From positions 6,180 to 70,179 of the forward strand of contig CBEWDL010000001.1 in assembly GCA_965555375.1 (NCBI GenBank): a stretch of DNA of 64,000 nt, given 5' to 3'. The translations under genes were made by a program, and so were the position numbers. Below, in pieces: positions 1-64,000 of this stretch. Position 1 is the first letter of the stretch. The number at the start of each line of letters is the position of its first letter. This DNA comes from an uncultured bacterium. GTDB taxonomy: Bacteria; Zixibacteria; MSB-5A5; UBA10806. The notes below the pieces were generated by a model that had not been told where the DNA came from, did no database searches, and saw only the letters and a list, made by a program, of their open reading frames with translations.

Positions 1-2
1 AT

Positions 3-707
3 GCATTAAACCATGAGACCATCGCCGAACTCGATCATTGCTTCACCGCTATTGCCGATGATGATAGCGTTCTATGCCTTATCCTGACCGGTGGCGGCGA
101 AAAATCGTTCGTGGCTGGCGCCGATATAAATGAACTGGTCGTTGCCGATCTCGTCTCCGGCCGGGCCAATAGCGATCGGGGACAGGCGTTGCTATTCAAA
201 ATAGAAAATCTGCCGCAGCCGGTTATAGCGGCGGTCAATGGTTTCGCTCTTGGAGGTGGATGCGAAATTGCTCTGGCATGCGATATCAGGCTGGCATCGG
301 AAAAGGCCAAGATCGGGCAGCCGGAGGTGAGCCTCGGCGTCATACCGGGCTACGGCGGCACGCAGCGGCTGTCCCGGCTGGTGGGCCGCGGCAAGGCCAA
401 GCAAATGATACTCACCGGCGACCATATCAACGCCGGTGAGGCGCTCCGGATCGGTCTGGTGGATGAGGTTTACCCTCCTGAAGAACTGATGGCCAAAGCC
501 AGAGAGATGGCCCGGAAGATAGCATCCAAAGGCCCCCTGGCAATCAAGGCCGCCAAGGAGGCGATCAATCTCGGCCTCGATGTCGATCTGAAATCCGGCT
601 GCGAGCATGAGGCGGCGCTGTTCGCGGGGGTTTGCGCCTCCGAGGATAAAACCGAGGGGATGAAAGCATTTCTGGAAAAAAGAAAGGCGGAGTTTAAGGG
701 GAGGTAG
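3..707 (+). CDS. Enoyl-CoA hydratase/isomerase (crotonase) family protein. N-terminus lies upstream of the window; the reading frame is open from base 3
   Basis: Frame continuous from window edge (ALNHETIAELDHCF...). Crotonase fold motifs present: AAVNGFALGGGCEIALACDIRLA and GVIPGYGGTQRL. Confidence 0.8.
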   Translation, partial: ALNHETIAELDHCFTAIADDDSVLCLILTGGGEKSFVAGADINELVVADLVSGRANSDRGQALLFKIENLPQPVIAAVNGFALGGGCEIALACDIRLASEKAKIGQPEVSLGVIPGYGGTQRLSRLVGRGKAKQMILTGDHINAGEALRIGLVDEVYPPEELMAKAREMARKIASKGPLAIKAAKEAINLGLDVDLKSGCEHEAALFAGVCASEDKTEGMKAFLEKRKAEFKGR

Positions 708-770
708 TGAGCCTTTTGCTGCTTCTCTAAGGAGCGCCTGAGATACAAAATAATAACAGAGGGGGAGTTA

Positions 771-1010
771 ATGGAGGAGTATTCAGACGAGAGACAGGAG
801 GTCAACCCGCTGGCCCTGGGGGCGGCATACCTCGATTATTGTGTCAGACAGGGATGGCTGACCAAGACAGGCGAGGGTGAAAAGGCTCAGTACAACTTGA
901 CTCCCGACGGTGAGAAGAAGCTGGCCGATGTTCCTTTCAATTTCGATCTTTCAAAGCTGGCCAAAAAGGGAGAGGAACCGATACGGCGGAGAAGACGTCG
1001 GAGATCGTAA
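771..1010 (+). CDS. Small hypothetical protein (79 aa) with C-terminal poly-Arg tail (RRRRRRRS)
   Basis: ORF with RBS-like GAGGGGGAG upstream. N-terminal part has a winged-helix-like pattern. No family recognised. Confidence 0.4.
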   Translation: MEEYSDERQEVNPLALGAAYLDYCVRQGWLTKTGEGEKAQYNLTPDGEKKLADVPFNFDLSKLAKKGEEPIRRRRRRRS

Positions 1011-1068
1011 GCGCGACCGGTCGAGGACCAGACCTCCGACGGGGAGGGTATGTTTTCGGCATATCAGG

Positions 1069-1096
1069 CGTCGCTGTTATTTTGTCAGCGTTTTTT
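1069..1096 (+). terminator. Candidate rho-independent terminator
   Basis: Short GC stem CGCTG/CAGCG with a 9-nt loop followed by TTTTTT, just after the 771-1010 ORF. Confidence 0.35.
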
Positions 1097-1126
1097 AGAG
1101 CGGAATAGTGTCGATCGAGGGATATT

Positions 1127-1939
1127 ATGAAATGGATCGCCAATTTCTTCAGTGACCTCGGCGGAAGCCTGGTGGGCGGGGATTTCTACGGGAAGGCGAT
1201 TTCCTATTCCGCTTCCCGATGCTGGAGATTTCTGCTGACGTTTCTTTTCATAATATCTTTAATTCACGCCATTCACTATGCGGGGTTCATATCCGGATAC
1301 CATCAAAAGGTTGTCGATCTTTTTGAAGATAACAATTATAGAGTCGTATTCGAGGAAGGTGTTATAACGAATACACCCGCAAATCCCAGATTCATACCAT
1401 TCGAAGGTGACACCATGGTCGTCTGGGAGTGGATACGAGGATGGTCGGATGCTGACAGCCTCAAGGAATTGCATCCCGATATAAATGTATATATCGGGCC
1501 AAGAGGCGTTTTCAGGCATGGAGGCTATTCTCCATACTATAGAGAATATCCTCAGGATTTGACGTTGACCATTGATTCCGATTATCTGATGGGACTGAAG
1601 AAATCTTACGGCTGGGTCGTCTTTCTGTTTTTGTCTCTTATATTGTTTATTGTCTCGATTTTCTGGTCTGCGATCGTAATTTTGATTTTTATTGCGCCGG
1701 TGATGGCGATAAAATTCTCCAGGATCGGTCTCAAATTCAGCGGCATCTGGAAGCTGGGAATGTTTCTGGTGAGTTATCATTTGATTCTTCTTACTATAAT
1801 CACGCTGTATAACGTTAAGATTCCCTATCTCTGGGTATATAATTTTCCTTTATATATTCTCGTAATAGCGCTGCTGGTCAGGATAAAGCCGGAAGATTTG
1901 AGTCCTGAAATAAAAACCGGGAATAGATTTGTCCGATGA
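1127..1939 (+). CDS. Polytopic membrane protein, hypothetical (possibly DUF1189-like)
   Basis: 270 aa. Several hydrophobic segments flank a central hydrophilic domain. Family assignment is from memory only. Confidence 0.55.
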   Translation: MKWIANFFSDLGGSLVGGDFYGKAISYSASRCWRFLLTFLFIISLIHAIHYAGFISGYHQKVVDLFEDNNYRVVFEEGVITNTPANPRFIPFEGDTMVVWEWIRGWSDADSLKELHPDINVYIGPRGVFRHGGYSPYYREYPQDLTLTIDSDYLMGLKKSYGWVVFLFLSLILFIVSIFWSAIVILIFIAPVMAIKFSRIGLKFSGIWKLGMFLVSYHLILLTIITLYNVKIPYLWVYNFPLYILVIALLVRIKPEDLSPEIKTGNRFVR

Positions 1940-2071
1940 TTGGCATCCCCGCGGTTTTTCCAGAGAATCTGGTCCTGTCGATAATAGCGGCGAATATTAA
2001 GGACAAAGATTTTTCCAATGTTCGGGTAGATTTGATTCACTGACAAATCTGAGATAGCGACCGAGGAGAAA

Positions 2072-3346
2072 ATGGGTCTGACAATAGCGCAGAAAATTAT
2101 AGCTGACCATGCCGGGCTTGACAGGGTAGAGCCCGGGGAGATAGTCACTGTTCCGGTTGATATCGCCATGGCCAATGAGCTTTCGGCGGCGCTTTCCATA
2201 AAGGAATTGGGCAAGTGGGGAGTGGATCGCCTGTTCGATCCAGGTAAGGTCAGCCTGATACCAGATCATTTCACACCCGCAAAAGATATAAATGCAGCGG
2301 GCATCACAAAATTAGTCAGAGATTTTGCGAAAAAGCATAATGTTAAATGGTATTTCGAGGTCGGCCGGGCCGGAATTGAGCATGCAGTGCTGCCATTAGA
2401 AGGCGTAATTCTTCCCGGTCAGATTATGATCGGGGGCGATTCGCATACCTGTACTGCCGGGGCCATCAACTGTTTTGCCACCGGCATGGGATCAACCGAT
2501 ATCGCCTGCGCCTGGGCCACTGGCGAGGTCTGGCTGAAGGTGCCGCAATCGGCCAGGCTTACATATTCAGGCAAGCTCAAGCCCCATGTCTATGGTAAGG
2601 ATCTGATTCTTTATACTTTGAAGGATCTGACCACCTCCGGAGCGACATATATGTCCATTGAATATCACGGAGATGTCTTCGATCATTTGCCCATGGCCGA
2701 TAGATTCGCCATGGCCAACATGGCTATCGAAGCTGGAGCCAAAACAGGCATTTTCAATTTCGATAAGAAAACCAGGGAGCTGGTGGAATCGACGCCCAGA
2801 TTCAAATCCGAAAAGCCGGCATACAAGACTTATACTGCAGACGATGACGCTGAATATATGCTTGAGAGAAATTATGATGTATCAGATATCGAACCGCAGG
2901 TAGCCTGTCCGTATTCTCCTGATAACGTCAGGCCGGTATCGGAGGTTGGCGACGTGAAGATCGATCAGGTCGTAATCGGAACCTGCACAAATGGATGGCT
3001 GGAAGATATGATCCGGGCGGCGGAGGTATTCAAGGGGAAAAAGGTTCACCGTGATGTTCGCGTTATCGTGATACCGGGTTCTCAGGCAATCGCCAGGAAA
3101 GCGTTTGAATCAGGCATTCCGCAGATTTTTATCGATGCCGGCTGCGTTTTTTCGACATCGACCTGCGGGCCCTGTATAGGGGGGCATATGGGCGTTCTGG
3201 GCGACAACGAGGTCTGCGTCTCCACGACCAACCGGAATTTCACCGGTAGAATGGGACATATAACATCGAAAGTATACCTGACCAACCCGGCAGTGGCGGC
3301 GGCTTCCGCCATAATGGGGCGAGTAGGTTCACCTGATGAATTATAG
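2072..3346 (+). CDS. leuC: 3-isopropylmalate dehydratase / homoaconitase large subunit, archaeal type (aconitase family)
   Basis: 424 aa. Motifs GGDSHTCTAGA, VIGTCTNG and STSTCGPCIGG (Fe-S ligands). leuD and leuB lie downstream. Confidence 0.9.
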   Translation: MGLTIAQKIIADHAGLDRVEPGEIVTVPVDIAMANELSAALSIKELGKWGVDRLFDPGKVSLIPDHFTPAKDINAAGITKLVRDFAKKHNVKWYFEVGRAGIEHAVLPLEGVILPGQIMIGGDSHTCTAGAINCFATGMGSTDIACAWATGEVWLKVPQSARLTYSGKLKPHVYGKDLILYTLKDLTTSGATYMSIEYHGDVFDHLPMADRFAMANMAIEAGAKTGIFNFDKKTRELVESTPRFKSEKPAYKTYTADDDAEYMLERNYDVSDIEPQVACPYSPDNVRPVSEVGDVKIDQVVIGTCTNGWLEDMIRAAEVFKGKKVHRDVRVIVIPGSQAIARKAFESGIPQIFIDAGCVFSTSTCGPCIGGHMGVLGDNEVCVSTTNRNFTGRMGHITSKVYLTNPAVAAASAIMGRVGSPDEL

Positions 3347-3364
3347 ATATCAGGCTTTATCCGG

Positions 3365-4366
3365 ATGAAAGTGGCTGTAACAGGAGCCGGGGGATACCTG
3401 GGAAGAGCGCTCGTTTATCGACTGCTCGCTTCAGGATTTGAACCGTTCGCTATAGTCAAGAAAGAATCCGATGCCCGGGAGTATGAGGAAAAAGGAGTTA
3501 ATTCGATATGCTGCGACCTTTCGAATGAGAACGACTACGCCGGCCTATTCGATGGCTGCAAGGCCCTGGTGCATTGCGCGGCATTGAGGCGGGATTACGG
3601 ACGGTGGGAGGATTTCAAAAGAACGAATATCGATATTACACGTCTGGTAATGGAATGCGCATTAGATGAGAAGCTCGAAAAGGTCATTCATATCTCCACG
3701 ACATCGGTGTATGGCAACGACCGAAGCCATTACGGGACAGACGAAGAAGCCGATTATGGCGAAAGAGTGGTGGACCATTACACGCGCTCCAAAATCGAGG
3801 CCGACAAGATCGTTTCCAGCTTCATGGAAAACAAGAATTTCCCCGGTGTGATTCTTCGTCCCGGATATATCTGGGGCCCCGGCGACCAAACCATAATCCC
3901 TTTCATTGTGAAGAGATTAAAATCGAGAAGGCTGATGCTGGTGGAAGACGGTGAGAATCTGCTTTCCCTGACTTTCATAGACAACGTGGTGGAAGCGATC
4001 ATGCTGGCGCTGAAGAAGAAAGAAGCAACCGGGCGGATTTTCAACATTACCGATGGTTCCAAGGTGACATTGAGACGGTTTGTTAACGATATAATGTCCG
4101 TGCTGGGAATAGAGCTGAACCTTAAGGCTATACCGTATCCGTTGATATATTCGATGGCATATTTGCTGGAGCGTTATTATGGAGCTATGCGGAGATCGAC
4201 TCCGCCGCCTTATACACGGTTTGCGGCGAGATTTCTAAAGTATAGCGCGATCTTTGATATCTCCCGGGCCATATACGATCTCGGTTACCAGCCAAAGATC
4301 TCATATAAGGCCGGAATGACATTATTGACTCCATATTTGCGGTCGCTTTATTACGGCAGTAAATAA
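3365..4366 (+). CDS. NAD(P)-dependent epimerase/dehydratase (extended SDR) family protein
   Basis: N-terminal Rossmann motif VAVTGAGGYLGRALV. YxxxK present (YTRSK). 333 aa. Sits between leuC and leuD. Confidence 0.8.
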   Translation: MKVAVTGAGGYLGRALVYRLLASGFEPFAIVKKESDAREYEEKGVNSICCDLSNENDYAGLFDGCKALVHCAALRRDYGRWEDFKRTNIDITRLVMECALDEKLEKVIHISTTSVYGNDRSHYGTDEEADYGERVVDHYTRSKIEADKIVSSFMENKNFPGVILRPGYIWGPGDQTIIPFIVKRLKSRRLMLVEDGENLLSLTFIDNVVEAIMLALKKKEATGRIFNITDGSKVTLRRFVNDIMSVLGIELNLKAIPYPLIYSMAYLLERYYGAMRRSTPPPYTRFAARFLKYSAIFDISRAIYDLGYQPKISYKAGMTLLTPYLRSLYYGSK

Positions 4367-4383
4367 CAGGTTGGGGAGGATAG

Positions 4384-4881
4384 ATGAAGCTTTCGGGGAA
4401 GGTTTACAGGATGGAGGATAACATTAATACCGATGTTATTCTGCCGGGTCGATGGTGCCATTTGACCGATGAAGCCGAGCTGGCCAAACACTGTATGGAG
4501 GATTATGACGGCGATTTCCCCAAGAAGGTTAAGCCTGGTGATATCATAGTGGCCGATGAGAATTTTGGCTGCGGGTCATCGCGGGAGGTGGCCCCGCTTT
4601 CGATCAAGGCGGTCGGAATTTCAGCGGTGGTGGCCAGATCCTTCGCCCGGATATTCTACAGAAACAGCATAAATATCGGATTGCCGATATTCGAATCGCC
4701 GGAGTGTGTCGACGCCACCGAGGCGGGTGACGAGCTTCAGATAGACATTTTCGGCGGAAAGATTGTCAATATAACTAAGGGCAAGGAATTCACATTCGCG
4801 CCGTTTCCGCCTTTTATGAAGACCATCATCGAGAAAGGCGGTCTCAAAGGTTGGGTGCTGGAGAAGGTGGGGAAAGTTTAG
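4384..4881 (+). CDS. leuD: 3-isopropylmalate dehydratase small subunit, archaeal type
   Basis: 165 aa. NINTDVILPGRW and GCGSSRE motifs typical of LeuD / aconitase swivel domain. Confidence 0.85.
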   Translation: MKLSGKVYRMEDNINTDVILPGRWCHLTDEAELAKHCMEDYDGDFPKKVKPGDIIVADENFGCGSSREVAPLSIKAVGISAVVARSFARIFYRNSINIGLPIFESPECVDATEAGDELQIDIFGGKIVNITKGKEFTFAPFPPFMKTIIEKGGLKGWVLEKVGKV

Positions 4882-4987
4882 GAGAAGTAGGGCAGGGCTC
4901 TCTTTGTGCTGCCACCCGGGATTTTGGCAGGAGCGGCGGATCCTACCCTGCAAGGAATAGAGTGTAACTAAAATATTCGGTGATCCT

Positions 4988-6106
4988 ATGCTGATTATTG
5001 ACATTAAACTTATCTTGGATGACGAAACCATAGTAGGTGACAAAGCTGTAGTTAAATACTTCAAGAATGGCGAACCGCAAGAGACCTTACATAAACACTT
5101 TCCGGGAGTTCTTTATGTGGAAGAAACCGCCGATTATAATATTACGACAAGAAATATAGATATGATGAAAAAGCTATATTTGCATCATGATATTGAAGGA
5201 AAGAATGAAATCAAAACTGCGTTGTCGAAGACCTTTTCCTATCAGAAAGGTTTTTATCATGAAATCAACTATTTTGCATTTGCAGTATTGCTTGTCATAG
5301 ATAAGAATACAGCATTAGATAAATTAGAAGCTGAATTTGTCTTGGATTCAGCGTATGCGGATACGCTTCATGTTTTGGGATTAATATTGATTTTTAAGCA
5401 TGATCATTTTGAAGCAAAGGACATTAGCAGATTAAAAGCTTTTCTAACAAGAATACAGAAGCAAATAGAGCCTCATGGGGATCCAACACTACCAATTCCA
5501 CATGGGCGCCGTCTGGAAGGAGAGGATAGATCGCGAATATTCGTAACAGGTTCCAATATTCATATAAGATCATTCAAGTATTCTATAATTCCAAATATCA
5601 TTAGAACGATACATGAGATTGAATATGGTCAACTAGGGAAATTTCTTGAAGGGATAAATTATGAGATTAATTCTGACAGAATTGCCCTTATCAGCAGAAT
5701 GGACGAACTTGAATTTCCTGAGGATGCTAAAAAATCCCTAGATGAAATTGATAAAATATATTTCGGCTCTCCAGATAAATTTGAATGTAAGAGTTGTATG
5801 GGTCTTATACGGACCTTTTTTGAGGAAATATTCAGAGAATTGGTACAAGGTTTGAGTAAGATCACGGGCAAACCATATGAATCTGAAAGTGATAGATTCA
5901 GCAATAGAAGAAAATATTTGCTGGGAATCGATTTTATAAATAATGACGAGGCAGAATTTTATCAACGATATTACAATCTCGTATCTAACGAGGGAATTCA
6001 CAGTTTGACGTCTAAACGTGAATATGTTAGAATTAGTCGCAATATGGCTATTGAATTAGGTTTGCTATTGTTAAATAGGTATAATGAGTATAAGAAGAAT
6101 GGTTAG
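4988..6106 (+). CDS. Low-GC ORFan (372 aa), no TM segments. C-terminal ~110 aa resemble a DUF4145-type helical domain. Candidate horizontally acquired defence/Abi-like gene
   Basis: GC visibly lower (~35%) than flanking leuD and leuB (~50-55%). Long uninterrupted ORF between leuD and leuB. No recognisable catalytic motif. Confidence 0.6.
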   Translation: MLIIDIKLILDDETIVGDKAVVKYFKNGEPQETLHKHFPGVLYVEETADYNITTRNIDMMKKLYLHHDIEGKNEIKTALSKTFSYQKGFYHEINYFAFAVLLVIDKNTALDKLEAEFVLDSAYADTLHVLGLILIFKHDHFEAKDISRLKAFLTRIQKQIEPHGDPTLPIPHGRRLEGEDRSRIFVTGSNIHIRSFKYSIIPNIIRTIHEIEYGQLGKFLEGINYEINSDRIALISRMDELEFPEDAKKSLDEIDKIYFGSPDKFECKSCMGLIRTFFEEIFRELVQGLSKITGKPYESESDRFSNRRKYLLGIDFINNDEAEFYQRYYNLVSNEGIHSLTSKREYVRISRNMAIELGLLLLNRYNEYKKNG

Positions 6107-6135
6107 TAGATTATTGCTTATAGAATGGGAGACTC

Positions 6136-7191
6136 ATGTATAAAATCGCGGTGATAGGGGGCGACGGTATCGGCCCCGAGGTAACTAAAGAAGCGTTGAA
6201 GGTGCTGAAAAAGGCCTCGGAGCTTTACGGATTCAGCTATGAGACAAAGGAATTTCCCTTCGGCTCGGAGCATTATCTAAAGACGGGCGAGTTGATGCCC
6301 GATTCGGTTTATTCGGAGTACAGAGATCACGATGCAATACTATTAGGCGCCATCGGCGATCCGCGTGTGGAGGTCGGCCTGGTGGAGCGGGCCGTTATCG
6401 CCGGCATCAGGTTCAATCTCGATCTATATGTAAACCTGCGGCCCATCAGGCTGTATGCGGAATCTTTATGTCCCATAAAAGATAAGAGATGCGAGGATGT
6501 CGATCTGGTGGTGGTGCGCGAGAATACCGAGGATGTCTATACCGGCATAGGCGGCATAATGAAGAAGGGGACTCCGGATGAGGTTGCCATAGCAAATATG
6601 GTCTTCACGCGTAAAGGATGCGAGCGTGCAGTGCGTTACGCCTTCGAGATTGCGAAAGCCCGTAATAAGGATAATAAGGTAACTCTTGTCGATAAGGCCA
6701 ACGCCATCCGCGCCCAGGATATATGGACCCGCACCGTGGAGGAGGTCGGCAGAGAATATCCCGATATAACTCACGATCATGCCTATATCGATGCCGCCTG
6801 CATGTGGATGGTGAAAAACCCGGAATGGTTCGACGTGGTCGTGACCACCAATATATTCGGCGATATCTTTACTGATCTGGGCGCCATGGTTCAGGGCGGC
6901 ATGGGGATCGCCGCCTCCGGGAATATCCATCCCGGGCAGGTCTCCATGTTCGAACCGATCCATGGATCGGCTCCGAAATACAAAGACAAAAACGTCGCCT
7001 GCCCCATAGCGGCTATCATGGCCGCTCAGATGATGCTCGACTTCCTCGGTGAGAAAAAGGCGGCTGCGGCTATCGAGGATGCGGTTACATCGCTCCTGCA
7101 ATCTGGCCGCATCAAATCCCTCGACGCCAGATCCGGGATATCGACATCAGAGATGGGCGATATGGTGGTGGTGGAATTAAAGGGAGAGTAG
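6136..7191 (+). CDS. leuB: 3-isopropylmalate dehydrogenase (isocitrate/isopropylmalate dehydrogenase family; homoisocitrate dehydrogenase not excluded)
   Basis: 351 aa. N-terminal [23 protein letters not shown] upstream. Context with leuC/leuD. Confidence 0.85.
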
Positions 7192-7240
7192 CATCGAATG
7201 TGGCATGCTTTTCCGCAGAATAAGCATGTTTAATTTCGCG

Positions 7241-7264
7241 CTGGCAGGAACCCTTTCCTGCCAG
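7241..7264. repeat. REP-like hairpin, inverted-orientation relative of the REP family near the RAYT gene
   Basis: CTGGCAGGAA-CCCT-TTCCTGCCAG, a 10-bp perfect stem. Core differs from the reverse complement of the REP core (GTCAGGAA-AGGG-TTCCTGAC) by a single stem base pair. Confidence 0.5.
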
Positions 7265-7323
7265 CATAAAGCGTCGGGAAGGGTCTACGACTCCTACGAG
7301 ATTCCCGACGGTGCCGTTAAAAA

Positions 7324-7887
7324 ATGAGCAGGATAAGATTAGAATTTTTCCTTCTGACTTCGTTTTTTATCATAACGCGTTTCTGGGACATAGCGGCAAC
7401 CTATTTCGTAACACCAAACCTGGAAAGGGAAACCAATCCTATAGTCTCGATATTCGGGCAGGGATGGATTGCGGTTATAATCATTCAGGCGCTACTGATG
7501 TCTGTGATAATCACTCTTAACTACTATAGCCTGTTTAAGATAGCAGCCAGCTATCCCTCACAGAGGGGCTGTTCATTTAAGGAATTTATAGCCTGTTATT
7601 ATTTTGGTGAAAAGCAGAACTTGATCAAAATGCTATATAGATTTCCTAAGAATAGAAATGTTTTAATAAGAGCGCTGGGCTATATTTTGCCAAGGGCCCT
7701 GATCGTGATCAGTATTTTCATATCCATGTCTTCGACTCTCTTAATTGTGAATGATGATTACCGTGAATTCTACGCTGTGGTAAAACCGTATTATTATATA
7801 GTTTTGATTGCGATTGTCTTTGTGTTCTGTATACTGTTTTTTAAAAGAGAATATGCACATTACCAGAAATCTCTTATGGATGAATAA
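7324..7887 (+). CDS. Low-GC hypothetical membrane protein (187 aa, about 4 TM segments)
   Basis: GC about 38%. Hydrophobic segments. No family recognised. Confidence 0.5.
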   Translation: MSRIRLEFFLLTSFFIITRFWDIAATYFVTPNLERETNPIVSIFGQGWIAVIIIQALLMSVIITLNYYSLFKIAASYPSQRGCSFKEFIACYYFGEKQNLIKMLYRFPKNRNVLIRALGYILPRALIVISIFISMSSTLLIVNDDYREFYAVVKPYYYIVLIAIVFVFCILFFKREYAHYQKSLMDE

Positions 7888-7936
7888 TATCGTCATTGCT
7901 CGATACCAGATTGATAGCCTGGCATATTATATTGCT

Positions 7937-8000
7937 CCGTCAGGTCGTAGCATCGTGTGAGCTGATGGTTTTTTAGCGGTCATGGCAAGCCATGACTCGC
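7937..8000. repeat. Composite repeat relic: degenerate long-loop REP (CCGTCAGG...CTGATGG) followed by hairpin-2 element GCGGTCATGGCAAGCCATGACTCGC
   Basis: Left arm and internal TCGTAG motif shared with REP copies at 10246 and 46046. Hairpin-2 recurs at 46869 with a compensatory stem change. Confidence 0.4.
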
Positions 8001-8285
8001 GTATGCGAAAAGGCGGGTCACGGCCTGCAGACTATGACTTGGCTTGATTTTTTTAATTGTAGGGACAGACCTTTAGGTGGCGTCATAAGTTACTTTTGAT
8101 GCATTCACCTTTTTGTGTCGGAAGTAACTTCCGACAGCACGGAAAGCATGTCACCTCTAAAGGGCGTATTTCAATACGCCCCTACGGGAATCGTCAGGAG
8201 CACGGGGCTCTGACCTGCGGGCTGGTTGTCGGGGGATAAACCCCCGATCTACTGGTACTACAATAGCCGCAGCCCGCAAAATTGG

Positions 8286-8313
8286 TTGACTTTCGTGACG
8301 AAATGAATAAATT
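8286..8313 (+). promoter_or_regulatory. Candidate sigma70-type promoter for the 8357 gene
   Basis: TTGACT, 16-nt spacer, TAAATT. About 43 nt upstream of the ATG, with RBS AAAGAGGA. Confidence 0.3.
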
Positions 8314-8356
8314 GAGAAATTTGCACGAGGGCGAATACCGCGGATAAAGAGGACTG

Positions 8357-10234
8357 ATGATGAAAGGTTTGAATCCCGACGAAATAAAAGTAATCCTGGC
8401 CACGGATTGCGGTTCCACTACGACCAAGGCTATTCTCATAGAATACCACGACGGCGAATACCGGCTGATAGTTCGCGGTGAGGCGCCCACCACCGTGGAG
8501 GCGCCATTCGAGGACGTCACAATGGGAGCCCTGAATGCTATCGGCGAGGTCGAGGAGCTTTCCGGGCGCAAGATATTGGATGAGAACGATAAGATTATCA
8601 ACCCGAGAGAAGACAAAAACGGGCAGAAGATCGGGACTGACATATATGTATCCACCTCCTCGGCGGGCGGGGGGTTGCAGATGATGGTGGCCGGCGTGGT
8701 GCGCAAGATGACGGCCGAATCGGCGGAGAGGGCGGCGTTGGGGGCCGGCGCCATTGTCATGGATGTTATCGCCTCCAACGATAAGAGGCTTCCCCACCAG
8801 CAGATCGAGAGGATCAGGCATCTCCGTCCCGATATGATTCTGCTTTCGGGAGGTATCGATGGCGGCACTACCACCCATGTGGTGGAATTAGCCGAGCTTA
8901 TCTCGGCGGCCGATCCCAAGCCGCGGCTCGGGACGGGATATAAACTTCCGGTTATCTATGCCGGGAATAAAGATGTCAGAGAACTTGTAAGAGATACGCT
9001 CGGTGATAAAACGGCGCTGGATATAGTGGATAATTTGCGTCCCGTGCTGGAGAGAGAGAATCTCCTTCCGGCCAGAGAGAAGGTTCACGACCTGTTCATG
9101 GAGCATGTCATGGCACAGGCTCCCGGCTATCGTAAGCTGATGGAGTGGACCGACGCTCCCATCATGCCGACTCCGGGGGCGGTCGGAATAATCATCAAGC
9201 GGGTGGCCGATGAGATGAATATAGAAGCGGTGGGGGTCGATATCGGGGGAGCCACCACGGACGTTTTTTCCGTATTCCGGCCCGAGGGCAAGCCTGAAGG
9301 GGTTTTCAACCGCACGGTGTCGGCTAACCTGGGGATGAGCTATTCGGTTTCCAACGTCTTCGCCGAGGCCACCATGCCGAAGGTCATGCGCTGGGTGCCG
9401 TTCGATATGGACGAGCGCGACCTGAGAAATAGAGTCAAGAACAAGATGATCCGTCCCACGACGATTCCCCAATCGATGCAGGAGCTGGTTTTCGAGCAGG
9501 CCATCGCTAAGGAAGCATTAAGGCTGGCCTTCATCCAGCATAAGAATTTCGCTACCGAATTGAAGGGTATCCAGCAGCAGCGAACCATCGCCGATGCTTT
9601 CGATCAGAGCACTGCCGGAGCCACCATTGTGAATATGATGAGCCTTGCTATCCTGATCGGTTCAGGAGGCATACTTTCGCATGCACCCCGCCGGCAGCAG
9701 GCGGCCATGATGATGATCGATGCTTTTCAGCCGGAGGGTGTTACCGAGCTGGCAGTGGATTCCATATTCATGATGCCTCAGTTGGGAGTGCTATCCGAAG
9801 TTCACCCTCAGGCGGCGACGGAGGTGTTCAACAAGGACTGCCTGATTCATCTGGGTTGCTGTGTGGCGCCAGCCGGCGAGGGCCTTAAAAAGGGCCAGGA
9901 GATGATGGAGTATAAGATAGAGCTTCCAGACGGCAATATTGAGGAAGGTAAGATTGTTGACGGGCAGATGAAGCTCATAAAACTGGGCCTGGGGGATGAT
10001 GGCCAGCCGCTGGCGGCCAAGGGGACTCTCAAACCAGCCAGAAACCTCGATCTCGGGAGGGGTAAAGGCAATACGGTCACTACAGAGCTATCTGGCGGTG
10101 TGGTCGGCATAATCCTCGATGGCCGCAGACGGCCCTTCGTTCTCCCTAACGACGCGAAAACGCGTGTCGCCAAGCTCAAGGAGTGGATGCTGGAGCTGGA
10201 TATATACCCCAGAGAGCGGCTGGAGCAGCTTTAG
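8357..10234 (+). CDS. ASKHA-fold ATPase of the glutamate mutase accessory protein GlmL/MutL family, with ~160 aa C-terminal extension
   Basis: 625 aa. N-terminal phosphate-1 motif ILATDCGSTTTKAILIE. Second actin-fold motif VGVDIGGATTDVFSV. No mutase subunits nearby. Confidence 0.55.
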   Translation: MMKGLNPDEIKVILATDCGSTTTKAILIEYHDGEYRLIVRGEAPTTVEAPFEDVTMGALNAIGEVEELSGRKILDENDKIINPREDKNGQKIGTDIYVSTSSAGGGLQMMVAGVVRKMTAESAERAALGAGAIVMDVIASNDKRLPHQQIERIRHLRPDMILLSGGIDGGTTTHVVELAELISAADPKPRLGTGYKLPVIYAGNKDVRELVRDTLGDKTALDIVDNLRPVLERENLLPAREKVHDLFMEHVMAQAPGYRKLMEWTDAPIMPTPGAVGIIIKRVADEMNIEAVGVDIGGATTDVFSVFRPEGKPEGVFNRTVSANLGMSYSVSNVFAEATMPKVMRWVPFDMDERDLRNRVKNKMIRPTTIPQSMQELVFEQAIAKEALRLAFIQHKNFATELKGIQQQRTIADAFDQSTAGATIVNMMSLAILIGSGGILSHAPRRQQAAMMMIDAFQPEGVTELAVDSIFMMPQLGVLSEVHPQAATEVFNKDCLIHLGCCVAPAGEGLKKGQEMMEYKIELPDGNIEEGKIVDGQMKLIKLGLGDDGQPLAAKGTLKPARNLDLGRGKGNTVTTELSGGVVGIILDGRRRPFVLPNDAKTRVAKLKEWMLELDIYPRERLEQL

Positions 10235-10245
10235 AATCTGGTGTG

Positions 10246-10285
10246 TCGTCAGGCCTATGGCTCGTAGAGTCTCCCGACCTGACGA
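10246..10285. repeat. REP-family long-loop variant hairpin
   Basis: TCGTCAGG ... CCTGACGA, 8-bp stem. Loop CCTATGGCTCGTAGAG closely resembles the loop of the REP copy at 46046 (CCTATGGTTCGTATGAG). Confidence 0.45.
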
Positions 10286-10397
10286 TATTTCTATCTATGA
10301 AAAGCTATCGGTTAGGAGCACCTTACCCGCGAGTCAAGGCTTGCCCTGACCGCAGACGGCGATTAGTGTGTGGCCCGATCTTCAATCTTTCAGGATT

Positions 10398-11405
10398 TCA
10401 GCATCCACTGTGCTGGCTGGATACGATCCGTTCATATCCTTCGTCAGTAATGTTAACCAGCGCGGCGCCCCAGTCGAGTATCAGATATTCAAGCTTGCCG
10501 TCTTCATTGAGGTCAAAGGCACAATAGATATCATACCGCCAGGGACCGCGCCAGGGTTCCATAACAGTCCGAAATTCCCAGCCTTTTTCGGATAAATGTG
10601 CTTTGTAGAGTGCAAACCAGGAAGCCTCTCCACCGGTTGCCCCGCTTGCAGCTATGTAAAGAGAATCAGGTTTGTTTTCGGATAGGGGACCGAACGCTCT
10701 GATATTGAAAGGGTGAAGTTCATACGAGCGCGGCTTGTCATCTCTCGGACCCACCTCATGATATGTGCCGTCTTTTGCCAATATTTTTTTAGGCGCCCCC
10801 CTTCGCTGTTCTTCGCTTATGACTTTGTCGTAGGTTTTATAGGTGGCAGTTAATATTTCCTTTACGGAATTTTCCCAGGATAAATATGACGGATCGTCGA
10901 TTTGGTACCGCTGGAAGGGAATTATCGGACCATTGTAGAATCTGCCCTTTCGAAAAACAACCAAGTTCCGCTGGCCGGATGGCACAGGGACGTGCTGTTC
11001 TATAGGCCGAAGGGAACATTCCATGCCCGAACTACAACCTCCTATCCAGTAGCCCACTTCATCGATTATAGCAAGATATCTTCCGGCTGAGTTAAGTACC
11101 ATCACTGTATCACCGATTCTGTCCTTCACGTATCGGGCGATATAATCATCCGGCAATGGAATAAAATGCTCTCTTCCGGTAATATGTAATCGTGGATCGT
11201 CACGCAGCTCGCGACCGTTGATTCTTTCAGTACCGAGATATATCGGATCGGCAAGAATTAGATCTTTATCCACGAATCCTATCGTAATCCCGTTTTCGAA
11301 ATAAGATTTAACTGGCGCGTCGTTTGCGAATGGCTCCTGCCAGCAAGCCAACAACAGAATTAGAATCATGACAATCATCGAAAGTTTTGATCCGAGCAAA
11401 TTCAT
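10398..11405 (-). CDS. Secreted hypothetical protein (signal peptide, 335 aa)
   Basis: N-terminal hydrophobic leader MIVMILILLLAC. Trp/Tyr-rich mature part. No family recognised. Confidence 0.6.
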   Translation of the reverse strand: MNLLGSKLSMIVMILILLLACWQEPFANDAPVKSYFENGITIGFVDKDLILADPIYLGTERINGRELRDDPRLHITGREHFIPLPDDYIARYVKDRIGDTVMVLNSAGRYLAIIDEVGYWIGGCSSGMECSLRPIEQHVPVPSGQRNLVVFRKGRFYNGPIIPFQRYQIDDPSYLSWENSVKEILTATYKTYDKVISEEQRRGAPKKILAKDGTYHEVGPRDDKPRSYELHPFNIRAFGPLSENKPDSLYIAASGATGGEASWFALYKAHLSEKGWEFRTVMEPWRGPWRYDIYCAFDLNEDGKLEYLILDWGAALVNITDEGYERIVSSQHSGC

Positions 11406-11547
11406 AATACACCTCCTTATGAGCCGGGACGGGGCTAACCGAGAAATAATTCAAGTGTCCCTATTTATAATACGTCCAGGGAAGCGGCCAGGCAATATTT
11501 TTCCTGTTGCCAAATAGGTCATTCTTCTTCTAAGATCCTTCCAGCGA

Positions 11548-11940
11548 TTGGAGGCAATATTTTTGAACCCCGAAGATCTCATATCTCTCTCCCGCCAGAT
11601 CCAGAAGGCGTTTGACACCAAAGACATAGACGCTATCCTACAGCATTACCATGACGATATCGTCCTCATAAGCCCGTCGTTTCCGGAACCCGTTTGCGGC
11701 ATAGAAGATTTGAGAAAGGCGGCTGCTAATCATTTCAAGAATCCCCAGAGGACGACTACAACCTTAAAAGGTATAAGGGCTTATCCTGTCGGGGACAACG
11801 TCTGCCTGGTTTTCTGCAAGATCGAGGGCTACCAGTCTATATATTATTCGAGATACGATTTCAAAGGGTGGCTTTCGAGAGTCTTTATCGAAACCGATGA
11901 TGGCCCGAAGATGATAAGCGAGCATCTTTCCCTTTGTTGA
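11548..11940 (+). CDS. NTF2-like / SnoaL-like (DUF4440-type) small protein. TTG start inferred
   Basis: 130 aa. Conserved pattern ...DAILQHYHDDIVLISP... typical of the NTF2-like fold. Start codon uncertain. Confidence 0.5.
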   Translation: MEAIFLNPEDLISLSRQIQKAFDTKDIDAILQHYHDDIVLISPSFPEPVCGIEDLRKAAANHFKNPQRTTTTLKGIRAYPVGDNVCLVFCKIEGYQSIYYSRYDFKGWLSRVFIETDDGPKMISEHLSLC

Positions 11941-12180
11941 ATAGGAATACACCTGCTGATCCTACGTTGACGGATTTTGCGGGCCTTAACCGCCCATCTG
12001 CATTTGGAATTGATTCAACGTTTTTTCCGGCTGAAATCGCCGCCGATTAGATACCTGATACCTATATTCCCTGTAATTAATGGCGGGAACTCCCACTTAT
12101 TTAATGGGTTTACATTAATGATCGATTAGGCTATATTATGCCCCAAAACGGGCTTTGCTGAAAAATTAAGGAGGCAGGAA

Positions 12181-12489
12181 TTGTTCAACGGCGTGCTATT
12201 AATGGGGGCGCCCTCCGGCGGCGGGGGTGGCGGAGGCGGTTTATCCCTGCTTTTGATGTTCGGTCTGATTTTCGCCGTGATGTATTTTTTCATGATCAGG
12301 CCGCAACAGAGAAGGGAAAAAGAGCGCCAGAGGATAATCTCGGAACTCAAGAAAGGCGACCGGGTCGTCACCAGCTCCGGGATTTTTGGAACGGTATGGG
12401 GCATAAAGGATAACGTTGTCGTTTTGAAAGTCGATAACGATGTGAAAATGGAGTTTTTAAAAAGCGCAATTTCGGCCAAGGTCGAATAA
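12181..12489 (+). CDS. yajC: Preprotein translocase subunit YajC
   Basis: TM segment LLMFGLIFAVMYFFMIRPQQRRE followed by KGDRVVTSSGIFGTV. TTG start 7 nt after AAGGAGG. Gly8 tract near N-terminus. Confidence 0.8.
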   Translation: MFNGVLLMGAPSGGGGGGGGLSLLLMFGLIFAVMYFFMIRPQQRREKERQRIISELKKGDRVVTSSGIFGTVWGIKDNVVVLKVDNDVKMEFLKSAISAKVE

Positions 12490-12511
12490 TTTATGGCGGG
12501 AGCTTAAGAGC

Positions 12512-13030
12512 TTGTCTATTCTGCCCATTAAAGTTTACGGTGAAGAGGTCCTGAGGGAAAAATCCCGGGTCATTGAGAATGTCGATGGCCAGATGGTGGA
12601 TTTTTTGGAAGGTATGAACCGGACCATGCTATACGCTAAGGGTCTGGGATTGGCGGGCAATCAGGTGGGCCGCGCCATCAGGGCTTTCTCCATCGATCTT
12701 TCGCATTTTGATGTTCTGGCCGAGCCTAAGATATTCGTCAACCCGGAAGTCATGAAAATCGGGAGTAACGCAATTACCGGCGAGGAAGGCTGCCTGTCGT
12801 TTCCCGGTCTTTTTCAAATGATTGAAAGGCCGGATAAGGTCACCATCAGGAGCATCGACTTCAACGGCAAGGAATATTTTTTCGAGGCTGATGGGATGGT
12901 GGCCAGAGTAATCTTACATGAGATAGACCATCTCGACGGCACCTTATTCATAGACAAACTCAGCCCCGCACAAAGAAGACTCATAAAAGGAAAGCTGAAC
13001 AAAATCAAGGCCGGCGAAAAGGTTGGATGA
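12512..13030 (+). CDS. def: Peptide deformylase
   Basis: Motifs GLAGNQVG, EGCLSFPG and HEIDHLDG. TTG start. Confidence 0.9.
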   Translation: MSILPIKVYGEEVLREKSRVIENVDGQMVDFLEGMNRTMLYAKGLGLAGNQVGRAIRAFSIDLSHFDVLAEPKIFVNPEVMKIGSNAITGEEGCLSFPGLFQMIERPDKVTIRSIDFNGKEYFFEADGMVARVILHEIDHLDGTLFIDKLSPAQRRLIKGKLNKIKAGEKVG

Positions 13031-13980
13031 GGCTTTTATTTTTTGGGACGCCTGATTTTGCATCGCAATGCCTCCGGAAAATCCTATCGTCGAAACACAG
13101 CGTGGCAACGGTGGTGACCGCGCCGGATCGGCCGATGGGGCGGGGGAGGAAGCTGGCGCAGACGGCGGTAAAAGTGCTGGCAGGTTCGCACGGGCTGGAG
13201 ATTCTGCAGCCGGAGAGGCTGAAAGATCCATCATTCCTCCAAAGACTTGCGGACCTTAAGGCGGATATATTCTGCGTGGTAGCATTCAGGATTTTGCCGG
13301 AAGAAGTATTCAGTATGCCGCCCGAGGGATGCATCAACCTTCATGCCTCGCTTCTGCCGAAATACCGGGGCGCGGCGCCGATCAACTGGGCTTTGATCAA
13401 CGGAGAAAGCGAAACGGGCCTGACCACATTTTTTATCCGTCGCCAGGTCGACACCGGGGAGATAATCCTGCAGGAGAAGCTTGATATCGGGCCGGATGAA
13501 ACCTTCGGCAGTCTGCACGATAGGATGGCCGAAATGGGGGGGAAATTGCTTATCCGGACCCTGGATTTGATAGAGTCGGGCAATGTCGTTCCCTTAAAGC
13601 AGGATGATAGTCAGGCGTCATCGGCCCCGAAGATCTATCCTGAGTTGGGCAAAGTAAACTGGAGCAACTCGGCACGTGAGATTCACAATCTGGTTCGAGG
13701 ATTATCGCCGCGACCGGCGGCGTTTTCGTATCTGGATCAAAAAAGAATTACTTTGCTGTTGACGGAATTGGTAACGGATGAACCGGTCGGTCAAAAGCCG
13801 GGATCGGTTATAGTGTCAGATCCGAAAAAAGGAATAGTGGTCGCTTGCGGGGAGGGTTCTTTAAAGCTCCTGCAATTGAAACCCGAGTCGGGGAGGGCTA
13901 TGACGGGAGCCGAATTCGTCCGCGGGTACCGGTTGACAGCCGGTGCCTGCTTTGGAGGTCATGTTGAAAGCAAAGGGTAG
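13027..13980 (+). CDS. fmt: Methionyl-tRNA formyltransferase
   Basis: N-terminal MRLLFFGTPDFA. 317 aa. Immediately downstream of def, overlapping by 4 nt. Confidence 0.9.
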   Translation: MRLLFFGTPDFASQCLRKILSSKHSVATVVTAPDRPMGRGRKLAQTAVKVLAGSHGLEILQPERLKDPSFLQRLADLKADIFCVVAFRILPEEVFSMPPEGCINLHASLLPKYRGAAPINWALINGESETGLTTFFIRRQVDTGEIILQEKLDIGPDETFGSLHDRMAEMGGKLLIRTLDLIESGNVVPLKQDDSQASSAPKIYPELGKVNWSNSAREIHNLVRGLSPRPAAFSYLDQKRITLLLTELVTDEPVGQKPGSVIVSDPKKGIVVACGEGSLKLLQLKPESGRAMTGAEFVRGYRLTAGACFGGHVESKG

Positions 13981-15526
13981 TTCCCAGATATATGTAAATG
14001 TCACCGATTACGAGACCCGGATAGCGGTCGTTGAGGATGGTAAGCTGGTCGAACTGATAACCGAAAGGCCGGAAAGCGAACGAATCGTAGGGGATATATA
14101 TAAGGGCAAAGTGACGGCGGTCCTTCCGGGCATCCAGGCGGCATTTGTAAATATCGGCCTCGAGAAAGCGGGTTTTCTGCACTTTTCGGATACTTCAGAT
14201 TTCAGAGGAACCCAGAATCTTCTTTTCGATATGGATTATATCGATGAAGACACTCTTGATGCCCCATTGGTTTCCAGGCGAAAAAGATCGTCCGGCATAA
14301 CAGATCTCATAAAGAAGGGACAGGAGATTCTGGTCCAGGTTATAAGGGAACCGATAGGCAACAAGGGGCCGCGACTGACCACTGTCATATCTCTGCCAGG
14401 AAGATACATCGTCATGGTTCCGGGAGGGAACCACATCGGTATTTCCAGGAAAATCTCAGATTTAGCGGAGAAGAAAAAGCTACGCAAAATCGTTTCCGAT
14501 CTAAAGCCGGCAAATTTCGGAATAATTGTCAGGACGGTCGCCGAGGGCAAAGGTCAAAAGGGGTTCAAGGCCGATATGACCATGCTTACGAAGCTCTGGA
14601 ATAACATGAAAAAGCAGGTAGAAAAATCGACTGCCCCGGCGCTCGTTCACAGGGATCTGGATGTTACCGGCGGTATTATCAGAGATCTTCTCACCCGGGA
14701 TATGGATCGGGTTGTGATAGACAACAAAAAAGAATTTTCCAAGATAATGAAGTATCTCAAAGCGCTCGATCCCAAGCTGCGATCTATTGTGGAGCTTTAT
14801 AAGGATCCCGAACCGATTTTCGACAAGATGGAAATCGAATCCGAGATAGAAAAGATGCTTGAACGGCGGGTCTGGATCAAAGGCGGGGCCAATATCGTGA
14901 TTGATCAGACGGAGGCTCTGGTAACCATCGATGTCAATACCGGTAGGTATAGTAGCAAGGCCAGGGGCGAGGACGCCATTTACAGGACGAATCTGGAAGC
15001 GGCCCGCGTCATTGCCCGCCAGATGAGACTTCGGGATATTGGCGGCATTATAATCGTTGATTTTATTGATATGGAAGATAAAGAACGCCGCAGACGGGTC
15101 TATGAAGAATTCAGAAACTCCCTGGCACGAGACCGCTCAGAGAATCATATATCGTCGATCTCCGATCTGGGCCTGGTGGAAATGACCCGTAAGCGGATAA
15201 GGCCATCGTTCATGCATGCGACATCTGAGCCCTGCCCGGTATGCGATGGCATCGGGCGGGTTCTTTCCCGAGAATCCGTGGCGGTAAAAATCGAGCGCTG
15301 GTTCAAACGGGCCCGCACATCATCATCGTTGAAACATTATCAACTGATAGCCGCCCCGCAGGTCGGAGACATTCTACTCAATGGCAGGCCGAACCGGCTC
15401 CGGCTCCTCGAGAAAAACTCAAAGCTTAAAATAGATCTGATAATAGACACCTCTCTTCACCCGGACGAGTTCAAGGTAATCGATGCCTCATCCGATATCG
15501 AAGTTACCGAAAAATATAAAGCCTGA
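13961..15526 (+). CDS. rng: Ribonuclease G (RNase E/G family). Start taken at second in-frame ATG (MLKAKGS); the ORF track opens at 13943
   Basis: S1-like N-terminus IYVNVTDYETRIAVVEDGKLVEL. About 520 aa, too short for RNase E. Confidence 0.85.
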   Translation: MLKAKGSSQIYVNVTDYETRIAVVEDGKLVELITERPESERIVGDIYKGKVTAVLPGIQAAFVNIGLEKAGFLHFSDTSDFRGTQNLLFDMDYIDEDTLDAPLVSRRKRSSGITDLIKKGQEILVQVIREPIGNKGPRLTTVISLPGRYIVMVPGGNHIGISRKISDLAEKKKLRKIVSDLKPANFGIIVRTVAEGKGQKGFKADMTMLTKLWNNMKKQVEKSTAPALVHRDLDVTGGIIRDLLTRDMDRVVIDNKKEFSKIMKYLKALDPKLRSIVELYKDPEPIFDKMEIESEIEKMLERRVWIKGGANIVIDQTEALVTIDVNTGRYSSKARGEDAIYRTNLEAARVIARQMRLRDIGGIIIVDFIDMEDKERRRRVYEEFRNSLARDRSENHISSISDLGLVEMTRKRIRPSFMHATSEPCPVCDGIGRVLSRESVAVKIERWFKRARTSSSLKHYQLIAAPQVGDILLNGRPNRLRLLEKNSKLKIDLIIDTSLHPDEFKVIDASSDIEVTEKYKA

Positions 15527-15533
15527 AAAGTTA

Positions 15534-16670
15534 TTGGCATTCTCAGTATATCTTCTCGCCGTCGCTGCTCCTATCTCGATCGTGCTGGCCCAGATAGCCG
15601 CGGGCCTGGTGATTTTAAGCGGGATCGCCTGCACGGCCTCTCGTTCTGAGAGAATCAGGCTGCCTGTATGGGGATCAATATTGTTGCCATCTTTTCTGGT
15701 ATTGGTGCTTTTGTCCTCCTTCTTTTCTTATGATCTTGTATCAGCCGTTCCTCAGCTTAAAAAAAGCTGGGTTATGATCTGCTTTTTCCCGATGGTGGCG
15801 TTTTCGTCGGCCTTCTCCTTGAAGAGGCTTGTCGATCTTTTAATCCTGGGCACGGGAGTAACATCGCTTCTAGGTTTGTTTCGTTATATAACAGGCGCGG
15901 TCGAGCGGGCCGCTCCTTTTTCAGGTGGATATACAACCATGGCGTTGTTTGAGGCGGCCATGATACCTCTTGCTTTAGCTTTTTTTGCGGAGGGAAAATC
16001 ATCAAAAAGATGGTTCTATTTATCGGCAGGAGTGGTTATGGCTGCGGGTTTGTTTTTTTCGGGTACCAGGGCCGGATGGTTTTCTGCGGCGGTGGGTGTT
16101 TTGATTGTCGGGTCTTATCTGAATAAGAAACGAACCGCTATCGGGCTGCTCATAGCGGTCGCACTTCTGGCCGCGATCCCGCATAGCCGTGGTTTGATTG
16201 TTGAGCGTTTCAAGGCGGATAAGAAAGGTGGGGTAACAAGCGGGCGCGCCTCCCTGTATGTGGCTTCATTGGAACCGATATCACATTTACCATTCTGGGG
16301 ATACGGCCCGGGGAGTTTCAAAAAGCTTGCACCTGAGAGCTTGTTGGAAGAGATAGGCGATACAGGAATTCAGAGCTGGCATTCAACGCCACTGGAGATA
16401 TTGATAGAATCCGGGCCGCTGGCGCTGATTCTGTTCCTGGGCCTGGCGTCGGGGCCGATTCTAATATGCTGGCGGAGTCGTGCGAGAGCGCCCGGCGATG
16501 GAACATTCTGGATGGCGATATTATCTTCACTCGTGGCCCTGTATCTGGCCGGGCTGACAACCAATCTCTTGAGAGATTTTATGCTTTTATCCCTTTTAAC
16601 GATAATCTGGTCAGTATCGGTCAGTGACCTGAGAAAACCTCCCCAATCGGGGAAGAAATTTGAACTTTGA
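15534..16670 (+). CDS. O-antigen ligase (Wzy_C/RfaL) family membrane protein. TTG start just after the rng stop; the ORF is open from 15483
   Basis: About 10 predicted TM segments with a large periplasmic loop region. Family call moderately uncertain. Confidence 0.5.
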   Translation: MAFSVYLLAVAAPISIVLAQIAAGLVILSGIACTASRSERIRLPVWGSILLPSFLVLVLLSSFFSYDLVSAVPQLKKSWVMICFFPMVAFSSAFSLKRLVDLLILGTGVTSLLGLFRYITGAVERAAPFSGGYTTMALFEAAMIPLALAFFAEGKSSKRWFYLSAGVVMAAGLFFSGTRAGWFSAAVGVLIVGSYLNKKRTAIGLLIAVALLAAIPHSRGLIVERFKADKKGGVTSGRASLYVASLEPISHLPFWGYGPGSFKKLAPESLLEEIGDTGIQSWHSTPLEILIESGPLALILFLGLASGPILICWRSRARAPGDGTFWMAILSSLVALYLAGLTTNLLRDFMLLSLLTIIWSVSVSDLRKPPQSGKKFEL

Positions 16671-16712
16671 TTGTCTTGCAAACATTAACAAAAGATACGC
16701 GATAGGTGTTTT

Positions 16713-17258
16713 ATGACTTTCCAGAAGAACCTTATTGACGAAGGTATAATCCAGGTAGCGGCCATGATGGAGATCGCCGCCCGGACGGCTCCCAAGTCGA
16801 AAGGCGAGGATTTTATCGAGATTATGACGATTGCGGGCCGGAAGGTAAAAGAACTTGCAGATGCTATGATCAAATTCGGGAAGGAGAAAAATAAAAGCAA
16901 TTTCGACCGGGATGCCGCTAACGTGGCGGCCTCCAGGGCGGTGGTCATTATCGGGCTGAATAACAGCACATCTTTAGGCCTCAACTGCGGCGCCTGCGGC
17001 TATCATGATTGCGACGCCTTTAACAGGGCCAAGCAGGTGGATGTTGAATTTTTGGGGCCGTTATGCAGCTACCGCCTTATCGATCTGGGCCTGGCAGTCG
17101 GCTCGGCGGTCAAGACGGCGCAGATATTCAATGTCGACAACCGAATTATGTACCGGATCGGGGTCGCCGCCCGGTGGATGGGTCTGGTGGATTGGGATTA
17201 TCTTCTGGGGATTCCCCTTTCGGCGACGGGGAAAAACATATATTTTGATCGCGGGTAA
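16713..17258 (+). CDS. DUF2148-type ferredoxin-like protein
   Basis: 181 aa. Cys cluster CGACGYHDC. Length and motif match DUF2148. Confidence 0.5.
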   Translation: MTFQKNLIDEGIIQVAAMMEIAARTAPKSKGEDFIEIMTIAGRKVKELADAMIKFGKEKNKSNFDRDAANVAASRAVVIIGLNNSTSLGLNCGACGYHDCDAFNRAKQVDVEFLGPLCSYRLIDLGLAVGSAVKTAQIFNVDNRIMYRIGVAARWMGLVDWDYLLGIPLSATGKNIYFDRG

Positions 17259-17372
17259 GTGAAACAAAACAATATTCGAGGTGTTAAATTACATGATTCT
17301 GGATATGGTGCTTGACTGGACTGGAGATAGAGGATTATTATATTAAAAATTTTTAGATAATTGGGAGGTGTG

Positions 17373-17684
17373 ATGCGAGCGATTATTGAAACCGGCGGGA
17401 CCCAGGTCCCTGTTGAAGTTAATGCTAACTGCAAGATACCCGGAGTGAACTTAAAGGTCGGGGAGGAAATCAATTTTGAAAAAGTATTGTTGATCTCCAC
17501 GGATGGGGAACCAACTGTCGGCAAGCCATATATCGAGGGCGCCTCTGTCAGGGGCGAGGTCGTGGCTCATGGCAGGTTCGACAAGGTTACCGTATTCAAA
17601 TTTAAAAGGCGCCGCAAATATCGTCGCAAGACCGGACATAAACAGGCCTTCACCGAGATTCTGGTCAAAGAAATAAGCCAATGA
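17373..17684 (+). CDS. rplU: 50S ribosomal protein L21
   Basis: MRAIIETGGTQVPV... matches the L21 N-terminus. Basic C-terminus. RBS GGGAGG upstream. Confidence 0.85.
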   Translation: MRAIIETGGTQVPVEVNANCKIPGVNLKVGEEINFEKVLLISTDGEPTVGKPYIEGASVRGEVVAHGRFDKVTVFKFKRRRKYRRKTGHKQAFTEILVKEISQ

Positions 17685-20005
17685 TGAGATATGTCTTTGC
17701 CATAGCGGCCGTCTTGTCTTTGGCCGCATCGGTCCGGGCGCAGCCTGATGCCGTGTTGAGGTCCGATGATTCCGGCAGCGGGATATGGCAAAGGACTATA
17801 TTGTCTGTCGATGTCGAGGGGATTCACAGCGCCGATACATTTCTGGTGCTAAATTCGTCCGCCCTGGTGCCCGGCGATATTATCACCCCCGGTCTGGTGC
17901 AGGATGCCATAAAAGGAGTATACGGGCTGGGGTTATTTTCCGAGGTAGAGATCGATGCCGAGCCTGCGGAAGCCGGCGTGAAACTAACGATAAAAGTCAG
18001 AGAATATCCCAAACTCCGCGATCTTGAGTTCTCCGGTAACAGGAAGATCAAAACCAAAAAATTTAAAGAAAGAATCACCCTTTTCGAGGGACGACTCGTC
18101 TCTCCCAAAGAGACAAAGAACAATATTGAACGAATTAAATCCATGTATGCCGAAAAGGGGTATCTTCTGGTCAATATTCAAACCGAGCAAAGTGACGTGG
18201 AAGACCAGGAAGCACTTGTCGATCTGGAATTCACGATAAGCGAAGGAGAAAAGGTTAGAGTCGGCAGGATAACTTTTTCGGGCAACCAGATATTTACCGA
18301 TAAGAAGCTCCGGGGAAAAATGTCCACCAAGCAAAGGGGATTTCTGAGGTCCGGCAGTTTTGATAAGGAAAAGTATCTGGAGGATAAAGATAAGATTGTC
18401 GAATTCTATAAAAAGGAAGGGTATATCGATGCTATCATTCTGGCTGATTCAATATTGTATTCCGATGATAAGACCCGGATGTTTATCGATATCGAGCTGA
18501 GAGAAGGCGAAAGATATTATTTCGGAAATCTTACCTGGGAAGGCAATACGCTATTTACAGATGGAGATTTCCGCAAAAAGGTGAAATTCAAAGAGGGGCA
18601 GGTTTATAATCAGGAGAAATATGACGAGACTCTGTTTAAATTCCATGAAATGTATCAGGACCAGGGTTACTGGTATGCACAATTTGACGAGGAAAACAAT
18701 ACTCGCGGAGACACTCTTGATTTCCACTGGAGTATTACCGAGAACAATCCGGTCCATATCCGGCTGATAAATATTGTCGGGAATACGAAAACTCATGAGA
18801 AGGTCATCAGGCGCGAGCTTCTGATCAAGCCTAAAACCATATTCAAAAGATCCGTATTGGGGCGATCTCTACGCGAGGTCATGATTCTAAACTTTTTCGC
18901 TGATGTCACGCCGGACTGGGATATCCTCCCCAATGGCGATATAGATTTGAAAATCAAGGTTGAGGAGAAACCTACCGGTCAATTTTCGGTGGGCGCCGGC
19001 TATTCCGCGGTTGATAAGGTGGTTGGCACTATCGGACTTGGCGTTCCCAACCTTTTCGGAACCGGTCAGACCGCCACATTGAATCTGGATCTCGGCAAGA
19101 ACAGAAGCACGTTCAATATCAGCTATCTGGAGCCATGGCTGCTGGATACTCCTACATCCTTATCCGGCGATTTTTATCTGCAGGAACGCCGCTGGTATGA
19201 TTGGTTTACCGAGCGCAGATTTGGCGGCAGCGTCAGAGTCGGAAGAAGACTCCGCTGGCCGGATAATTATTTCCGCATCTTCACCGGATATCGTCTTGAA
19301 CTGGTTGAATATATCGATATCTCCAGCTCTTATAAAGACAAGAATCAGGATAATCCGTACGCCGTCGACAAACAGGATTGGCCTCTGACCACCTCTTCGG
19401 CAAGCCTAACTATACTAAGGGATTCCCGTGACCTTGCGCAGTTCCCCACCAGTGGGTCGGTGGTTTCGTGGAGAGGCGAGCTTGCCGGAACAATTCTGGG
19501 AGGGGATTGGAATTATTTCAAGCAGACCTATGCGGCGGAATACTACAGGACTTTATTCTGGAAAGTGGTGGCGATGGTCAGGGCCAAATACGGCGAAATA
19601 GACGGAATATACCATAGGGAGAATGACATTCCCTATAGCGAAAGGTTTGCGCCGGGCGGAGTTGACCCGGATGGGACCATCAGGGGATACGATGACGGTC
19701 GTGTTGGGCCTTATGACGAGAACGGAGCATTCTTACGCGGCAGGTTTGAGTTGATTTACAATTTTGAATTGACGGTAGCGCTTGCCGAGCAGCAATTTTA
19801 CATTTTGCTTTTCGCCGACGCCGGCAATGCTTATCGGACGCTGGAAGATATTCGGCTCTTCAAGAGATATTTCAGGTCGGTCGGCCCGGGGTTCAGGATC
19901 GTTATTCCCTATGTTGGCATAATGGGATTTGATTTCGGGTATGCTTTCGACGGTTTGCAGAAAGGTCAATGGAGCACCCACTTCCAGATAGGCAGGGGAT
20001 TTTGA
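17681..20005 (+). CDS. bamA: Outer membrane protein assembly factor BamA (Omp85)
   Basis: 774 aa. Signal peptide. Repeated POTRA-like segments, then a C-terminal beta-barrel ending ...QIGRGF. Confidence 0.9.
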   Translation: MMRYVFAIAAVLSLAASVRAQPDAVLRSDDSGSGIWQRTILSVDVEGIHSADTFLVLNSSALVPGDIITPGLVQDAIKGVYGLGLFSEVEIDAEPAEAGVKLTIKVREYPKLRDLEFSGNRKIKTKKFKERITLFEGRLVSPKETKNNIERIKSMYAEKGYLLVNIQTEQSDVEDQEALVDLEFTISEGEKVRVGRITFSGNQIFTDKKLRGKMSTKQRGFLRSGSFDKEKYLEDKDKIVEFYKKEGYIDAIILADSILYSDDKTRMFIDIELREGERYYFGNLTWEGNTLFTDGDFRKKVKFKEGQVYNQEKYDETLFKFHEMYQDQGYWYAQFDEENNTRGDTLDFHWSITENNPVHIRLINIVGNTKTHEKVIRRELLIKPKTIFKRSVLGRSLREVMILNFFADVTPDWDILPNGDIDLKIKVEEKPTGQFSVGAGYSAVDKVVGTIGLGVPNLFGTGQTATLNLDLGKNRSTFNISYLEPWLLDTPTSLSGDFYLQERRWYDWFTERRFGGSVRVGRRLRWPDNYFRIFTGYRLELVEYIDISSSYKDKNQDNPYAVDKQDWPLTTSSASLTILRDSRDLAQFPTSGSVVSWRGELAGTILGGDWNYFKQTYAAEYYRTLFWKVVAMVRAKYGEIDGIYHRENDIPYSERFAPGGVDPDGTIRGYDDGRVGPYDENGAFLRGRFELIYNFELTVALAEQQFYILLFADAGNAYRTLEDIRLFKRYFRSVGPGFRIVIPYVGIMGFDFGYAFDGLQKGQWSTHFQIGRGF

Positions 20006-20051
20006 TGATTAAGCATTTGGGAAATTCATGTATAATCTTAGGAGAACAATT

Positions 20052-20570
20052 ATGAAATGGCTTGTCTTCGCTACAGGGATTTTGGCTTTCGGCGCCCTGC
20101 AAGCGAACGCTCAGGGGGGCAGGATCGGCTATGTCAATTCGCAGCGCATTTTCGCCGAGTCTCCTGAATTTCAGGATGCCCAAGCCAGGTTCGATAAAGA
20201 GGTTGAGGACTGGAATAATCGTGCCGCCGCCTTAAACGATGTGACAGACAGCCTTAAGCTGGAGAAAGAGAGAAATTCCCTGATCTGGTCAGCATCGAAA
20301 CGCAAAGAGGTGGAGGACCTTCTAACGGCCAAACAGGATTCCCTGCAGCAGTATCTGGACGAGACTTTCGGGCCTAACGGCAAAGCCGAGAGGAGAATGG
20401 CGGAGCTTTCCAGGCCGATCGAGGAGAGAATTATCGGAATAATCAGAAGGATCGCCATCGAGAAAGATTTCGATATTGTGCTGGATGTCGCCGCAGTCAG
20501 CATTGCATTTGCCAAGGAAAGCCTGGATTTGACCGACGATGTGCTGGCCGAGATCGCCAAAGAGAGATAG
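20052..20570 (+). CDS. skp: Periplasmic chaperone Skp (OmpH)
   Basis: Signal peptide. Coiled-coil-rich, about 170 aa. Positioned between bamA and lpxD. Confidence 0.75.
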   Translation: MKWLVFATGILAFGALQANAQGGRIGYVNSQRIFAESPEFQDAQARFDKEVEDWNNRAAALNDVTDSLKLEKERNSLIWSASKRKEVEDLLTAKQDSLQQYLDETFGPNGKAERRMAELSRPIEERIIGIIRRIAIEKDFDIVLDVAAVSIAFAKESLDLTDDVLAEIAKER

Positions 20571-21590
20571 ATGTCGTTCAGATTGGGCCAGATAGCCTCT
20601 GAGATAAAAGCAGAGCTTAAGGGCGATCCCGATCTGCAGATAGAGGGCCTGGCGACCATAGAAGCCGCAGAACCGGACGATTTGTCATATATCGCCTCCC
20701 GAAAATTCGAGAAGCTTATTGAAAAAACCCGGGCCTCGGCCCTGATCGTTTATCCCGGACTGCAGAGCGCAAAACATTCCCTTTTGATAGTGAAAAATCC
20801 GTATCTGGGGTTCGCCATGGCGATGCGCATGTTTTATAAGGCGTTTTCCGCTGTGGCCCCCGGTATTGAAAAAACGGCGGTTATTTCGGGTGATGTTAGG
20901 ATATCCGAAGATTGCTATATCGGGCATAATGCGGTGATTTCGAAAGGAGTTAGTATCGGCAATGGGGTTGAAATCCATGCCGGCGCTTTTATTGGTGAAG
21001 GTGCCGCCGTTGGAGACAACTGCCGAATATTTCAAAATGTCACCATTCGCGAACGGGTGATTATCGGCGCTAATGTTGTAGTTTACCCCAACGTTGTGAT
21101 CGGCTCCGATGGGTTCGGCTATTGTTGGGATGGATCGAGCCATATAAAGATTCCACAGGCTGGCACGGTTGTCATCGAGGATGACGTCGAAATCGGGGCT
21201 GGCACGACGATTGACAGGGCAACGCTCGGCGAAACCGTAATAGGCAAGGGGACCATTATAGATAACCTGGTTCAGATCGCTCACAACTGCAAGATCGGGC
21301 CCTATTCGGTTATCTGCGCTCAGGTCGGATTGGCGGGGTCCACTGAACTGGGCAGGAAGGTAACGCTCGCCGGGCAGGTTGGCCTCGCCGGTCACCTCAA
21401 AATAGGCGATGCAGCAATCATCGAGGCTCAGTCGGGAGTCCCGGCCGATGTTCCAGCGGGAGCAGTTCAATTCGGAACGCCCTCCAGAGACGTTTATCTG
21501 GCTCATAAGATAGAGGCGATCCTGAACCGTTTGCCGGATTATGTCAAGCGGATCAAGAAACTGGAATCGTATTTCGATAAAGATAAATGA
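20571..21590 (+). CDS. lpxD: UDP-3-O-(3-hydroxyacyl)glucosamine N-acyltransferase
   Basis: 339 aa. Left-handed beta-helix hexapeptide repeats (IGxxVxIG...). Canonical bamA-skp-lpxD synteny. Confidence 0.85.
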
Positions 21591-21669
21591 TTTTCCCGGG
21601 CCGGGAACCCTGTGATTACAGGTCTCGTTTCATATCCCGAACCGATTGATTTATTTGAAAGGAGAGAAG

Positions 21670-21999
21670 ATGTCGAAGATAATTGAATTGAATGAATCGA
21701 ATTTCGAACAGGAAGTTAAGAATTCTGACGTTCCCGTCATGATCGATTTCTGGGCCGCCTGGTGCGGACCGTGCCGCATGATTGCACCTTTCGTTAAGGA
21801 GGCCTCTGATGTTTACGATGGCAAGCTGAAGGTCGCCAAGCTGGACGTGGATAATAATCAGAAAATAGCATCCGAATATGCTATCATGTCGATTCCTGCC
21901 GTGATGTTTTTCAAAGGCGGCGAGGTTGTCGACCAGGTGGTGGGTGCAGTACCCAAGAAAATGTTATTCGATAAAATAGATAAAGTGCTGGCCTCTTGA
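21670..21999 (+). CDS. trxA: Thioredoxin
   Basis: WAAWCGPCRMIAP active site. 109 aa from the RBS-preceded ATG. Confidence 0.9.
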   Translation: MSKIIELNESNFEQEVKNSDVPVMIDFWAAWCGPCRMIAPFVKEASDVYDGKLKVAKLDVDNNQKIASEYAIMSIPAVMFFKGGEVVDQVVGAVPKKMLFDKIDKVLAS

Positions 22000-22223
22000 T
22001 GGGTGCTTATCAGAGTACCGAGACGACCAAAAAGATTCTTCACGATTACCATGCCGTAGCAGTAATGGCGGAAAAGTCAGAAGAAATAACCGATAAAAGC
22101 GATAGTATTGAGATTCTCACTACCGGTAATATATGTCCCAATTGCCGCTTCTCCAGGTTGACCAGGGAAGGATCACAGGTATTCTGTCCTATCTGCGGCT
22201 ATGGCATGAGGAAATGCTCGTGA
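21996..22223 (+). CDS. Small zinc-ribbon protein
   Basis: 75 aa. CPNCRFSRL...CPICGY four-Cys ribbon. ATGATG overlap with the trxA stop. Confidence 0.4.
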   Translation: MMGAYQSTETTKKILHDYHAVAVMAEKSEEITDKSDSIEILTTGNICPNCRFSRLTREGSQVFCPICGYGMRKCS

Positions 22224-22347
22224 TAGCCTCTAATCGATCCGGTCGGATCTTTTATTTCTCATTACCTGCTCTTATTCTAAACGCTTGATCGCAACTTACC
22301 GATAATATATATTGCCTGTAGATTGACCGTTTTTCGGGCGGCCGAAA

Positions 22348-22824
22348 ATGAAGATTAGAGAACCTTACAAAAAAATACCGAAGGTCGTGGAGGCAACGCT
22401 TCAATGGAACGGCCGCCTGGGATTTGCCTGCCGTTCGGGTTCAGGCCACAATAATATTATCTCCGACGCCTCCGAAATTCATGGCGGCGATAATGACGGC
22501 CCTCGCCCGATGGAGTTTTTGCTTTTTTCGCTTTCGAGTTGTACCGGCATGGATGTAGCTACTTTCCTGAAGAAACGCAAAAGGGATCTTCAGGATTTGA
22601 AAATCTCCGCTCATGGTCGCAGATCACCGTCGCATCCCCACGTGTTTGAAAACATAACGCTGGAATATACGCTGACAGGATCTGATCTAACCGACGACGA
22701 TATTCGCTGGGCCATAGATTTGTCGCTTCAAAAATACTGTTCGGTAGCCGGTATGCTTGGAAAGGTTTGCAAGATCAATTGTCGTTGGAAAATTATTAAG
22801 AAGCGACGCGGGGAGCAAAGTTGA
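22348..22824 (+). CDS. OsmC/Ohr family protein
   Basis: 158 aa. Two conserved Cys at the expected OsmC positions (...LSSCTG... and ...KYCSVAG...). Confidence 0.6.
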   Translation: MKIREPYKKIPKVVEATLQWNGRLGFACRSGSGHNNIISDASEIHGGDNDGPRPMEFLLFSLSSCTGMDVATFLKKRKRDLQDLKISAHGRRSPSHPHVFENITLEYTLTGSDLTDDDIRWAIDLSLQKYCSVAGMLGKVCKINCRWKIIKKRRGEQS

Positions 22825-23654
22825 ATTATCACAGGCCTTTTTCGCATGGCCTCGGGCGGCAGAGTGGCGTTTTTCCCCCCGTGATCAAATGGCTTTTGAT
22901 CATCAATGTTGCCGCGTTTCTGGGTCCTAGAGTCTTATATTTCAACCTCGATGTTTTGTATAGGACTTTCGGTCTGGTTCCGGCCTATGTTTTCGGTAAG
23001 TTCTATGTGTGGCAGCCAGTTACCTATATGTTCCTGCACGGAGGGACCTGGCATATTCTAATGAATATGTTCATTCTCTGGATGTTCGGCTCCGAACTTG
23101 AGAGAACATGGGGATCGAAGGAATTTTTGAAATTCTATTTTGCCGCAGGCATTGGCGCCGGCATAATCAATTTTGTTTTTGGCGTGTTCAATCCTGCTAC
23201 TAATCTTACCCCGATAATCGGGGCATCCGGGGCGATCTACGGGATCCTTGTAGCCTACGCCATGCTGTTTCCGGAGAGATATGTATATATTTATTTCCTG
23301 ATACCGGTAAAGGTAAAATATCTTGTGATCTTCTTGGTGGCCATAGAGTTTCTGTCCACTTATAGAGCTGACGGGATTGCGCATTTCGCTCATCTCGGCG
23401 GGGCCCTGGTGGGGTTTTTATACCTGAAATTCGATTGGAGATGGAAGCTCAAGAAATGGTCTCCGGGCGAGGTTATCAGGCGTGTGAAAATCGCACAGTC
23501 GGCTAAGAAGCTTCAGGAGGAGATGAGAATGATGGAGGAAGTTGATGCCATCCTCGATAAGATAAATCAGGTCGGTTACGAAAACCTTACCAGGCGAGAG
23601 AAGAAGATATTGGAAAAGGCCTCGGATAAATTATCGGAGCATGGCCATAAGTAA
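22821..23654 (+). CDS. Rhomboid family intramembrane serine protease
   Basis: GASGAIYGIL (catalytic Ser) and downstream AHLGG (catalytic His). 6 TM segments plus a soluble C-terminal tail. Confidence 0.8.
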   Translation: MNYHRPFSHGLGRQSGVFPPVIKWLLIINVAAFLGPRVLYFNLDVLYRTFGLVPAYVFGKFYVWQPVTYMFLHGGTWHILMNMFILWMFGSELERTWGSKEFLKFYFAAGIGAGIINFVFGVFNPATNLTPIIGASGAIYGILVAYAMLFPERYVYIYFLIPVKVKYLVIFLVAIEFLSTYRADGIAHFAHLGGALVGFLYLKFDWRWKLKKWSPGEVIRRVKIAQSAKKLQEEMRMMEEVDAILDKINQVGYENLTRREKKILEKASDKLSEHGHK

Positions 23655-23742
23655 AGCTTAAGTAGGCTTATAATAACGCCGATTATTATTCTGAGTCAAG
23701 AATCTAAGGCCAGACAGGTTGAGCCCGACAGGAGATAAGATG

Positions 23743-24789
23743 AAAAAAGTCATAGTGGCCGATGCGTCTCCTACGATAAAAAGCGTTGCAGATTCCCTTT
23801 TGCGTCAGCATGGATACGATGTAGTCTGCACCTCCGACGGTCTTCAGGCATGGGAGGTTGTCCAGGCTGAGCGTCCGGATTTGGTGTTAGCAGGGCTCAA
23901 TCTATCGGGAATATCAGGCCTTGAGTTGTGCCGCCAGATGTCAGGAGATCGGTTAGCCGGCGGAATCCCGGTCGTGCTCATGATCGGTGCGAAGGACGAT
24001 TTTACTGAAGAACAATCGATTTCATCCGGCGCACGCGGCCGTCTGAAGAAACCATTTTCTCCCCGGGATCTACTGGAGATAATAACGAAACTTATCGGGA
24101 CGGGCGATGGGCAGCCGTCCGGGCAGCCTGACGCTCGGGAAGGGACTCCTCGGACTTCATATAAGGCCGATGTTATTTCAACGCCCCGTCATCTTGATGA
24201 AGAACCGGAGCAGGTCTACAACCTCGATTGGACCGACCTTAAAGATATGAACGGCGAAAAGTCTGATACGCCTGTGAAAGTGACCAGCTTCGATGCTTCC
24301 GAACAGGATCAGGATCTTATGATAGAAAAAGACCAGTTCAATCTCATCCACGAGCAGGCCGAGGATGAGATTACAGAAGTCCCATCAAAGCTTGAAGAGG
24401 ATGAGGATTATAACTGGTTCATCGGGGAGATGAAAAGGGAAATAGAAGGCCCGGAACCCAAAGATAAATCAAAAGCATCGGGCGCGCCGAAAAAAGTATC
24501 GTCGATCCACATAAAACCGTCCTCCCCCGATGTCTTAAAATATGATGATCTGAGACCATCCGGATCGGATCAAGAGGTCCGACACGCCGGTAAGCCTGCT
24601 GTTGGCCAGGAATTTAAGCCAGAGAATGCTATAAAAGCAGAGCAACCCCGCGCCAGATTCTCCGGCGCTGAAATCGATGAGATTGCCGAGAGAGTTGCCT
24701 CGAAGCTGGCTGCACATATCGCCGCACAAATAGATAAAAAGACGATATTCGAGGCCATCAAATCGGTGTTGGAGTCTCCGGATTCTTAG
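23743..24789 (+). CDS. CheY-like response regulator receiver domain protein with ~230 aa acidic low-complexity C-terminal extension
   Basis: Receiver motifs VIVADAS..., D at the expected phosphoacceptor position (LVLAGLNL) and ...GA(K)D. The tail is rich in E, D, K, P. ORF track starts at 23719; the RBS-preceded ATG is at 23743. Confidence 0.7.
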   Translation, partial: KKVIVADASPTIKSVADSLLRQHGYDVVCTSDGLQAWEVVQAERPDLVLAGLNLSGISGLELCRQMSGDRLAGGIPVVLMIGAKDDFTEEQSISSGARGRLKKPFSPRDLLEIITKLIGTGDGQPSGQPDAREGTPRTSYKADVISTPRHLDEEPEQVYNLDWTDLKDMNGEKSDTPVKVTSFDASEQDQDLMIEKDQFNLIHEQAEDEITEVPSKLEEDEDYNWFIGEMKREIEGPEPKDKSKASGAPKKVSSIHIKPSSPDVLKYDDLRPSGSDQEVRHAGKPAVGQEFKPENAIKAEQPRARFSGAEIDEIAERVASKLAAHIAAQIDKKTIFEAIKSVLESPDS

Positions 24790-25271
24790 GACCCTGGTGC
24801 GGACTTCGATTTGCAAAGTCCATTGAGTTTCAAAGCCTATCATCTATCTATGGGACAGCGCGGCTGTTTTTTATCGGGGCAATTTCAATGAATAGGCAAC
24901 CCCCGGAACAGTTTTTTGGTTTATACGTGAAAATAATCGGTGGTAAGTGGCATTTGAGGCCACCGAGGAATTAATTCGGCGGGACGGAATTTAAGGAGAG
25001 ATTATTTGCGGACAAGAGTAGAGTCTCATAAACGTGGAGTGGACAGTCGAAAAAGAGAAAGACCGGGAATCGTAAATCAGACTAAGACAGCGCCAGCAGG
25101 AGCGGCCGGTTCTCCAGAGCTTTCGCCAAAATTAACAAAAAGACTCATCGGGATCTGTAATGATTCAAGTTCAGGATATCGGATTCAGAGTATCGCGAAT
25201 AATAAGCCTGCGGTTGGGCACGGTGCCAATATTGAAAGGCCGATTATCATAATGAAAGGGGTTGTCGCCTG

Positions 25272-27212
25272 ATGTTTCATTGGACGAAATCGGTTCTATC
25301 GAGCGGCTTGCTGAGGGGTATGCTTGCCGGGATTATCCTGCTGTTGCCTTTCGGAGGCGTTCATCCCGGTCTGAGGGCGGAGGGGGAATCAAAGCCGGAT
25401 GTGGTTGTGGCTGAAGAACCTGTGACGGTTGGGGCGTTCGTTTCACGTCTTGACGTCTCCCCTGGAGAGACGTTCCAGTTGCTTTTGAGACTGACAATAG
25501 ATGATGACTGGCATGTCAACTCGAATGCACCATTGGAGGATTACCTGATACCGACTGCGGTCAGCCTGGACGACGATTCCAATTTCATGGTGGAGGAGAT
25601 TTCATATCCAGCCGGGAAGGGGATGACCTTTGCCTTCAGCCCCGATGAGCCGCTTTCGGTATATGGTGATATCGTCTGGATTAAAATGCTACTCGCCTCG
25701 GCTGAGGATGCGCAGATCGGGACTATTCCCCTTCAGGTATCGGTTACAACGCAGCCCTGTAATGACAGGATGTGTCTGGCACCAGCGACACAAACTTTGT
25801 CTCTTATGATGAAGATCGAGCCTGCAGCGGCGGGCGGCGAGATTCGCCACGCCTCGCTTTTCGAGGCGCAAGGGTTTGGCGATCTGGCTGCGTTGTCAGA
25901 GATAGCGACCAAAGAGCTTAGCGGCCCGGGCGGTTTGGCGGACACTGAAGCAAATGGGTTCTGGACGATGTTGAAAGATTTCGATGCCACCGCTTTCGTG
26001 AGCCGCTACGGATATATACTGGCCTTTATCGCCATGTATATTCTCGGATTGGGTTTGACACTGACGCCCTGTGTTTATCCGATTATTCCCATCACTATAG
26101 GATTTTTTGGCGCTCAATCCGGAGGGCGATGGACGAGGCAATTGCTGGCCGCCAGCGTCTTCGGTGTGGGCATAGCTATTAGCTATGCCACGGTGGGAAC
26201 CGTAGCAGCATTCTCAGGGTCGCTGATGGGCGCCGCTTTGCAGAGCACATGGGTTTTGTTAGCTCTGGCCACGCTCTGCATGATTATGGGGTTGAATGCT
26301 TTCGGCGCCTTCGAGCTTCGCCTCCCAGGATGGTTTATGAATCTGGCCGGAGGGAGCTCTCGCAAAGGGATCGTCGGCGCAGCAGTAATGGGTCTTACAA
26401 TGGGAATTGCCTCAGCGCCATGCCTGGCGGCTTTCATCATAAGCCTTCTGGCCTTTGTGGGTCAAAAGGGCGATCCGATTTTAGGATTTTCCATGTTCCT
26501 CATGCTGGGTCTTGGTCTGGCCACGCCGTTTGTGGCTCTGGGAACCTTCTCCGGTATGGTCCACAAGATCCCCAGATCCGGGGGCTGGTTGGTTTATGCC
26601 AAGAAGGTGATGGGTTCTTTGCTCTTTGCCGCGACGCTGTATTTCCTGCATACTATCATTCCCGGTTCGATTTTTAATTCGATTGTTCTGGTCAGCCTGG
26701 TTGCTGCGGCCCTTTATTTCGGCTTTTTCGAAAAGACTCCTGTTAAAACCATCATGTTCCGTACGATCCGGCTTGCTCTGGGAGCGATATTGCTCGGCGT
26801 CTCCCTGTGGTGGGGGATGCCGGCCGGGGAAATAACGCAGGGTTCACGAATTAGTTGGCAACCATACTCCGAAGCCGCCTTAGACCAGGCAAAAGGATCA
26901 GGTCGTCCGGTGGTCATTGACTTCTTTGCCGACTGGTGTATACCGTGTAAGAAGCTGGACAGGTTCTCATTTTCCGACCGGCAGGTGATAGAGCTCAGCA
27001 AGGACTTTGTAATGCTTAAGGCCGACATGACACGGGGAAGTTCGCCGGAGGTGAAATCGCTTTTGAAGCAATATAGCATCAGAGGCGCACCCACTATCGT
27101 ATTCATCGGGCCGGATGGCCGCGAGCAGGAAGATCTTCGTATGGTCCAGTTCGAGCCCGCCAACGAGGTTTTGTCGAGGCTTAAAAAGCTCTCCTCGCTA
27201 CAAAAAGGGTAA
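25272..27212 (+). CDS. dsbD: Thiol:disulfide interchange protein DsbD (N-terminal DsbD-alpha domain, transmembrane CcdA core, C-terminal thioredoxin)
   Basis: 646 aa. TM core with conserved Cys pair (LTPCVYPIIP). C-terminal WCIPCK thioredoxin motif. Confidence 0.8.
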   Translation: MFHWTKSVLSSGLLRGMLAGIILLLPFGGVHPGLRAEGESKPDVVVAEEPVTVGAFVSRLDVSPGETFQLLLRLTIDDDWHVNSNAPLEDYLIPTAVSLDDDSNFMVEEISYPAGKGMTFAFSPDEPLSVYGDIVWIKMLLASAEDAQIGTIPLQVSVTTQPCNDRMCLAPATQTLSLMMKIEPAAAGGEIRHASLFEAQGFGDLAALSEIATKELSGPGGLADTEANGFWTMLKDFDATAFVSRYGYILAFIAMYILGLGLTLTPCVYPIIPITIGFFGAQSGGRWTRQLLAASVFGVGIAISYATVGTVAAFSGSLMGAALQSTWVLLALATLCMIMGLNAFGAFELRLPGWFMNLAGGSSRKGIVGAAVMGLTMGIASAPCLAAFIISLLAFVGQKGDPILGFSMFLMLGLGLATPFVALGTFSGMVHKIPRSGGWLVYAKKVMGSLLFAATLYFLHTIIPGSIFNSIVLVSLVAAALYFGFFEKTPVKTIMFRTIRLALGAILLGVSLWWGMPAGEITQGSRISWQPYSEAALDQAKGSGRPVVIDFFADWCIPCKKLDRFSFSDRQVIELSKDFVMLKADMTRGSSPEVKSLLKQYSIRGAPTIVFIGPDGREQEDLRMVQFEPANEVLSRLKKLSSLQKG

Positions 27213-27589
27213 TAATCTGCGTGGGCCGGAAAGCGGATTCAGGCACAACATGATACTGCGACGCTATCATGGAAATGAGAAGCCGAAATCATATCATGGA
27301 CGAAATACATCCATCAATACATTAAATTCTAACGGTTCTCCAGCATTTTGTTTCACCTTCTGTTAAGAAAAGGTGGCGGATAAGCAAAATCCCACATACG
27401 GTTTGATAAATCAGCGCCTGGCATTTCATATAACGCAAAGACCTTGAGCGTGTGAATCCTAACGCCTTGATCGTGAAATGCTGAATAACAATAAACTGAG
27501 CCTTAATTTCTAACCGAAAATCCCTGTTTTCTTTAAAGCCAATAAGGAATTATCCCGAACATCACCGCCGAGGAACCATTCGGAAATAG

Positions 27590-27928
27590 TTGTGGTTTCA
27601 AAAGGAGGCGCTTCGGAAAGCATATGAGGTTAGAATGGCGATGTGGGCCGTCGGCGACTCCAAGATTCAGAGGCTCGAGAAGGGAGCCGTTATTCACCCG
27701 GGTATTCTTTTTGGCACGGCATTGATGATGACCAATAGTCAGACGGAATCCGAGGATCTTATGCAGGAGACTTACCTGCGGTCCTATGGATTCTGCGACC
27801 GTTTCCAGCAAGATACCAACTGCAAATCCTGGCTCTTTAAAGCCCGGCGGAAGCTTCGAAATGAACTCTGGGACTGGGCGATGGCCAACGGCTATGCCCT
27901 GGAGGGAGATGCAAATGAATCAGCGTGA
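27590..27928 (+). CDS. ECF sigma-70 region-2-only fragment (possible pseudogene or naturally truncated sigma). A plausible ATG start is at 27635
   Basis: [16 protein letters not shown]...[10 protein letters not shown] matches sigma70_r2. No region 4 HTH is encoded in any frame before the downstream anti-sigma gene. Confidence 0.45.
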
Positions 27929-28718
27929 ATGTTTTGTTGATGAAGAAGAATTGAATCTCTACCTCGATGGCGAACTGGATGAATCGAGAAAATCGGTTCT
28001 GGATAATCACCGATTTTCATGCCGGGAATGTGCCGCCAGGTACGGGATCGCCTTGAAATTGAAAGACCTGGTAAAGGATTCTTGCAAAGAAGATATGGCT
28101 CCCACCTGGCTAAAGGATAAGATTATCATGAGCATAACCCGCGAATCCCGGGAAAGAACCGGGGGTTTCTGGGAATATATGAGGAATTTGATCGGAACGC
28201 GTCCAATGATACCGGTTGGCGCCGCCGGATTTCTGATAGTCGTATTCATGCTTGCGCTATTTACCGTTTCAGGGCCCAGAGGGAACATGCCTCTCGTAAC
28301 CGAGATGGTGCACGAACATTGTGAGTATCTCCAGGAGCCTGAAAATCTCGGCATAGTAAGCAACGATCCGTCGGAAATCGCCCAATGGGTTTCAGCCAAT
28401 GCCGGATTGCCGGTTGCGTTGCCCTCCGATCCGGCCATGCCGCCTCCCGGGGGAGCTTATGTGCTTGGGGAAAACGGCGAGACCATTGGTTGTGTTTTCT
28501 TTGATCTCCAGGAAAAGAGAGTATCGCTATTCATGACAAAGGACCACGGCGAAAAGCTCTTCGGTCCCAATAAGATGAAGGTCGAAAATATCTCTATATA
28601 TTGCGGAAGCTGTACCGGCACAAATTATGTTCTCTGGCAGGCCGACGACCTTATATGCGTGCTGGTGGGAGATCTCTCAGAAGGATCCCTGGTCGACATG
28701 GCCCGGCATTTTATCTAA
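27915..28718 (+). CDS. Zinc-finger (zf-HC2-type) anti-sigma factor, membrane-anchored
   Basis: N-terminus [10 protein letters not shown]...[13 protein letters not shown]. Central TM segment. RBS GGAGGGAG 6 nt upstream of the ATG at 27915. ORF track opens earlier at 27786. Confidence 0.65.
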
Positions 28719-29051
28719 GCATATGGAGGGGCGTCTCCTGATTCCTGATTTCCAGTGAAAGCCTCCTTGATCGAAGCGGCGCGCAAAAATGCCGGCGGCA
28801 GCTTTGAATTTCCTTGCGATCCCTTCATGAAATTTTATCTTTAGCACGAAAAATTGATTATCGGGGGGTATTGAAGATCTATTGGCGAATTCGGAGGCAT
28901 TGTATTCGCATGGACGGAAATTCAAGGCGATTTTTTGCGGATCGAGATATTGGTTACAGATATCATGCGATTTTCTGAGCACTGAAATATCGATAGTGAT
29001 AGAGGATGACCCATTGATAATAGAAGCAACAGATTTAAAATAGATAGAATA

Positions 29052-29804
29052 ATGCCGATTACCTCAATGCAGCATTCTATGATGAACGGAAACGCTATAT
29101 GCATATTTGCCAAATATCCCGAACCTGGTAAGGTCAAGACCGGGCTGGAGGAGTGTCTGGATCAAAAGCAGGTGGCATTTTTGGTTCGCGCTTTTCTTCT
29201 GGATACGATTTCAGCATCGTTAAGAGTGCCCTGTTCGGATCTATACATTGCTCACTGGCCTCCGGATTCTCGTGGAGATTTCGAGGATATCCTTTGTCTG
29301 TTCGAAAACGAGGAGAAGGACATAGTGATTGCCGAAAAGGCGTCAAATGTGAACTTGATTCCCCAATCGGGCGAGGACTTCGGGGAACGGCTAATCAATT
29401 CGTCGAAGATATTATTCGAGGGGGGAGCGGAACGGGTTATTTTCGTCGGATCACACAGCCCTATATTGCAGGCTTTAATTCTGCATGCTACTTTTGAACT
29501 TTTGAAGAAGAATCAGGCGGTAGTGGGGCCGACATTCAGCGGCCGCTATTATCTCATTGGATCGGACAGCCATTATCCGGCGTTATTCGACGGTATAGAC
29601 TGGGGCATGCAGACCGTATATAAAGAGACGGTGGAGCGTCTTAACCAGAGCGGGCTCAGCTGGCAGGAATTGGAGATATCATACGATGTGGACAGTCCCG
29701 AGGAACTTGAGCAGCTCTATTTCGATATCGATAATCTTCGCCTTGCCGGCGAGAACGATATCGCATATCATACCGAAAAATGCCTCGCAAATCTAAGAAA
29801 ATAG
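29052..29804 (+). CDS. DUF2064 (TIGR04282-like glycosyltransferase-related) protein. A likely start is at 29082
   Basis: NAICIFAKYPEPGKVKTGL is characteristic of DUF2064. Confidence 0.6.
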   Translation: MPITSMQHSMMNGNAICIFAKYPEPGKVKTGLEECLDQKQVAFLVRAFLLDTISASLRVPCSDLYIAHWPPDSRGDFEDILCLFENEEKDIVIAEKASNVNLIPQSGEDFGERLINSSKILFEGGAERVIFVGSHSPILQALILHATFELLKKNQAVVGPTFSGRYYLIGSDSHYPALFDGIDWGMQTVYKETVERLNQSGLSWQELEISYDVDSPEELEQLYFDIDNLRLAGENDIAYHTEKCLANLRK

Positions 29805-30928
29805 AACAAAGCCCGGTCGTCACCCCCATTTTCCAGAGTTCCACGTTCACGTTTCCCGATACGGCCTCGCTTATCGATTACCAGAAGGGAAAGCGAAAGG
29901 GATATATCTATACCCGCTACAGCAATCCCACCATAGAGGCTGTCGAAAATCAAATAGCGCAACTTGAAGGCGCTGAAAGTTCGCTCTTATTTTCGTCGGG
30001 AATGGCGGCCATTAGCAGTGCCTGTCTGACATTACTCGAAGCGGGCGATGAGATCATATCGTCGTATCCAATCTATGGCGGTACCGCCAGGCTGTTCGAT
30101 CAACTTCTTAAAAAGCTTAATATAAAGGTTGTTTTTTTTCCGGCTGACGATATCAGCAGGCTGTCCCGGTCTATTACGCGAAAGACGAAATTGATCTATC
30201 TTGAGTCGCCGACCAATCCGAATCTGAAGATTATCGATCTGGAGAGCGCCAGTCGGATTGCCAACCGCCGAAAGAAATTTTCCATAATTGATTCAACATT
30301 CGCCACTCCCGTAAACCAGAAGCCGCTTGATTTTGGTATCGATGCGGTGATTCATTCGGCGACCAAGTATCTGGGAGGACATTCTGATATAGTGGGCGGT
30401 GTTATTTCGGGTTCTGGACGTTTTATGGCCGGGGTCCGGGAGACGCGTAAGTATCTCGGGGGGTGCGCCGATCCGCATCAGGCTTTTCTTCTGGAGCGAG
30501 GACTGAAGACGCTCGAGATTCGCATAGAGAAACACAATCGCAACGCCGCGTCGGTTGCGAAGTTCTTAGAATCCGTGTCGGGTTTGAAGCGAGTGATATA
30601 TCCAGGATCGTCTTCTCATCCCCAGCATGAATTGGCCGCCAGGCAAATGAGCGGTTTTGGAGGCATGGTTAGTTTCGACCTGGGTTCGAAAAGAAGAGCT
30701 ATCCGGTTCGTTGATTCGCTAAAAGTCATAAAGAACGCATCGAGTCTTGGGGGCACGGAGTCATTAGTCTCTATCCCGATCTGGTCATCGCATTTCGGCT
30801 TCAAACAAGAGATTCTCTCTCGATCGGGAGTGACCCCGGGCCTCGTTCGCCTGTCCGTAGGCCTGGAGCCTGAGAATATCCTGATGAAAGACATAAGCCG
30901 GGCTTTAAGGGTTGCTTTTCGCAAGTAA
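29780..30928 (+). CDS. Cys/Met-metabolism PLP-dependent enzyme (cystathionine gamma-synthase / beta-lyase / methionine gamma-lyase family)
   Basis: SATKYLGGHSD (PLP-Lys region). YTRYSNPT N-terminal motif. 382 aa. Confidence 0.8.
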   Translation: MPRKSKKIEQSPVVTPIFQSSTFTFPDTASLIDYQKGKRKGYIYTRYSNPTIEAVENQIAQLEGAESSLLFSSGMAAISSACLTLLEAGDEIISSYPIYGGTARLFDQLLKKLNIKVVFFPADDISRLSRSITRKTKLIYLESPTNPNLKIIDLESASRIANRRKKFSIIDSTFATPVNQKPLDFGIDAVIHSATKYLGGHSDIVGGVISGSGRFMAGVRETRKYLGGCADPHQAFLLERGLKTLEIRIEKHNRNAASVAKFLESVSGLKRVIYPGSSSHPQHELAARQMSGFGGMVSFDLGSKRRAIRFVDSLKVIKNASSLGGTESLVSIPIWSSHFGFKQEILSRSGVTPGLVRLSVGLEPENILMKDISRALRVAFRK

Positions 30929-31143
30929 GCCCAAGCGCGGCAGTCATATTCCCCCTGTTAAAACGAAGATATGAGGTGCCGATATATAGTGGGGATGATG
31001 TAAAGTAACCATCGTCCCGGGTTATTATATAGTATTCGATCCGAGAGTGTTGTTTGGCGCATGGATTGCGCTTAAGATCCTGATGTGCTTGATGTTAACA
31101 CTGAAACTGCGGTGGCATTGCTTGTCGGAGGCGATTCTTCGAA

Positions 31144-32832
31144 ATGATTAAGGCTGTTCTTAAAGCTGCGGCAATCGAGAAGATTTCGATAGCCAACTAC
31201 GAAATCCTGGAGCTCATAGGCACGGGCGGTATGGCTAATATATATAAGGCTATCCAGCTTTCTCTGGACAGGCCGGTGGCGTTGAAGATAATGCATCAGC
31301 ACCTCTCTATGAATGAGGGGTTCGTGGCCAGGTTCGAGAAGGAAGCCAAGCAGGCCGCTCAACTCCATCATGAAAACATCGTCTCAATAATAGATTACGG
31401 GCAGGGAAACGATGACTACTATATCGCAATGGAATACGTCGATGGCACAAATTTAAAGCAGATAATGGAAAAACAGAAGCGTCTTCCGCTTGAAATCTGC
31501 CTTCTTGTATGTCATCAGGTTGCCGAGGGCCTGAAATTCGCTCACGGTCACAATATTGTCCATCGAGATATAAAGCCGGCGAATATCATCCTCTCAAATG
31601 ACGGCCGGGTTATGATTACCGATTTCGGTATCGCCAAGGGCGGAGACGATCTCACGATTACCGCTACCGGGCAGATGATCGGTTCACCGGCGTATATGTC
31701 TCCGGAGCAGGCGGCGGGCCGGCAGGTAGATCACAGGTCGGATATATTCAGTCTGGGAATCATATTATACGAGATAATCGCCGGCGAGAAGCCCTTCAAG
31801 GGAGATACGTATCAGAGTATGGTGGCTTCCATCATGTCCCATCAGGCAGAACCGCTGCAGAATCTTCGGGTGGATGTTAACTCTGAAATCGAAACGCTCG
31901 TCGAGAAGGCCATAGTCAAAGATTCGCCATCCCGATATCAAAGCGCTGAGGAGTTTGCCGATGCGATCTACGCCCAGCTCGAACGTTTCAAGCTGCCGCC
32001 GATTAAAAAACTGATATCCAGTTTTTTGAAGGACCCTATCAAGATCACCGAGAAATTGAGGACAGAGAAGATATCGAATCATATGGACTCGGCTCTATAC
32101 TATCTTACCCTGGGGGAAGGGCGCCTGAAAGACGCCCGGAAGGAGTTTAAGGAGGTTTTGCGATACGATAAGAATAACAAGTCGGCAAAGGAATATCTTG
32201 CCAGGCTTGCGGATCGCACAACTCTGCCCGAATCCAGGGTCAAAAGCAGAAAAAATCGTCTAAGAATCAAGGCCAAGCATGCGGCTGCGGGGATTACAGC
32301 TATCGCTATTCTGCTGATCGCGATCTTGATTATTTCGCGAGGCGGCGGGCCCGGCCCAAATGACGACCATAAACTGGCGGCCAAAAGTCAGACGCAAAAC
32401 GGTCTGGATGTAAATGTTGCGGAGAGGGAAGCATCCGATGACATCAGGCGACGGCCAAGGGGCGATAGCGGCGATAACGTAGAATCGGAATCCTCGGTTA
32501 GTTCGAGCGTAGATGGGATAGATAAACCTGTTAAGCCAACCGCCGGTGAAACAAAGAAAAAACCGGTGGCGCGATCCGGGAAAGGCGCCTATAATTACCC
32601 CAACCAGAATCTGGAGGAATACGGTCTGTTGACGGCAAAAACGAATATCCCGGCGGAGATCTATGTCGATCTTGAGAAATACGGCGCCACCAACGGTCCT
32701 TCAATCAAGCTCGCTTTAGGCCGGCACTTTATCGAGATTAGAGCCGATGGCTATCGGAGAATGACTCGCCGGATCTTCAGCGAAAAAGGAAAAACGGTGG
32801 ATCTTCGCATCGATCTGTTGCCTGAGCGATGA
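31144..32832 (+). CDS. Hanks-type Ser/Thr protein kinase with C-terminal TM segment and PEGA-like domain
   Basis: GTGGMANIYKA (G-loop), HRDIKPANIIL, DFGIAK, SPEQ. TM helix about residue 385. C-terminal beta-rich domain. Confidence 0.9.
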   Translation: MIKAVLKAAAIEKISIANYEILELIGTGGMANIYKAIQLSLDRPVALKIMHQHLSMNEGFVARFEKEAKQAAQLHHENIVSIIDYGQGNDDYYIAMEYVDGTNLKQIMEKQKRLPLEICLLVCHQVAEGLKFAHGHNIVHRDIKPANIILSNDGRVMITDFGIAKGGDDLTITATGQMIGSPAYMSPEQAAGRQVDHRSDIFSLGIILYEIIAGEKPFKGDTYQSMVASIMSHQAEPLQNLRVDVNSEIETLVEKAIVKDSPSRYQSAEEFADAIYAQLERFKLPPIKKLISSFLKDPIKITEKLRTEKISNHMDSALYYLTLGEGRLKDARKEFKEVLRYDKNNKSAKEYLARLADRTTLPESRVKSRKNRLRIKAKHAAAGITAIAILLIAILIISRGGGPGPNDDHKLAAKSQTQNGLDVNVAEREASDDIRRRPRGDSGDNVESESSVSSSVDGIDKPVKPTAGETKKKPVARSGKGAYNYPNQNLEEYGLLTAKTNIPAEIYVDLEKYGATNGPSIKLALGRHFIEIRADGYRRMTRRIFSEKGKTVDLRIDLLPER

Positions 32833-33620
32833 GATTGCGATTGTTGGCCTTCCCAGCCCCAAAACCATATTTGGTTTCCATTTTCCTGATTTTTTACACC
32901 ATAGCTGCTCGGGCGGAAGATTATTCCACCAGGGACGTCGAGCTTTATACTGCGGACGGCTACAGAATTACCGGGATTCACTATTTCATGCCCGACCAGA
33001 ATGGCCCCGCATTGCTCTTATTGCATACGATTGGCGGAGACCATGCCGATTGGGAGAGTTTCCTGCCGATTCTAAGAAAGGCGGGATTAAAATCGATATT
33101 GGCTATCGATCTGCGTGGCCACGGGGGTTCCAATAGAAGGCAACCCGGAAAGGCAGAATCAGACTCTGGAACTAATATCTACTGGAGAGAATTCTCGGAG
33201 GATGACTTCAAAGACATCGTAAAGGATCTCGATGCTGCCTGGGATTTTCTAAGGGAAAACCCATCGACCGATACAACTCGCATGGGCGTGATGGGCGCTT
33301 CCATAGGGGCCAATTATGCCGCAATCTTCGCTTCCGACCATCCCGATGTGAAATCGCTTGCCCTGCTTTCGCCAGGTGTTGTCTACCGCGGTGTGGAGTG
33401 CCTGAAGGCGGTTGAAAGATACGGAGCGAGGCCGGTTCTTTTTGCGGCGTCCAAGGAGAATGATTACTCCGCCAATTCGTGTAAAAAGCTGAAGGAAATC
33501 TCTGCGGGAACGCCGGCTCATCTGGAGGTCTTGAAGGGGTCTCCACATGGTACTCATCTCATTGAGGGCAATCCCGGTTTCAAGCATTTCCTGTCGGACT
33601 GGTTCAGATCCACGCTTTAA
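32829..33620 (+). CDS. Secreted alpha/beta hydrolase (dienelactone-hydrolase-like)
   Basis: Signal peptide. Nucleophile elbow GASIGANYAA. ATGA overlap with the kinase stop. Confidence 0.6.
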   Translation: MRLRLLAFPAPKPYLVSIFLIFYTIAARAEDYSTRDVELYTADGYRITGIHYFMPDQNGPALLLLHTIGGDHADWESFLPILRKAGLKSILAIDLRGHGGSNRRQPGKAESDSGTNIYWREFSEDDFKDIVKDLDAAWDFLRENPSTDTTRMGVMGASIGANYAAIFASDHPDVKSLALLSPGVVYRGVECLKAVERYGARPVLFAASKENDYSANSCKKLKEISAGTPAHLEVLKGSPHGTHLIEGNPGFKHFLSDWFRSTL

Positions 33621-33634
33621 GGGAAATCCTATCT

Positions 33635-34534
33635 ATGAAAATGCCGGAATCGTTCCGGAACCAGCTTCTCCCCGATCTATTGCTTCTTCTGGTAACGCTT
33701 ATCTGGGGATTGAGCTTCACAATATTGAAGAATATCCTCGGTGATGAGGTATCGCCGATTTTGTTTGTTTTTGGTCGATTTTTTATCGCCACGATTATCA
33801 TTTTTCCGTTTTGCAGGGCGAATCTTTCGAGGCTGGATAGACGGGGCTTCGCGGGCGGCGTCCTTCTGGGCGTGCTGCTATTCGCAGGCTTCAGCGCGCA
33901 AAGCATCGGCATAGAATTCACCACGGCATCGAAATCAGCGTTTTTAACAGGGCTTTCTGCGGTTTTCGTGCCGGTCTTTTTAATAGTCCACAAGGGGAAA
34001 TTACCTCCGATGATAAATGGATTGGCGATATTGTTCGCCATGGCAGGTATGTATCTTTTAACCGGGCCTGCCGGAGGGGAGTTCAACCGGGGCGATTTTT
34101 TAACGCTTTTATGCGCCGTCGCATTCGGAGCGCAGATTTATGTTATGGGAGTCATAGCCCCGGGAAGAGATTTTTTGTCTCTGACTTTCGTGGAACTTTC
34201 GACGACCGCGCTTCTGGCAGCCCTGTTCCTGCCTCTGGAAACGGTTAAATTTCAACTTACCGCGGGATCGGTTATAGCAGTAATATTTATGGGTCTATTC
34301 GCAACAGCGGGAGCGCTTTCGATCCAGACCTGGGCACAGCGGAGAACATCGGCGGTAAAAACAGGCCTTATTCTCACGGCTGAGCCGGTATTTGCTTATA
34401 TGTTTGCCTCGACCCTATTGGGGGAGTATCTAAATCCGGTTCAGAAACTTGGCGGGGTCATAATTATTATAGCGGTTATCACGGCGGAGGTTTTGCCGCT
34501 TCTGGTTGCTCGAAGAAAATACAGCGGGCCTTGA
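33635..34534 (+). CDS. EamA/DMT family transporter
   Basis: About 10 TM segments. Two-repeat EamA architecture. 299 aa. Confidence 0.7.
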   Translation: MKMPESFRNQLLPDLLLLLVTLIWGLSFTILKNILGDEVSPILFVFGRFFIATIIIFPFCRANLSRLDRRGFAGGVLLGVLLFAGFSAQSIGIEFTTASKSAFLTGLSAVFVPVFLIVHKGKLPPMINGLAILFAMAGMYLLTGPAGGEFNRGDFLTLLCAVAFGAQIYVMGVIAPGRDFLSLTFVELSTTALLAALFLPLETVKFQLTAGSVIAVIFMGLFATAGALSIQTWAQRRTSAVKTGLILTAEPVFAYMFASTLLGEYLNPVQKLGGVIIIIAVITAEVLPLLVARRKYSGP

Positions 34535-34685
34535 TGTTTATTTGACTTTTCTTATGCGTGTCGATCGGCAGATAGCACTTATTTTTTACATTATAGCTTA
34601 GTGCCATAGACGTTTTTGAACCGATCAGATATTAGACTCGAATATTCTTTATTAATGGGCATCCTAGCCGAGGACGGCTCATTCT

Positions 34686-34715
34686 ATTGACAAAGTATAA
34701 AAGCTCCGGTATTTT
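34686..34715 (+). promoter_or_regulatory. Candidate sigma70 promoter upstream of the deacetylase gene
   Basis: TTGACA, 18-nt spacer, TATTTT. About 40 nt upstream of the 34757 start. Confidence 0.35.
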
Positions 34716-34756
34716 CTAAAACCAGTTGTCGAAATGAGGCTCCAGCAAAAAGGGCG

Positions 34757-35704
34757 GTGGTGAGAATCGATACAGATAAGATAGGGATAGTGACCGACCC
34801 GGCATTCCTCCTCCATGACACGGGACCGGGGCACCCGGAATCGCCGGATAGGCTGAAAGCAGTAGAAGAAGCGATAAACGAAATATCGGACGATATAGTC
34901 AGGATCAAAGCACGGGAAGCAAGCCGTGAGGAGTTGCTTCTGGTGCACAGATTGGAATATGTCGAAAGGATTTTGAGCCTCAATCCCGGGGGGCTTATTA
35001 TGCTCGATGCCGACACCTCATTTTCCCCCCACACGAAACAGGCTGCTCTGAAAGCTGTCGGGGGAGTGCTGGAAGCGGTGGACAGGGTTATCAGTGGTGA
35101 TTTCAGCAAGGCATTCTGCTCGGTCCGTCCACCGGGGCATCATGCGGATACCGGCAGAGCCATGGGATTTTGCGTTTTCAATAATATTGCCATGGGGGCG
35201 GCGTATGCCCTCACCAAAAGGGATATACAGAGGGTGGCCATCATCGACTGGGACCTGCATCACGGCAACGGCACTCAGGATATATTTTACGACCGGGATG
35301 ATGTTCTATATATCTCCCTGCACCAGTATCCCTATTATCCTGGGTCCGGTTCGGCTGACGAAAGAGGCATCGGGAGGGGCGCCGGATATACGATCAATGT
35401 CCCGATGGCGGCGGGATCGACTGACCGTGATTATCGCGAAGCATTCACGGCGATCATCATACCGGCCCTGATGGGGTTTCGGCCACAGATGCTTTTTATA
35501 TCCGCCGGATTCGACGCTCACCGCGATGACCCGCTGGGTGGCATGAATTTATCATCGGAGTTTTTTGGTGAGATGACGGCTATGTTGAAAAAGGTGGCGG
35601 ATCAATTCTGTGATGGCAGGATGATCTCTGTTCTCGAGGGAGGGTATAGCCTTTCCGCCTTAAAAGAATCGGCGCTTTTTCATTTGAGGGGATTTTGCAA
35701 ATGA
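34757..35704 (+). CDS. Histone deacetylase-like / acetoin utilisation AcuC family deacetylase
   Basis: HPESPDRL N-terminal motif. GHHA. DWDLHHGNGTQ. 315 aa. Confidence 0.8.
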   Translation: MVRIDTDKIGIVTDPAFLLHDTGPGHPESPDRLKAVEEAINEISDDIVRIKAREASREELLLVHRLEYVERILSLNPGGLIMLDADTSFSPHTKQAALKAVGGVLEAVDRVISGDFSKAFCSVRPPGHHADTGRAMGFCVFNNIAMGAAYALTKRDIQRVAIIDWDLHHGNGTQDIFYDRDDVLYISLHQYPYYPGSGSADERGIGRGAGYTINVPMAAGSTDRDYREAFTAIIIPALMGFRPQMLFISAGFDAHRDDPLGGMNLSSEFFGEMTAMLKKVADQFCDGRMISVLEGGYSLSALKESALFHLRGFCK

Positions 35705-36468
35705 TCAGATATGTGCGTGTGGAGCATCGGGATGACGTGCTCTGGGGGAGGCTGGACGAGGATCACGTAACAGTGTTTGATTGCGCACCATGGGATACTC
35801 CGGAGGGAACCGGCAGGAAAATACCGTTTGACGAGTGTAAACTTCTAGCGCCGGCGGCACCGTCGAAGATAGTGCTTGTAGGACTCAATTATCTTGAGCA
35901 TATAAAAGAATCGCAATCAGCAAGCGCCGTTCCCAAGGAACCGATTATTTTTCTGAAGCCACCCACCGCAATAATAGGACCATCCGATGAGATACCATAT
36001 CCCGAGGGGCTGGATAGGGTCGATTATGAAGCAGAGTTGGCGGTTGTTATCGGAGAAAAGATCCATGGGGTGGATGAAGAAAAGGCTCGTTCTGCGATAT
36101 TCGGCTATACCTGTCTTAACGATGTAACAGCACGGCATCTTCAAAGAAAAGACGTGCAGTGGACGAGAGCCAAAGGATTTGATGGTTTCGCGCCGATCGG
36201 CCCCTGGATCGTGGCCGATATAGATCCCTTAGATTTGAAAATCGAAACATATCTCAATGACGAGCTGCGGCAGTCATCGAGAACCTCATACCAGATATGG
36301 AATATATATAGCCTGGTTAGTTTTATATCCAATGTCATGACGCTTATGCCGGGCGATGTCGTTTCCACCGGAACACCCCAGGGGATAGGACCTGTGGAAC
36401 CGGGCGATATTGTCAAAATTACAATCGAGAAGATAGGCACGCTGGAGAACAGGGTGGCCCGAATATGA
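35695..36468 (+). CDS. Fumarylacetoacetate hydrolase (FAH) family protein
   Basis: 257 aa. VGLNYLEH...EAELAVVIG...ARHLQ pattern typical of FAH-domain hydratases/decarboxylases. Confidence 0.8.
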   Translation: MQMIRYVRVEHRDDVLWGRLDEDHVTVFDCAPWDTPEGTGRKIPFDECKLLAPAAPSKIVLVGLNYLEHIKESQSASAVPKEPIIFLKPPTAIIGPSDEIPYPEGLDRVDYEAELAVVIGEKIHGVDEEKARSAIFGYTCLNDVTARHLQRKDVQWTRAKGFDGFAPIGPWIVADIDPLDLKIETYLNDELRQSSRTSYQIWNIYSLVSFISNVMTLMPGDVVSTGTPQGIGPVEPGDIVKITIEKIGTLENRVARI

Positions 36469-38282
36469 TCTCATCCGTGATTTTGATGCTATCTGTAGCC
36501 GGTTTTGCGGTCGGTTCTTCTTCCGAATTGCCGGCAGCCTATCGGATAGAAGCCAGACTCGATACGGCAAGCCACATCATTTACGGGACGCAACAAATCC
36601 TGTTCAAAAACCCAACATCGCAGCCGCTGAGCCGGCTATGTTTTCATCTGTATCCCAACGCTTTCAAAGATACATCGACTGTTTTCTGCCAGGAGAGTGA
36701 GGAAGTAAGATCCGATGTGGCATCGGGCAATATATCGAGGCTGGAAGTATCGGATTTGAGATTGGATGGAAGGGATCTTGATCCGGGCAGGATCGATGTC
36801 AAGGGTACGTTGATGTATATAGACCTCTTAGAGGATCTTCTGCCAGGTGATAGGGTGGAGATCTCACTGCAATTTGAGCTTTTAGTCCCAAAGGTAAAGG
36901 TGAGATTCGGTTACGATTCCGACGGAGATTATCTTCTGTCTCACTGGTATCCTATCCTGTGCGGTTATCAGAAAAATCGCTTAATAGACTGGGAGTATCA
37001 TGCCAACAGCGAATTTTTCTCGAATTTCGCATCCTACAGTGTCGTATTGGAGTTGCCATCGGATTTCGCCGTAGGATCCACCGGCAACCTGAGATTGGTT
37101 GATAAAAACGATAAGGTTGCTGTATGGCATGCGGAGGACGAACCGGTCATCGATTTCGCTTTCGCCTGCGGCCCGGGTTTTGAGATATTGGAATCCGATA
37201 CCCTCGGCATCAAGATTCATTATCTTTTGAAAACTAAGAATGTAGAATTGTATAATAGAATAGACAAGATTACCAAATATTCTCTGGGGTATTGCTCTGA
37301 GAGGTTTTTTAAGTATCCCTATCGAAATTTCACGGTCGTGGATTTCGGGCCGGGCGCCGGGGGATTGGAATTGCCGGGTCTGATATCGATCGCTGTTCCA
37401 GAATCGAGATCCATGCGTGCCTCGGTTTATCTCGATAACACCATTGCGCACGAGACGGCTCATCAGTGGTTTTATGCCACGATTGCCACAAACGAATTCG
37501 AGGAACCCTGGCTGGATGAAGGATTGACATCATATATCACGTCTAAAATCGCTCGCTCATTCGGGGACGGGAGGGGTTTTATTGAGCTGTCCGGATATGA
37601 TGTTTCTCTGGATGAATTATCCAGAACATTTGCACTTGTTGGAAAGGCGCCTTATCCGATAAATCTGAAAAGCTGGGAGTATCCCGGCCTTATGAATTAT
37701 ACTTCCGCGGTTTACACAAGGGCGCTGTTAGTCTTACAGACTCTGGAAGGTATCATCGGTGATTCTTTATTTGCCCTGGCTCTTAGGGATTTTGCGGAGG
37801 ATTATCGTTTTGGCCATCCCGACGGCGAAGATTTCATATCCTCGATCTCATCATCCGCCGGCCTGAATCTGAACGATTTCTTCCTGCAATTTATAAACGG
37901 GACTGCCAGAGTCGATTACGGGGTAACATCGTTGAGGTACGATGAGGTGCCTAGTGAGTCTGAAGATGCTGTTGCAAAGTATAAAATTACTATCGATGTT
38001 CGGAGGAGACTCGATGGGATCATTCCTCAGAAAATCACGGTTGGACTGTGTGACGGCGCCAGAATCGATACCACCTGGGACGGCCGTTCCGGCATGGCAA
38101 GCTTTGAGTTTGTGGCGAATTCCGAACCCCGGTATGCATGTATAGATGAGGATAATGTCTTTCCGCTTGACGAAAACAGAACCAATGATAGAATCTATTC
38201 GGAATCCCACTCCATGCGGCTGATCTCTTTCGAGTGGGATGCTGTTTTTGTTTTAGAATTCATATTATCGTTATTCCTATGA
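36465..38282 (+). CDS. M1 family zinc aminopeptidase
   Basis: HETAHQWFY (HExxH) followed by WLDEGLTSY (third Zn ligand Glu). 605 aa. N-terminal signal/TM. Confidence 0.85.
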   Translation: MISSVILMLSVAGFAVGSSSELPAAYRIEARLDTASHIIYGTQQILFKNPTSQPLSRLCFHLYPNAFKDTSTVFCQESEEVRSDVASGNISRLEVSDLRLDGRDLDPGRIDVKGTLMYIDLLEDLLPGDRVEISLQFELLVPKVKVRFGYDSDGDYLLSHWYPILCGYQKNRLIDWEYHANSEFFSNFASYSVVLELPSDFAVGSTGNLRLVDKNDKVAVWHAEDEPVIDFAFACGPGFEILESDTLGIKIHYLLKTKNVELYNRIDKITKYSLGYCSERFFKYPYRNFTVVDFGPGAGGLELPGLISIAVPESRSMRASVYLDNTIAHETAHQWFYATIATNEFEEPWLDEGLTSYITSKIARSFGDGRGFIELSGYDVSLDELSRTFALVGKAPYPINLKSWEYPGLMNYTSAVYTRALLVLQTLEGIIGDSLFALALRDFAEDYRFGHPDGEDFISSISSSAGLNLNDFFLQFINGTARVDYGVTSLRYDEVPSESEDAVAKYKITIDVRRRLDGIIPQKITVGLCDGARIDTTWDGRSGMASFEFVANSEPRYACIDEDNVFPLDENRTNDRIYSESHSMRLISFEWDAVFVLEFILSLFL

Positions 38283-39100
38283 AAAAGATTTTGAAGAGCA
38301 AAATTATTGTCGCATCCTTGCTTTTTGTCCTTCTCGATATAATAGGCGGGCTTCTGATCATGGCTCCTCTTCTGGTGTTTTTACGAATTCATTTGGAATA
38401 TACCGGCTCAGCTTTCAAGCTATGGCCGGTGATCTCTCCGGAGGTTTTGTCCGATATTTTGATCAACGATTACCAAGCACTGGTCATGTTCTTCATAGCG
38501 GCGGCAGTGATATATATAGCCTATTTCCCATTGAAGGTCTTCGTTACAGCCGGGATTTACAAAATTATTATTTCCGAGAAGGAAAGCGGCGAGGAAATTG
38601 ATTCAGCACGCACGTTTTTCATAAGATCGGCTGAGATCTGGATCGGATTTGTCAAAGCCGACATTTTTGGAATTCTGGTATATATTGTGGCCTTGTTTCT
38701 CGGGATTGTATTTGGAGGAATTCTGGGACGATTGGGTTTGTTCTGGCGGGCTGTGACGATCCTGTTGTTTTTTCTTCTGGGTTCGACTTATATCCAGATC
38801 TTAAAAATTGCGGTTGCCGGTAATAAAGATACATCGCTGCGCTCTATCATCCGCTGTACGCGGAGTCGCATCGCCGGGTCTTTTCTGCGGCTGGCGCTTG
38901 GTAACGTGGCCGTGGTTTTGATCGGCTTTCTTATTGTGCTGGGTCTCTGGTCTCTGCTGTTATGGACCCGCAGTTATGACTGGAATATCGTTACCGCATC
39001 GCTTTCGGTGATCTTGCAGCAGGGGATGATATTCTTCATCTGCCTGGCGCAGGTTCTTCGGATAAACTTCAACCATTCTGTCATAAGGAAAGGTGAATGA
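38279..39100 (+). CDS. Hypothetical polytopic membrane protein
   Basis: About 6-7 TM segments. ATGA overlap with the peptidase stop. No family recognised. Confidence 0.5.
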   Translation: MKKILKSKIIVASLLFVLLDIIGGLLIMAPLLVFLRIHLEYTGSAFKLWPVISPEVLSDILINDYQALVMFFIAAAVIYIAYFPLKVFVTAGIYKIIISEKESGEEIDSARTFFIRSAEIWIGFVKADIFGILVYIVALFLGIVFGGILGRLGLFWRAVTILLFFLLGSTYIQILKIAVAGNKDTSLRSIIRCTRSRIAGSFLRLALGNVAVVLIGFLIVLGLWSLLLWTRSYDWNIVTASLSVILQQGMIFFICLAQVLRINFNHSVIRKGE

Positions 39101-39824
39101 CATGCTCTGGGAGGAGATGAACTGGACGGAGTTTGAGAAACTCGTCCCTGACAAATATGATACCGCCATCCTGCCCGTGGGGACTGTCGAAGCCCACGGA
39201 GTATCACCTCTGGGCACCGATAATTTGATTCCCCTGGAGATCTGTCGCCGCATAAGTGAGGATCTGAAAGCCATTATAGCTCCGCCTGTTAATTACGGTA
39301 TAACGAGTTCTCTTCTCGGTTACCCGGGCTCGCTTACCGTATCAGCGGAGACATTTGAGAAATATACAAGCGAGCTATTGATTTCGATAGCCGACTGCAA
39401 GTTCGAGAAAATCGTCGTTATAAATGGTCACGGTGGGCAGATTGAACAGTTGGGGAGGGCGGCCCGCGCAGCGTGGCAGGCGAAAAGAGTTAATATCGCT
39501 GTGGTGCACTGGTGGGTTTGCTGTGATGATATCGTCGAAAAGGTCTATAATCGGGCGGGGGGACACGCTGCAACGGATGAAAACGCGGCGGTGCAGGCTT
39601 TCCGGCCGGATCTCATAAAGAAGGACCTGTATTCAGATGATATGGTCTACAACCATCCGAAAGGATTCACTATATTTCCCAATCCTGGAACCATCATCGC
39701 GTTTAAGGAGGGGGCTGGTTACCTTGATTTTGATCAGGGAAAGGCAGAGGAGTATTTCAACGCCGCCGTGGAGCGCGTAAGAGGACATATCCTGGAGATA
39801 TTCAGACGCTGGGATCGGCTATAA
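39093..39824 (+). CDS. Creatininase-family amidohydrolase
   Basis: AILPVGTVEAHG and ...INGHGGQ motifs typical of creatininase-fold metal ligands. 243 aa. Confidence 0.6.
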   Translation: MNDMLWEEMNWTEFEKLVPDKYDTAILPVGTVEAHGVSPLGTDNLIPLEICRRISEDLKAIIAPPVNYGITSSLLGYPGSLTVSAETFEKYTSELLISIADCKFEKIVVINGHGGQIEQLGRAARAAWQAKRVNIAVVHWWVCCDDIVEKVYNRAGGHAATDENAAVQAFRPDLIKKDLYSDDMVYNHPKGFTIFPNPGTIIAFKEGAGYLDFDQGKAEEYFNAAVERVRGHILEIFRRWDRL

Positions 39825-39862
39825 ATTGTGCGGTCATAGCGGACGGGGCACAATAATTGTGC
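39824..39862. promoter_or_regulatory. Candidate operator: 15-bp perfect palindrome GCACAATAATTGTGC plus upstream half-site AATTGTGC
   Basis: Perfect dyad at 39848-39862 with an extra half-site copy at 39824-39831. Lies about 170 bp upstream of the strong promoter of the outer-membrane operon. Confidence 0.35.
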
Positions 39863-40001
39863 ACCGGGTATAACCGCTTCAAGTCTGTGGTATTATTCAA
39901 GTCTATATGCTCTTATCTCTTGCGAGTCAAGCCGCCGATGGCATGCGGTTTGCTTTTATCATATTCCGATAGTTCATTGACAACTGAATCGAGCAAAACA
40001 G

Positions 40002-40030
40002 TTGACAGCCAGAGGGTATTGTCTTACAAT
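40002..40030 (+). promoter_or_regulatory. Near-consensus sigma70 promoter, probably producing a leaderless mRNA
   Basis: TTGACA, 17-nt spacer, TACAAT. Only 6 nt separate the -10 from the ATG at 40037. Confidence 0.45.
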
Positions 40031-40036
40031 CGACGC

Positions 40037-40831
40037 ATGATCTGGAAGGGCGTTTTATCGCTGATGATCGTTCTGACTATACCGGTCGCTGCCCAGTATA
40101 GCACCTCGGATGATTCCCTTTATGCCAATGTGATCGTGCCGCGCGCCGAACTACGCTGGACCATCGACACACCTACAGCCGGCATGCTTCCGCGAGGGAC
40201 TTTCAATTTTGACATGCGGACTTTTCCCACCGGCGGTGTTCAGTCTTCACTCGAAATAGGTCTGGCGGACCGATTTTCCGTGGGCCTCGGATACGGGGCG
40301 TCGAAGGTGCTGACCGATGTCGATCCCGACTGGAATCCAAAGCTTGAATTCCTGCTTAGATATCGTTTGCATGAGGAGGGCGAGGGTATTCCAGCCATAG
40401 CGGTTGGTTATAGTTCTCTCGGATATGGCGCCTACGACTCTGACAAGAACCGATATACGGTTAAATCGCCGGGGTTCTATGTTGCGTTTTCCAAGAACTT
40501 CAAGCTATACGAGAATCCCGCCTCGTTCCACTGGGGGGCAAACTACAGTTTCGAGAACGAAAAGGACAACGATCCCAACGTATTTATGGGGTTTCACGCC
40601 GATACCGGGCCTGGCATGGTCTTTCTGGCCGAATACGATTTCGCCATAAACGATAACAAGCGGGATGATATCTATGGGTTAGGAAGAGGCTTTTTCAATC
40701 TCGGTCTGGCCTGGTATATAACCGATGAGCTGTCGCTGGAGCTCGATCTGAAGAATCTCCTCAGAAACCGCGATGATGCCGAGGCTATCGATCGTGAGGT
40801 GAGGCTGGTTTATGTGGAGTACTTCTATTAA
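40037..40831 (+). CDS. Outer-membrane beta-barrel protein, hypothetical (signal peptide, C-terminal aromatic residue)
   Basis: Signal peptide MIWKGVLSLMIVLTIPVAAQ. Alternating amphipathic strands. Ends ...VEYFY. The ORF track's upstream extension lacks a signal peptide. Confidence 0.5.
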   Translation: MIWKGVLSLMIVLTIPVAAQYSTSDDSLYANVIVPRAELRWTIDTPTAGMLPRGTFNFDMRTFPTGGVQSSLEIGLADRFSVGLGYGASKVLTDVDPDWNPKLEFLLRYRLHEEGEGIPAIAVGYSSLGYGAYDSDKNRYTVKSPGFYVAFSKNFKLYENPASFHWGANYSFENEKDNDPNVFMGFHADTGPGMVFLAEYDFAINDNKRDDIYGLGRGFFNLGLAWYITDELSLELDLKNLLRNRDDAEAIDREVRLVYVEYFY

Positions 40832-40844
40832 TTCGGGAGCGGTT

Positions 40845-41333
40845 ATGAAAAGGATCGTAATTGCCGCCCTGATGGCGGTATTTTTTTCGGTGGTTTTTTC
40901 AGGATGTTATACCCAGCTAAAAGGCCCGGGGCCGGAGACGGGCGAGCGAATATATCGTGACTATACCTACTATGACGATTACTATTGGTACGGGGACTAT
41001 TATTACAGTCCCTATTACTACCGATCGGGATGGCTCAGTCCGTATTTCTATGGTTATCCGTACTATAGCTATGGATTTTTCTATTCTCCATGGTGGTATG
41101 ATCCCGGGTATTATTATGGCGATGGGGATCGTATTCGTTCGGATAAGTCAATAAGATATCGCCGCAAAGATACGGGCACGTCGCCGGGAGGTTTTACATC
41201 GCCGCCCCTGATACCGGGAGGAAGCGGCGGGACAGTCTCCCAGCCTGTTCGCACGAAAACATCCACGGCTGGCAGCGGGCAGGCTGACAAGCAGACCCGT
41301 TCAGCAGGTAAATCCACTCGACTCAGAAGATAG
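40845..41333 (+). CDS. Tyr/Gly aromatic-rich low-complexity lipoprotein (YxYGxY-type repeats) with Ser/Gly/Thr-rich basic tail
   Basis: Signal peptide plus lipobox (FSGC). About 30 Tyr in about 70 residues, e.g. YYWYGDYYYSPYYYRSGWLSPYFYGYPYYSYGFFYSPWWYDPGYYYG. Confidence 0.6.
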   Translation: MKRIVIAALMAVFFSVVFSGCYTQLKGPGPETGERIYRDYTYYDDYYWYGDYYYSPYYYRSGWLSPYFYGYPYYSYGFFYSPWWYDPGYYYGDGDRIRSDKSIRYRRKDTGTSPGGFTSPPLIPGGSGGTVSQPVRTKTSTAGSGQADKQTRSAGKSTRLRR

Positions 41334-41343
41334 GGAGGATGCG

Positions 41344-42636
41344 ATGCTAATCAGAAAATCCGGTTATTCACGCATGTTTCAGATAGCTCTGGCTTTCGCA
41401 ATTATGGTTACCTCAACTGCCTCCGCGCAATTTTTGTACGATCCGCTTGTGGTTTACGAATCGTTCACGGAGAATGGCGTTTTGCCCGGCGCCCGGGCGG
41501 CGGCCATGGGTGGGGCACAAATCGCCGCCGGCACCGACGGTTCGGCGTTATGGTACAACCCGGCCTTGCTAACGAGGATCAGGCACAACGAGATCTCAGG
41601 CACTTTAACGCATCAGATATTCTCCAATGAAACCTCACTGCTGGGCGGAGTCAGGCAGGAAGCAGAGGTTAGCAACACCAGGCTGGGAAGCCTCTGGGGA
41701 ATATTTCCCGTGCCGACTTACCGGGGCGGCCTGACTCTTGGAATCTCAGTAAACAGGATTAGAAGCTTCGATAGGGTATTCAGGTATGCATCGAGCAATA
41801 ACTGGTTGAGTGATCCCACAGGCAACGATGGCTGGGGTGGCGGAGAGGATGAAAACGGCAGCCTCTGGGCCTGGTCTTTCGGAGGGGCGGTCGAGATTTC
41901 GCCCAAAGCATCCATAGGATTGTCTCTCGATATCTATGACGGCGACGATAGCTGGACTTTCTTCTTCGATTCGACATCTGTTTCGGATAATTACAGGTAT
42001 AGCTATCAACACACGATCATGGATGACTATACGGGGATTTCGGGGAAGGTCGGTATTACCTATGTGGTCAATAATCATCTCAATCTTTCAGGAGTAATCG
42101 GCTTTCCGACCTCCATAACGATCGATCAGACCAGCGATGTTCTGGAGTTCGACAACCAGGGGTTTGACGAGGCCGATTACAGCTCGGCGTCGTACAGATA
42201 TACTCTGCCTTTCAGGTTCGAAGCCGGCGGAGCGCTCAGATATGAGGATTTGACTCTGGCCGGTGATATCGGCTATACCGATTACACTCAGCTTGAATAT
42301 CGCTCGGGCCTGTTCGACCTGGCCGGGCTTAACCAGACGGTGAAGAGATATTATGACGATGTTTTCACATATCACGTGGGGGCCGAATATTTTGTTCGCT
42401 CCGCCGGTATCCGCTTGAGGGCCGGTTACTACCAGGACCCGATACCCTTCACCGGTTATCCTATCGAGACCGAGCCTCATTTCTTTACATTTGGAGCCGG
42501 TTTCATTGTCGACCGCTCGGTTAATATCGATCTGGCGTATCTGATGGGATCGTGGGAGCGGGATGATCCGTCCATCGGCAGTTCGGAAAAGTATAGCGCT
42601 CAGAGGTTTATGGTAACGGTATCGTATCGGTTGTAG
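41344..42636 (+). CDS. FadL / PorV-like outer-membrane beta-barrel protein
   Basis: Signal peptide. N-terminal GARAAAMGGAQIAAGTDGSALWYNPALL motif typical of the FadL/OmpP1/PorV superfamily. Ends ...SYRL. Confidence 0.55.
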   Translation: MLIRKSGYSRMFQIALAFAIMVTSTASAQFLYDPLVVYESFTENGVLPGARAAAMGGAQIAAGTDGSALWYNPALLTRIRHNEISGTLTHQIFSNETSLLGGVRQEAEVSNTRLGSLWGIFPVPTYRGGLTLGISVNRIRSFDRVFRYASSNNWLSDPTGNDGWGGGEDENGSLWAWSFGGAVEISPKASIGLSLDIYDGDDSWTFFFDSTSVSDNYRYSYQHTIMDDYTGISGKVGITYVVNNHLNLSGVIGFPTSITIDQTSDVLEFDNQGFDEADYSSASYRYTLPFRFEAGGALRYEDLTLAGDIGYTDYTQLEYRSGLFDLAGLNQTVKRYYDDVFTYHVGAEYFVRSAGIRLRAGYYQDPIPFTGYPIETEPHFFTFGAGFIVDRSVNIDLAYLMGSWERDDPSIGSSEKYSAQRFMVTVSYRL

Positions 42637-42654
42637 GTGGGGAAGGGAATTGCT

Positions 42655-42690
42655 CCGCCGCCGCGCCAGCGCCTGCGGCGGCTTTTTTTT
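42655..42690 (+). terminator. Rho-independent terminator
   Basis: GCCGCCGC, 10-nt loop, GCGGCGGC, then TTTTTTTT, immediately after the 41344-42636 gene. Confidence 0.7.
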
Positions 42691-42702
42691 GAATCAAACT
42701 GA

Positions 42703-43239
42703 TTATCTTGCCGGATTTCCGAGTTGCGTTCTATATGTTTGTCTTACCTCCCTTAAAAATTCAACAGCTAGCTGCTGGGAATAATCGGGGTATGTCCAGG
42801 GGTGGGTAACAAATTCTCCCTTTATAAATCTCATTGTAACCTCGGCCCAGATATTATCCCGAAGATATATCCTGTGTGAGAAGTTTTTAGTCGAGGCCAG
42901 CACCAGTTTCGATTCCTCGAGATAACCGGGATCGAGATTAACCATCCTCCTGCCGTTTTGTGAAAATGCTTTCTCAATCGAGATTGTTGCATTCTTGATA
43001 TCAGCCAGTCTACCCGGTTGTATCAGCTCCTCGAATGAATAAAACTGCTTGGTGAGATTATCTCCCATCTCGTCTTTATAATAATCGGTGAAGTTGAAGG
43101 CGAACGGTCTGGATTTCAAATCGATCAAACCGAAACGGGATATTAATTCATTATCCAGCCGATCAAGGTCGGCGGCGCCCTGATATAAGACGCCGCAGAT
43201 GAGCTTTACCGGTTTGATTTCAGGTTTTGCTCCGGGCAT
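42703..43239 (-). CDS. DUF4416-like hypothetical protein
   Basis: 178 aa soluble protein. Family assignment from memory of length and composition only. Confidence 0.45.
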   Translation of the reverse strand: MPGAKPEIKPVKLICGVLYQGAADLDRLDNELISRFGLIDLKSRPFAFNFTDYYKDEMGDNLTKQFYSFEELIQPGRLADIKNATISIEKAFSQNGRRMVNLDPGYLEESKLVLASTKNFSHRIYLRDNIWAEVTMRFIKGEFVTHPWTYPDYSQQLAVEFLREVRQTYRTQLGNPAR

Positions 43240-43930
43240 TAGCGCAGGCCTTCACGCAGAGTCCGCATATATGCACGTTGTAATCATTTTCTCTTGCGAA
43301 CTTCTTAACCTGTTCGTAGCATTTATCGAAATCAAAATTGTTTTCGCCTATGGCCTCCGCCGGGCAGGCAATTATGCAGGCGCGGCAGTCGCCGCAATCA
43401 CCGGATACGGGAGAGTCGGTTTTAAGCGGAATATCGGTTAAGATAGTAGCGAGCCTGACTCCGGCGCCGTAGTCGGGATGTATCAAAAGATTGTTCCGGC
43501 CCAGAAAACCCAGACCGGCCTCTATGGCCACGTGGCGATGAGATATATGAGAATTCTGTTTCTTCCAGTCGATCACGAATGAGGCGGCAATTGGAATGGC
43601 GTTGTATCCTCTTCGCTGAATGAATCCCGTGGTTAGCGCGGTGATGTAATCTAAAAGTGAGTTTACCTGTCGGTAATGGGTTTTATAAATCTGGTTTGGC
43701 CGGTTGACGATAGCGTTCAACACGGATCGCATCAGCCTGATCCCGATGCTTATGGCAAATGGCAGTCTCGAAGCCTCGTCGCTCAATTCGGGATCGATAT
43801 GATCTTTGATCTTAGCGGTTTGGGCCACGCCGAAAAGGTCAGCTCCCCGGTCGGATACGTAACTTCTCAATAGCTCATAGTTTTCATCTTTCATGGCTTG
43901 CAAATTAACAGTCCAATGGATTCCTGTCAA
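43220..43930 (-). CDS. QueG-like (epoxyqueuosine reductase family) 4Fe-4S protein, short form lacking the C-terminal HEAT region
   Basis: AGLGFLGRNNLLIHPDYGAGVRLATILTDIPL resembles the QueG DUF1730 core. CGDCRACIIACP and ICGLCVKAC ferredoxin motifs. Confidence 0.5.
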   Translation of the reverse strand: MTGIHWTVNLQAMKDENYELLRSYVSDRGADLFGVAQTAKIKDHIDPELSDEASRLPFAISIGIRLMRSVLNAIVNRPNQIYKTHYRQVNSLLDYITALTTGFIQRRGYNAIPIAASFVIDWKKQNSHISHRHVAIEAGLGFLGRNNLLIHPDYGAGVRLATILTDIPLKTDSPVSGDCGDCRACIIACPAEAIGENNFDFDKCYEQVKKFARENDYNVHICGLCVKACANARSKT

Positions 43931-44010
43931 TTGGGAACCTATAAATCGTTGACACCCTGCGCATTTTGATTTAACTTCGAGTCCGCAATAATGGCGTAGA
44001 TGGAGGATCG

Positions 44011-45666
44011 ATGAACCTGAGTAATATAAAAGCCCCTCGCGGTAAAACCATCTCCTGCAAAAGCTGGCAGCAGGAGGGAGCTATGAGGATGCTTTTAAAC
44101 AACCTCGACTCGGAGGTTGCTGAAAGACCGGAGGAGCTGGTTGTTTACGGCGGTACGGGCAAGGCGGCCAGAAACAGGGAATGTCTGGAGGCGATTTTAG
44201 AATCGTTGAAATCTCTTGAGAACGACGAAACGCTTCTGGTTCAATCCGGCAAACCGGTTGGGATTTTCAAAACGCATGAGTATTCCCCCAGGGTTCTGAT
44301 AGCCAATTCGAACCTGGTTCCCAACTGGGCTACCTGGGAGGTCTTCAGAGAGCTTGATAAACTCGGGCTGATCATGTACGGCCAGATGACTGCGGGGTCG
44401 TGGATTTATATCGGGACGCAGGGGATACTGCAGGGAACATACGAGACTTTCGCCGCCGCTGGCCAGAAACATTTTAAAAGCGATCTGTCCGGCAAGTTCA
44501 TTTTAACCGGCGGCATGGGGGGTATGGGAGGTGCCCAGCCTCTGGCAGCGACCATGAACGGGGGAGCCATTCTGGTGGTGGAGGTCGATGAAGCTCGCAT
44601 TGACCGCAGGATAGCCACCGGCTATTGCGATAAAAAGACCACATCCCTGGATGAAGCATTGAAATGGATCGACGATGCCGTGAAATCCAGGTCGCCGCTG
44701 TCGGTGGGGTTGGTCGGCAATTGCGCCGATATCGTCCCGCAGCTGGTGAAAAGAGACGTGGTCCCGGATATCGTCACCGATCAGACATCGGCGCACGATG
44801 AGCTGAACGGCTATGTGCCGCACGGAATTCCGTATGAGGAAGTCTTAAAATTAAGAAAATCGAATCCCGATAAATATGTTAAGATGTCTTTCGATTCTAT
44901 GGCTGTTCACACGCAGGCGATTCTGGATCTGCAGAAGAAAGGTTCGATCTGTTTCGATTACGGCAACAATCTTCGCGGGCAGGCGCAGAAGGCCGGAGTC
45001 AAGAACGCCTTCGATTATCCGGGGTTCGTGCCGGCTTATATCCGTCCGCTGTTCTGCGAGGGCAAAGGGCCGTTCAGGTGGGCCGCTCTCTCCGGCGATC
45101 CGAACGATATCGCGGTGACCGACGCCGCTGTATTGCGTTTATTCCCTGAAAATGAACGTCTGACACGCTGGATAAAACTGGCCTCGGAAAAAGTCAGGTT
45201 CCAGGGGCTTCCGGCCCGGATATGCTGGTTGGGGTATGGCGAACGGGACAAGCTTGGATTGGAGTTCAATAAACTCGTTCGTGAGGGCAAGATCTCGGCG
45301 CCTATTGTGATCGGGCGGGATCATCTCGATTGCGGCTCGGTAGCCTCGCCCAACCGCGAGACGGAGGCCATGAAGGACGGCTCCGACGCTATCGCCGACT
45401 GGCCGCTACTGAATGCCATGCTTAATACGGCTTCGGGGGCGTCATGGGTATCGATTCATCATGGCGGCGGGGTCGGCATGGGCCTGGCAATCCACGCCGG
45501 ACAGGTGCTGGTCTGCGACGGCACAGAGGGGATGGATATCCGCATCGAGCGGGTTTTGACAAACGATCCCGGTGTCGGCATAGCTCGCCATGCAGACGCC
45601 GGCTATGAGGAGGCTATCAAAGTAGCCGACATAAAGGGCGTGAAGATACCGATGAGGGGGAAATAG
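44011..45666 (+). CDS. hutU: Urocanate hydratase
   Basis: 551 aa. [57 protein letters not shown]. Confidence 0.95.
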
Positions 45667-45677
45667 ACGGCTCCGGC

Positions 45678-45701
45678 CTGTCAGGAAAGGGTTCCTGACA
45701 G
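45678..45701. repeat. REP element (palindromic hairpin) downstream of hutU
   Basis: CTGTCAGGAA-AGGG-TTCCTGACAG followed by GCGCG. Confidence 0.6.
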
Positions 45702-45721
45702 CGCGAGTAATATCTAATGTC

Positions 45722-46030
45722 ATGAGCAGGACTGGAAAAAACCACTACCTGATAATATATCGTCCTCCGAGAGCGAGCTTTGCGGAGGATGCCACGCCGA
45801 AGGAGACCGCCGTAATCGAACGGCATTTCGAGTATCTGAAGAATAAGCTGGCAGACGGTTCCCTTATCATGGCCGGGCGAACCGAGAATAGGAGTTTCGG
45901 CATCGCCGTCATTCAAGCCGACAGCGAGGGGATGGCGAGAGAGATAATGGCCAACGACCCGGCGGTGAAGGAGGGGGTATTCACCGGCGAGCTTCTGCCC
46001 TTCAGGCTGGCGCTGGGGGGCGGGGAGTGA
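45722..46030 (+). CDS. YciI-like protein
   Basis: 102 aa. YLIIYRP...LIMAGRTEN...GIAVIQADSEGMAREIMANDP pattern of the YciI/Dabb fold. Confidence 0.6.
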   Translation: MSRTGKNHYLIIYRPPRASFAEDATPKETAVIERHFEYLKNKLADGSLIMAGRTENRSFGIAVIQADSEGMAREIMANDPAVKEGVFTGELLPFRLALGGGE

Positions 46031-46045
46031 CTGTAAGGCTAAGAA

Positions 46046-46092
46046 CCGTCAGGAAAGGCCTATGGTTCGTATGAGGTTCCTGACGGCGCGGG
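46046..46092. repeat. REP element, long-loop variant
   Basis: CCGTCAGGAA ... TTCCTGACGG with a 21-nt loop, followed by CGCGGG. Confidence 0.6.
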
Positions 46093-46124
46093 ACGGGAAA
46101 GTTCCGGTATGAGGATGTGAATGT

Positions 46125-46158
46125 GCCGTCAGGAAAGGATTCCTGACGGCGCGGGGGG
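46125..46158. repeat. REP element
   Basis: GCCGTCAGGAA-AGGA-TTCCTGACGGC followed by GCGGGGGG. Confidence 0.6.
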
Positions 46159-46216
46159 ATGATCAAGGATAATCCAGGCAAACCATGAGTCCAGGAGAAA
46201 GATAGACCAACGGGGC

Positions 46217-46242
46217 GGGGTCAGGAACCCCTTCCTGACCCC
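46217..46242. repeat. REP element, inverted orientation / variant
   Basis: GGGGTCAGGAA-CCCC-TTCCTGACCCC. The loop is the complement of the other copies. Confidence 0.55.
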
Positions 46243-46244
46243 TC

Positions 46245-46844
46245 ATGGGAAAAAGTATGAGAGGCAGAAAACGAAATAATTTTGAAAGACACGGCGATCT
46301 ATTCTTCGTCACTTCAACAGTTGTAGGATTTGCCAGAATCTTTGAATTGAAGTATATGTGCGATATAATGATTGAAAACCTGAATTATTATCAGAATAGG
46401 GGTGATTTCACCATCATCGCTTATGTCATAATGCCGGATCATTTTCATCTTATCATAAAAACCGACAAGGGCTTATCAATATCACAATGTATCGGAAATC
46501 TCAAGCGAATCACTTCAAGAAAGATAACTTCGGAATTAGAGAAACAAGGGAATAAAAAGCTATTATCATCCCTTAGCAAAAACGCCTTGTTGGAACCGTC
46601 GTCGGATAGCAGAGTATGGAAATATCGGTTTGACTCTTTCGTCATTACAAATGAGGATACCTTACGCCGGAAGATTCAATATATTCATAATAATCCGGTA
46701 ACGTCCGGCCTGGTTTCGGAACCGACGGAATGGCGATATACAAGCGCCCGAAATTATGCGGGGCTGGATGATGTCTTGATTCCGGTTGATGTCGAATGGA
46801 GATGTTTGGATTACGGCTTTGTGCCGTCAGGAAAGGGTTCCTGA
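46245..46844 (+). CDS. REP-associated tyrosine transposase (RAYT; IS200/IS605 TnpA-like HuH Y1 transposase)
   Basis: HuH motif IMPDHFHLII. Catalytic Tyr region KIQYIHNNPVTSGLV. 199 aa. The stop codon lies inside the downstream REP. Confidence 0.7.
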   Translation: MGKSMRGRKRNNFERHGDLFFVTSTVVGFARIFELKYMCDIMIENLNYYQNRGDFTIIAYVIMPDHFHLIIKTDKGLSISQCIGNLKRITSRKITSELEKQGNKKLLSSLSKNALLEPSSDSRVWKYRFDSFVITNEDTLRRKIQYIHNNPVTSGLVSEPTEWRYTSARNYAGLDDVLIPVDVEWRCLDYGFVPSGKGS

Positions 46845-46855
46845 CGGCGCGGGGG
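46823..46855. repeat. REP element overlapping the RAYT stop codon
   Basis: GCCGTCAGGAA-AGGG-TTCCTGACGGC followed by GCGGGGG. The TGA stop of the transposase is within the right arm. Confidence 0.6.
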
Positions 46856-46868
46856 AGTGCACAAATTG

Positions 46869-46893
46869 GCGGTTACGGCAAGCCGTGACTCGC
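46869..46893. repeat. Hairpin-2 element (second copy)
   Basis: GCGGTTACGGCAAGCCGTGACTCGC versus GCGGTCATGGCAAGCCATGACTCGC at 7977. Stem T-A to C-G compensatory change. Confidence 0.4.
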
Positions 46894-47069
46894 AGGCTAA
46901 GGGTCTTGGTCCTGAGGGGAATCTGGTGAATAAACCAGATAACGGGATTGCTGTAGTTCAGATAAAATATGACGAGAATGGTGATTTTTTGGAAAAGAGA
47001 TATTATGACGCTGATATGGTGCTTTCCGTAGTATCCTATGAAGATAGCAGTGATGCAAGGTAGGTCTAT

Positions 47070-48338
47070 ATGCAAACTCTCACAGCCTCTTTAATAATCA
47101 AGAACGCCTCGCAGCTGGTCACCATGCACGATCCGAAGAAAATCGGGCCGAAGGGTGGCAAGGATATGGGGCAGCTCAACATAATCAAGAACGGGGCGGT
47201 GGCGATCTACGGCTCGCGGATAGTAGCCGTGGGTGAAACAAAGAGCATACTCAAAAAGGTTAGAATTACCAGGAGAACGAAAATATTCGACGCCGAAAAG
47301 CGGGTGGTCACACCCGGCCTGATCGATCCGCACACGCATCCGGTCTTCGCCGGGCAGAGATCGGCGGAGTTCGAGATGCGGATCGCCGGGAAATCGTATA
47401 TGGAGATCGCCAAAGCCGGCGGCGGAATCAATTCGACAGTGAAATCGGTCAGGAAAGCATCGAAAAATAAACTCAAGGAAAACGGACGGAAGATTCTCGA
47501 TAAGATGCTCTCTTATGGAACCACTACAATCGAGGCCAAATCTGGCTACGGCCTGACCACCAGAGACGAGATTAAGCAATTGCAAGCGATAAAGGAGTTA
47601 AGCCAGGAGCATGAAGTGGATCTGGTCCCGACTTTTCTGGGAGCACATGAGATCCCTCCGGAGTATAAGAAGAATCCGGATGCCTATGTCAACCTGGTTT
47701 GCACGGAGATGATCCCGAAGGTGGTTTCGAAAAATCTGGCGGTTTTCTGCGATGTGTTCTGCGAAAGAGGCGTTTTCACCACCAAACAGACCAGGGTAAT
47801 TTTGCAAACTGCCCAGGCGTTCGGATTGAGGGCCAAGCTTCATGCCGATGAACTTCACAATACCGGCGGCGCGGAGTTGGCGGCGGAGTTCGGGGCGGCA
47901 TCGGCCGATCATCTCGTCTGCGTCAACGATGAGGGGATTCACCTGATGCAGAAAGCGGGGGTGGTGCCGGTTCTCCTGCCGGGCACAACTTTCTATCTGG
48001 GGCTGGACAAGGACGCGCCGGCCGGAAAGATGATCGATAAAGGGCTCCCCGTAGCCCTGGCGACAGACTGCAATCCGGGATCGTCGATGACCGAATCGAT
48101 GCAGATGATCATGACCCTGGCCTGTCTCAAATACGGGATGTCTCCGGCGGAAGTCCTGACGGCATCGACGTTGAATGCCGCCTATGCCATCGGCAAGGAG
48201 AGCGAAACGGGTTCCCTGGCGCCCGGTAAATGGGCCGATCTGGTTATATGGGACGCCGAGGATTATCGTGAGATTCCATATCATTTCGGCGGCAATATGG
48301 TCGATAGCGTATTCAAGCGAGGGGAGAAAGTCCGGTGA
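47070..48338 (+). CDS. hutI: Imidazolonepropionase
   Basis: 422 aa. IDPHTHPVFAG metal-binding motif. Amidohydrolase fold. Pairs with hutU. Confidence 0.9.
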   Translation: MQTLTASLIIKNASQLVTMHDPKKIGPKGGKDMGQLNIIKNGAVAIYGSRIVAVGETKSILKKVRITRRTKIFDAEKRVVTPGLIDPHTHPVFAGQRSAEFEMRIAGKSYMEIAKAGGGINSTVKSVRKASKNKLKENGRKILDKMLSYGTTTIEAKSGYGLTTRDEIKQLQAIKELSQEHEVDLVPTFLGAHEIPPEYKKNPDAYVNLVCTEMIPKVVSKNLAVFCDVFCERGVFTTKQTRVILQTAQAFGLRAKLHADELHNTGGAELAAEFGAASADHLVCVNDEGIHLMQKAGVVPVLLPGTTFYLGLDKDAPAGKMIDKGLPVALATDCNPGSSMTESMQMIMTLACLKYGMSPAEVLTASTLNAAYAIGKESETGSLAPGKWADLVIWDAEDYREIPYHFGGNMVDSVFKRGEKVR

Positions 48339-48829
48339 GAATCAAGCTCGTATCGCTGGCAGCCGCCATGACGTTGCTCTTCGCTATCTCATGCGGAGTA
48401 TATACGTTCTCACCGTCGGCTCTCAGCGGCATTAAGTCTCTGGCCATACCGCTTTTTGAGAATCAGACACCTGAAAGCGGCTTGCGCGAGGATTTGACGG
48501 ATCGGTTATCCCAGGCCTTCGTCGATGATAACACTCTGAGAGTGGTGCCGGAAGGCCGCGCCGATGCTGTTTTACGCGGATCAGTTATTTCTTACAGCCG
48601 CGAGGCCTATACCTACAGCGAGGCCGAGGTGGTCAGCGAATATATAGTCCGCATCGGGATCAATGTTGAATTTGCTGAAAAAAAGAGCGGGGAAATCATC
48701 TGGGAAGAGAGAAATATGTCGAACTGGGGCACCTATGATTCGGCCACTCAGTTCGAGGACGACGGCAAAGAAATGGCCATCGGCAAGCTTGTCGAGGACA
48801 TATTAAATAAGACCGTAAAGGGATGGTAA
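48335..48829 (+). CDS. LptE-like lipoprotein (LPS assembly), tentative
   Basis: Signal peptide plus lipobox (AISCG). About 165 aa. LRGSVISYSRE pattern resembling the LptE family. Confidence 0.4.
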   Translation: MRIKLVSLAAAMTLLFAISCGVYTFSPSALSGIKSLAIPLFENQTPESGLREDLTDRLSQAFVDDNTLRVVPEGRADAVLRGSVISYSREAYTYSEAEVVSEYIVRIGINVEFAEKKSGEIIWEERNMSNWGTYDSATQFEDDGKEMAIGKLVEDILNKTVKGW

Positions 48830-48859
48830 TCAAAAAGGCCTTTTGGGAAGAGGTTTTAA

Positions 48860-49867
48860 ATGAAAATTAGAAGCATATTAATCATCGTGATTGTGTCATT
48901 GATGGCACAGGCGCTATTGGTGCAGAACGTTTCGGCCATAAATTCAAAAGCCGGGACGTCGGCCTATACTTTTCTGAAGATTGGAACGGGCGCCAAATCT
49001 CAAGCTCTGGGAGGAGCCTTTGTCGGGTTAGCTGACGATGAGACCGCCCTTTACTATAATCCGGCCGGGCTGACGGCCGATGGAGAAAGTTACCAGTTAT
49101 ACGATGACTTATTGGATACTCCTAAACGGAAACAGGTCGAAAACCGGTTCACCGCATCCTATATAAACTACCTTCTCGATTTTCAATACGGTTTTGTCGG
49201 TTATGTCAGGAACCTGGATGACAGAACATCGGCGGGGCTGTCAATCGCCTATCAAAACTATGGCACTTTCAACCGACTCGATGCCACGGGAGATAAGATC
49301 GGTACCTTCGGCGCCTCCGATATGGCGATTGGCCTTACGTATTCGAAGCGGATCAGGTCGGATCTGTCCCTGGGCGGAACAGGCAAATTCATTTATGAGA
49401 AGATCGATATCTATTCGTCAAACGGCCTGGCCGTGGATGTCGGTCTTATGTATCTGGTCACCGCCGATGGTTCTACCAGGATCGGTTTTGCCCTGACGAA
49501 TTTCGGCGCTCAGCTTTCGGGTCTTACCGAAACTCATAAGGACCCTATGCCGACCAAAGTCGCCATAGGTCTTTCGCATAGACTTCGAGGTCTACCCACG
49601 GTTTTCACCACGGAGATCGGCAAACCGTTCGATAACGAGTTCTATCTATCATTGGGGACCGAGATTGTTTCGCTCAGTCCGTTCTTTTTGAGAATCGGCT
49701 GGACCAGCGCCGGCAGGGACTACAAGACCGGCTCCGACGGGGATAATATGGCGGGTTTTGCCGGCGGGTTCGGTTACAACTATAAGGAATATACAATAGA
49801 TTACTCGTATTCATCCTATGCTGATCTCGGTTCTGTGCACCGGGTCTCATTGGGAGCGGGGTTTTAG
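48860..49867 (+). CDS. PorV/FadL-like outer-membrane beta-barrel protein
   Basis: Signal peptide. GTSAYTFLKIGTGAKSQALGGAFVGLADDETALYYNPAGL N-terminal motif characteristic of PorV/UPF0164/FadL-type barrels. Confidence 0.5.
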   Translation: MKIRSILIIVIVSLMAQALLVQNVSAINSKAGTSAYTFLKIGTGAKSQALGGAFVGLADDETALYYNPAGLTADGESYQLYDDLLDTPKRKQVENRFTASYINYLLDFQYGFVGYVRNLDDRTSAGLSIAYQNYGTFNRLDATGDKIGTFGASDMAIGLTYSKRIRSDLSLGGTGKFIYEKIDIYSSNGLAVDVGLMYLVTADGSTRIGFALTNFGAQLSGLTETHKDPMPTKVAIGLSHRLRGLPTVFTTEIGKPFDNEFYLSLGTEIVSLSPFFLRIGWTSAGRDYKTGSDGDNMAGFAGGFGYNYKEYTIDYSYSSYADLGSVHRVSLGAGF

Positions 49868-49870
49868 AAT

Positions 49871-50605
49871 TTGCTGGAGGTTCTCAAGGTTATACAAGGT
49901 CTTTTCCTTCGGGCCTCCGTGAGGCCCGTTTTTGCGGTGCTTCTTATTTTTGTCGCTTCGTCCAAAGGCGAAGAGAACACATCCGGTGTTGCCTCAGTAA
50001 CTTATCTGGAAGGAGTTGCCCGCGTGCGGAAACCAGGTTCTGAGGGGTGGCTGAAGGTTGAGGAGTCAGCTATCATATCAGCCGGCGACAGTGTGAAGAC
50101 GCTGGCTAATTCTCGCGCTGAAGTCAGATTAACAGACAATAATACTGTGAGGATTGGTTCATCAACCACTATAGGAATCGCAGACTCCGCTGAGATTACT
50201 CTTGAATCCGGAGAGATCTGGATGGTGGTCGGACAAGTCGACCGGATTCTGAGTATGAAGATAAAATCACCAGTGACGATAGCTGAAATCAGGGAAGCTG
50301 CCGCCCGGTTCTCGGTTGGCCAGGATGGCTCGACGGAAATAAAAGTATATGATGGTCAGATTGACTTAAAGATATTGCCTGTGACGGTGGACCCGGAATC
50401 CGCAGCATCCGATTCGGCATCTTATGAGGCGGCCGACACGCTCGACGCCGTTACCGGTGAAAAAGAGGTTTTGCTGGAGGCGGATCGTAAAATAATCGTT
50501 ACCTCGGGCGGGGAAATTGTCTTTCAAGGGGCCTTCGATATCGATGATTTGGACGAAGACAATGACTGGGTCAGATGGAATATGGCCCGGGATGGGGGAA
50601 AATAA
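49871..50605 (+). CDS. FecR-domain protein, tentative. TTG start
   Basis: N-terminal TM or signal segment, then a beta-rich region with a FecR-like pattern (VRLTDNNTVRIGSST...EIWMVVGQ). Confidence 0.45.
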   Translation: MLEVLKVIQGLFLRASVRPVFAVLLIFVASSKGEENTSGVASVTYLEGVARVRKPGSEGWLKVEESAIISAGDSVKTLANSRAEVRLTDNNTVRIGSSTTIGIADSAEITLESGEIWMVVGQVDRILSMKIKSPVTIAEIREAAARFSVGQDGSTEIKVYDGQIDLKILPVTVDPESAASDSASYEAADTLDAVTGEKEVLLEADRKIIVTSGGEIVFQGAFDIDDLDEDNDWVRWNMARDGGK

Positions 50606-50672
50606 AACATCGCTTGCTCGAAGAGATTTGACAGCAGAGCATAGATATTCGTCTCTTATAAATAATTATTTC

Positions 50673-51986
50673 TTAATTCGGGGATCCGGCCAGCTTTTCA
50701 ACTTTCAATTTCTTTACGCGATGACCCTTCTTTTCCAGTATTGTAATCTTTAAGCCGGCGATATTTATTGTTTCGTTCAATTCCGGTATACGATCGATTT
50801 TGTCTATCAGCATGCCGGCGATTGACTCGAATTCGCCTTCGGGAGGCTTTGTCCCGAATCTCTCGCAGACCAGATCAGCGTCAACTGAGCCCCTGACTAT
50901 GGCGGTCCCGTCCGGCTGCATAATGATAGCCTCATCTTCGGTGTCGTATTCGTCCTGGATCTCGCCGACGATTTCCTCCAGGATGTCCTCGAGCGTTATG
51001 ATACCTGCGGTGCCGCCGAAATCGTCGAGCACGATAGCCATATGATTTCTCTCCCGCTGCATATCTTTAAGTATCTCCGAGATCTTTTTAGAATCCGGTA
51101 TGAAAAAAGGTTCGCGCATAATGTCCCGCAAAATAATGAGCCCGCCGGTTCTGAAAATATTGAGAAGGTCGAGAACGTTTAGAATACCCCTGATGTTGTC
51201 GAGGTTTTCCTCGTAGACGGGCAAGCGCGAGAAGGGCTCCATGGTTGCCACTTTGAGGATATTCTCCGGTTTCTCATCGATCTCCACGGCCACCATCTCC
51301 GTTCGCGGAGTCATGGCGTTACGGGCGACTATATCCGAAAACTCAAATACAGAATGGATCATCTTGTGTTCATCAGGTTCGAATACACCATGCTTGAGGC
51401 CCTCTGTTAATATTATTTTGACCTCCTCCTCGGTGACGATGTGATCCCTTCTAATTTCCGGTGAGATCCCGATGGCCTTTAAACATAAATTGGTTGACCA
51501 TGTCAGCAAATTTATGAATATGCTCAGCAGCTTGAGGGACCACCATGTTGCGGGGCCGACCCAGAGCGCAATTCTTTCTGAAAAGCGGATGGCCAGGGCT
51601 TTGGGAACAAGCTCGGCCAGAACGAGAAAAGTATACGAAATCACAATAACAACCAGAGTGATCGAGATCGATTCTGCGGCCTGATTTATGGCTACGATGG
51701 GAACGGATTCGATCAACGGCTTGATGACCAGGATTGCGGTGGCGCCGCCCAGTGCGCTTGCCGCCGAGGCTGTGACCGTCATGCCGATCTGAACGATAGC
51801 GAAGAAGCTGTCCGGATTATTCTTGAGCTTTTCCACGAATACGGCCCTTGAATCGCCGGACTCTGCTAATTCCTTTATGCGGCTTTTGCGAAGCGCGATA
51901 ATCGCAATTTCCGAGGCGGAAAAGAATCCTGATACGAAGACCAAAACCAGGATTATTACTATTTCGAGCCAGAATTTCAGGTCCAT
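50673..51986 (-). CDS. HlyC/CorC (CNNM) family transporter: DUF21 TM domain, CBS pair, CorC_HlyC C-terminus
   Basis: 437 aa. N-terminal SGFFSASEIAIIAL. Tandem CBS. C-terminal transporter-associated domain. Confidence 0.85.
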   Translation of the reverse strand: MDLKFWLEIVIILVLVFVSGFFSASEIAIIALRKSRIKELAESGDSRAVFVEKLKNNPDSFFAIVQIGMTVTASAASALGGATAILVIKPLIESVPIVAINQAAESISITLVVIVISYTFLVLAELVPKALAIRFSERIALWVGPATWWSLKLLSIFINLLTWSTNLCLKAIGISPEIRRDHIVTEEEVKIILTEGLKHGVFEPDEHKMIHSVFEFSDIVARNAMTPRTEMVAVEIDEKPENILKVATMEPFSRLPVYEENLDNIRGILNVLDLLNIFRTGGLIILRDIMREPFFIPDSKKISEILKDMQRERNHMAIVLDDFGGTAGIITLEDILEEIVGEIQDEYDTEDEAIIMQPDGTAIVRGSVDADLVCERFGTKPPEGEFESIAGMLIDKIDRIPELNETINIAGLKITILEKKGHRVKKLKVEKLAGSPN

Positions 51987-51999
51987 CTAATGGTTCTGC

Positions 52000-52848
52000 T
52001 TACAGCCCATCTCTGGCGTAGTTTTCCAGGCGAGCTATCCTCTCCTCGACGGGAGGATGGGTCGAAAAAAGAGCCGTTATATCTCTCTTATTAAGAGGGT
52101 TGACGATAAAAAGATGCGCAGATGCCGGATTCGCCTTAAGAGGAATTATCCTGCTTCTATCATGGAGCTTTTTAAGCGCCGATGCCAGTGCGAGAGGTTT
52201 ATGGGAGATCTCCGCCGAGGCCCTGTCGGCCATGTATTCCCTCTGGCGAGAGATAGCCATCTGAACCATAGCTGCCGCGATGGGAGCCAGGATGCCCACC
52301 AGGAGCAGAATAACGATATTGCCTCCACCCTCATCGTCATCGCCGCGGCCGAAAAAGGGCATCCAGCGTGCCATGAAAGCGATATACGAGATGGCTCCGG
52401 CGATGGTGGCGGCTATGGCTCCGACGAGAGTATCCCTGTTTCTGACGTGGCCCAGCTCATGCGCCATGACGGCCGCCAGCTCGTCGTCATTAAGCAGTTT
52501 CAGAATACCCTCCGTAGCGGCCACGGCGGCATGCTCAGGGTTTCTGCCGGTAGCGAAGGCGTTGGGACTCTCCGTTGGAATTATATAGACCCTCGGCATC
52601 GGCAGGCCGGCCATCTGGCAGGCGGACCTGACGATACCGAAGAGCCGGGGGTTATCGCCTTCTTTGATTTCTTTTGCCCTGCAAGCAGCCAGAACGATCT
52701 TATCAGAGAACCAATAGGCCCCCATATTCATGATGAGCGCCATAATGAAAGCAAACGTGACCCCATTCCGACCGCCGATCAAATAGCCGATGAGAATCAA
52801 TAGCAGAGTCAAAACGACGAACAATAGAGCGGTTTTAAAAGTGTTCAT
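52000..52848 (-). CDS. htpX: Zinc metalloprotease HtpX (M48 family)
   Basis: HELGHVRNRD HExxH motif. 4 TM segments. 282 aa. Confidence 0.85.
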   Translation of the reverse strand: MNTFKTALLFVVLTLLLILIGYLIGGRNGVTFAFIMALIMNMGAYWFSDKIVLAACRAKEIKEGDNPRLFGIVRSACQMAGLPMPRVYIIPTESPNAFATGRNPEHAAVAATEGILKLLNDDELAAVMAHELGHVRNRDTLVGAIAATIAGAISYIAFMARWMPFFGRGDDDEGGGNIVILLLVGILAPIAAAMVQMAISRQREYMADRASAEISHKPLALASALKKLHDRSRIIPLKANPASAHLFIVNPLNKRDITALFSTHPPVEERIARLENYARDGL

Positions 52849-53040
52849 TTGATCCTCCCGGTGACATAAGATACAACTCCCGATCCAGTGGCGTCAAGTC
52901 AAACCGTCGCAGCATAAACTCCAGTGCCCCGAAAGCCGTCTTCCCAGACGCATTCTTATACCGCGAATAGACGGCATCTGTTTCATGCCTGCCGCTTTGA
53001 GCTTTTTCCTTTTGCTTTCCCGGCAAATGAGTTAAAGATA

Positions 53041-54018
53041 TTAGCTGAAAAATGAGTAGAATATAAAGGAGAAATATCCCAGTAGAAAAAATAGTCCTAT
53101 TGGCCGACAGATCCTGATATTCTCTTTTAAGACGGGAAATACCGCTATAGTAAACAGAAGCATAATCGGCATATTGATATATACATCCTTCTTCTCTACG
53201 GGTATGGGTAGAATAAGCGCCGCCACACCGAGTATAAGAAGCGTATTGAAAGTATTGCTCCCCAGAACCATGCCCAGATTAATCATTCCTTCCTTTTTTA
53301 TAGATGCAACAACCGAAACGACGAGTTCAGGCATTGAAGTACCGAGCGCTACTATTGAAAGGCCAATGACCATCTGGCTCACGCCAAATGATGCCGCTAT
53401 AGATACAGCGCTTTTGACCAATAGATGTGAGCCAACCAGGAGCACCGTTAAGCCGATTAGAGAAAAAAGCAGGTTATATAATGGTCTTTTCTCTTTGGTC
53501 TTCCGGCTTATGATGCCTTCGATCTCTTTTTCCGCCTCCTCTATTTCTTTTTCGAATTTGCTGAGCATCCTTTTGCGCACGGTTATGATATTGTAAGAAA
53601 TGAAAACAACAAATAAGGCAATCAATATAAAGCCGTCAAACCGGCCAATGGAGCCATCGAGGCTAAAGATGAACAAAAATAACGAAGCAATAACCAGATA
53701 CGGAAATTCTCTTCTCACAGCTCTCTCTTCCGGTTTGGGCGGGAAGAATAATATTACCAGGCCCAATATCAAACCTATGTTGGCGATATTGCTGCCGATA
53801 ACATTCCCCAATGCGATGGCGCTATTTTTCTCAAGCGAGGCAACGGTACTTACCAGGAGCTCCGGGGCGGATGTCCCGAAAGCAACAATGGTCGAACCGA
53901 TAATAAGCGGTGAAATACCGATACTTTTTGCCAACCATGAACTATGAGAAACCAACCGTTCCGCTCCCCAGTACAGCAAAGCGATACTGACGATGAATAA
54001 GAGGATATCAATAATCAT
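53041..54018 (-). CDS. Ca2+/cation antiporter (CaCA / YrbG family)
   Basis: Two alpha-repeat motifs GTSAPEL and GTSMPEL. 325 aa. 10 TM segments. Confidence 0.8.
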   Translation of the reverse strand: MIIDILLFIVSIALLYWGAERLVSHSSWLAKSIGISPLIIGSTIVAFGTSAPELLVSTVASLEKNSAIALGNVIGSNIANIGLILGLVILFFPPKPEERAVRREFPYLVIASLFLFIFSLDGSIGRFDGFILIALFVVFISYNIITVRKRMLSKFEKEIEEAEKEIEGIISRKTKEKRPLYNLLFSLIGLTVLLVGSHLLVKSAVSIAASFGVSQMVIGLSIVALGTSMPELVVSVVASIKKEGMINLGMVLGSNTFNTLLILGVAALILPIPVEKKDVYINMPIMLLFTIAVFPVLKENIRICRPIGLFFLLGYFSFIFYSFFS

Positions 54019-54140
54019 TCCAGAAGCCCGGTAATCTCGATAGTGTTGCCATATTCGATCTTGATGCTGGCAGTGTCAAAACGGCTTGATTTCCAGGGAT
54101 TGGCTGTGGCGGTGGTTGTAAAAATCAAAGGCCATCCAGA

Positions 54141-55046
54141 TCAACCGCGGATTATTTTGGAGACTATGTCGGATCGGGAAAGGACGCCGACCAGTTTATC
54201 GCCTTTGACAACCATGACGCGGTCGGCATCTTTGAATAACATCAGGGCCGCAGCCTCGACAACCTGCGCTCTCTCCGAGATGGTGGCGATATCCCGGTTC
54301 ATGACATCCTTAACGCGAACCTGATCTTCCTGTCTTAAGAGATCCTCAAACGGCTCCAGTTCCGGCAGGTGGGCCAGGTTAGCTATAAAACTCTCATAAT
54401 CAGGCAATGCGAATTCCAGAAGCTCCTTCTCGGAGATCTCACCGGTGATTTTTCCGCTGGCATCGACGACCGGAAGACCATCCACCTTATGCTTGAACAT
54501 GATGTTGGCGACGTTTTTCAGGGAATCATCCGGAGATACAGTGGGAGTTTTCTCCGACATAATATCGGCGACAATTAAGGCTTTCTGGACCCTTATGCCG
54601 GCGTTCTCGATGACGCTGATAAGTTCTTTAGATGAACTAACCGCAGCGATCTTATCGATGATCTCCGACCGGCGGGCGAAGTTGGCGAGGCCGGATAAGG
54701 TCTGGAGATAAAGCTTGGAAATATTTCTGGGGGTCAACAGAAGGCAGATGGCCCTTAATGAAATCCCATCAGGGGCATCGGTATCTATTCCCTCCTTTAT
54801 GATTCCCAGGACAATATGTAGATCATCCACGGCATCGGTGCGTGCGTGGGGGAAGGCGAAACCTCGCCCGAAGGAGGTGGAACCGTATCCTTCCCTCTCC
54901 ATAACGGCCATCAATATCTGATTTTTGTTCCTGTCGGGATATTTGCTGCAGAAGAGATTGGCCAGGTGTTCAACGGCCTCGTCTTTAGTTTTGACCCTCA
55001 TATCCACATCGACTAAATCACTATGGAAGAATCGAGCCAGATTCAT
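54141..55046 (-). CDS. PTS EIIA(Ntr/fructose)-type domain fused to a CBS pair
   Basis: FAFPHAR phospho-His motif in the N-terminal domain. Two CBS repeats C-terminal. Confidence 0.65.
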   Translation of the reverse strand: MNLARFFHSDLVDVDMRVKTKDEAVEHLANLFCSKYPDRNKNQILMAVMEREGYGSTSFGRGFAFPHARTDAVDDLHIVLGIIKEGIDTDAPDGISLRAICLLLTPRNISKLYLQTLSGLANFARRSEIIDKIAAVSSSKELISVIENAGIRVQKALIVADIMSEKTPTVSPDDSLKNVANIMFKHKVDGLPVVDASGKITGEISEKELLEFALPDYESFIANLAHLPELEPFEDLLRQEDQVRVKDVMNRDIATISERAQVVEAAALMLFKDADRVMVVKGDKLVGVLSRSDIVSKIIRG

Positions 55047-55071
55047 TCTTTAACTCCCTGTTCCCTTCCGT

Positions 55072-55740
55072 TTAAGATTTCACCTGTGTTGCTGCCCCGG
55101 GCGGTCTGGATTCAATCCTCTCCATAACTCGAATTTCCCGTGGCGCCGAGATGCTGCCCGAAACAAAAAATTTAATTCCATCTTCCACCGAAATGTCGAG
55201 AATTTTCGCCTCCCCCGCAGGGAAAAGTATGGCCATCCCGGAAAAAGGTGTTGGGGTTGAAGGTATAAAAATGCTCCAGAATTCTTTCTCGCCGTCGGCA
55301 AGATGAATCTTAAGACGATTGGCCAAAAAACCCAGGGCATAAGCTCCCTTGCGAGGATATTCGACCATCACAACATTCTCGAATGTTTTCTTGCCCGGGA
55401 CCGCTATTCCCTCTATGAGCTGTTTCGATGCCGAGTAAAGAATCCTGAAAAATGGAATCTTTAAAAGAAATTTCTCCCATAGTCGGTATATCTTCTGACC
55501 GAAGACGTTGGTCGTCAATATTCCGGTGAGCATGATTAGCATCAGAGTAACCACCAAGCCTATAAAAGGGAATCCATAATCCTGGCCGAGAATTCTCACG
55601 ATATAAGGCTTTATAAAATTGTCTATGGATTCTACGCCGAATTTTAGTATAGCCAGGGTAACAAACAAGGGCACGATAATGAGGACTCCCGATAGAAACC
55701 TGGTTTTTATCGTTATCTTGAATTCGTCTTTGAAACTCAT
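55072..55740 (-). CDS. DUF502 family membrane protein
   Basis: Two N-terminal TM segments with GVLIIVPLFVTLAIL, then a soluble domain. The ORF track start at 55776 is extended; MSFKDEF is the likely start. Confidence 0.55.
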   Translation of the reverse strand: MSFKDEFKITIKTRFLSGVLIIVPLFVTLAILKFGVESIDNFIKPYIVRILGQDYGFPFIGLVVTLMLIMLTGILTTNVFGQKIYRLWEKFLLKIPFFRILYSASKQLIEGIAVPGKKTFENVVMVEYPRKGAYALGFLANRLKIHLADGEKEFWSIFIPSTPTPFSGMAILFPAGEAKILDISVEDGIKFFVSGSISAPREIRVMERIESRPPGAATQVKS

Positions 55741-55914
55741 TAGATTTAATATTCGGGTGAACCCGACCGGTGTCAAGCGAAAAGGATTTCACCGGCCGTA
55801 GCCGTACCCTTTGATAATTTATATTCCCATTGATATTTTCGGCTGGCAATCTGTTTATATAAGCTCAAATCCCGGTGTTATTTCAGGCCGGGGCAATTGT
55901 GCGACTCTATTCAT

Positions 55915-57342
55915 TCATAGCTGGGGGAAAAAGACACGGGCCGCCTGGCTGGCCCACTCATAGAAGGTCGACGGCAGCACGCAGATCAAAATGACCATAG
56001 CTCCCGAGATTGCTATCCCCAGCCCGAGAGTTGGCCCGAAAGGTATCCTCGATTCGTCCTCGTGCCTGTGGAAAAACATCTTGCGGACCACGTTCATGTA
56101 GTAGAATAACGATACCACCGACATCAAAAGGGCGATGACAACCAGCCAGTAGATATGCTCCTTTATAGCGGCGGCGAAAAGCCAGTATTTGCCGAGAAAA
56201 CCTGCCGTCGGAGGAATGCCGACCAGAGACAACATAAATATAGTCATCATAGCCGAGGCCAGGGGATTTCTCCTAATCATGCCGGCGTAGTCGTCAATTT
56301 GATCTGATCCGGTCATGTTGGAAAAACCGATGGCCACCATGAAAGCGCCGATGTTGGCGAACAGGTAGGCCATCAAAAAGATCATCATCCCGATAATAGA
56401 ATGCCCGTTACCCGCGGCGAGGGCAACCAGCACATAGCCGACCTGAGCGATCGAAGAATATGCCAGCATCCTCTTGATATTGGATTGCAGAAGAGCCACG
56501 AAATTCCCGATCACCATGGCCAGCACTGCTACGATTTCCAGCAACAAGACCCAATCGGTCTTGGCAATGATGAGAGGGCTGAAGAAAATCCTGACGAAAG
56601 CCGCCAGTCCGGCTGCTTTTGAGGCCACCGAAAGAAAAGCCGTAATGGGTGTGGGAGCTCCTTCATATACATCAGGGGCCCACATATGAAACGGTGCCGC
56701 GGCCAGCTTGAATCCGAATCCCGCAATAAACAAAACGATGGCCAATCCAAGCCCCAGGCTGAGGCCTTCGCCGGTCAAATCCCAGCTTTTGATATCGGCC
56801 AGCATGGTGGTGCCGGTGAGGCCGTACAGGAGGCTCAAGCCGAAAAGCAGAATGCCCGAGGAGGCCCCTCCGATTATGAGATATTTCAGCCCGGCCTCCG
56901 TTGATTTCAGATCTCTCTTCAAAAAGGCGGCCAGCACGTAAAGAGGAATGGTGGCAAGCTCTAATGATACATACAGCGTGATAAGCTCGCCGGCCCCTGC
57001 CAGGAACATCATACCGACAGTGGCCAGAAGGATGAGACCGTAAAACTCACCTTTATGTTTGATTCTTATTTCCACATAATCTATGGACGCAATAATCGTC
57101 AGCATTGCCGAGAGAAGGAATATTTCGTTAAACAGTCTGCCATAATCATCGGATAAATAGGTGCCGAAGAAACCCTGTCCGTTATCGGCGAACACCGCCA
57201 GGACTGCGGTTATAGCCAGTCCCAGAATGGAGAGATAGCCGAGGCCTCTGCGGCTGCCGTCCTTTTTGAAAAAATCAATGGCTATGATGAGCACCGCCCA
57301 GCACGTCAGAAAGATCTGTGGAATGATTAACGAAATATTCAT
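55915..57342 (-). CDS. nuoN: NADH-quinone oxidoreductase subunit N
   Basis: 475 aa. About 14 TM segments. Antiporter-like motifs. Position after nuoM. Confidence 0.85.
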   Translation of the reverse strand: MNISLIIPQIFLTCWAVLIIAIDFFKKDGSRRGLGYLSILGLAITAVLAVFADNGQGFFGTYLSDDYGRLFNEIFLLSAMLTIIASIDYVEIRIKHKGEFYGLILLATVGMMFLAGAGELITLYVSLELATIPLYVLAAFLKRDLKSTEAGLKYLIIGGASSGILLFGLSLLYGLTGTTMLADIKSWDLTGEGLSLGLGLAIVLFIAGFGFKLAAAPFHMWAPDVYEGAPTPITAFLSVASKAAGLAAFVRIFFSPLIIAKTDWVLLLEIVAVLAMVIGNFVALLQSNIKRMLAYSSIAQVGYVLVALAAGNGHSIIGMMIFLMAYLFANIGAFMVAIGFSNMTGSDQIDDYAGMIRRNPLASAMMTIFMLSLVGIPPTAGFLGKYWLFAAAIKEHIYWLVVIALLMSVVSLFYYMNVVRKMFFHRHEDESRIPFGPTLGLGIAISGAMVILICVLPSTFYEWASQAARVFFPQL

Positions 57343-58871
57343 GATCCAAGTATCAGTTTAACGAGGTTATCGACTGTATCTTTTATGAAAACATTCAAAA
57401 CCTTAGGATAGACTCCTATCAAAAGGGTAAGAACGGCCAGAGGGAAGACCGTGAAGATTTCCCGACCGTTGATCTCTGTTAAACCTTCCCATCTGGTGTT
57501 GAACTGCCCCAGGAATATCCTCTGGATCATCCTGAGAATATACCCGGCGGTAAGAACTACTCCCAGTATGGCCAGGATGACTATCCATTTAGAGACGAAA
57601 ATTGACTGGAATGAGCCGATGAAGACCATGAATTCGGAAATAAAGCCGCTCATCCCCGGAAGTCCCAGCGAGGCCATACCGAACAGCACGAAGATGCCCG
57701 TATAGACGGGCAGTTTGACTCCCAATCCGCCGAATGCGGCAATCTCTCTGGTGTGGGCCCTGTCGTAGATAACCCCCACCAGAAGAAACAAGGCCCCGGT
57801 TATCACACCGTGGGAAAACATCTGGAACAGACAGCCTGATATCCCGACTGTTGTTATAGCTGCCATACCGAGCAGGCAAAAACCCATGTGCGAAACAGAG
57901 GAGTAGGCCACCAGTTTTTTGAGATCTTTCTGCGCCATGGAGACCAGGGCGCCGTAGATGATGCCGATCAGCCCGAGAATCGCTAACGGAATTGCGTAGG
58001 CGATAGTCGCTTCGGGGAACATGGGGAAAGAGACCCTCAGAATGCCGTAGATGCCCATTTTCAACAATATCCCGGCCAGGATGACCGATACGGCGGTCGG
58101 GGCCTCCACATGGGCGTCGGGTAACCACGTGTGGAATGGCCAGACCGGGACTTTGATGGCAAAGGCTATAAAGAAGGCGGCGAAAACCCACATCTGGAAC
58201 AGGTGAGAGTAGATCGAGTTCTGCCGTATAAGCGCCAGCATGTCAAGAGATCCGACAGTGAAATACAGGGCCAGAATGCCGACCAGCATAAAGACCGAGC
58301 CGAAGAGTGTATAAAGGAAGAACTTGATCGCCGCGTATTCCCGTCGAGGGCCGCCCCAGACGCCGATTAAGAAATACATCGGCACCAGCATAATTTCCCA
58401 GAAGATGTAGAATAAGAAGAAGTCGAGGGCGCAGAAGACGCCGATCATACCGGTCTCGAGCAGTAGAAACCAGGCGAAATATTCTTTTACTCTGTCTTTG
58501 ATGCCGAACGAGGCGATAATGGAAACGAAGGACAACAGTCCCGTTAAAAAGAGCATCGGCACCGAAAGACCGTCGGCGCCCATTATATACTGAACATTGA
58601 CCTGCGGGAACCAGGCCACCGGTCTGGCGAAATCGAAAACGAATCCCTGAGTCTCGCTATAAATATTGAAAAGCATCCCCGTGCCCATGGCCTCAAAGTA
58701 AAACCAGACCAAGTAGATGGAGAGTACGAAAGGAACGAAGGAGAAAAAGGCGGCGGTCCATCGTATCGCCCCCACCGATTCCTTCTTCAAAAGGAGAATC
58801 GCCACGATCCCGATTAAGGGGATGAAGGTCATATATGTTAATATTGGAAATGGTAATGTAATCGGTTCCAA
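57339..58871 (-). CDS. nuoM: NADH-quinone oxidoreductase subunit M
   Basis: 510 aa. Conserved WLPDAHVEAPT motif. Confidence 0.9.
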   Translation of the reverse strand: MEPITLPFPILTYMTFIPLIGIVAILLLKKESVGAIRWTAAFFSFVPFVLSIYLVWFYFEAMGTGMLFNIYSETQGFVFDFARPVAWFPQVNVQYIMGADGLSVPMLFLTGLLSFVSIIASFGIKDRVKEYFAWFLLLETGMIGVFCALDFFLFYIFWEIMLVPMYFLIGVWGGPRREYAAIKFFLYTLFGSVFMLVGILALYFTVGSLDMLALIRQNSIYSHLFQMWVFAAFFIAFAIKVPVWPFHTWLPDAHVEAPTAVSVILAGILLKMGIYGILRVSFPMFPEATIAYAIPLAILGLIGIIYGALVSMAQKDLKKLVAYSSVSHMGFCLLGMAAITTVGISGCLFQMFSHGVITGALFLLVGVIYDRAHTREIAAFGGLGVKLPVYTGIFVLFGMASLGLPGMSGFISEFMVFIGSFQSIFVSKWIVILAILGVVLTAGYILRMIQRIFLGQFNTRWEGLTEINGREIFTVFPLAVLTLLIGVYPKVLNVFIKDTVDNLVKLILGS

Positions 58872-58888
58872 CTAATCCTCCTTTATCG

Positions 58889-61057
58889 TCAAATTAGCTT
58901 TATAAATAAGAAGACCACGGCGCCGAAAAACACCACCAGCGCATAGGTCTGCAATTGCCCGGTTTGTATCTTTCTGAGAGTCCTGCCGAAAAACATCGAG
59001 ACATGACCTGTGCCGTTGACGGCGCCATCGACTACATACGTATCGAATCGCTCATGTGCCCATGAGAAAAACAACGTCAGCTTTGCCGTGCCGTTGACGA
59101 TGCCATCTATTATAAGGAGATCAAATTTGAATAGAAAATCGGCCAACTTATATGTCGGATTAATTATGACAGCCATGTACAGCTCATCGAAATACCACTT
59201 GTTAAACAGGAGTGTATAGATCGGCTTGAACCTCTGTGCCATTTTCACCGGGGAGATTGCTCCTCTGTAATACATAAGATATGCCAGGCCGATACCGGAT
59301 AAGGCCACAACCAGCGAAATAAGCATAAGTAAAATGCTGGGTTCCACGTGGTGGACCGCGCCATAATAGACGAAGGAGGAATACCCTTTATGAAGCCAGG
59401 GGATACCGACCCAGCCGGCGCAAACCGACAGCACGGCAAGTATCATCAATGGAATCGTCATGTTTCTGGGGGATTCGTGGGCATGGTCATAGGCGTGCTG
59501 ATCTCGCGGCTTACCAGTAAATGTCATAAAATACAGCCTGAACATGTAGAAGGCAGTCATGCCTGCCACGAGGATTCCAATCAAGAGGAAGATATAATGT
59601 CCTCCGGCGAAGGCTGTGGCGAAAATCTCATCCTTCGACCAGAAGCCGGATAAAGGAAAGATCCCCGATATGGATAAGCTGGCGATAAGGAACGTTATGG
59701 ATGTTATCTTCAATTTTTTGTGCAGTCCACCCATAAACTGGATGTCGTTGGTGTGGACGGCGTGGATAACCGAACCGGCGGCTAAAAAGAGGAGGGCTTT
59801 GAAACAGGCATGGGTCATAAGGTGGAAGGTCCCCGCCGCGAAACCCGCCAACCCCAGGGCCATGATCATATAACCCAGCTGTGAGACGGTGGAATAGGCG
59901 AGAACACGTTTTATATCATTTTGAACTAAACCTATGGACGCCGCCAGAAACGCCGTGAAAGCTCCCACCGATGCTACCACATACATCATGGTCTCCGATA
60001 TCATAATAATTCCCATCAGGCGGGCGGTCAGGTAAACACCGGCGGCCACCATGGTGGCGGCATGGATCAGGGCGGAGACCGGTGTCGGGCCTTCCATGGC
60101 GTCGGGCAACCACACATGGAAGGGAAACTGCGCCGATTTCCCCGCGGCACCGCAGAACATCAGGATACCGGCAATAGCCACCAGCGGCAGCATATTCGAC
60201 GCTATCTGGCCGTTGGCGATCATATAATCGATTTCGGGTAGGGATGCTGAACCGACGGCGAAGATGAGTATCACCAATCCGAGGAGAAATCCCAGATCGC
60301 CGATCTTGGTGGTTACAAAGGCCTTCTTGCCGGCATCGGAGGCGGATTTCTTCTCGAACCAGAAGCCTATCAATAAATAGGATGTCAACCCCACCAGCTC
60401 CCAGAAAACGAACATCAATACATACGTGCCGGCTATCACCAGGCCGAGCATGGAGAAGGTAAACAGCGAAAGATAGGCGAAATATCTGGCGAATCGGGGG
60501 TCACCGTGCATATAGCCGAGAGAGTAAATTTGCACCAGAGATGCTATAATGGTGACCACCATCAGCATGACCGCCGCCAGCGGATCTATATATATCCCCA
60601 CGGGAATGACGAAGGCGCCTTTCTTGCCATGCCTCTGAGGCTCCTGGAATTTGAGATGGTGCCCGGATTCGCCGTGTTTCCCGTTATCCTCTGGATATAT
60701 GGAATCTACCGATTCCGAATATTCCGCTTCCGGCTCCAGAAGAGATTCAACTTCATCAGCCTCCGCAACGGTTGTTTCATGGATCTCTGTTGCGTCGCCA
60801 TGCTCATTCTGGCCGAGGGTTATAGCTTCAGCCCCGGACATGCCGCCATCGCCAAGGACAACCCATTCGATCCAATATTCCCTGGGCGTGGGATCTTTCA
60901 AAACCTCGATCAGGACGACAACAGATAGGACAAACGATGCCAGAACCATCCCGATGGAAAAATAGCTGGAGACCTTATTGCTTTTGTTCAGGAAGAATAC
61001 GATCAGGATGAATGCCAGCAGGGGAAGCGCCGCTATGATCCAGCTATAAGGCAACAT
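58889..61057 (-). CDS. nuoL: NADH-quinone oxidoreductase subunit L, with an ~80-90 aa acidic/His-containing insertion after the first two TM helices
   Basis: 722 aa. WLPDAMEGPTPVSALIHAATMV motif. C-terminal long amphipathic helix region. Insertion MSGAEAITLGQNEHGDATEIHETTVAEADEVE...GHHLKFQEPQRHGKKG. Confidence 0.9.
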   Translation of the reverse strand: MLPYSWIIAALPLLAFILIVFFLNKSNKVSSYFSIGMVLASFVLSVVVLIEVLKDPTPREYWIEWVVLGDGGMSGAEAITLGQNEHGDATEIHETTVAEADEVESLLEPEAEYSESVDSIYPEDNGKHGESGHHLKFQEPQRHGKKGAFVIPVGIYIDPLAAVMLMVVTIIASLVQIYSLGYMHGDPRFARYFAYLSLFTFSMLGLVIAGTYVLMFVFWELVGLTSYLLIGFWFEKKSASDAGKKAFVTTKIGDLGFLLGLVILIFAVGSASLPEIDYMIANGQIASNMLPLVAIAGILMFCGAAGKSAQFPFHVWLPDAMEGPTPVSALIHAATMVAAGVYLTARLMGIIMISETMMYVVASVGAFTAFLAASIGLVQNDIKRVLAYSTVSQLGYMIMALGLAGFAAGTFHLMTHACFKALLFLAAGSVIHAVHTNDIQFMGGLHKKLKITSITFLIASLSISGIFPLSGFWSKDEIFATAFAGGHYIFLLIGILVAGMTAFYMFRLYFMTFTGKPRDQHAYDHAHESPRNMTIPLMILAVLSVCAGWVGIPWLHKGYSSFVYYGAVHHVEPSILLMLISLVVALSGIGLAYLMYYRGAISPVKMAQRFKPIYTLLFNKWYFDELYMAVIINPTYKLADFLFKFDLLIIDGIVNGTAKLTLFFSWAHERFDTYVVDGAVNGTGHVSMFFGRTLRKIQTGQLQTYALVVFFGAVVFLFIKLI

Positions 61058-61779
61058 CAGTTGCTACCCCCGGTCTCATTCTGATTCCTGGCCGCCTGAA
61101 TATTATCCGTTTCGACAGGCGGCTTCCCGTTCTCTGTTTTCACCATCTTGGATATTTCCTTGAAAGCTCCGGCTATGGGAGCCGCCATGGGGTTACCGGA
61201 GACAAGAGTGGGTATGCTGGCAATTAAGTTCATTGTTATTCTGTCTCTCATATTATCCCGGTTCAGACCTGTCAGGCCCATGCTGTAAGAGAAAGATGTC
61301 AAAGCGATAAAGAATACAGCGATGACGATAACCCCGATCCTGCGGAAGTTGCCAGGATGTGCGCCGGCCAACGCTCGCCAGGTGACCACGAAAGGAAATA
61401 CCGATATCATAATGGCGCTGGCGAGGCCGAAAATTATCCCCCGCCACAGGACCACCATGAAATTAATGTTCTTGAACATCCCCAGAACTTCGGGCGAGTC
61501 GACGAGAGAATACGAGATAAATCCAAACCCGAAAAAGACGGCCAGTATGAATCCCAGAGCCCAGCCGGATTTCAGAGAAGCCCTGGCTTTGAGCGATGAG
61601 GACTTTTTGTAATACAGGAGAAAACCCGCGGTAGAAAGAAGGAATATCAGATAGTACAGATCGATGGGCACCTTGAACAGGTTTACGAATAAGAGTGGGA
61701 GACCGAAAAGGAGCATGCATAAATCAAAGATCCATACAAGATGTTTCCAGCTTCGGGTATTTAAGTTGACCGATATCAT
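61057..61779 (-). CDS. Hypothetical polytopic membrane protein inserted between nuoK and nuoL
   Basis: 240 aa. About 6 TM segments. Stop overlaps the nuoL start by 1 nt. No family recognised. Confidence 0.5.
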   Translation of the reverse strand: MISVNLNTRSWKHLVWIFDLCMLLFGLPLLFVNLFKVPIDLYYLIFLLSTAGFLLYYKKSSSLKARASLKSGWALGFILAVFFGFGFISYSLVDSPEVLGMFKNINFMVVLWRGIIFGLASAIMISVFPFVVTWRALAGAHPGNFRRIGVIVIAVFFIALTSFSYSMGLTGLNRDNMRDRITMNLIASIPTLVSGNPMAAPIAGAFKEISKMVKTENGKPPVETDNIQAARNQNETGGSN

Positions 61780-61783
61780 AATC

Positions 61784-62092
61784 TTACCATTTCATGAAGT
61801 TGATTTTGTCCACCTCGATGCCGCGGAAATTCCTGTATAACAATATGACAATAGCCAGGCCCACGGAGGCCTCTGCGGCGGCGATCGTTATTATGAATAT
61901 CGCAAAGATTTGACCTGTGATCGCCTCCGGTGTCAAAAATCTCGAGAATGCCACAAAATTTATATTGACCGCATTAAACATAAGCTCGATGGACATCAAA
62001 ACGCCCACAGCGTTGCGACGCGTCAACAGGCCGAATATCCCGATGCAGAACATTGCGGATGAGAGTATCAGATAATGTGTCAATCCAGGCAT
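61784..62092 (-). CDS. nuoK: NADH-quinone oxidoreductase subunit K
   Basis: MPGLTHYLILSSAMFCIGIFGLLTRRNAVGVLMSIELMFNAV. 3 TM segments. Start taken just after the nuoJ stop. Confidence 0.85.
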   Translation of the reverse strand: MPGLTHYLILSSAMFCIGIFGLLTRRNAVGVLMSIELMFNAVNINFVAFSRFLTPEAITGQIFAIFIITIAAAEASVGLAIVILLYRNFRGIEVDKINFMKW

Positions 62093-62093
62093 T

Positions 62094-62948
62094 CTAACTA
62101 TCCTTCCTGGCAATAACTATGGCGCCCATAAGGGCTGCCAGCAAAAGAACCGAAACCACCTCGAACGGCAATACGAATTTCGACATCAACAGCCGCCCGA
62201 TAGTCTCAGTGTTACTGTTGGAAAGCTTTATGGTGATTTTCTGCTCATCATTATTATGGCTTGATAAAATCCAGATCGCATTGGATATTGCATCGTAGCT
62301 GACCTTCTCGCTCCAGATTTTTAGATAGATGCTCTGCTCGTCTGAAAAGACGGTTTGCTGGGTGGAGAAAGCCGGGCTGGCCGAGAGTATGTATCCGTTG
62401 CCCCCAGCCGGTTCCGGCGCCGGTTCTGCGAACTGGGTCTGCCCCAACTCATCGTTTATAATGTTAATGCGCCCCACGGCGCCAAAACTTTCTCCCAGCG
62501 TATCTCTGATATTGGCAGTCCAATGCCACTGCATGCCGTCTGTGAGCAAATCTGAAGCCTCGATGGACGCTGTCCATGATCCCGTATTCCCGGGAGCGGG
62601 AGGGGTATCACCGAAGGTTCTGACCATGGCTATTACGGCCAGGACAAAGAAAAGGCCGGCTATGATGAACGCAGGAATTACCAGTTCGTTTACCTGCCGG
62701 ATCGATCTTGATTGTATCTGATAAGTTAACATGATGGCGAACAGGATAAGTATTGTAACTGCTCCGACATAGATGAGCACCTGGACCGCGGCGAGGAATT
62801 CCGCTTTTAACATCAAATATATTCCCGCCACGAAGAAGAAGGTTAAGACGAGAAACAGCGCGGAATGGAATACGTTACGAAGAGTGACAACCAGGATGGC
62901 ACAAACGAGGATCACTCCGGCAAGAAGATAGAATAGGAACAGGCTCAA
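62094..62948 (-). CDS. nuoJ: NADH-quinone oxidoreductase subunit J, with ~130 aa hydrophilic insertion
   Basis: AVQVLIYVGAVTILILFAIM signature. C-terminal ...VVSVLLLAALMGAIVIARKD. 284 aa, versus about 170-200 typical. Confidence 0.8.
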   Translation of the reverse strand: MSLFLFYLLAGVILVCAILVVTLRNVFHSALFLVLTFFFVAGIYLMLKAEFLAAVQVLIYVGAVTILILFAIMLTYQIQSRSIRQVNELVIPAFIIAGLFFVLAVIAMVRTFGDTPPAPGNTGSWTASIEASDLLTDGMQWHWTANIRDTLGESFGAVGRINIINDELGQTQFAEPAPEPAGGNGYILSASPAFSTQQTVFSDEQSIYLKIWSEKVSYDAISNAIWILSSHNNDEQKITIKLSNSNTETIGRLLMSKFVLPFEVVSVLLLAALMGAIVIARKDS

Positions 62949-63526
62949 GAGACTCCCTCCTCCTCATCCCGGGGCGTATCCCGGTCGGGATTTAACGGTT
63001 TGGCTTCCAGGGTCGACTCGGCAGTATCCGTTGATGATTCGGCTGGCTTTGCTTCGCGTTTTTTCTTTTTCTTTGGCTCGTATTTGACGTCGCGGCCTAT
63101 TTCCTGGAGCCTGTCCTTATCGTAAATCAGCTCCTGCTTGTTAAAAACGGAGAACTCGTATTTGCCGGTGAGCTTGATACTGTCAAAATTGCAGACCTCC
63201 TCGCAGATCCCGCAAAAACAGCAGATCGTATTGTCTATTTTGAATTCGCCGGGATATCTCTTCTTGGTTTCCGGATCTTTTACCTGTTCTACATATATGG
63301 CGTTGACAGGGCACTGTTTCATGCACACCAGACAGGCGTTACAATTGAGTTCGCCGGTCTCCGGATCGGATAACAGGACGACCACGCCTCGCGAGCGTTC
63401 CGGCATGATCCAGCGCTCATCCGGGTATTGAAGAGTAACGGATTTTTTGGGAAGATATTTGCCGGTCGTTTTCAGGCCAACCAGCAAGTTCCAGAATCCT
63501 TTGACAGTGTCTTTGATCGCGCTCAT
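62945..63526 (-). CDS. nuoI: NADH-quinone oxidoreductase subunit I (2x[4Fe-4S]) with Lys/Glu-rich C-terminal tail
   Basis: CNACLVCMKQCP and CCFCGICEEVC ferredoxin motifs. About 45 aa charged tail (EPKKKKKREAKPAESS...). Confidence 0.85.
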   Translation of the reverse strand: MSAIKDTVKGFWNLLVGLKTTGKYLPKKSVTLQYPDERWIMPERSRGVVVLLSDPETGELNCNACLVCMKQCPVNAIYVEQVKDPETKKRYPGEFKIDNTICCFCGICEEVCNFDSIKLTGKYEFSVFNKQELIYDKDRLQEIGRDVKYEPKKKKKREAKPAESSTDTAESTLEAKPLNPDRDTPRDEEEGVS

Positions 63527-63527
63527 A

Positions 63528-64000
63528 TTATTTAAAGAGATAAACTCCCAATCCGGTTAAAATGAGATTGGCAAACGCCAGGGGCAGCAAAAACTTCCAG
63601 GCAAAACTCATGAGTTGATCGACGCGCAGCCGGGGATAAGTCCACCTGAACCACATCAGCACGAAGACCAAAAACAGAGTTTTGCCGAAAAACCAGATCC
63701 AGCTCGGTATGAAAGATAATCCCGGCAGAGGCGGCTGCCACCCGCCCAAAAAGAGCGTGGTAGCCACGGCAGAGACGGTAAACATATTCACAAATTCCGC
63801 CAGGAAAAACATGGCGAATTTCATTCCCGAGTATTCGACATTGAATCCGGCCACCAATTCCTGCTCGGCCTCCGGCAGATCGAATGGCGTTCTATTGACT
63901 TCCGCTACGGAGGCTACGAAATAGATCCCGAATCCCAGAATCTGCGGAAGCCAGAACCATCGCCAGAAATACGGGCCCTGCGCCTCGACAATGTCCACCA
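63528..64000 (-). CDS. nuoH: NADH-quinone oxidoreductase subunit H. Only the C-terminal part is in the window; the N-terminus lies beyond position 64000
   Basis: [39 protein letters not shown] conserved NuoH segment. Confidence 0.85.

Follow-up and report, generated by a model that had tools for sequence, protein, structure and literature searches.

In the window, that is, the whole 64-kb stretch of DNA analysed here, a gene for a transposase-like protein (46257..46844, + strand) lies between hutU (urocanate hydratase, 44011..45666, +), its upstream neighbour, which is recognised by TIGR01228 (943 bits) and by three Urocanase Pfam domains, and hutI (imidazolonepropionase, 47070..48338, +; TIGR01224, 489 bits) downstream. 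Between hutU and the transposase gene sits a gene for a YCII-domain protein (45722..46030, +; PF03795, 42 bits), which is present in the relative L123 and absent in L121, L205 and L206. These neighbours are the ones that an earlier note on this DNA had named. All genes from hutU through hutI are found on one strand, with hairpins in the intercistronic gaps. The segment 46857..47063 (+) is probably what is left of the 3' end of a gene (400 aa) located between the transposase gene and hutI in L123, as tblastn aligns it with L123 (2886-3041) at 50% identity over 52 aa. The segment has no Pfam match, and no match in L121, where the gap between the transposase gene and hutI is only 96 nt. The earlier note also proposed looking for hutH further downstream; the ASGD/MIO signature of histidine ammonia-lyase was not found in any frame of the 64-kb window, and hutH thus appears not to be nearby.

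The transposase ORF can be read from an ATG at 46245 or from a second one at 46257. The second is the one used by the homologs, which are 195 aa long, and 46257 is therefore the probable true start. Exact look-ups of the RAYT and hutU proteins gave no recorded entry. As had been read from the sequence alone, the ORF (46245/46257-46844) contains the HuH motif HFHLII, here within MPDHFHLII, and the tyrosine motif YIHNNPV. In 195-aa numbering, the HuH residues are H62 and H64 and the catalytic tyrosine is Y142; these three, together with W121, K139 and N146, are invariant in an alignment of 50 homologs. By profile searches the protein belongs to the HuH Y1 family (PF01797, Y1_Tnp, 45.3 bits, cut-off 23) and, in the comparison of RAYT and IS200 profiles that the earlier note had suggested, falls on the RAYT side: the 195-aa ORF scores 110.6 bits against the NCBI RAYT equivalog NF047646 (REP_Tyr_transpos, cut-off 80), and fails the IS200 equivalog NF033573 (transpos_IS200) with 33.2 bits against a cut-off of 55. 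An AlphaFold model (pLDDT 89.7) has as its best fold match 4ER8, the E. coli TnpA_REP bound to REP (E 3.8e-9, 172 aligned columns), with IS200/IS605 transposases ranking 2-30, all behind it. The same entry is the sole match in a sequence search of the PDB.

The palindromes around this gene had been described as five copies of a REP with a common core. The pattern GTCAGGAA-N(2-30)-TTCCTGAC has exactly five matches in the 64-kb window, all within 45680-46845 (at 45680; at 46048, with a 21-nt loop; at 46128; at 46220, inverted and with loop CCCC; and at 46826), and none in 100 shuffles of the window. All five are predicted to fold strongly as single-stranded DNA, with z between -4 and -7. REP1 (45678..45704, - strand) consists of a GCG tag, stem CTGTCAGGAA, loop CCCT and stem, with T-A in place of C-G at the second stem pair from the foot (-10.9 kcal/mol, z -4.1). 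It does lie behind hutU, its stem beginning at 45678, 12 nt past the hutU stop codon (45664-45666). The three copies said to precede the transposase are likewise present: REP2 (46046..46089, -), a long-loop variant with a 10-bp stem, a 21-nt loop and a CGC tail (-11.0 kcal/mol, z -4.05); REP3 (46125..46152, -), a standard copy oriented as REP5 (-13.6 kcal/mol, z -7.0); and the inverted REP4 (46215..46242, +), which forms the left bracket of the gene, with its GCG tag on the + strand, stem GGGTCAGGAA and loop CCCC, the stem beginning 40 nt ahead of the ATG at 46257. REP5 (46823..46850, -), with its GCG tag on the - strand, is the right bracket and overlaps the 3' end of the gene as described: it encodes the final six residues (PSGKGS) and the TGA stop (46842-46844), which falls within its right arm TTCCTGAC. 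Of the GC-rich tail that had been seen behind most copies, the conserved part is CGC, the complement of the 5'-GCG tag on the other strand.

A reading of the hairpins as intrinsic terminators was rejected, as no T-run follows them and a terminator scanner made no call there, and so was membership in a known RNA family, as no Rfam match occurs anywhere in the window. A decayed inverted REP past REP5 was sought by eye at ~46880-46920, where the likeness to the L123 copy is too weak to claim.

A REP doublet of the same family, the sixth and seventh members in the window, was overlooked in the earlier note. It lies at 7238..7310 (no strand assigned) between ORFs 6136-7191 and 7324-7887, 38 kb from the RAYT locus, and is the sole further REP site in the remaining 62.8 kb. 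Its left copy, GCG-CTGGCAGGAA-CCCT-TTCCTGCCAG, carries compensatory T>G / A>C changes and is predicted to fold at -13.6 kcal/mol (z -6.5), while its right copy (7272-7310) combines CGTCGGGAA with a 21-nt loop that has 13 of 21 bases in common with the loop of REP2 by manual count. The 21-nt-loop subfamily thus occurs at two distant sites in the window, and was found in no other sequence compared. When the window was scanned for GCG with any perfect 10-bp stem and a pyrimidine-rich loop of 4 nt, whatever the stem sequence, the left doublet copy and the four short-loop REPs were the only matches. With a single further site in 64 kb, the source genome may contain few REPs, on the order of tens of copies.

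REP copies in other genomes and the bracket around the gene

In the REP, a 5'-GCG tag precedes a perfect stem of 10 bp (N-C-GTCAGGAA), which closes a pyrimidine-rich loop of 4 nt (YCCY). Across 129 distinct copies from other genomes, the three tag positions are conserved at 90/78/91% and the outermost stem pair covaries (C-G in 82, G-C in 22 and T-A in 12), while the 3' flank of these copies shows no conservation and no conserved tail. E. coli TnpA_REP requires a canonical GT[AG]G tag. No such 5' tag (GTAG type) is found at the foot of the REP in the 129 copies, the conserved unpaired element being GCG; the GT[AG]G tag is not required in subclass 2.6 or class 3 (PMC6006769), and its absence is therefore compatible with membership in the RAYTs as a whole.

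The palindrome is not unique to the locus, a point that the earlier note had set for checking: besides the doublet 38 kb away, the core was found in more than 120 stretches of other genomes among the matches listed, ~10 of them with a RAYT and ~110 without one nearby. The relatives with the same REP are mostly Zixibacteria MAGs, which makes Zixibacteria the probable lineage of the window. Among these matches, 78% of the copies are located outside ORFs, which were crudely called; in the relatives most copies lie behind genes, with a median distance of 62 nt to the nearest stop. Adjacent copies commonly form doublets with tags outward, 28-65 nt apart (22 of 38 adjacent pairs). The MAG JAJRZO01 carries at least 13 REP-bearing contigs, only one of which (L026) has a RAYT nearby; all per-genome counts of this kind are lower bounds. 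Most of the genome loci were found via the REP pattern, which biases the set towards a constant REP core; the five loci that were found via the protein (L121, L123, L124, L204, L205) carry the same core.

Two inverted REPs with their tags outward bracket the RAYT gene in nine related loci, whose RAYTs are 47-88% identical to the one here and whose hosts are Zixibacteria and one Ignavibacteriales genome. The left inverted REP lies 32-44 nt before the start codon in nine other loci, and, counted from the start codon, the right REP begins at +566 to +569 in eight homologous loci of full length. The bracket is inverted as here in L121, L123, L205, L009, L026, L108 and L124; L204 is an exception, with its right REP ~22 nt past the stop and one stem mismatch, and in L063, where the locus is cut off, the left REP alone is visible. 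Apart from these two, the final six codons and the TGA stop of the bracketed homologs come from the right REP, and the C-terminal PSG(K/R/M)(G/D)S is kept in homologs down to 55% identity. The five REPs of the locus are not equivalent: only REP4 and REP5 make up the conserved bracket of the gene; REP1-3, which are absent in L121 (RAYT 88% identical), would be extra copies piled up beside it. RAYT genes are flanked by at least two inverted REPs, often right at the stop codon (PMC2817692).

With the RAYT profile passed, an inverted bracket of REP4 and REP5 and a REP dispersed in other genomes, the description of the locus as a classic REP/RAYT arrangement holds. We put at roughly 85% the probability that the ORF at 46257-46844 is a RAYT, a single-domain HuH/Y1 enzyme of the IS200/IS605 superfamily, that the surrounding palindromes are its cognate REPs, and that the gene is vertically inherited.

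Descent of the gene and other readings of the locus

The earlier note had the transposase splitting the hut genes. The position at the hutU-hutI junction is as described; a recent insertion is not what the relatives indicate. RAYT follows hutU in the four relatives that share the neighbourhood (L121, L205, L206/L207 and L123), with a dS similar to those of hutU and hutI. Since the gene occupies the same site in relatives so diverged that synonymous sites approach or exceed saturation, it is not a recent insertion. It is intact, and its dN/dS of 0.07-0.19 indicates purifying selection. Judged from these sequence comparisons, the gene itself does not appear to move, and seems to descend vertically at the hutU-hutI junction like a domesticated RAYT. 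RAYTs are described as single copy and vertically inherited (PMC5581495), and the chromosomal anchor of hutU and hutI makes the orthology of this one easy to trace.

An improbable alternative is that the 632-bp REP-tnpA-REP unit is an autonomous insertion sequence of the IS200/IS605 type that landed in the hut operon, with the hairpins as its left and right ends. The unit is compact, bounded by hairpins and IS200-like, and its protein matches Pfam Y1_Tnp. The GC content of the RAYT (0.40) is well under the 0.54-0.58 of its neighbours, a hint of foreign origin; furthermore, related RAYTs that share the REP are found in two phyla, and one Zixibacteria RAYT (47-49% identity) is less similar to this one than the Ignavibacteriales copy (54%), which suggests some horizontal transfer. 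However, the IS200 equivalog stays under its cut-off where the RAYT equivalog passes, both ends are the same hairpin inverted rather than distinct LE and RE hairpins on one strand, and the unit occupies one chromosomal site in four relatives at a dS that reaches saturation. REP-bearing stretches without the gene are, among the matches listed, ~10 times as many as those with it, and a second copy of the unit was seen in none of the loci. On profile score, end structure and synteny, an IS200-type insertion sequence was rejected.

Very improbable, too, is the view that the palindromes serve the host first of all, as regulatory hairpins in the hut operon such as mRNA stabilisers, attenuators or protein-binding sites, and that the transposase-like gene is incidental or a decaying relic. 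The single orientation of the genes from hutU to hutI and the intercistronic position of the hairpins would fit it, as would the ability of REPs to stabilise upstream mRNA and bind host proteins (PMC3733652) and the placement of copies in relatives behind stop codons. Yet the same hairpin recurs in both orientations in unrelated intergenic regions of many genomes, its strand-specific GCG tag makes sense for recognition of single-stranded DNA, and neither a T-run nor a terminator-like call accompanies it. Moreover, it keeps a fixed spacing from the start and stop of the RAYT in homologs of 47-88% identity, and the gene is not a relic, being intact and under purifying selection. A secondarily acquired host role of the REPs is compatible with the RAYT/REP reading. 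The least probable view, that the RAYT is kept for a host function other than REP dissemination (e.g., ssDNA processing at the replication fork) and that the REPs are static fossils, draws on the fixed position, long residence and purifying selection of the gene, the low REP density in the window, and a selective reason for keeping RAYTs that is regarded as open (PMC5581495, PMC6006769), but fits poorly with a REP content near the gene that varies between close relatives, as for REP1-3 and L121, and with the 21-nt-loop subfamily, whose restriction to this window among the sequences compared points to turnover within the lineage.

Predicted mechanism and relation to known systems

The RAYT/REP system at this locus is genuine, and its DNA-cutting activity is predicted by analogy with E. 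coli TnpA_REP. In such a scheme, the enzyme would bind single-stranded DNA in which the REP has folded into a hairpin, recognise the tag at the stem's foot and then cleave nearby through Tyr142, with the HuH histidines holding a metal; strand rejoining could then spread or rearrange REPs and REP doublets in intergenic DNA. Processing of single-stranded REPs by TnpA_REP has been observed in vitro (PMC8266576, PMC3479197). If the overlap of REP5 with the coding sequence has a function, it could tie translation of the RAYT, stability of the mRNA or binding of the enzyme in cis to its own REP, a form of autoregulation. To our knowledge, an autoregulatory arrangement of this kind has not been described for proteobacterial systems.

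It is possible, though we regard it as doubtful, that REP/RAYT systems of bacteria in the FCB group (Zixibacteria, Ignavibacteria) form a distinct lineage that includes this locus. Its hallmarks would be a perfect 10-bp REP that carries a GCG tag, a rigid cassette of ~630 bp in which the right REP is in frame and supplies the stop, and REPIN-like heterodimers, in which the GTCAGGAA stem is joined by compensated variants (GGCAGGAA, GTCGGGAA, GTAAGGAA). Co-evolution of RAYTs and REPs has been reported. If such a lineage exists, a constant REP core in the face of enzymes that have diverged to 47% identity across two phyla would be unusual.

Nearly all work on RAYT/REP systems has been done in Proteobacteria. 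The locus is a clear but ordinary case of a known system with a domesticated-type transposase, and leaves the current picture of RAYTs and REPs unchanged. It provides a clean, compact example from an uncultivated and little-studied lineage, probably Zixibacteria, with another tag (GCG vs GTAG), perfect stems and a gene-REP geometry that is kept over deep divergence, and so a comparative case for how Y1 enzymes read hairpins and how long RAYTs persist vertically.

The closest characterised relative is the E. coli TnpA_REP/RAYT (YafM; 4ER8; REPtron; Bertels group 2, Quentin subclass 2.2), which is the best match in both sequence and fold and shares the Y1 fold with HuH and tyrosine. Both genes are flanked by inverted REPs, the REPs of both are dispersed in intergenic DNA, as seen here mainly in other genomes, and the vertical-type inheritance seen here is consistent with the single-copy habit of RAYTs. 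Nevertheless, identity over the structural alignment is only 21%, and the protein here has 195 aa whereas that of E. coli has 165, a difference that is probably explained in part by a longer helical segment between the HuH and tyrosine motifs in the model. The REP here has a GCG tag and a perfect palindrome of 10 bp, in contrast to the bulged stem and GTAG tag of E. coli, and its right copy extends into the coding sequence, where it contributes the stop codon. IS200/IS605 TnpA proteins (IS608, ISDra2, IS200) have the same catalytic fold and recognise hairpins on single-stranded DNA, as the enzyme here would by analogy; the locus differs from them in its score under the IS200 cut-off, its identical inverted hairpins in place of LE and RE, and its fixed chromosomal site.

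Among the classes of Quentin et al. 2018, GT[AG]G-tagged REPs belong to subclasses 2.2, 2.4, 2.5, 2.7 and 2.8 (PMC6006769). Subclass 2.6 (Bertels group 5), mostly from Bacteroidetes, has the motifs NH[LIV]H, WQ, YIH[QN]NP and SS, and subclass 2.4 (group 4), from Cyanobacteria, Bacteroidetes and Chlorobia, has NH[IFV]H, WQ and YIxNNP with a mean length of 194 aa (PMC6006769). The family consensus here, NHFH, WQ and YIHNNP with SS after the tyrosine, fits both in part as judged from motifs, and the window protein itself has DHFH and WK. Hosts from the FCB group are common to all. As in subclass 2.6, the flanking hairpins have no GT[AG]G tag, but the stems here are strong and perfect, whereas those of 2.6 are described as "weaker", atypical structures. 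As in subclass 2.4, a REP lies inside an unbroken reading frame, but at the extreme 3' end rather than between the HuH and tyrosine motifs.

The CGTC-tagged REP superfamily (Di Nocera et al. 2013), found in Chlorobi and Bacteroidetes among others and said to be without a dedicated transposase, has an unpaired CGTC tag, an 8-9 bp stem starting with A/T pairs, and a CCA tail (PMC3733652). The stem here begins C-GTC, which puts CGTC at the hairpin foot, and the 4-nt loop, the doublets and the neighbouring phyla are alike. Membership was rejected, however, as this CGTC is paired with GACG in the 10-bp stem, the unpaired tag is GCG, and neither an A/T stem start nor a CCA or other conserved 3' tail is present. 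A scan of metagenomes with the RAYT alignment returned mostly relatives of ~30% identity, L124 and L157 being the only close ones among the matches listed. These distant relatives carry another hairpin, CTGG-CGCAGAGC, in the same tags-outward arrangement.

A RAYT between hut genes

The stretch at 45675-46900 has the content described in an earlier note, which read it as a REP-associated tyrosine transposase (RAYT) gene with five cognate REP hairpins splitting the hut genes; this interpretation is right, and the locus is a genuine REP/RAYT system of known kind. Around the RAYT gene lie hutU (TIGR01228, 943 bits), a YCII-domain gene (PF03795) and hutI (TIGR01224, 489 bits). The histidine ammonia-lyase MIO signature (ASGD) is absent from all frames of the 64-kb window, so hutH apparently does not lie within it. 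The HuH and Tyr motifs are present, as MPDHFHLII and YIHNNPV, in ORF 46245-46844; the homologs, of 195 aa, start at its second ATG, which makes 46257 the probable true start.

The encoded protein is a RAYT. It passes the NCBI curated RAYT equivalog NF047646 (110.6 bits, cut-off 80), fails the IS200/IS605 equivalog (33.2 bits, cut-off 55) and matches Pfam Y1_Tnp at 45 bits, giving the placement among HuH Y1 transposases that the earlier note had proposed to check. Identity as an IS200-type IS was rejected. Its only PDB sequence match, 4ER8 (E. coli TnpA_REP), is also the best structural match (E 3.8e-9, 172 aligned columns) of an AlphaFold model (50 homologs as input, mean pLDDT 89.7), with the ISDra2, IS608 and IS200 transposases ranking behind it. 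E. coli TnpA_REP is thus the closest characterised enzyme, with 21% identical residues in the structural alignment. H62, H64, W121, K139, Y142 and N146 (195-aa numbering) are invariant in the 50 homologs, whose consensus motifs are NHFH, WQ, YIHNNP and SS. By these motifs the family would fit either of subclasses 2.4 and 2.6 of Quentin et al. (Bertels groups 4 and 5). These subclasses occur in Cyanobacteria, Bacteroidetes and Chlorobia; the hairpins of subclass 2.6 are not of the GTAG type, and in subclass 2.4 REPs lie within the reading frame (Quentin et al.).

Elsewhere in the window, ORF 40812-41333 adjoins an outer-membrane-like protein; its product begins with what resembles a signal peptide and continues into an extremely Tyr-rich stretch (YYDDYYWYGDYYYSPYYYRSGW...).

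The REP hairpin and the RAYT cassette

The pattern GTCAGGAA-N(2-30)-TTCCTGAC has exactly five matches in the window, at 45680, 46048 (with a 21-nt loop), 46128, 46220 (with the loop CCCC, the complement of the other loops) and 46826, and none in 100 dinucleotide-preserving shuffles, which bears out the five palindromes claimed. Folded as single-stranded DNA hairpins, they reach -10.9 to -13.6 kcal/mol (z -4 to -7). No Rfam family matches the REPs, nor does any match at gathering threshold elsewhere in the window.

A scan for CGTCAGGAA-N4-TTCCTGACG in one genome per species yielded at least 120 stretches; most of the matches listed are in MAGs from many species of Zixibacteria and Ignavibacteria. 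Among these, 129 distinct copies oriented by loop composition show clear strand asymmetry. In order, the REP consists of a 5' GCG tag (conserved at 90/78/91%), a 10-bp stem N-C-GTCAGGAA and a YCCY loop; 3' of the hairpin there is neither conservation nor a T-run. At the outermost stem position the bases pair in 118/129 copies (C-G 82, G-C 22, T-A 12, A-T 2), and this covariation indicates that structure, not sequence alone, is maintained. All five local REPs bear the GCG tag, a feature of note, and none has a GTAG tag; the GC-rich tail previously described is the complement of the GCG tag, and is present in all five. The hairpins are not terminator-like, and a terminator function was rejected. 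Membership of the Di Nocera CGTC superfamily was likewise rejected, since CGTC is paired and the CCA tail is missing. At the N-terminus of P0027 and in window ORF 46002-46181 (-), gene calling has run through REPs, which when translated in other frames give the peptides RRQEPFPDG and AVRNPFLTE; ORFs are lengthened or invented in this way, so that REP clusters here yield spurious ORFs.

The gene is bracketed by two of the local REPs. In REP4 (46215-46242) the tag is on the + strand and the stem begins 40 nt 5' of the ATG; REP5 (46823-46850), with its tag on the - strand, starts 566 nt past the ATG and holds the stop codon, TGA 46842-46844 lying inside the right arm as had been claimed. They are therefore an inverted pair with tags outward, enclosing a cassette of ~630 bp. 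This geometry was found again in every related locus examined, the left REP preceding the start by 32-44 nt and the right one lying at +566 to +569. The RAYTs of these loci, in stretches from other genomes or metagenomes, share 88% (L121), 74% (L205), 67% (L123), 54% (L009, Ignavibacteriales), 51% (L124), 49% (L026), 48% (L063, partial) and 47% (L108) identity with the window RAYT. It is noteworthy that the REP core stays constant while the RAYTs diverge to 47% in two phyla, and that a REP supplies the stop codon within so rigid a cassette, an overlap that is an extreme of a known tendency. REP1-3 (45678-45704, 46046-46089, 46125-46152) are all oriented like REP5, lie outside the conserved bracket and have no counterparts in L121.

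The C-terminal PSG(K/R/M)(G/D)S encoded by the REP is conserved in homologs down to 55% identity. Its residues vary where the loop bases vary, so that the tail seems to be a product of the DNA hairpin rather than of selection on the protein, in agreement with the low model confidence of the C-terminal ~20 residues. The tail is probably dispensable, as it is missing from a sister group of homologs of 186 aa; at L204, the single locus of this type examined, the gene stops ~22 nt before the REP. L204 also has, at 1963-1985 and beside GCG-tagged REPs, a GTAG-tagged hairpin (GTAG-GTCAGGAGG-CCTGT-CCTCCTGAC) that may be a second REP type, or chance. RAYT relatives at ~30% identity in soil and peat metagenomes (L127, L128, L129, L131, L134) have a different hairpin bracket, with a CGCAGAGC stem, outer CTGG/CCAG and tags again outward; its right copy touches or overlaps the gene end in L127 and L134.

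Long-term residence beside hutU

In four relatives the RAYT lies directly 3' of hutU, with shared flanking genes (DUF4416, Fer4-like, hutI, LptE and others). RAYT dS is 0.30 between the window and L121 (hutI 0.52, hutU 0.81), 1.3 for L205 (hutU 1.7) and saturated for L123 (hutI 1.3), and dN/dS is 0.07-0.19 vs ~0.07 for the hut genes. The RAYT has thus diverged jointly with its neighbours under purifying selection, the pattern of domesticated RAYTs (PMC5581495), and has long been resident here rather than inserted recently.

The RAYT stays in place as the gene content beside it changes. The window shares the YCII gene (45722-46030) with the most distant of the syntenic relatives, L123; the gene is absent from the closer L121, L205 and L206, where the left REP follows hutU almost directly. 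L123 has a 400-aa gene between the RAYT and hutI; the 68-codon ORF at 46857-47063 matches its C-terminal end (50%/52 aa), has no match in L121, and looks like a deletion remnant of such a gene. The persistently low GC of the RAYT gene is also noteworthy (0.40 vs 0.54-0.58 in neighbours; GC3 0.43 vs 0.66-0.72). The gap is equal in relatives with saturated synonymous sites (RAYTs of the window, L121, L205, L123 and L204 compared), indicating that the gene has not ameliorated.

Proposed mechanism and dispersal of REPs

The family, fold, catalytic residues, strand-specifically tagged hairpin and inverted bracket are shown by the data, as is dispersal in other genomes, and vertical inheritance is supported. 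On the model of the E. coli, Stenotrophomonas and Marinomonas systems (PMC3479197, PMC8266576), the RAYT would bind the folded REP on single-stranded DNA, read the tag at the stem foot, cleave via its tyrosine and rejoin the strands, and so could spread REPs and REP doublets. The extreme C-terminal residues of E. coli TnpA_REP are regulatory and contact the GTAG tag; that the REP-encoded tail could act likewise is speculative, and the tail-less 186-aa relatives argue against its being required.

Among the matches listed, a RAYT homolog occurs in ~10 of the at least 120 genome stretches, and 109/139 REP copies are intergenic by crude ORF calling, which also places more copies between convergent genes (24) than between divergent ones (9). 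In the Zixibacteria MAG JAJRZO01, REPs are on at least 13 contigs, only one with a RAYT nearby. In a relaxed scan, 22/38 adjacent pairs form doublets with tags outward and a spacing of 28-65 nt; these are often heterodimers of a GTCAGGAA stem and a compensated variant (GGCAGGAA, GTCGGGAA or GTAAGGAA), and resemble REPINs. Heterodimer doublets were seen in L060, L005, L014, L016, L001, L023, L068, L089, L094, L098, L006 and L043.

One doublet lies in the window itself, at 7238-7310, 38 kb from the RAYT. Its left copy is GCG-CTGGCAGGAA-CCCT-TTCCTGCCAG, with compensatory stem changes GGCAGGAA/TTCCTGCC, and its right copy is CGTCGGGAA-(21 nt)-TTCCCGACG. When the window was scanned for GCG, any perfect 10-bp stem and a pyrimidine-rich 4-nt loop, only the left copy and the four short-loop REPs were found, at an arithmetical chance expectation of ~6e-4 matches. 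The 21-nt loops of the right copy and REP2 (46046-46086) have 13/21 bases in common, and among the sequences compared this type occurs only in the window. With this same-family doublet and dispersed copies in other genomes, the palindromes are not unique to the RAYT locus, as they might have been had the earlier reading been wrong. Judged by the one extra REP site in 62.8 kb, the source genome may have tens of copies rather than hundreds. In an Ignavibacteria MAG (L107, 26-300), three tandem REPs at 125-126 nt spacing with near-identical flanks appear to form a small array that resembles a BIME cluster.

Follow-up and report, generated by a model that had tools for sequence, protein, structure and literature searches.

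What does an additional gene do in the middle of a respiratory complex I operon? Bacterial complex I is commonly viewed as a minimal core of 14 (or 11) subunits, and we know of few accessory subunits in prokaryotes. The 64,000-nucleotide stretch of DNA analysed here (the window), from a member of the uncultured phylum Zixibacteria, raises this question by virtue of a reading frame, X, that lies between nuoK and nuoL in an operon whose NuoJ and NuoL products carry long insertions.

A complex I-type operon with an added gene

The ORF list together with Pfam and NCBIfam scans placed nuoH (partial), nuoI, nuoJ, nuoK, X, nuoL, nuoM and nuoN in this order on the minus strand (Table 1), as the first-pass annotation had proposed. 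The homologues of NuoH, I, J, K, L, M and N are colinear and each of these genes has a Pfam or NCBIfam match. The operon is of complex I type, and its distal two thirds lie in the window. The mechanically called nuoK frame (61784-62113, 109 aa) starts with a TTG at 62113; since the models match from residue 11-13 of this frame and relatives are 102 aa long, the true start is likely the ATG at 62092. The stop codon of X and the start codon of nuoL share one base, 61057, in a TGATG overlap (within ctGATGttg) that had been predicted and that we read in the sequence. Plus-strand ORFs overlapping nuoL and X were taken as shadow ORFs.

Table 1. Features of the nuo operon in the window
Feature	Position	Strand	Basis
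nuoH, 3' part	63528..64000, continues past window end	-	ORF; 88-93% identity to NuoH (PF00146) of syntenic loci
nuoI, 193 aa	62945..63526	-	TIGR01971 NuoI match, residues 17-140
NuoI Lys/Glu-rich C-terminal tail, residues ~146-193	62948-63091	-	low-complexity; outside NuoI model
nuoJ, 284 aa, TTG start	62094..62948	-	PF00499 E 1.6e-40, in two stretches
NuoJ insertion, residues 122-242, TM4-TM5 loop	62223..62585	-	predicted Ig-like beta-sandwich
nuoK, 102 aa from probable ATG at 62092	61784..62092	-	PF00420 and NF004322
gene X, 240 aa, ~7 TM	61057..61779	-	putatively degenerate CPBP/CAAX-protease-like
nuoL, 722 aa	58889..61057	-	NF005141 666.8 bits (cutoff 556); PF00662, PF00361, PF01010
NuoL insertion, residues 70-147, tip of TM2-TM3 beta-hairpin	60617..60850	-	alignments
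nuoM, 510 aa	57339..58871	-	TIGR01972 E 1.7e-175
nuoN, 475 aa, last gene of operon, 4-nt overlap with nuoM	55915..57342	-	TIGR01770 E 3.6e-126

The Lys/Glu-rich tail of NuoI, likewise recognised earlier, varies among relatives, in which NuoI measures 158-220 aa, and a tblastn alignment to L004 spans residues 1-145 only. Pfam searches with the isolated NuoI tail, NuoJ insertion and NuoL insertion returned nothing meaningful, and no Rfam family reached threshold on either strand. There was no clear excess of promoter-like sites (13 versus 13.2±3.3 in shuffled controls) or of terminator-like sites (16 versus 10.7±3.6).

The window ends inside nuoH, and the operon of syntenic X-bearing relatives reads nuoA-B-C-D-H-I-J-K-X-L-M-N. 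In five loci (L002, L010, L011, L012 and L015) nuoH comes directly after nuoABCD and the operon lacks nuoEFG, and L013, which starts at nuoB (nuoA was not seen), otherwise has the same order. Judged from the architecture of these relatives, the enzyme is probably of the 11-subunit type, with no NuoEFG encoded in the operon, so that its electrons probably do not come from NADH bound by a module of that operon. Partial Nuo complexes lacking NuoEFG have been discussed as ferredoxin-dependent (PMC6349859). The gene content nuoABCDHIJKLMN without nuoEFG, as seen in relatives, resembles that of cyanobacterial NDH-1 and of the partial Nuo, and in the PDB NuoJ matched cyanobacterial NdhG best and NuoL cyanobacterial NdhF1 (the latter with E 1e-149 and ~50% local identity). 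Literature searches recovered no NuoEFG-less operon described as encoding an Ig-like domain within NuoJ, the present NuoL insertion or a CPBP-like protein at the nuoK/nuoL junction; nor was anything relevant returned on CPBP-like components of complex I, or on a gene separating nuoK from nuoL in Zixibacteria.

The family and fold of X

X had at first been assigned to no recognisable family, which stands as far as named models are concerned, in that X matched no Pfam or NCBIfam model and PF02517 was absent even at E<=1. It does not stand at the level of profiles: a profile of X homologues retrieved 540 representatives at E<=1e-3 (237 at E<=1e-10) over profile positions ~8-225, and W16, G118, P129 and G168 are invariant in this wider family. 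Sub-threshold matches to the Rce1-like model PF02517 were found in 12 of 50 wider-family members (best E 5e-4), one of them extending across the motif-2 and motif-3 positions. By these profiles, X is a degenerate offshoot of an unnamed His-rich CPBP/CAAX-protease-like family of ~540 representative clusters. A sequence profile search of the PDB with X alignments yielded a single match, a mycobacterial supercomplex factor whose insignificant E-value (0.5) led us to dismiss it as noise, and the wider alignment yielded nothing.

The predicted model of X has an Rce1-like polytopic fold at medium confidence, and the only match with a reasonable TM-score in a Foldseek search of the PDB was SpdC (TM 0.49, probability 0.82), at an E-value that is not significant, which supports a CPBP-like fold at the level of a prediction. 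Compared with SpdC/LyrA of Staphylococcus aureus (PDB 6u0o), X shows ~8% identity and has ~7 rather than 8 TM helices. Its N-terminus is probably inside the cell. The C-terminus is probably outside, because wider-family members carry C-terminal fusions to a beta-lactamase-like domain, a peptidase M23, a Germane domain or DUF2807, and the Lys/Arg-rich loop at 58-72 agrees with this orientation; other members are fused to alpha/beta-hydrolase domains. The extreme C-terminus of X is conserved (GGxN) and predicted to be periplasmic.

The conserved Asp, three His and C-terminal LPPH motif of the family are all replaced in the nuo-linked subfamily. Asp/Glu at position 121 occurs in 42 of 45 wider-family members and in none of 28 nuo-linked X proteins, and His at positions 166, 204 and 208 in 43, 40 and 44 of the 45 versus 1, 0 and 6 of the 28, respectively. 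Measured against Rce1/CPBP proteins (PF02517; PDB 4cad), X has neither the EExxxR Glu nor the FxxxH His, and HxxxD/N is missing. Across the 28 nuo-linked proteins, hydrophobic residues take the Glu positions, the motif-2 His is kept in one, the first motif-3 His in none and a His at the second motif-3 position in six, while the motif-1 Arg (R113) is retained in 26. The two His-bearing relatives examined, P0037 and P0038, lie outside nuo operons, in unrelated contexts.

Distribution of X and the insertions in NuoL and NuoJ

Eleven distinct loci encode X (the window, L002, L004, L005, L008, L009, L010, L013, L014, L016 and L017). X separates nuoK from nuoL in each of them and overlaps nuoL by 1 nt in all nine whose junction was read. 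Its homologues form 38 clusters, with identity down to 29%. Where taxon labels are present, X-bearing relatives are mostly Zixibacteria, with L008 and L009 labelled 'uncultured Ignavibacteria bacterium'; the contig scan, which used one back-translated peptide pattern and returned five loci, under-samples the taxonomic breadth of X. The usual annotation of X is 'hypothetical protein', often truncated to 219 aa. X is 44-76% identical to its relatives, compared to 77-96% for NuoH, K, L, M and N of the same loci, a faster divergence that fits a peripheral role and also a passenger gene. In sister lineages this operon functions in the absence of X, which is therefore dispensable for the core mechanism.

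In the 722-aa NuoL, the acidic, His-containing insertion reported after TM2 aligned as 78 aa (Asp+Glu 24%, His 8%), and family models match the protein only from about residue 146 on. Its flanks are conserved (GDxGxxG ... SGHHLxFxEPxRHGKKG) and its middle is hypervariable, acidic and His-containing. Of the 11 X-bearing loci, the 10 whose NuoL N-terminus could be read all have this hairpin-tip insertion. Its length was measured in seven of them, at 78-109 aa; the pattern match failed in two others, and the last was judged by eye. The GIYIDPL motif of NuoL is preceded by 145-184 residues in X-bearing loci versus 75-76 in L011, L012 and L015, three syntenic X-less operons from Zixibacteria or related bacteria that lack the hairpin insertion and encode a short NuoJ. 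Among elements that might contact or accompany X, the hairpin insertion is the most plausible. In X-less Zixibacteria another periplasmic loop of NuoL has an acidic/His-rich insertion of independent origin, a hint that such a surface is selected for.

The family match of NuoJ is split between residues 16-118 and ~231-283, NuoJ/ND6 chains in the PDB match residues 4-104 and 246-283 only, and alignment with an insertion-less relative delimited an insertion of 121 aa. The claim of about 130 extra hydrophilic residues was thus right as to the insertion and incomplete as to its nature, in that the segment is confidently predicted to fold as an Ig-like beta-sandwich. It is present in ~100 independent 90%-identity NuoJ clusters, a set that required the full-length NuoJ query, the insertion alone giving three close matches. 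The Ig-like domain occurs in most X-bearing operons and is missing from at least one (L008), which could reflect a later gain of the domain or its loss; X, the NuoL loop and the NuoJ domain were thus not all acquired together. From the known topology of NuoJ, the Ig-like domain should be periplasmic, and by topology all three additions, the X C-terminus included, would face the periplasm.

X and both insertions recur in many independent assemblies, which rules out the frameshift or assembly artefact that had been named as a possible explanation. The other objection that had been raised, an extra ORF with no counterpart in related nuo operons, is excluded by the conservation of X at the nuoK/nuoL position. 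This conservation and that of the insertions support the proposal that the antiporter arm has undergone a lineage-specific elaboration, with possible extra subunits or surface domains.

Candidate roles for X

Based on gene context, we favor the interpretation that X is a non-catalytic accessory membrane partner of NuoL, with a probability of roughly 0.55. According to this scenario, a gene of the His-rich CPBP/CAAX-protease-like family would have been inserted between nuoK and nuoL in one Zixibacterial clade, after which its translation would have become coupled to that of nuoL, and the Asp and three His conserved in its family would have been lost. The arrival of X would coincide with that of the new insertion, with a disordered, acidic and His-rich middle, at the tip of the periplasmic TM2-TM3 hairpin of NuoL; within the X-bearing clade, most operons would also have acquired an Ig-like domain in NuoJ, in its presumably periplasmic TM4-TM5 loop. 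X probably docks on NuoL, the distal antiporter-like subunit, as a scaffold or stabiliser in the manner of other degenerate CAAX-protease-like proteins: SpdC scaffolds SagB (10.1101/2020.05.21.109470), and SpbR binds SpsB, LnsB being likewise non-catalytic (PMC12260438). The partners of these proteins are cell-wall or secretion enzymes, whereas that of X would, by gene context, be a respiratory antiporter-like subunit.

Several observations would also suit another role for X. Operon position, translational coupling, co-occurrence with the novel NuoL loop and divergence faster than that of core subunits would all be expected if X were an assembly factor or chaperone that aids insertion or folding of the enlarged NuoL, or its attachment to the membrane arm, and is not retained in the mature complex; CAAX-protease-like proteins can moreover regulate their partners rather than act as structural subunits (PMC12260438). 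A 1-nt overlap implies approximately equal output of X and NuoL, which would be unusual for a factor needed in catalytic amounts, and we consider this role unlikely, though credible. The fast divergence of X would also suit a passenger gene that serves the cell envelope or some other process distinct from complex I and is kept in the operon only for its expression. X could serve such an envelope role given the fusions of its wider family to envelope-type domains (beta-lactamase-like, M23, Germane and alpha/beta-hydrolase domains), family members stand alone elsewhere (P0037 and P0038), and these operons do take up other passengers, as in L015, where two glycosyltransferase genes lie between nuoM and nuoN. 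Yet position and overlap have remained invariant while X diverged to ~44% identity, X and the NuoL insertion strictly co-occur, and the loss of the family's polar residues across the nuo-linked subfamily points to a new specialised role, which makes a passenger rather improbable.

That X is an active intramembrane hydrolase or protease with a non-canonical site, acting for example on a Nuo subunit or a lipid-linked substrate, is in our view highly improbable: the CAAX-protease fold, R113 and the occasional His at 208 speak for it, but no subfamily member has the full conserved Asp/His set, the motif-1 Glu positions are hydrophobic, and SpdC, LnsB and SpbR, with similar losses, are non-catalytic (PMC12260438). 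A bolder version of the accessory-partner interpretation, in which X is a CPBP-derived pseudoenzyme and true supernumerary subunit that forms, with the NuoL hairpin insertion and the NuoJ Ig-like domain, a periplasm-facing module giving the pump a new capability, strikes us as quite improbable; if true, this module might bind metal cations, dock periplasmic or envelope partners, or allow pumping to be regulated from outside.

The proposed membrane-arm elaboration in this Zixibacteria clade is without an earlier description in the literature searched and concerns a well-known enzyme. Lineage-specific additions to the membrane arm are known from cyanobacteria, where NdhL, NdhP and NdhQ are small membrane proteins, some of them beside the distal NdhF/NdhD; these are single- or few-helix proteins with no kinship to the CPBP fold and are encoded mostly outside the core operon, whereas X would be a 7-TM pseudoenzyme whose gene lies within it. 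The wider His-rich CPBP-like family, with ~540 representative clusters and no Pfam model, is uncharacterised and worth defining. As an accessory partner of NuoL, a clade-wide membrane protein encoded in the operon would exemplify the origin of a supernumerary subunit on the antiporter arm, a case sharpened by the protease-like ancestry of X, its loss of polar residues and its arrival together with the new loop of its neighbour NuoL, and it would extend the scaffold roles of degenerate CAAX-protease-like proteins to respiration.

Operon layout and the position of X

The genes at 55915-64000 on the minus strand form a closely packed operon, in which Pfam and NCBIfam name every gene except X, which encodes a 240-aa membrane protein. 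The first-pass annotation had given the order nuoH-I-J-K-X-L-M-N with an overlap between X and nuoL, and the ORF list, the Pfam/NCBIfam assignments and the junction sequence all agree with it: X closes with ...AAC TGA, and the last base of this stop codon also opens the ATG of nuoL.

Genes of the nuo operon in the window
Gene	Position	Strand	Product	Matching library
nuoH	63528 to beyond 64000	minus	partial, runs off window	Pfam/NCBIfam
nuoI	62945-63526	minus	193 aa	Pfam/NCBIfam
nuoJ	62094-62948	minus	284 aa	Pfam/NCBIfam
nuoK	61784-62113 as listed	minus	109 aa	Pfam/NCBIfam
X	61057-61779	minus	240 aa	neither library matches
nuoL	58889-61057	minus	722 aa	Pfam/NCBIfam
nuoM	57339-58871	minus	510 aa	Pfam/NCBIfam
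nuoN	55915-57342	minus	475 aa	Pfam/NCBIfam

The mechanical nuoK ORF opens at a TTG, 21 nt upstream of a likely ATG (window 62093-62113). In the listed ORF the family models begin to match at residue 11-13, and in relatives the protein is 102 aa long; the true start is therefore most likely the ATG at 62092, which also yields 102 aa. The Lys/Glu-rich tail noted earlier for NuoI is present; it is of low complexity, is not covered by the family model and differs between relatives. In the window no Rfam family was over threshold, and promoter-like and terminator-like sites showed no clear excess over shuffled controls (terminator-like, 16 versus 10.7±3.6).

X, NuoJ and their neighbours have close homologues whose source is given as candidate division Zixibacteria/Candidatus Zixiibacteriota wherever a phylum-level name exists, except for two loci (L008 and L009) from MAG records titled 'uncultured Ignavibacteria bacterium'. 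Syntenic relatives carry nuoA-B-C-D-H-I-J-K-X-L-M-N followed by genes for DUF502, an EIIA-CBS protein and a Na/Ca exchanger; the window has the same downstream genes and stops inside nuoH, nuoA-D being seen in the syntenic relatives only. nuoEFG were not found in the operon of these relatives, and its gene content indicates the 11-subunit type of complex I. The closest solved structures are cyanobacterial NdhG for NuoJ and NdhF1 for NuoL. The operon resembles in its lack of NuoEFG the partial Nuo of other systems, for which ferredoxin use has been proposed (PMC6349859).

The block directly 3' of nuoN (window 53041-55776, minus strand; L002, L004, L011 and L012) is syntenic with or without X, consists of DUF502, a PTS-EIIA(2)-CBS protein and the Na/Ca exchanger, to which relatives add an M48 peptidase and a CNNM/CorC protein, and may be an ion-homeostasis module tied to the pump. 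In a closed Zixibacterial genome (CP070813.1; L010:11913-20888) the NuoL match ends at residue 706 of 722, nuoM and nuoN were not found within 6.8 kb downstream of nuoL and five genes without Pfam matches lie there, which suggests that the region after nuoL was rearranged or received an insertion.

A survey of related genomes for the inserted gene, proposed in the first-pass annotation, placed X between nuoK and nuoL in all 11 distinct X-bearing loci (the window, L002, L004, L005, L008, L009, L010, L013, L014, L016 and L017), with the one-base overlap of X stop and nuoL start at every X/nuoL junction that was readable. The X homologues fall into 38 clusters with identities from 100% down to 29%, and share invariant Gly, Pro, Trp and Arg positions, the motifs SGWALG, LWRGxxFGL, PFxxxWRAxAG and PTLxSGNPxAxPI, and a conserved GGxN at the extreme C-terminus. 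Identities of 44-76% for X, versus 77-96% for NuoH, K, L, M and N in the same loci, indicate that X diverges faster than the core subunits. Public calls of X often start at Met22, giving 219 aa (window 61716-61779); Trp16 is invariant, the wider family described below included, so that 240 aa is the correct reading and the shorter calls are truncated.

Insertions in NuoL and NuoJ

Alignment with X-less relatives delimited the NuoL insertion to residues 70-147, exactly at the turn of the TM2-TM3 beta-hairpin, between ...YWIEWVVLG and AFVIPVGIYIDPL. In the seven measurable loci the whole insertion spans 78-109 aa with 19-30% Asp+Glu and 7-12% His. Conserved flanks, GDxGxxG on one and SGHHLxFxEPxRHGKKG on the other side, enclose a middle of hypervariable sequence and length, and the acidic, His-rich composition suggests disorder there. 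The insertion is present in all X-bearing loci with a readable NuoL N-terminus, where 145-184 residues precede GIYIDPL, versus 75-76 in the syntenic operons without X (L011, whose cluster name is Zixibacteria bacterium 4484_95, L012 and L015). Solved complex I structures establish an N-out topology for NuoL, and the TM2-TM3 loop is therefore periplasmic. The NuoL proteins of two X-less Zixibacterial operons (L011:9737-11833 and L015:6828-8999) are without the TM2-TM3 insertion and have a 54-74-aa acidic, His-rich insertion between TM6 and TM7, in L015 including ...GQHHGEEAGNQSHAMAAESHEEVAEANHEVV..., which by topology would also be periplasmic; it looks as if an acidic, His-rich outer NuoL surface was gained convergently in two lineages.

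The NuoJ insertion was likewise delimited by alignment, to residues 122-242 in the TM4-TM5 loop, which is periplasmic given the five-helix, N-out, C-in topology of NuoJ. The extra residues reported earlier are real, but they are not merely hydrophilic: structure prediction from 68 sequences gave an eight-strand beta-sandwich (pLDDT 83.6), and the insertion is thus predicted to be a folded Ig-like domain. It is carried by about 100 clusters of 266-299-aa NuoJ, the named ones all Zixibacteria. In L008, X and the NuoL insertion occur with a 162-aa NuoJ that lacks the domain. The NuoJ domain is thus separable from X, and either it arose later than X or the lineage of L008 has lost it. In L016 (1755-2532) the NuoJ call consists of two overlapping ORFs of 101 and 166 aa, with the break just ahead of the Ig-like insertion; this may be an assembly frameshift or a truly split gene.

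X and its CPBP-like relatives

The first-pass annotation had assigned X to no recognisable family, which holds for Pfam and NCBIfam but not for a profile search of 1.8 billion representatives, in which X joins a larger family of 540 representatives at E<=1e-3. Pfam has no model for this uncharacterised CPBP-like membrane family; among 50 sampled members, 12 gave sub-threshold matches to PF02517 (Rce1-like), one of which spans the part of the model with motifs 2 and 3. In part of the family a further domain follows at the C-terminus, of the beta-lactamase-like, peptidase M23, Germane, DUF2807 or alpha/beta-hydrolase type, and ResB fusions also occur. The family, of which P0044-P0186 are members, has approximately 540 representative clusters and is defined by the signature WxGxxYGxxD, YHxGYxEFR, NPxxxxxxHxxxH and a C-terminal LPPH. 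The AlphaFold2 model of X (30 homologues; pLDDT 71, pTM 0.71) has seven long helices, and a Foldseek search with it gave weak agreement, with SpdC the sole match at TM 0.49 and probability 0.82 (E-value 0.97). A weak match of X (profile positions 123-159) to the mycobacterial 'prokaryotic respiratory supercomplex associate factor 1' (9wcx_G) was dismissed as noise (E 0.5).

The polar motif residues of the family are largely missing from nuo-linked X. In X numbering, Asp/Glu at 121 occurs in 42 of 45 wider-family members and 0 of 28 nuo-linked sequences, His at 166 in 43/45 and 1/28, His at 204 in 40/45 and 0/28, and His at 208 in 44/45 and 6/28; the LPPH motif is missing from the subfamily as well, and the motif-1 Arg is the only motif residue retained. 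The two His-bearing relatives that were placed (P0037 and P0038) lie in gene contexts unrelated to nuo. These losses, with His-bearing relatives elsewhere, indicate that X is a degenerate offshoot, fixed in the nuo operon, of a CPBP-like family whose ancestral member was presumably metal-dependent.

A proposed role for X

A residual enzyme is much less likely than the other readings of X, given the lost residues. There are precedents for degenerate CAAX-protease-like proteins that partner other membrane proteins without catalysis: SpdC is a scaffold for SagB (10.1101/2020.05.21.109470), and SpbR binds SpsB, LnsB being likewise non-catalytic (PMC12260438). By analogy, the most likely role of X is that of a non-catalytic accessory protein docking on NuoL. 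X may instead be an assembly factor, or a passenger gene with an envelope function; the X-less L015 operon holds two GT4-family glycosyltransferase genes between nuoM and nuoN (L015:10498-11636), and unrelated genes can therefore be inserted in these operons.

Two features suggest that the seven helices of X run from N-in to C-out: its loop at 58-72 is rich in Lys and Arg, and the domains fused to wider-family members are extracytoplasmic. This topology would put the conserved C-terminal tail of X on the periplasmic side, together with the hairpin insertion of NuoL and the Ig-like domain of NuoJ.

The Zixibacterial enzyme belongs to the complex I family, for which the 11-subunit architecture and lineage-specific accessory proteins are both already known. 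Our literature searches found no description of a CPBP-derived pseudoenzyme encoded between nuoK and nuoL, of a periplasmic Ig-like domain in NuoJ or of the NuoL hairpin insertion seen here. The central claim, that X as an accessory protein associates physically with the complex, is one we infer: X would be co-produced with NuoL through translational coupling, and the NuoL hairpin insertion would be its companion element.
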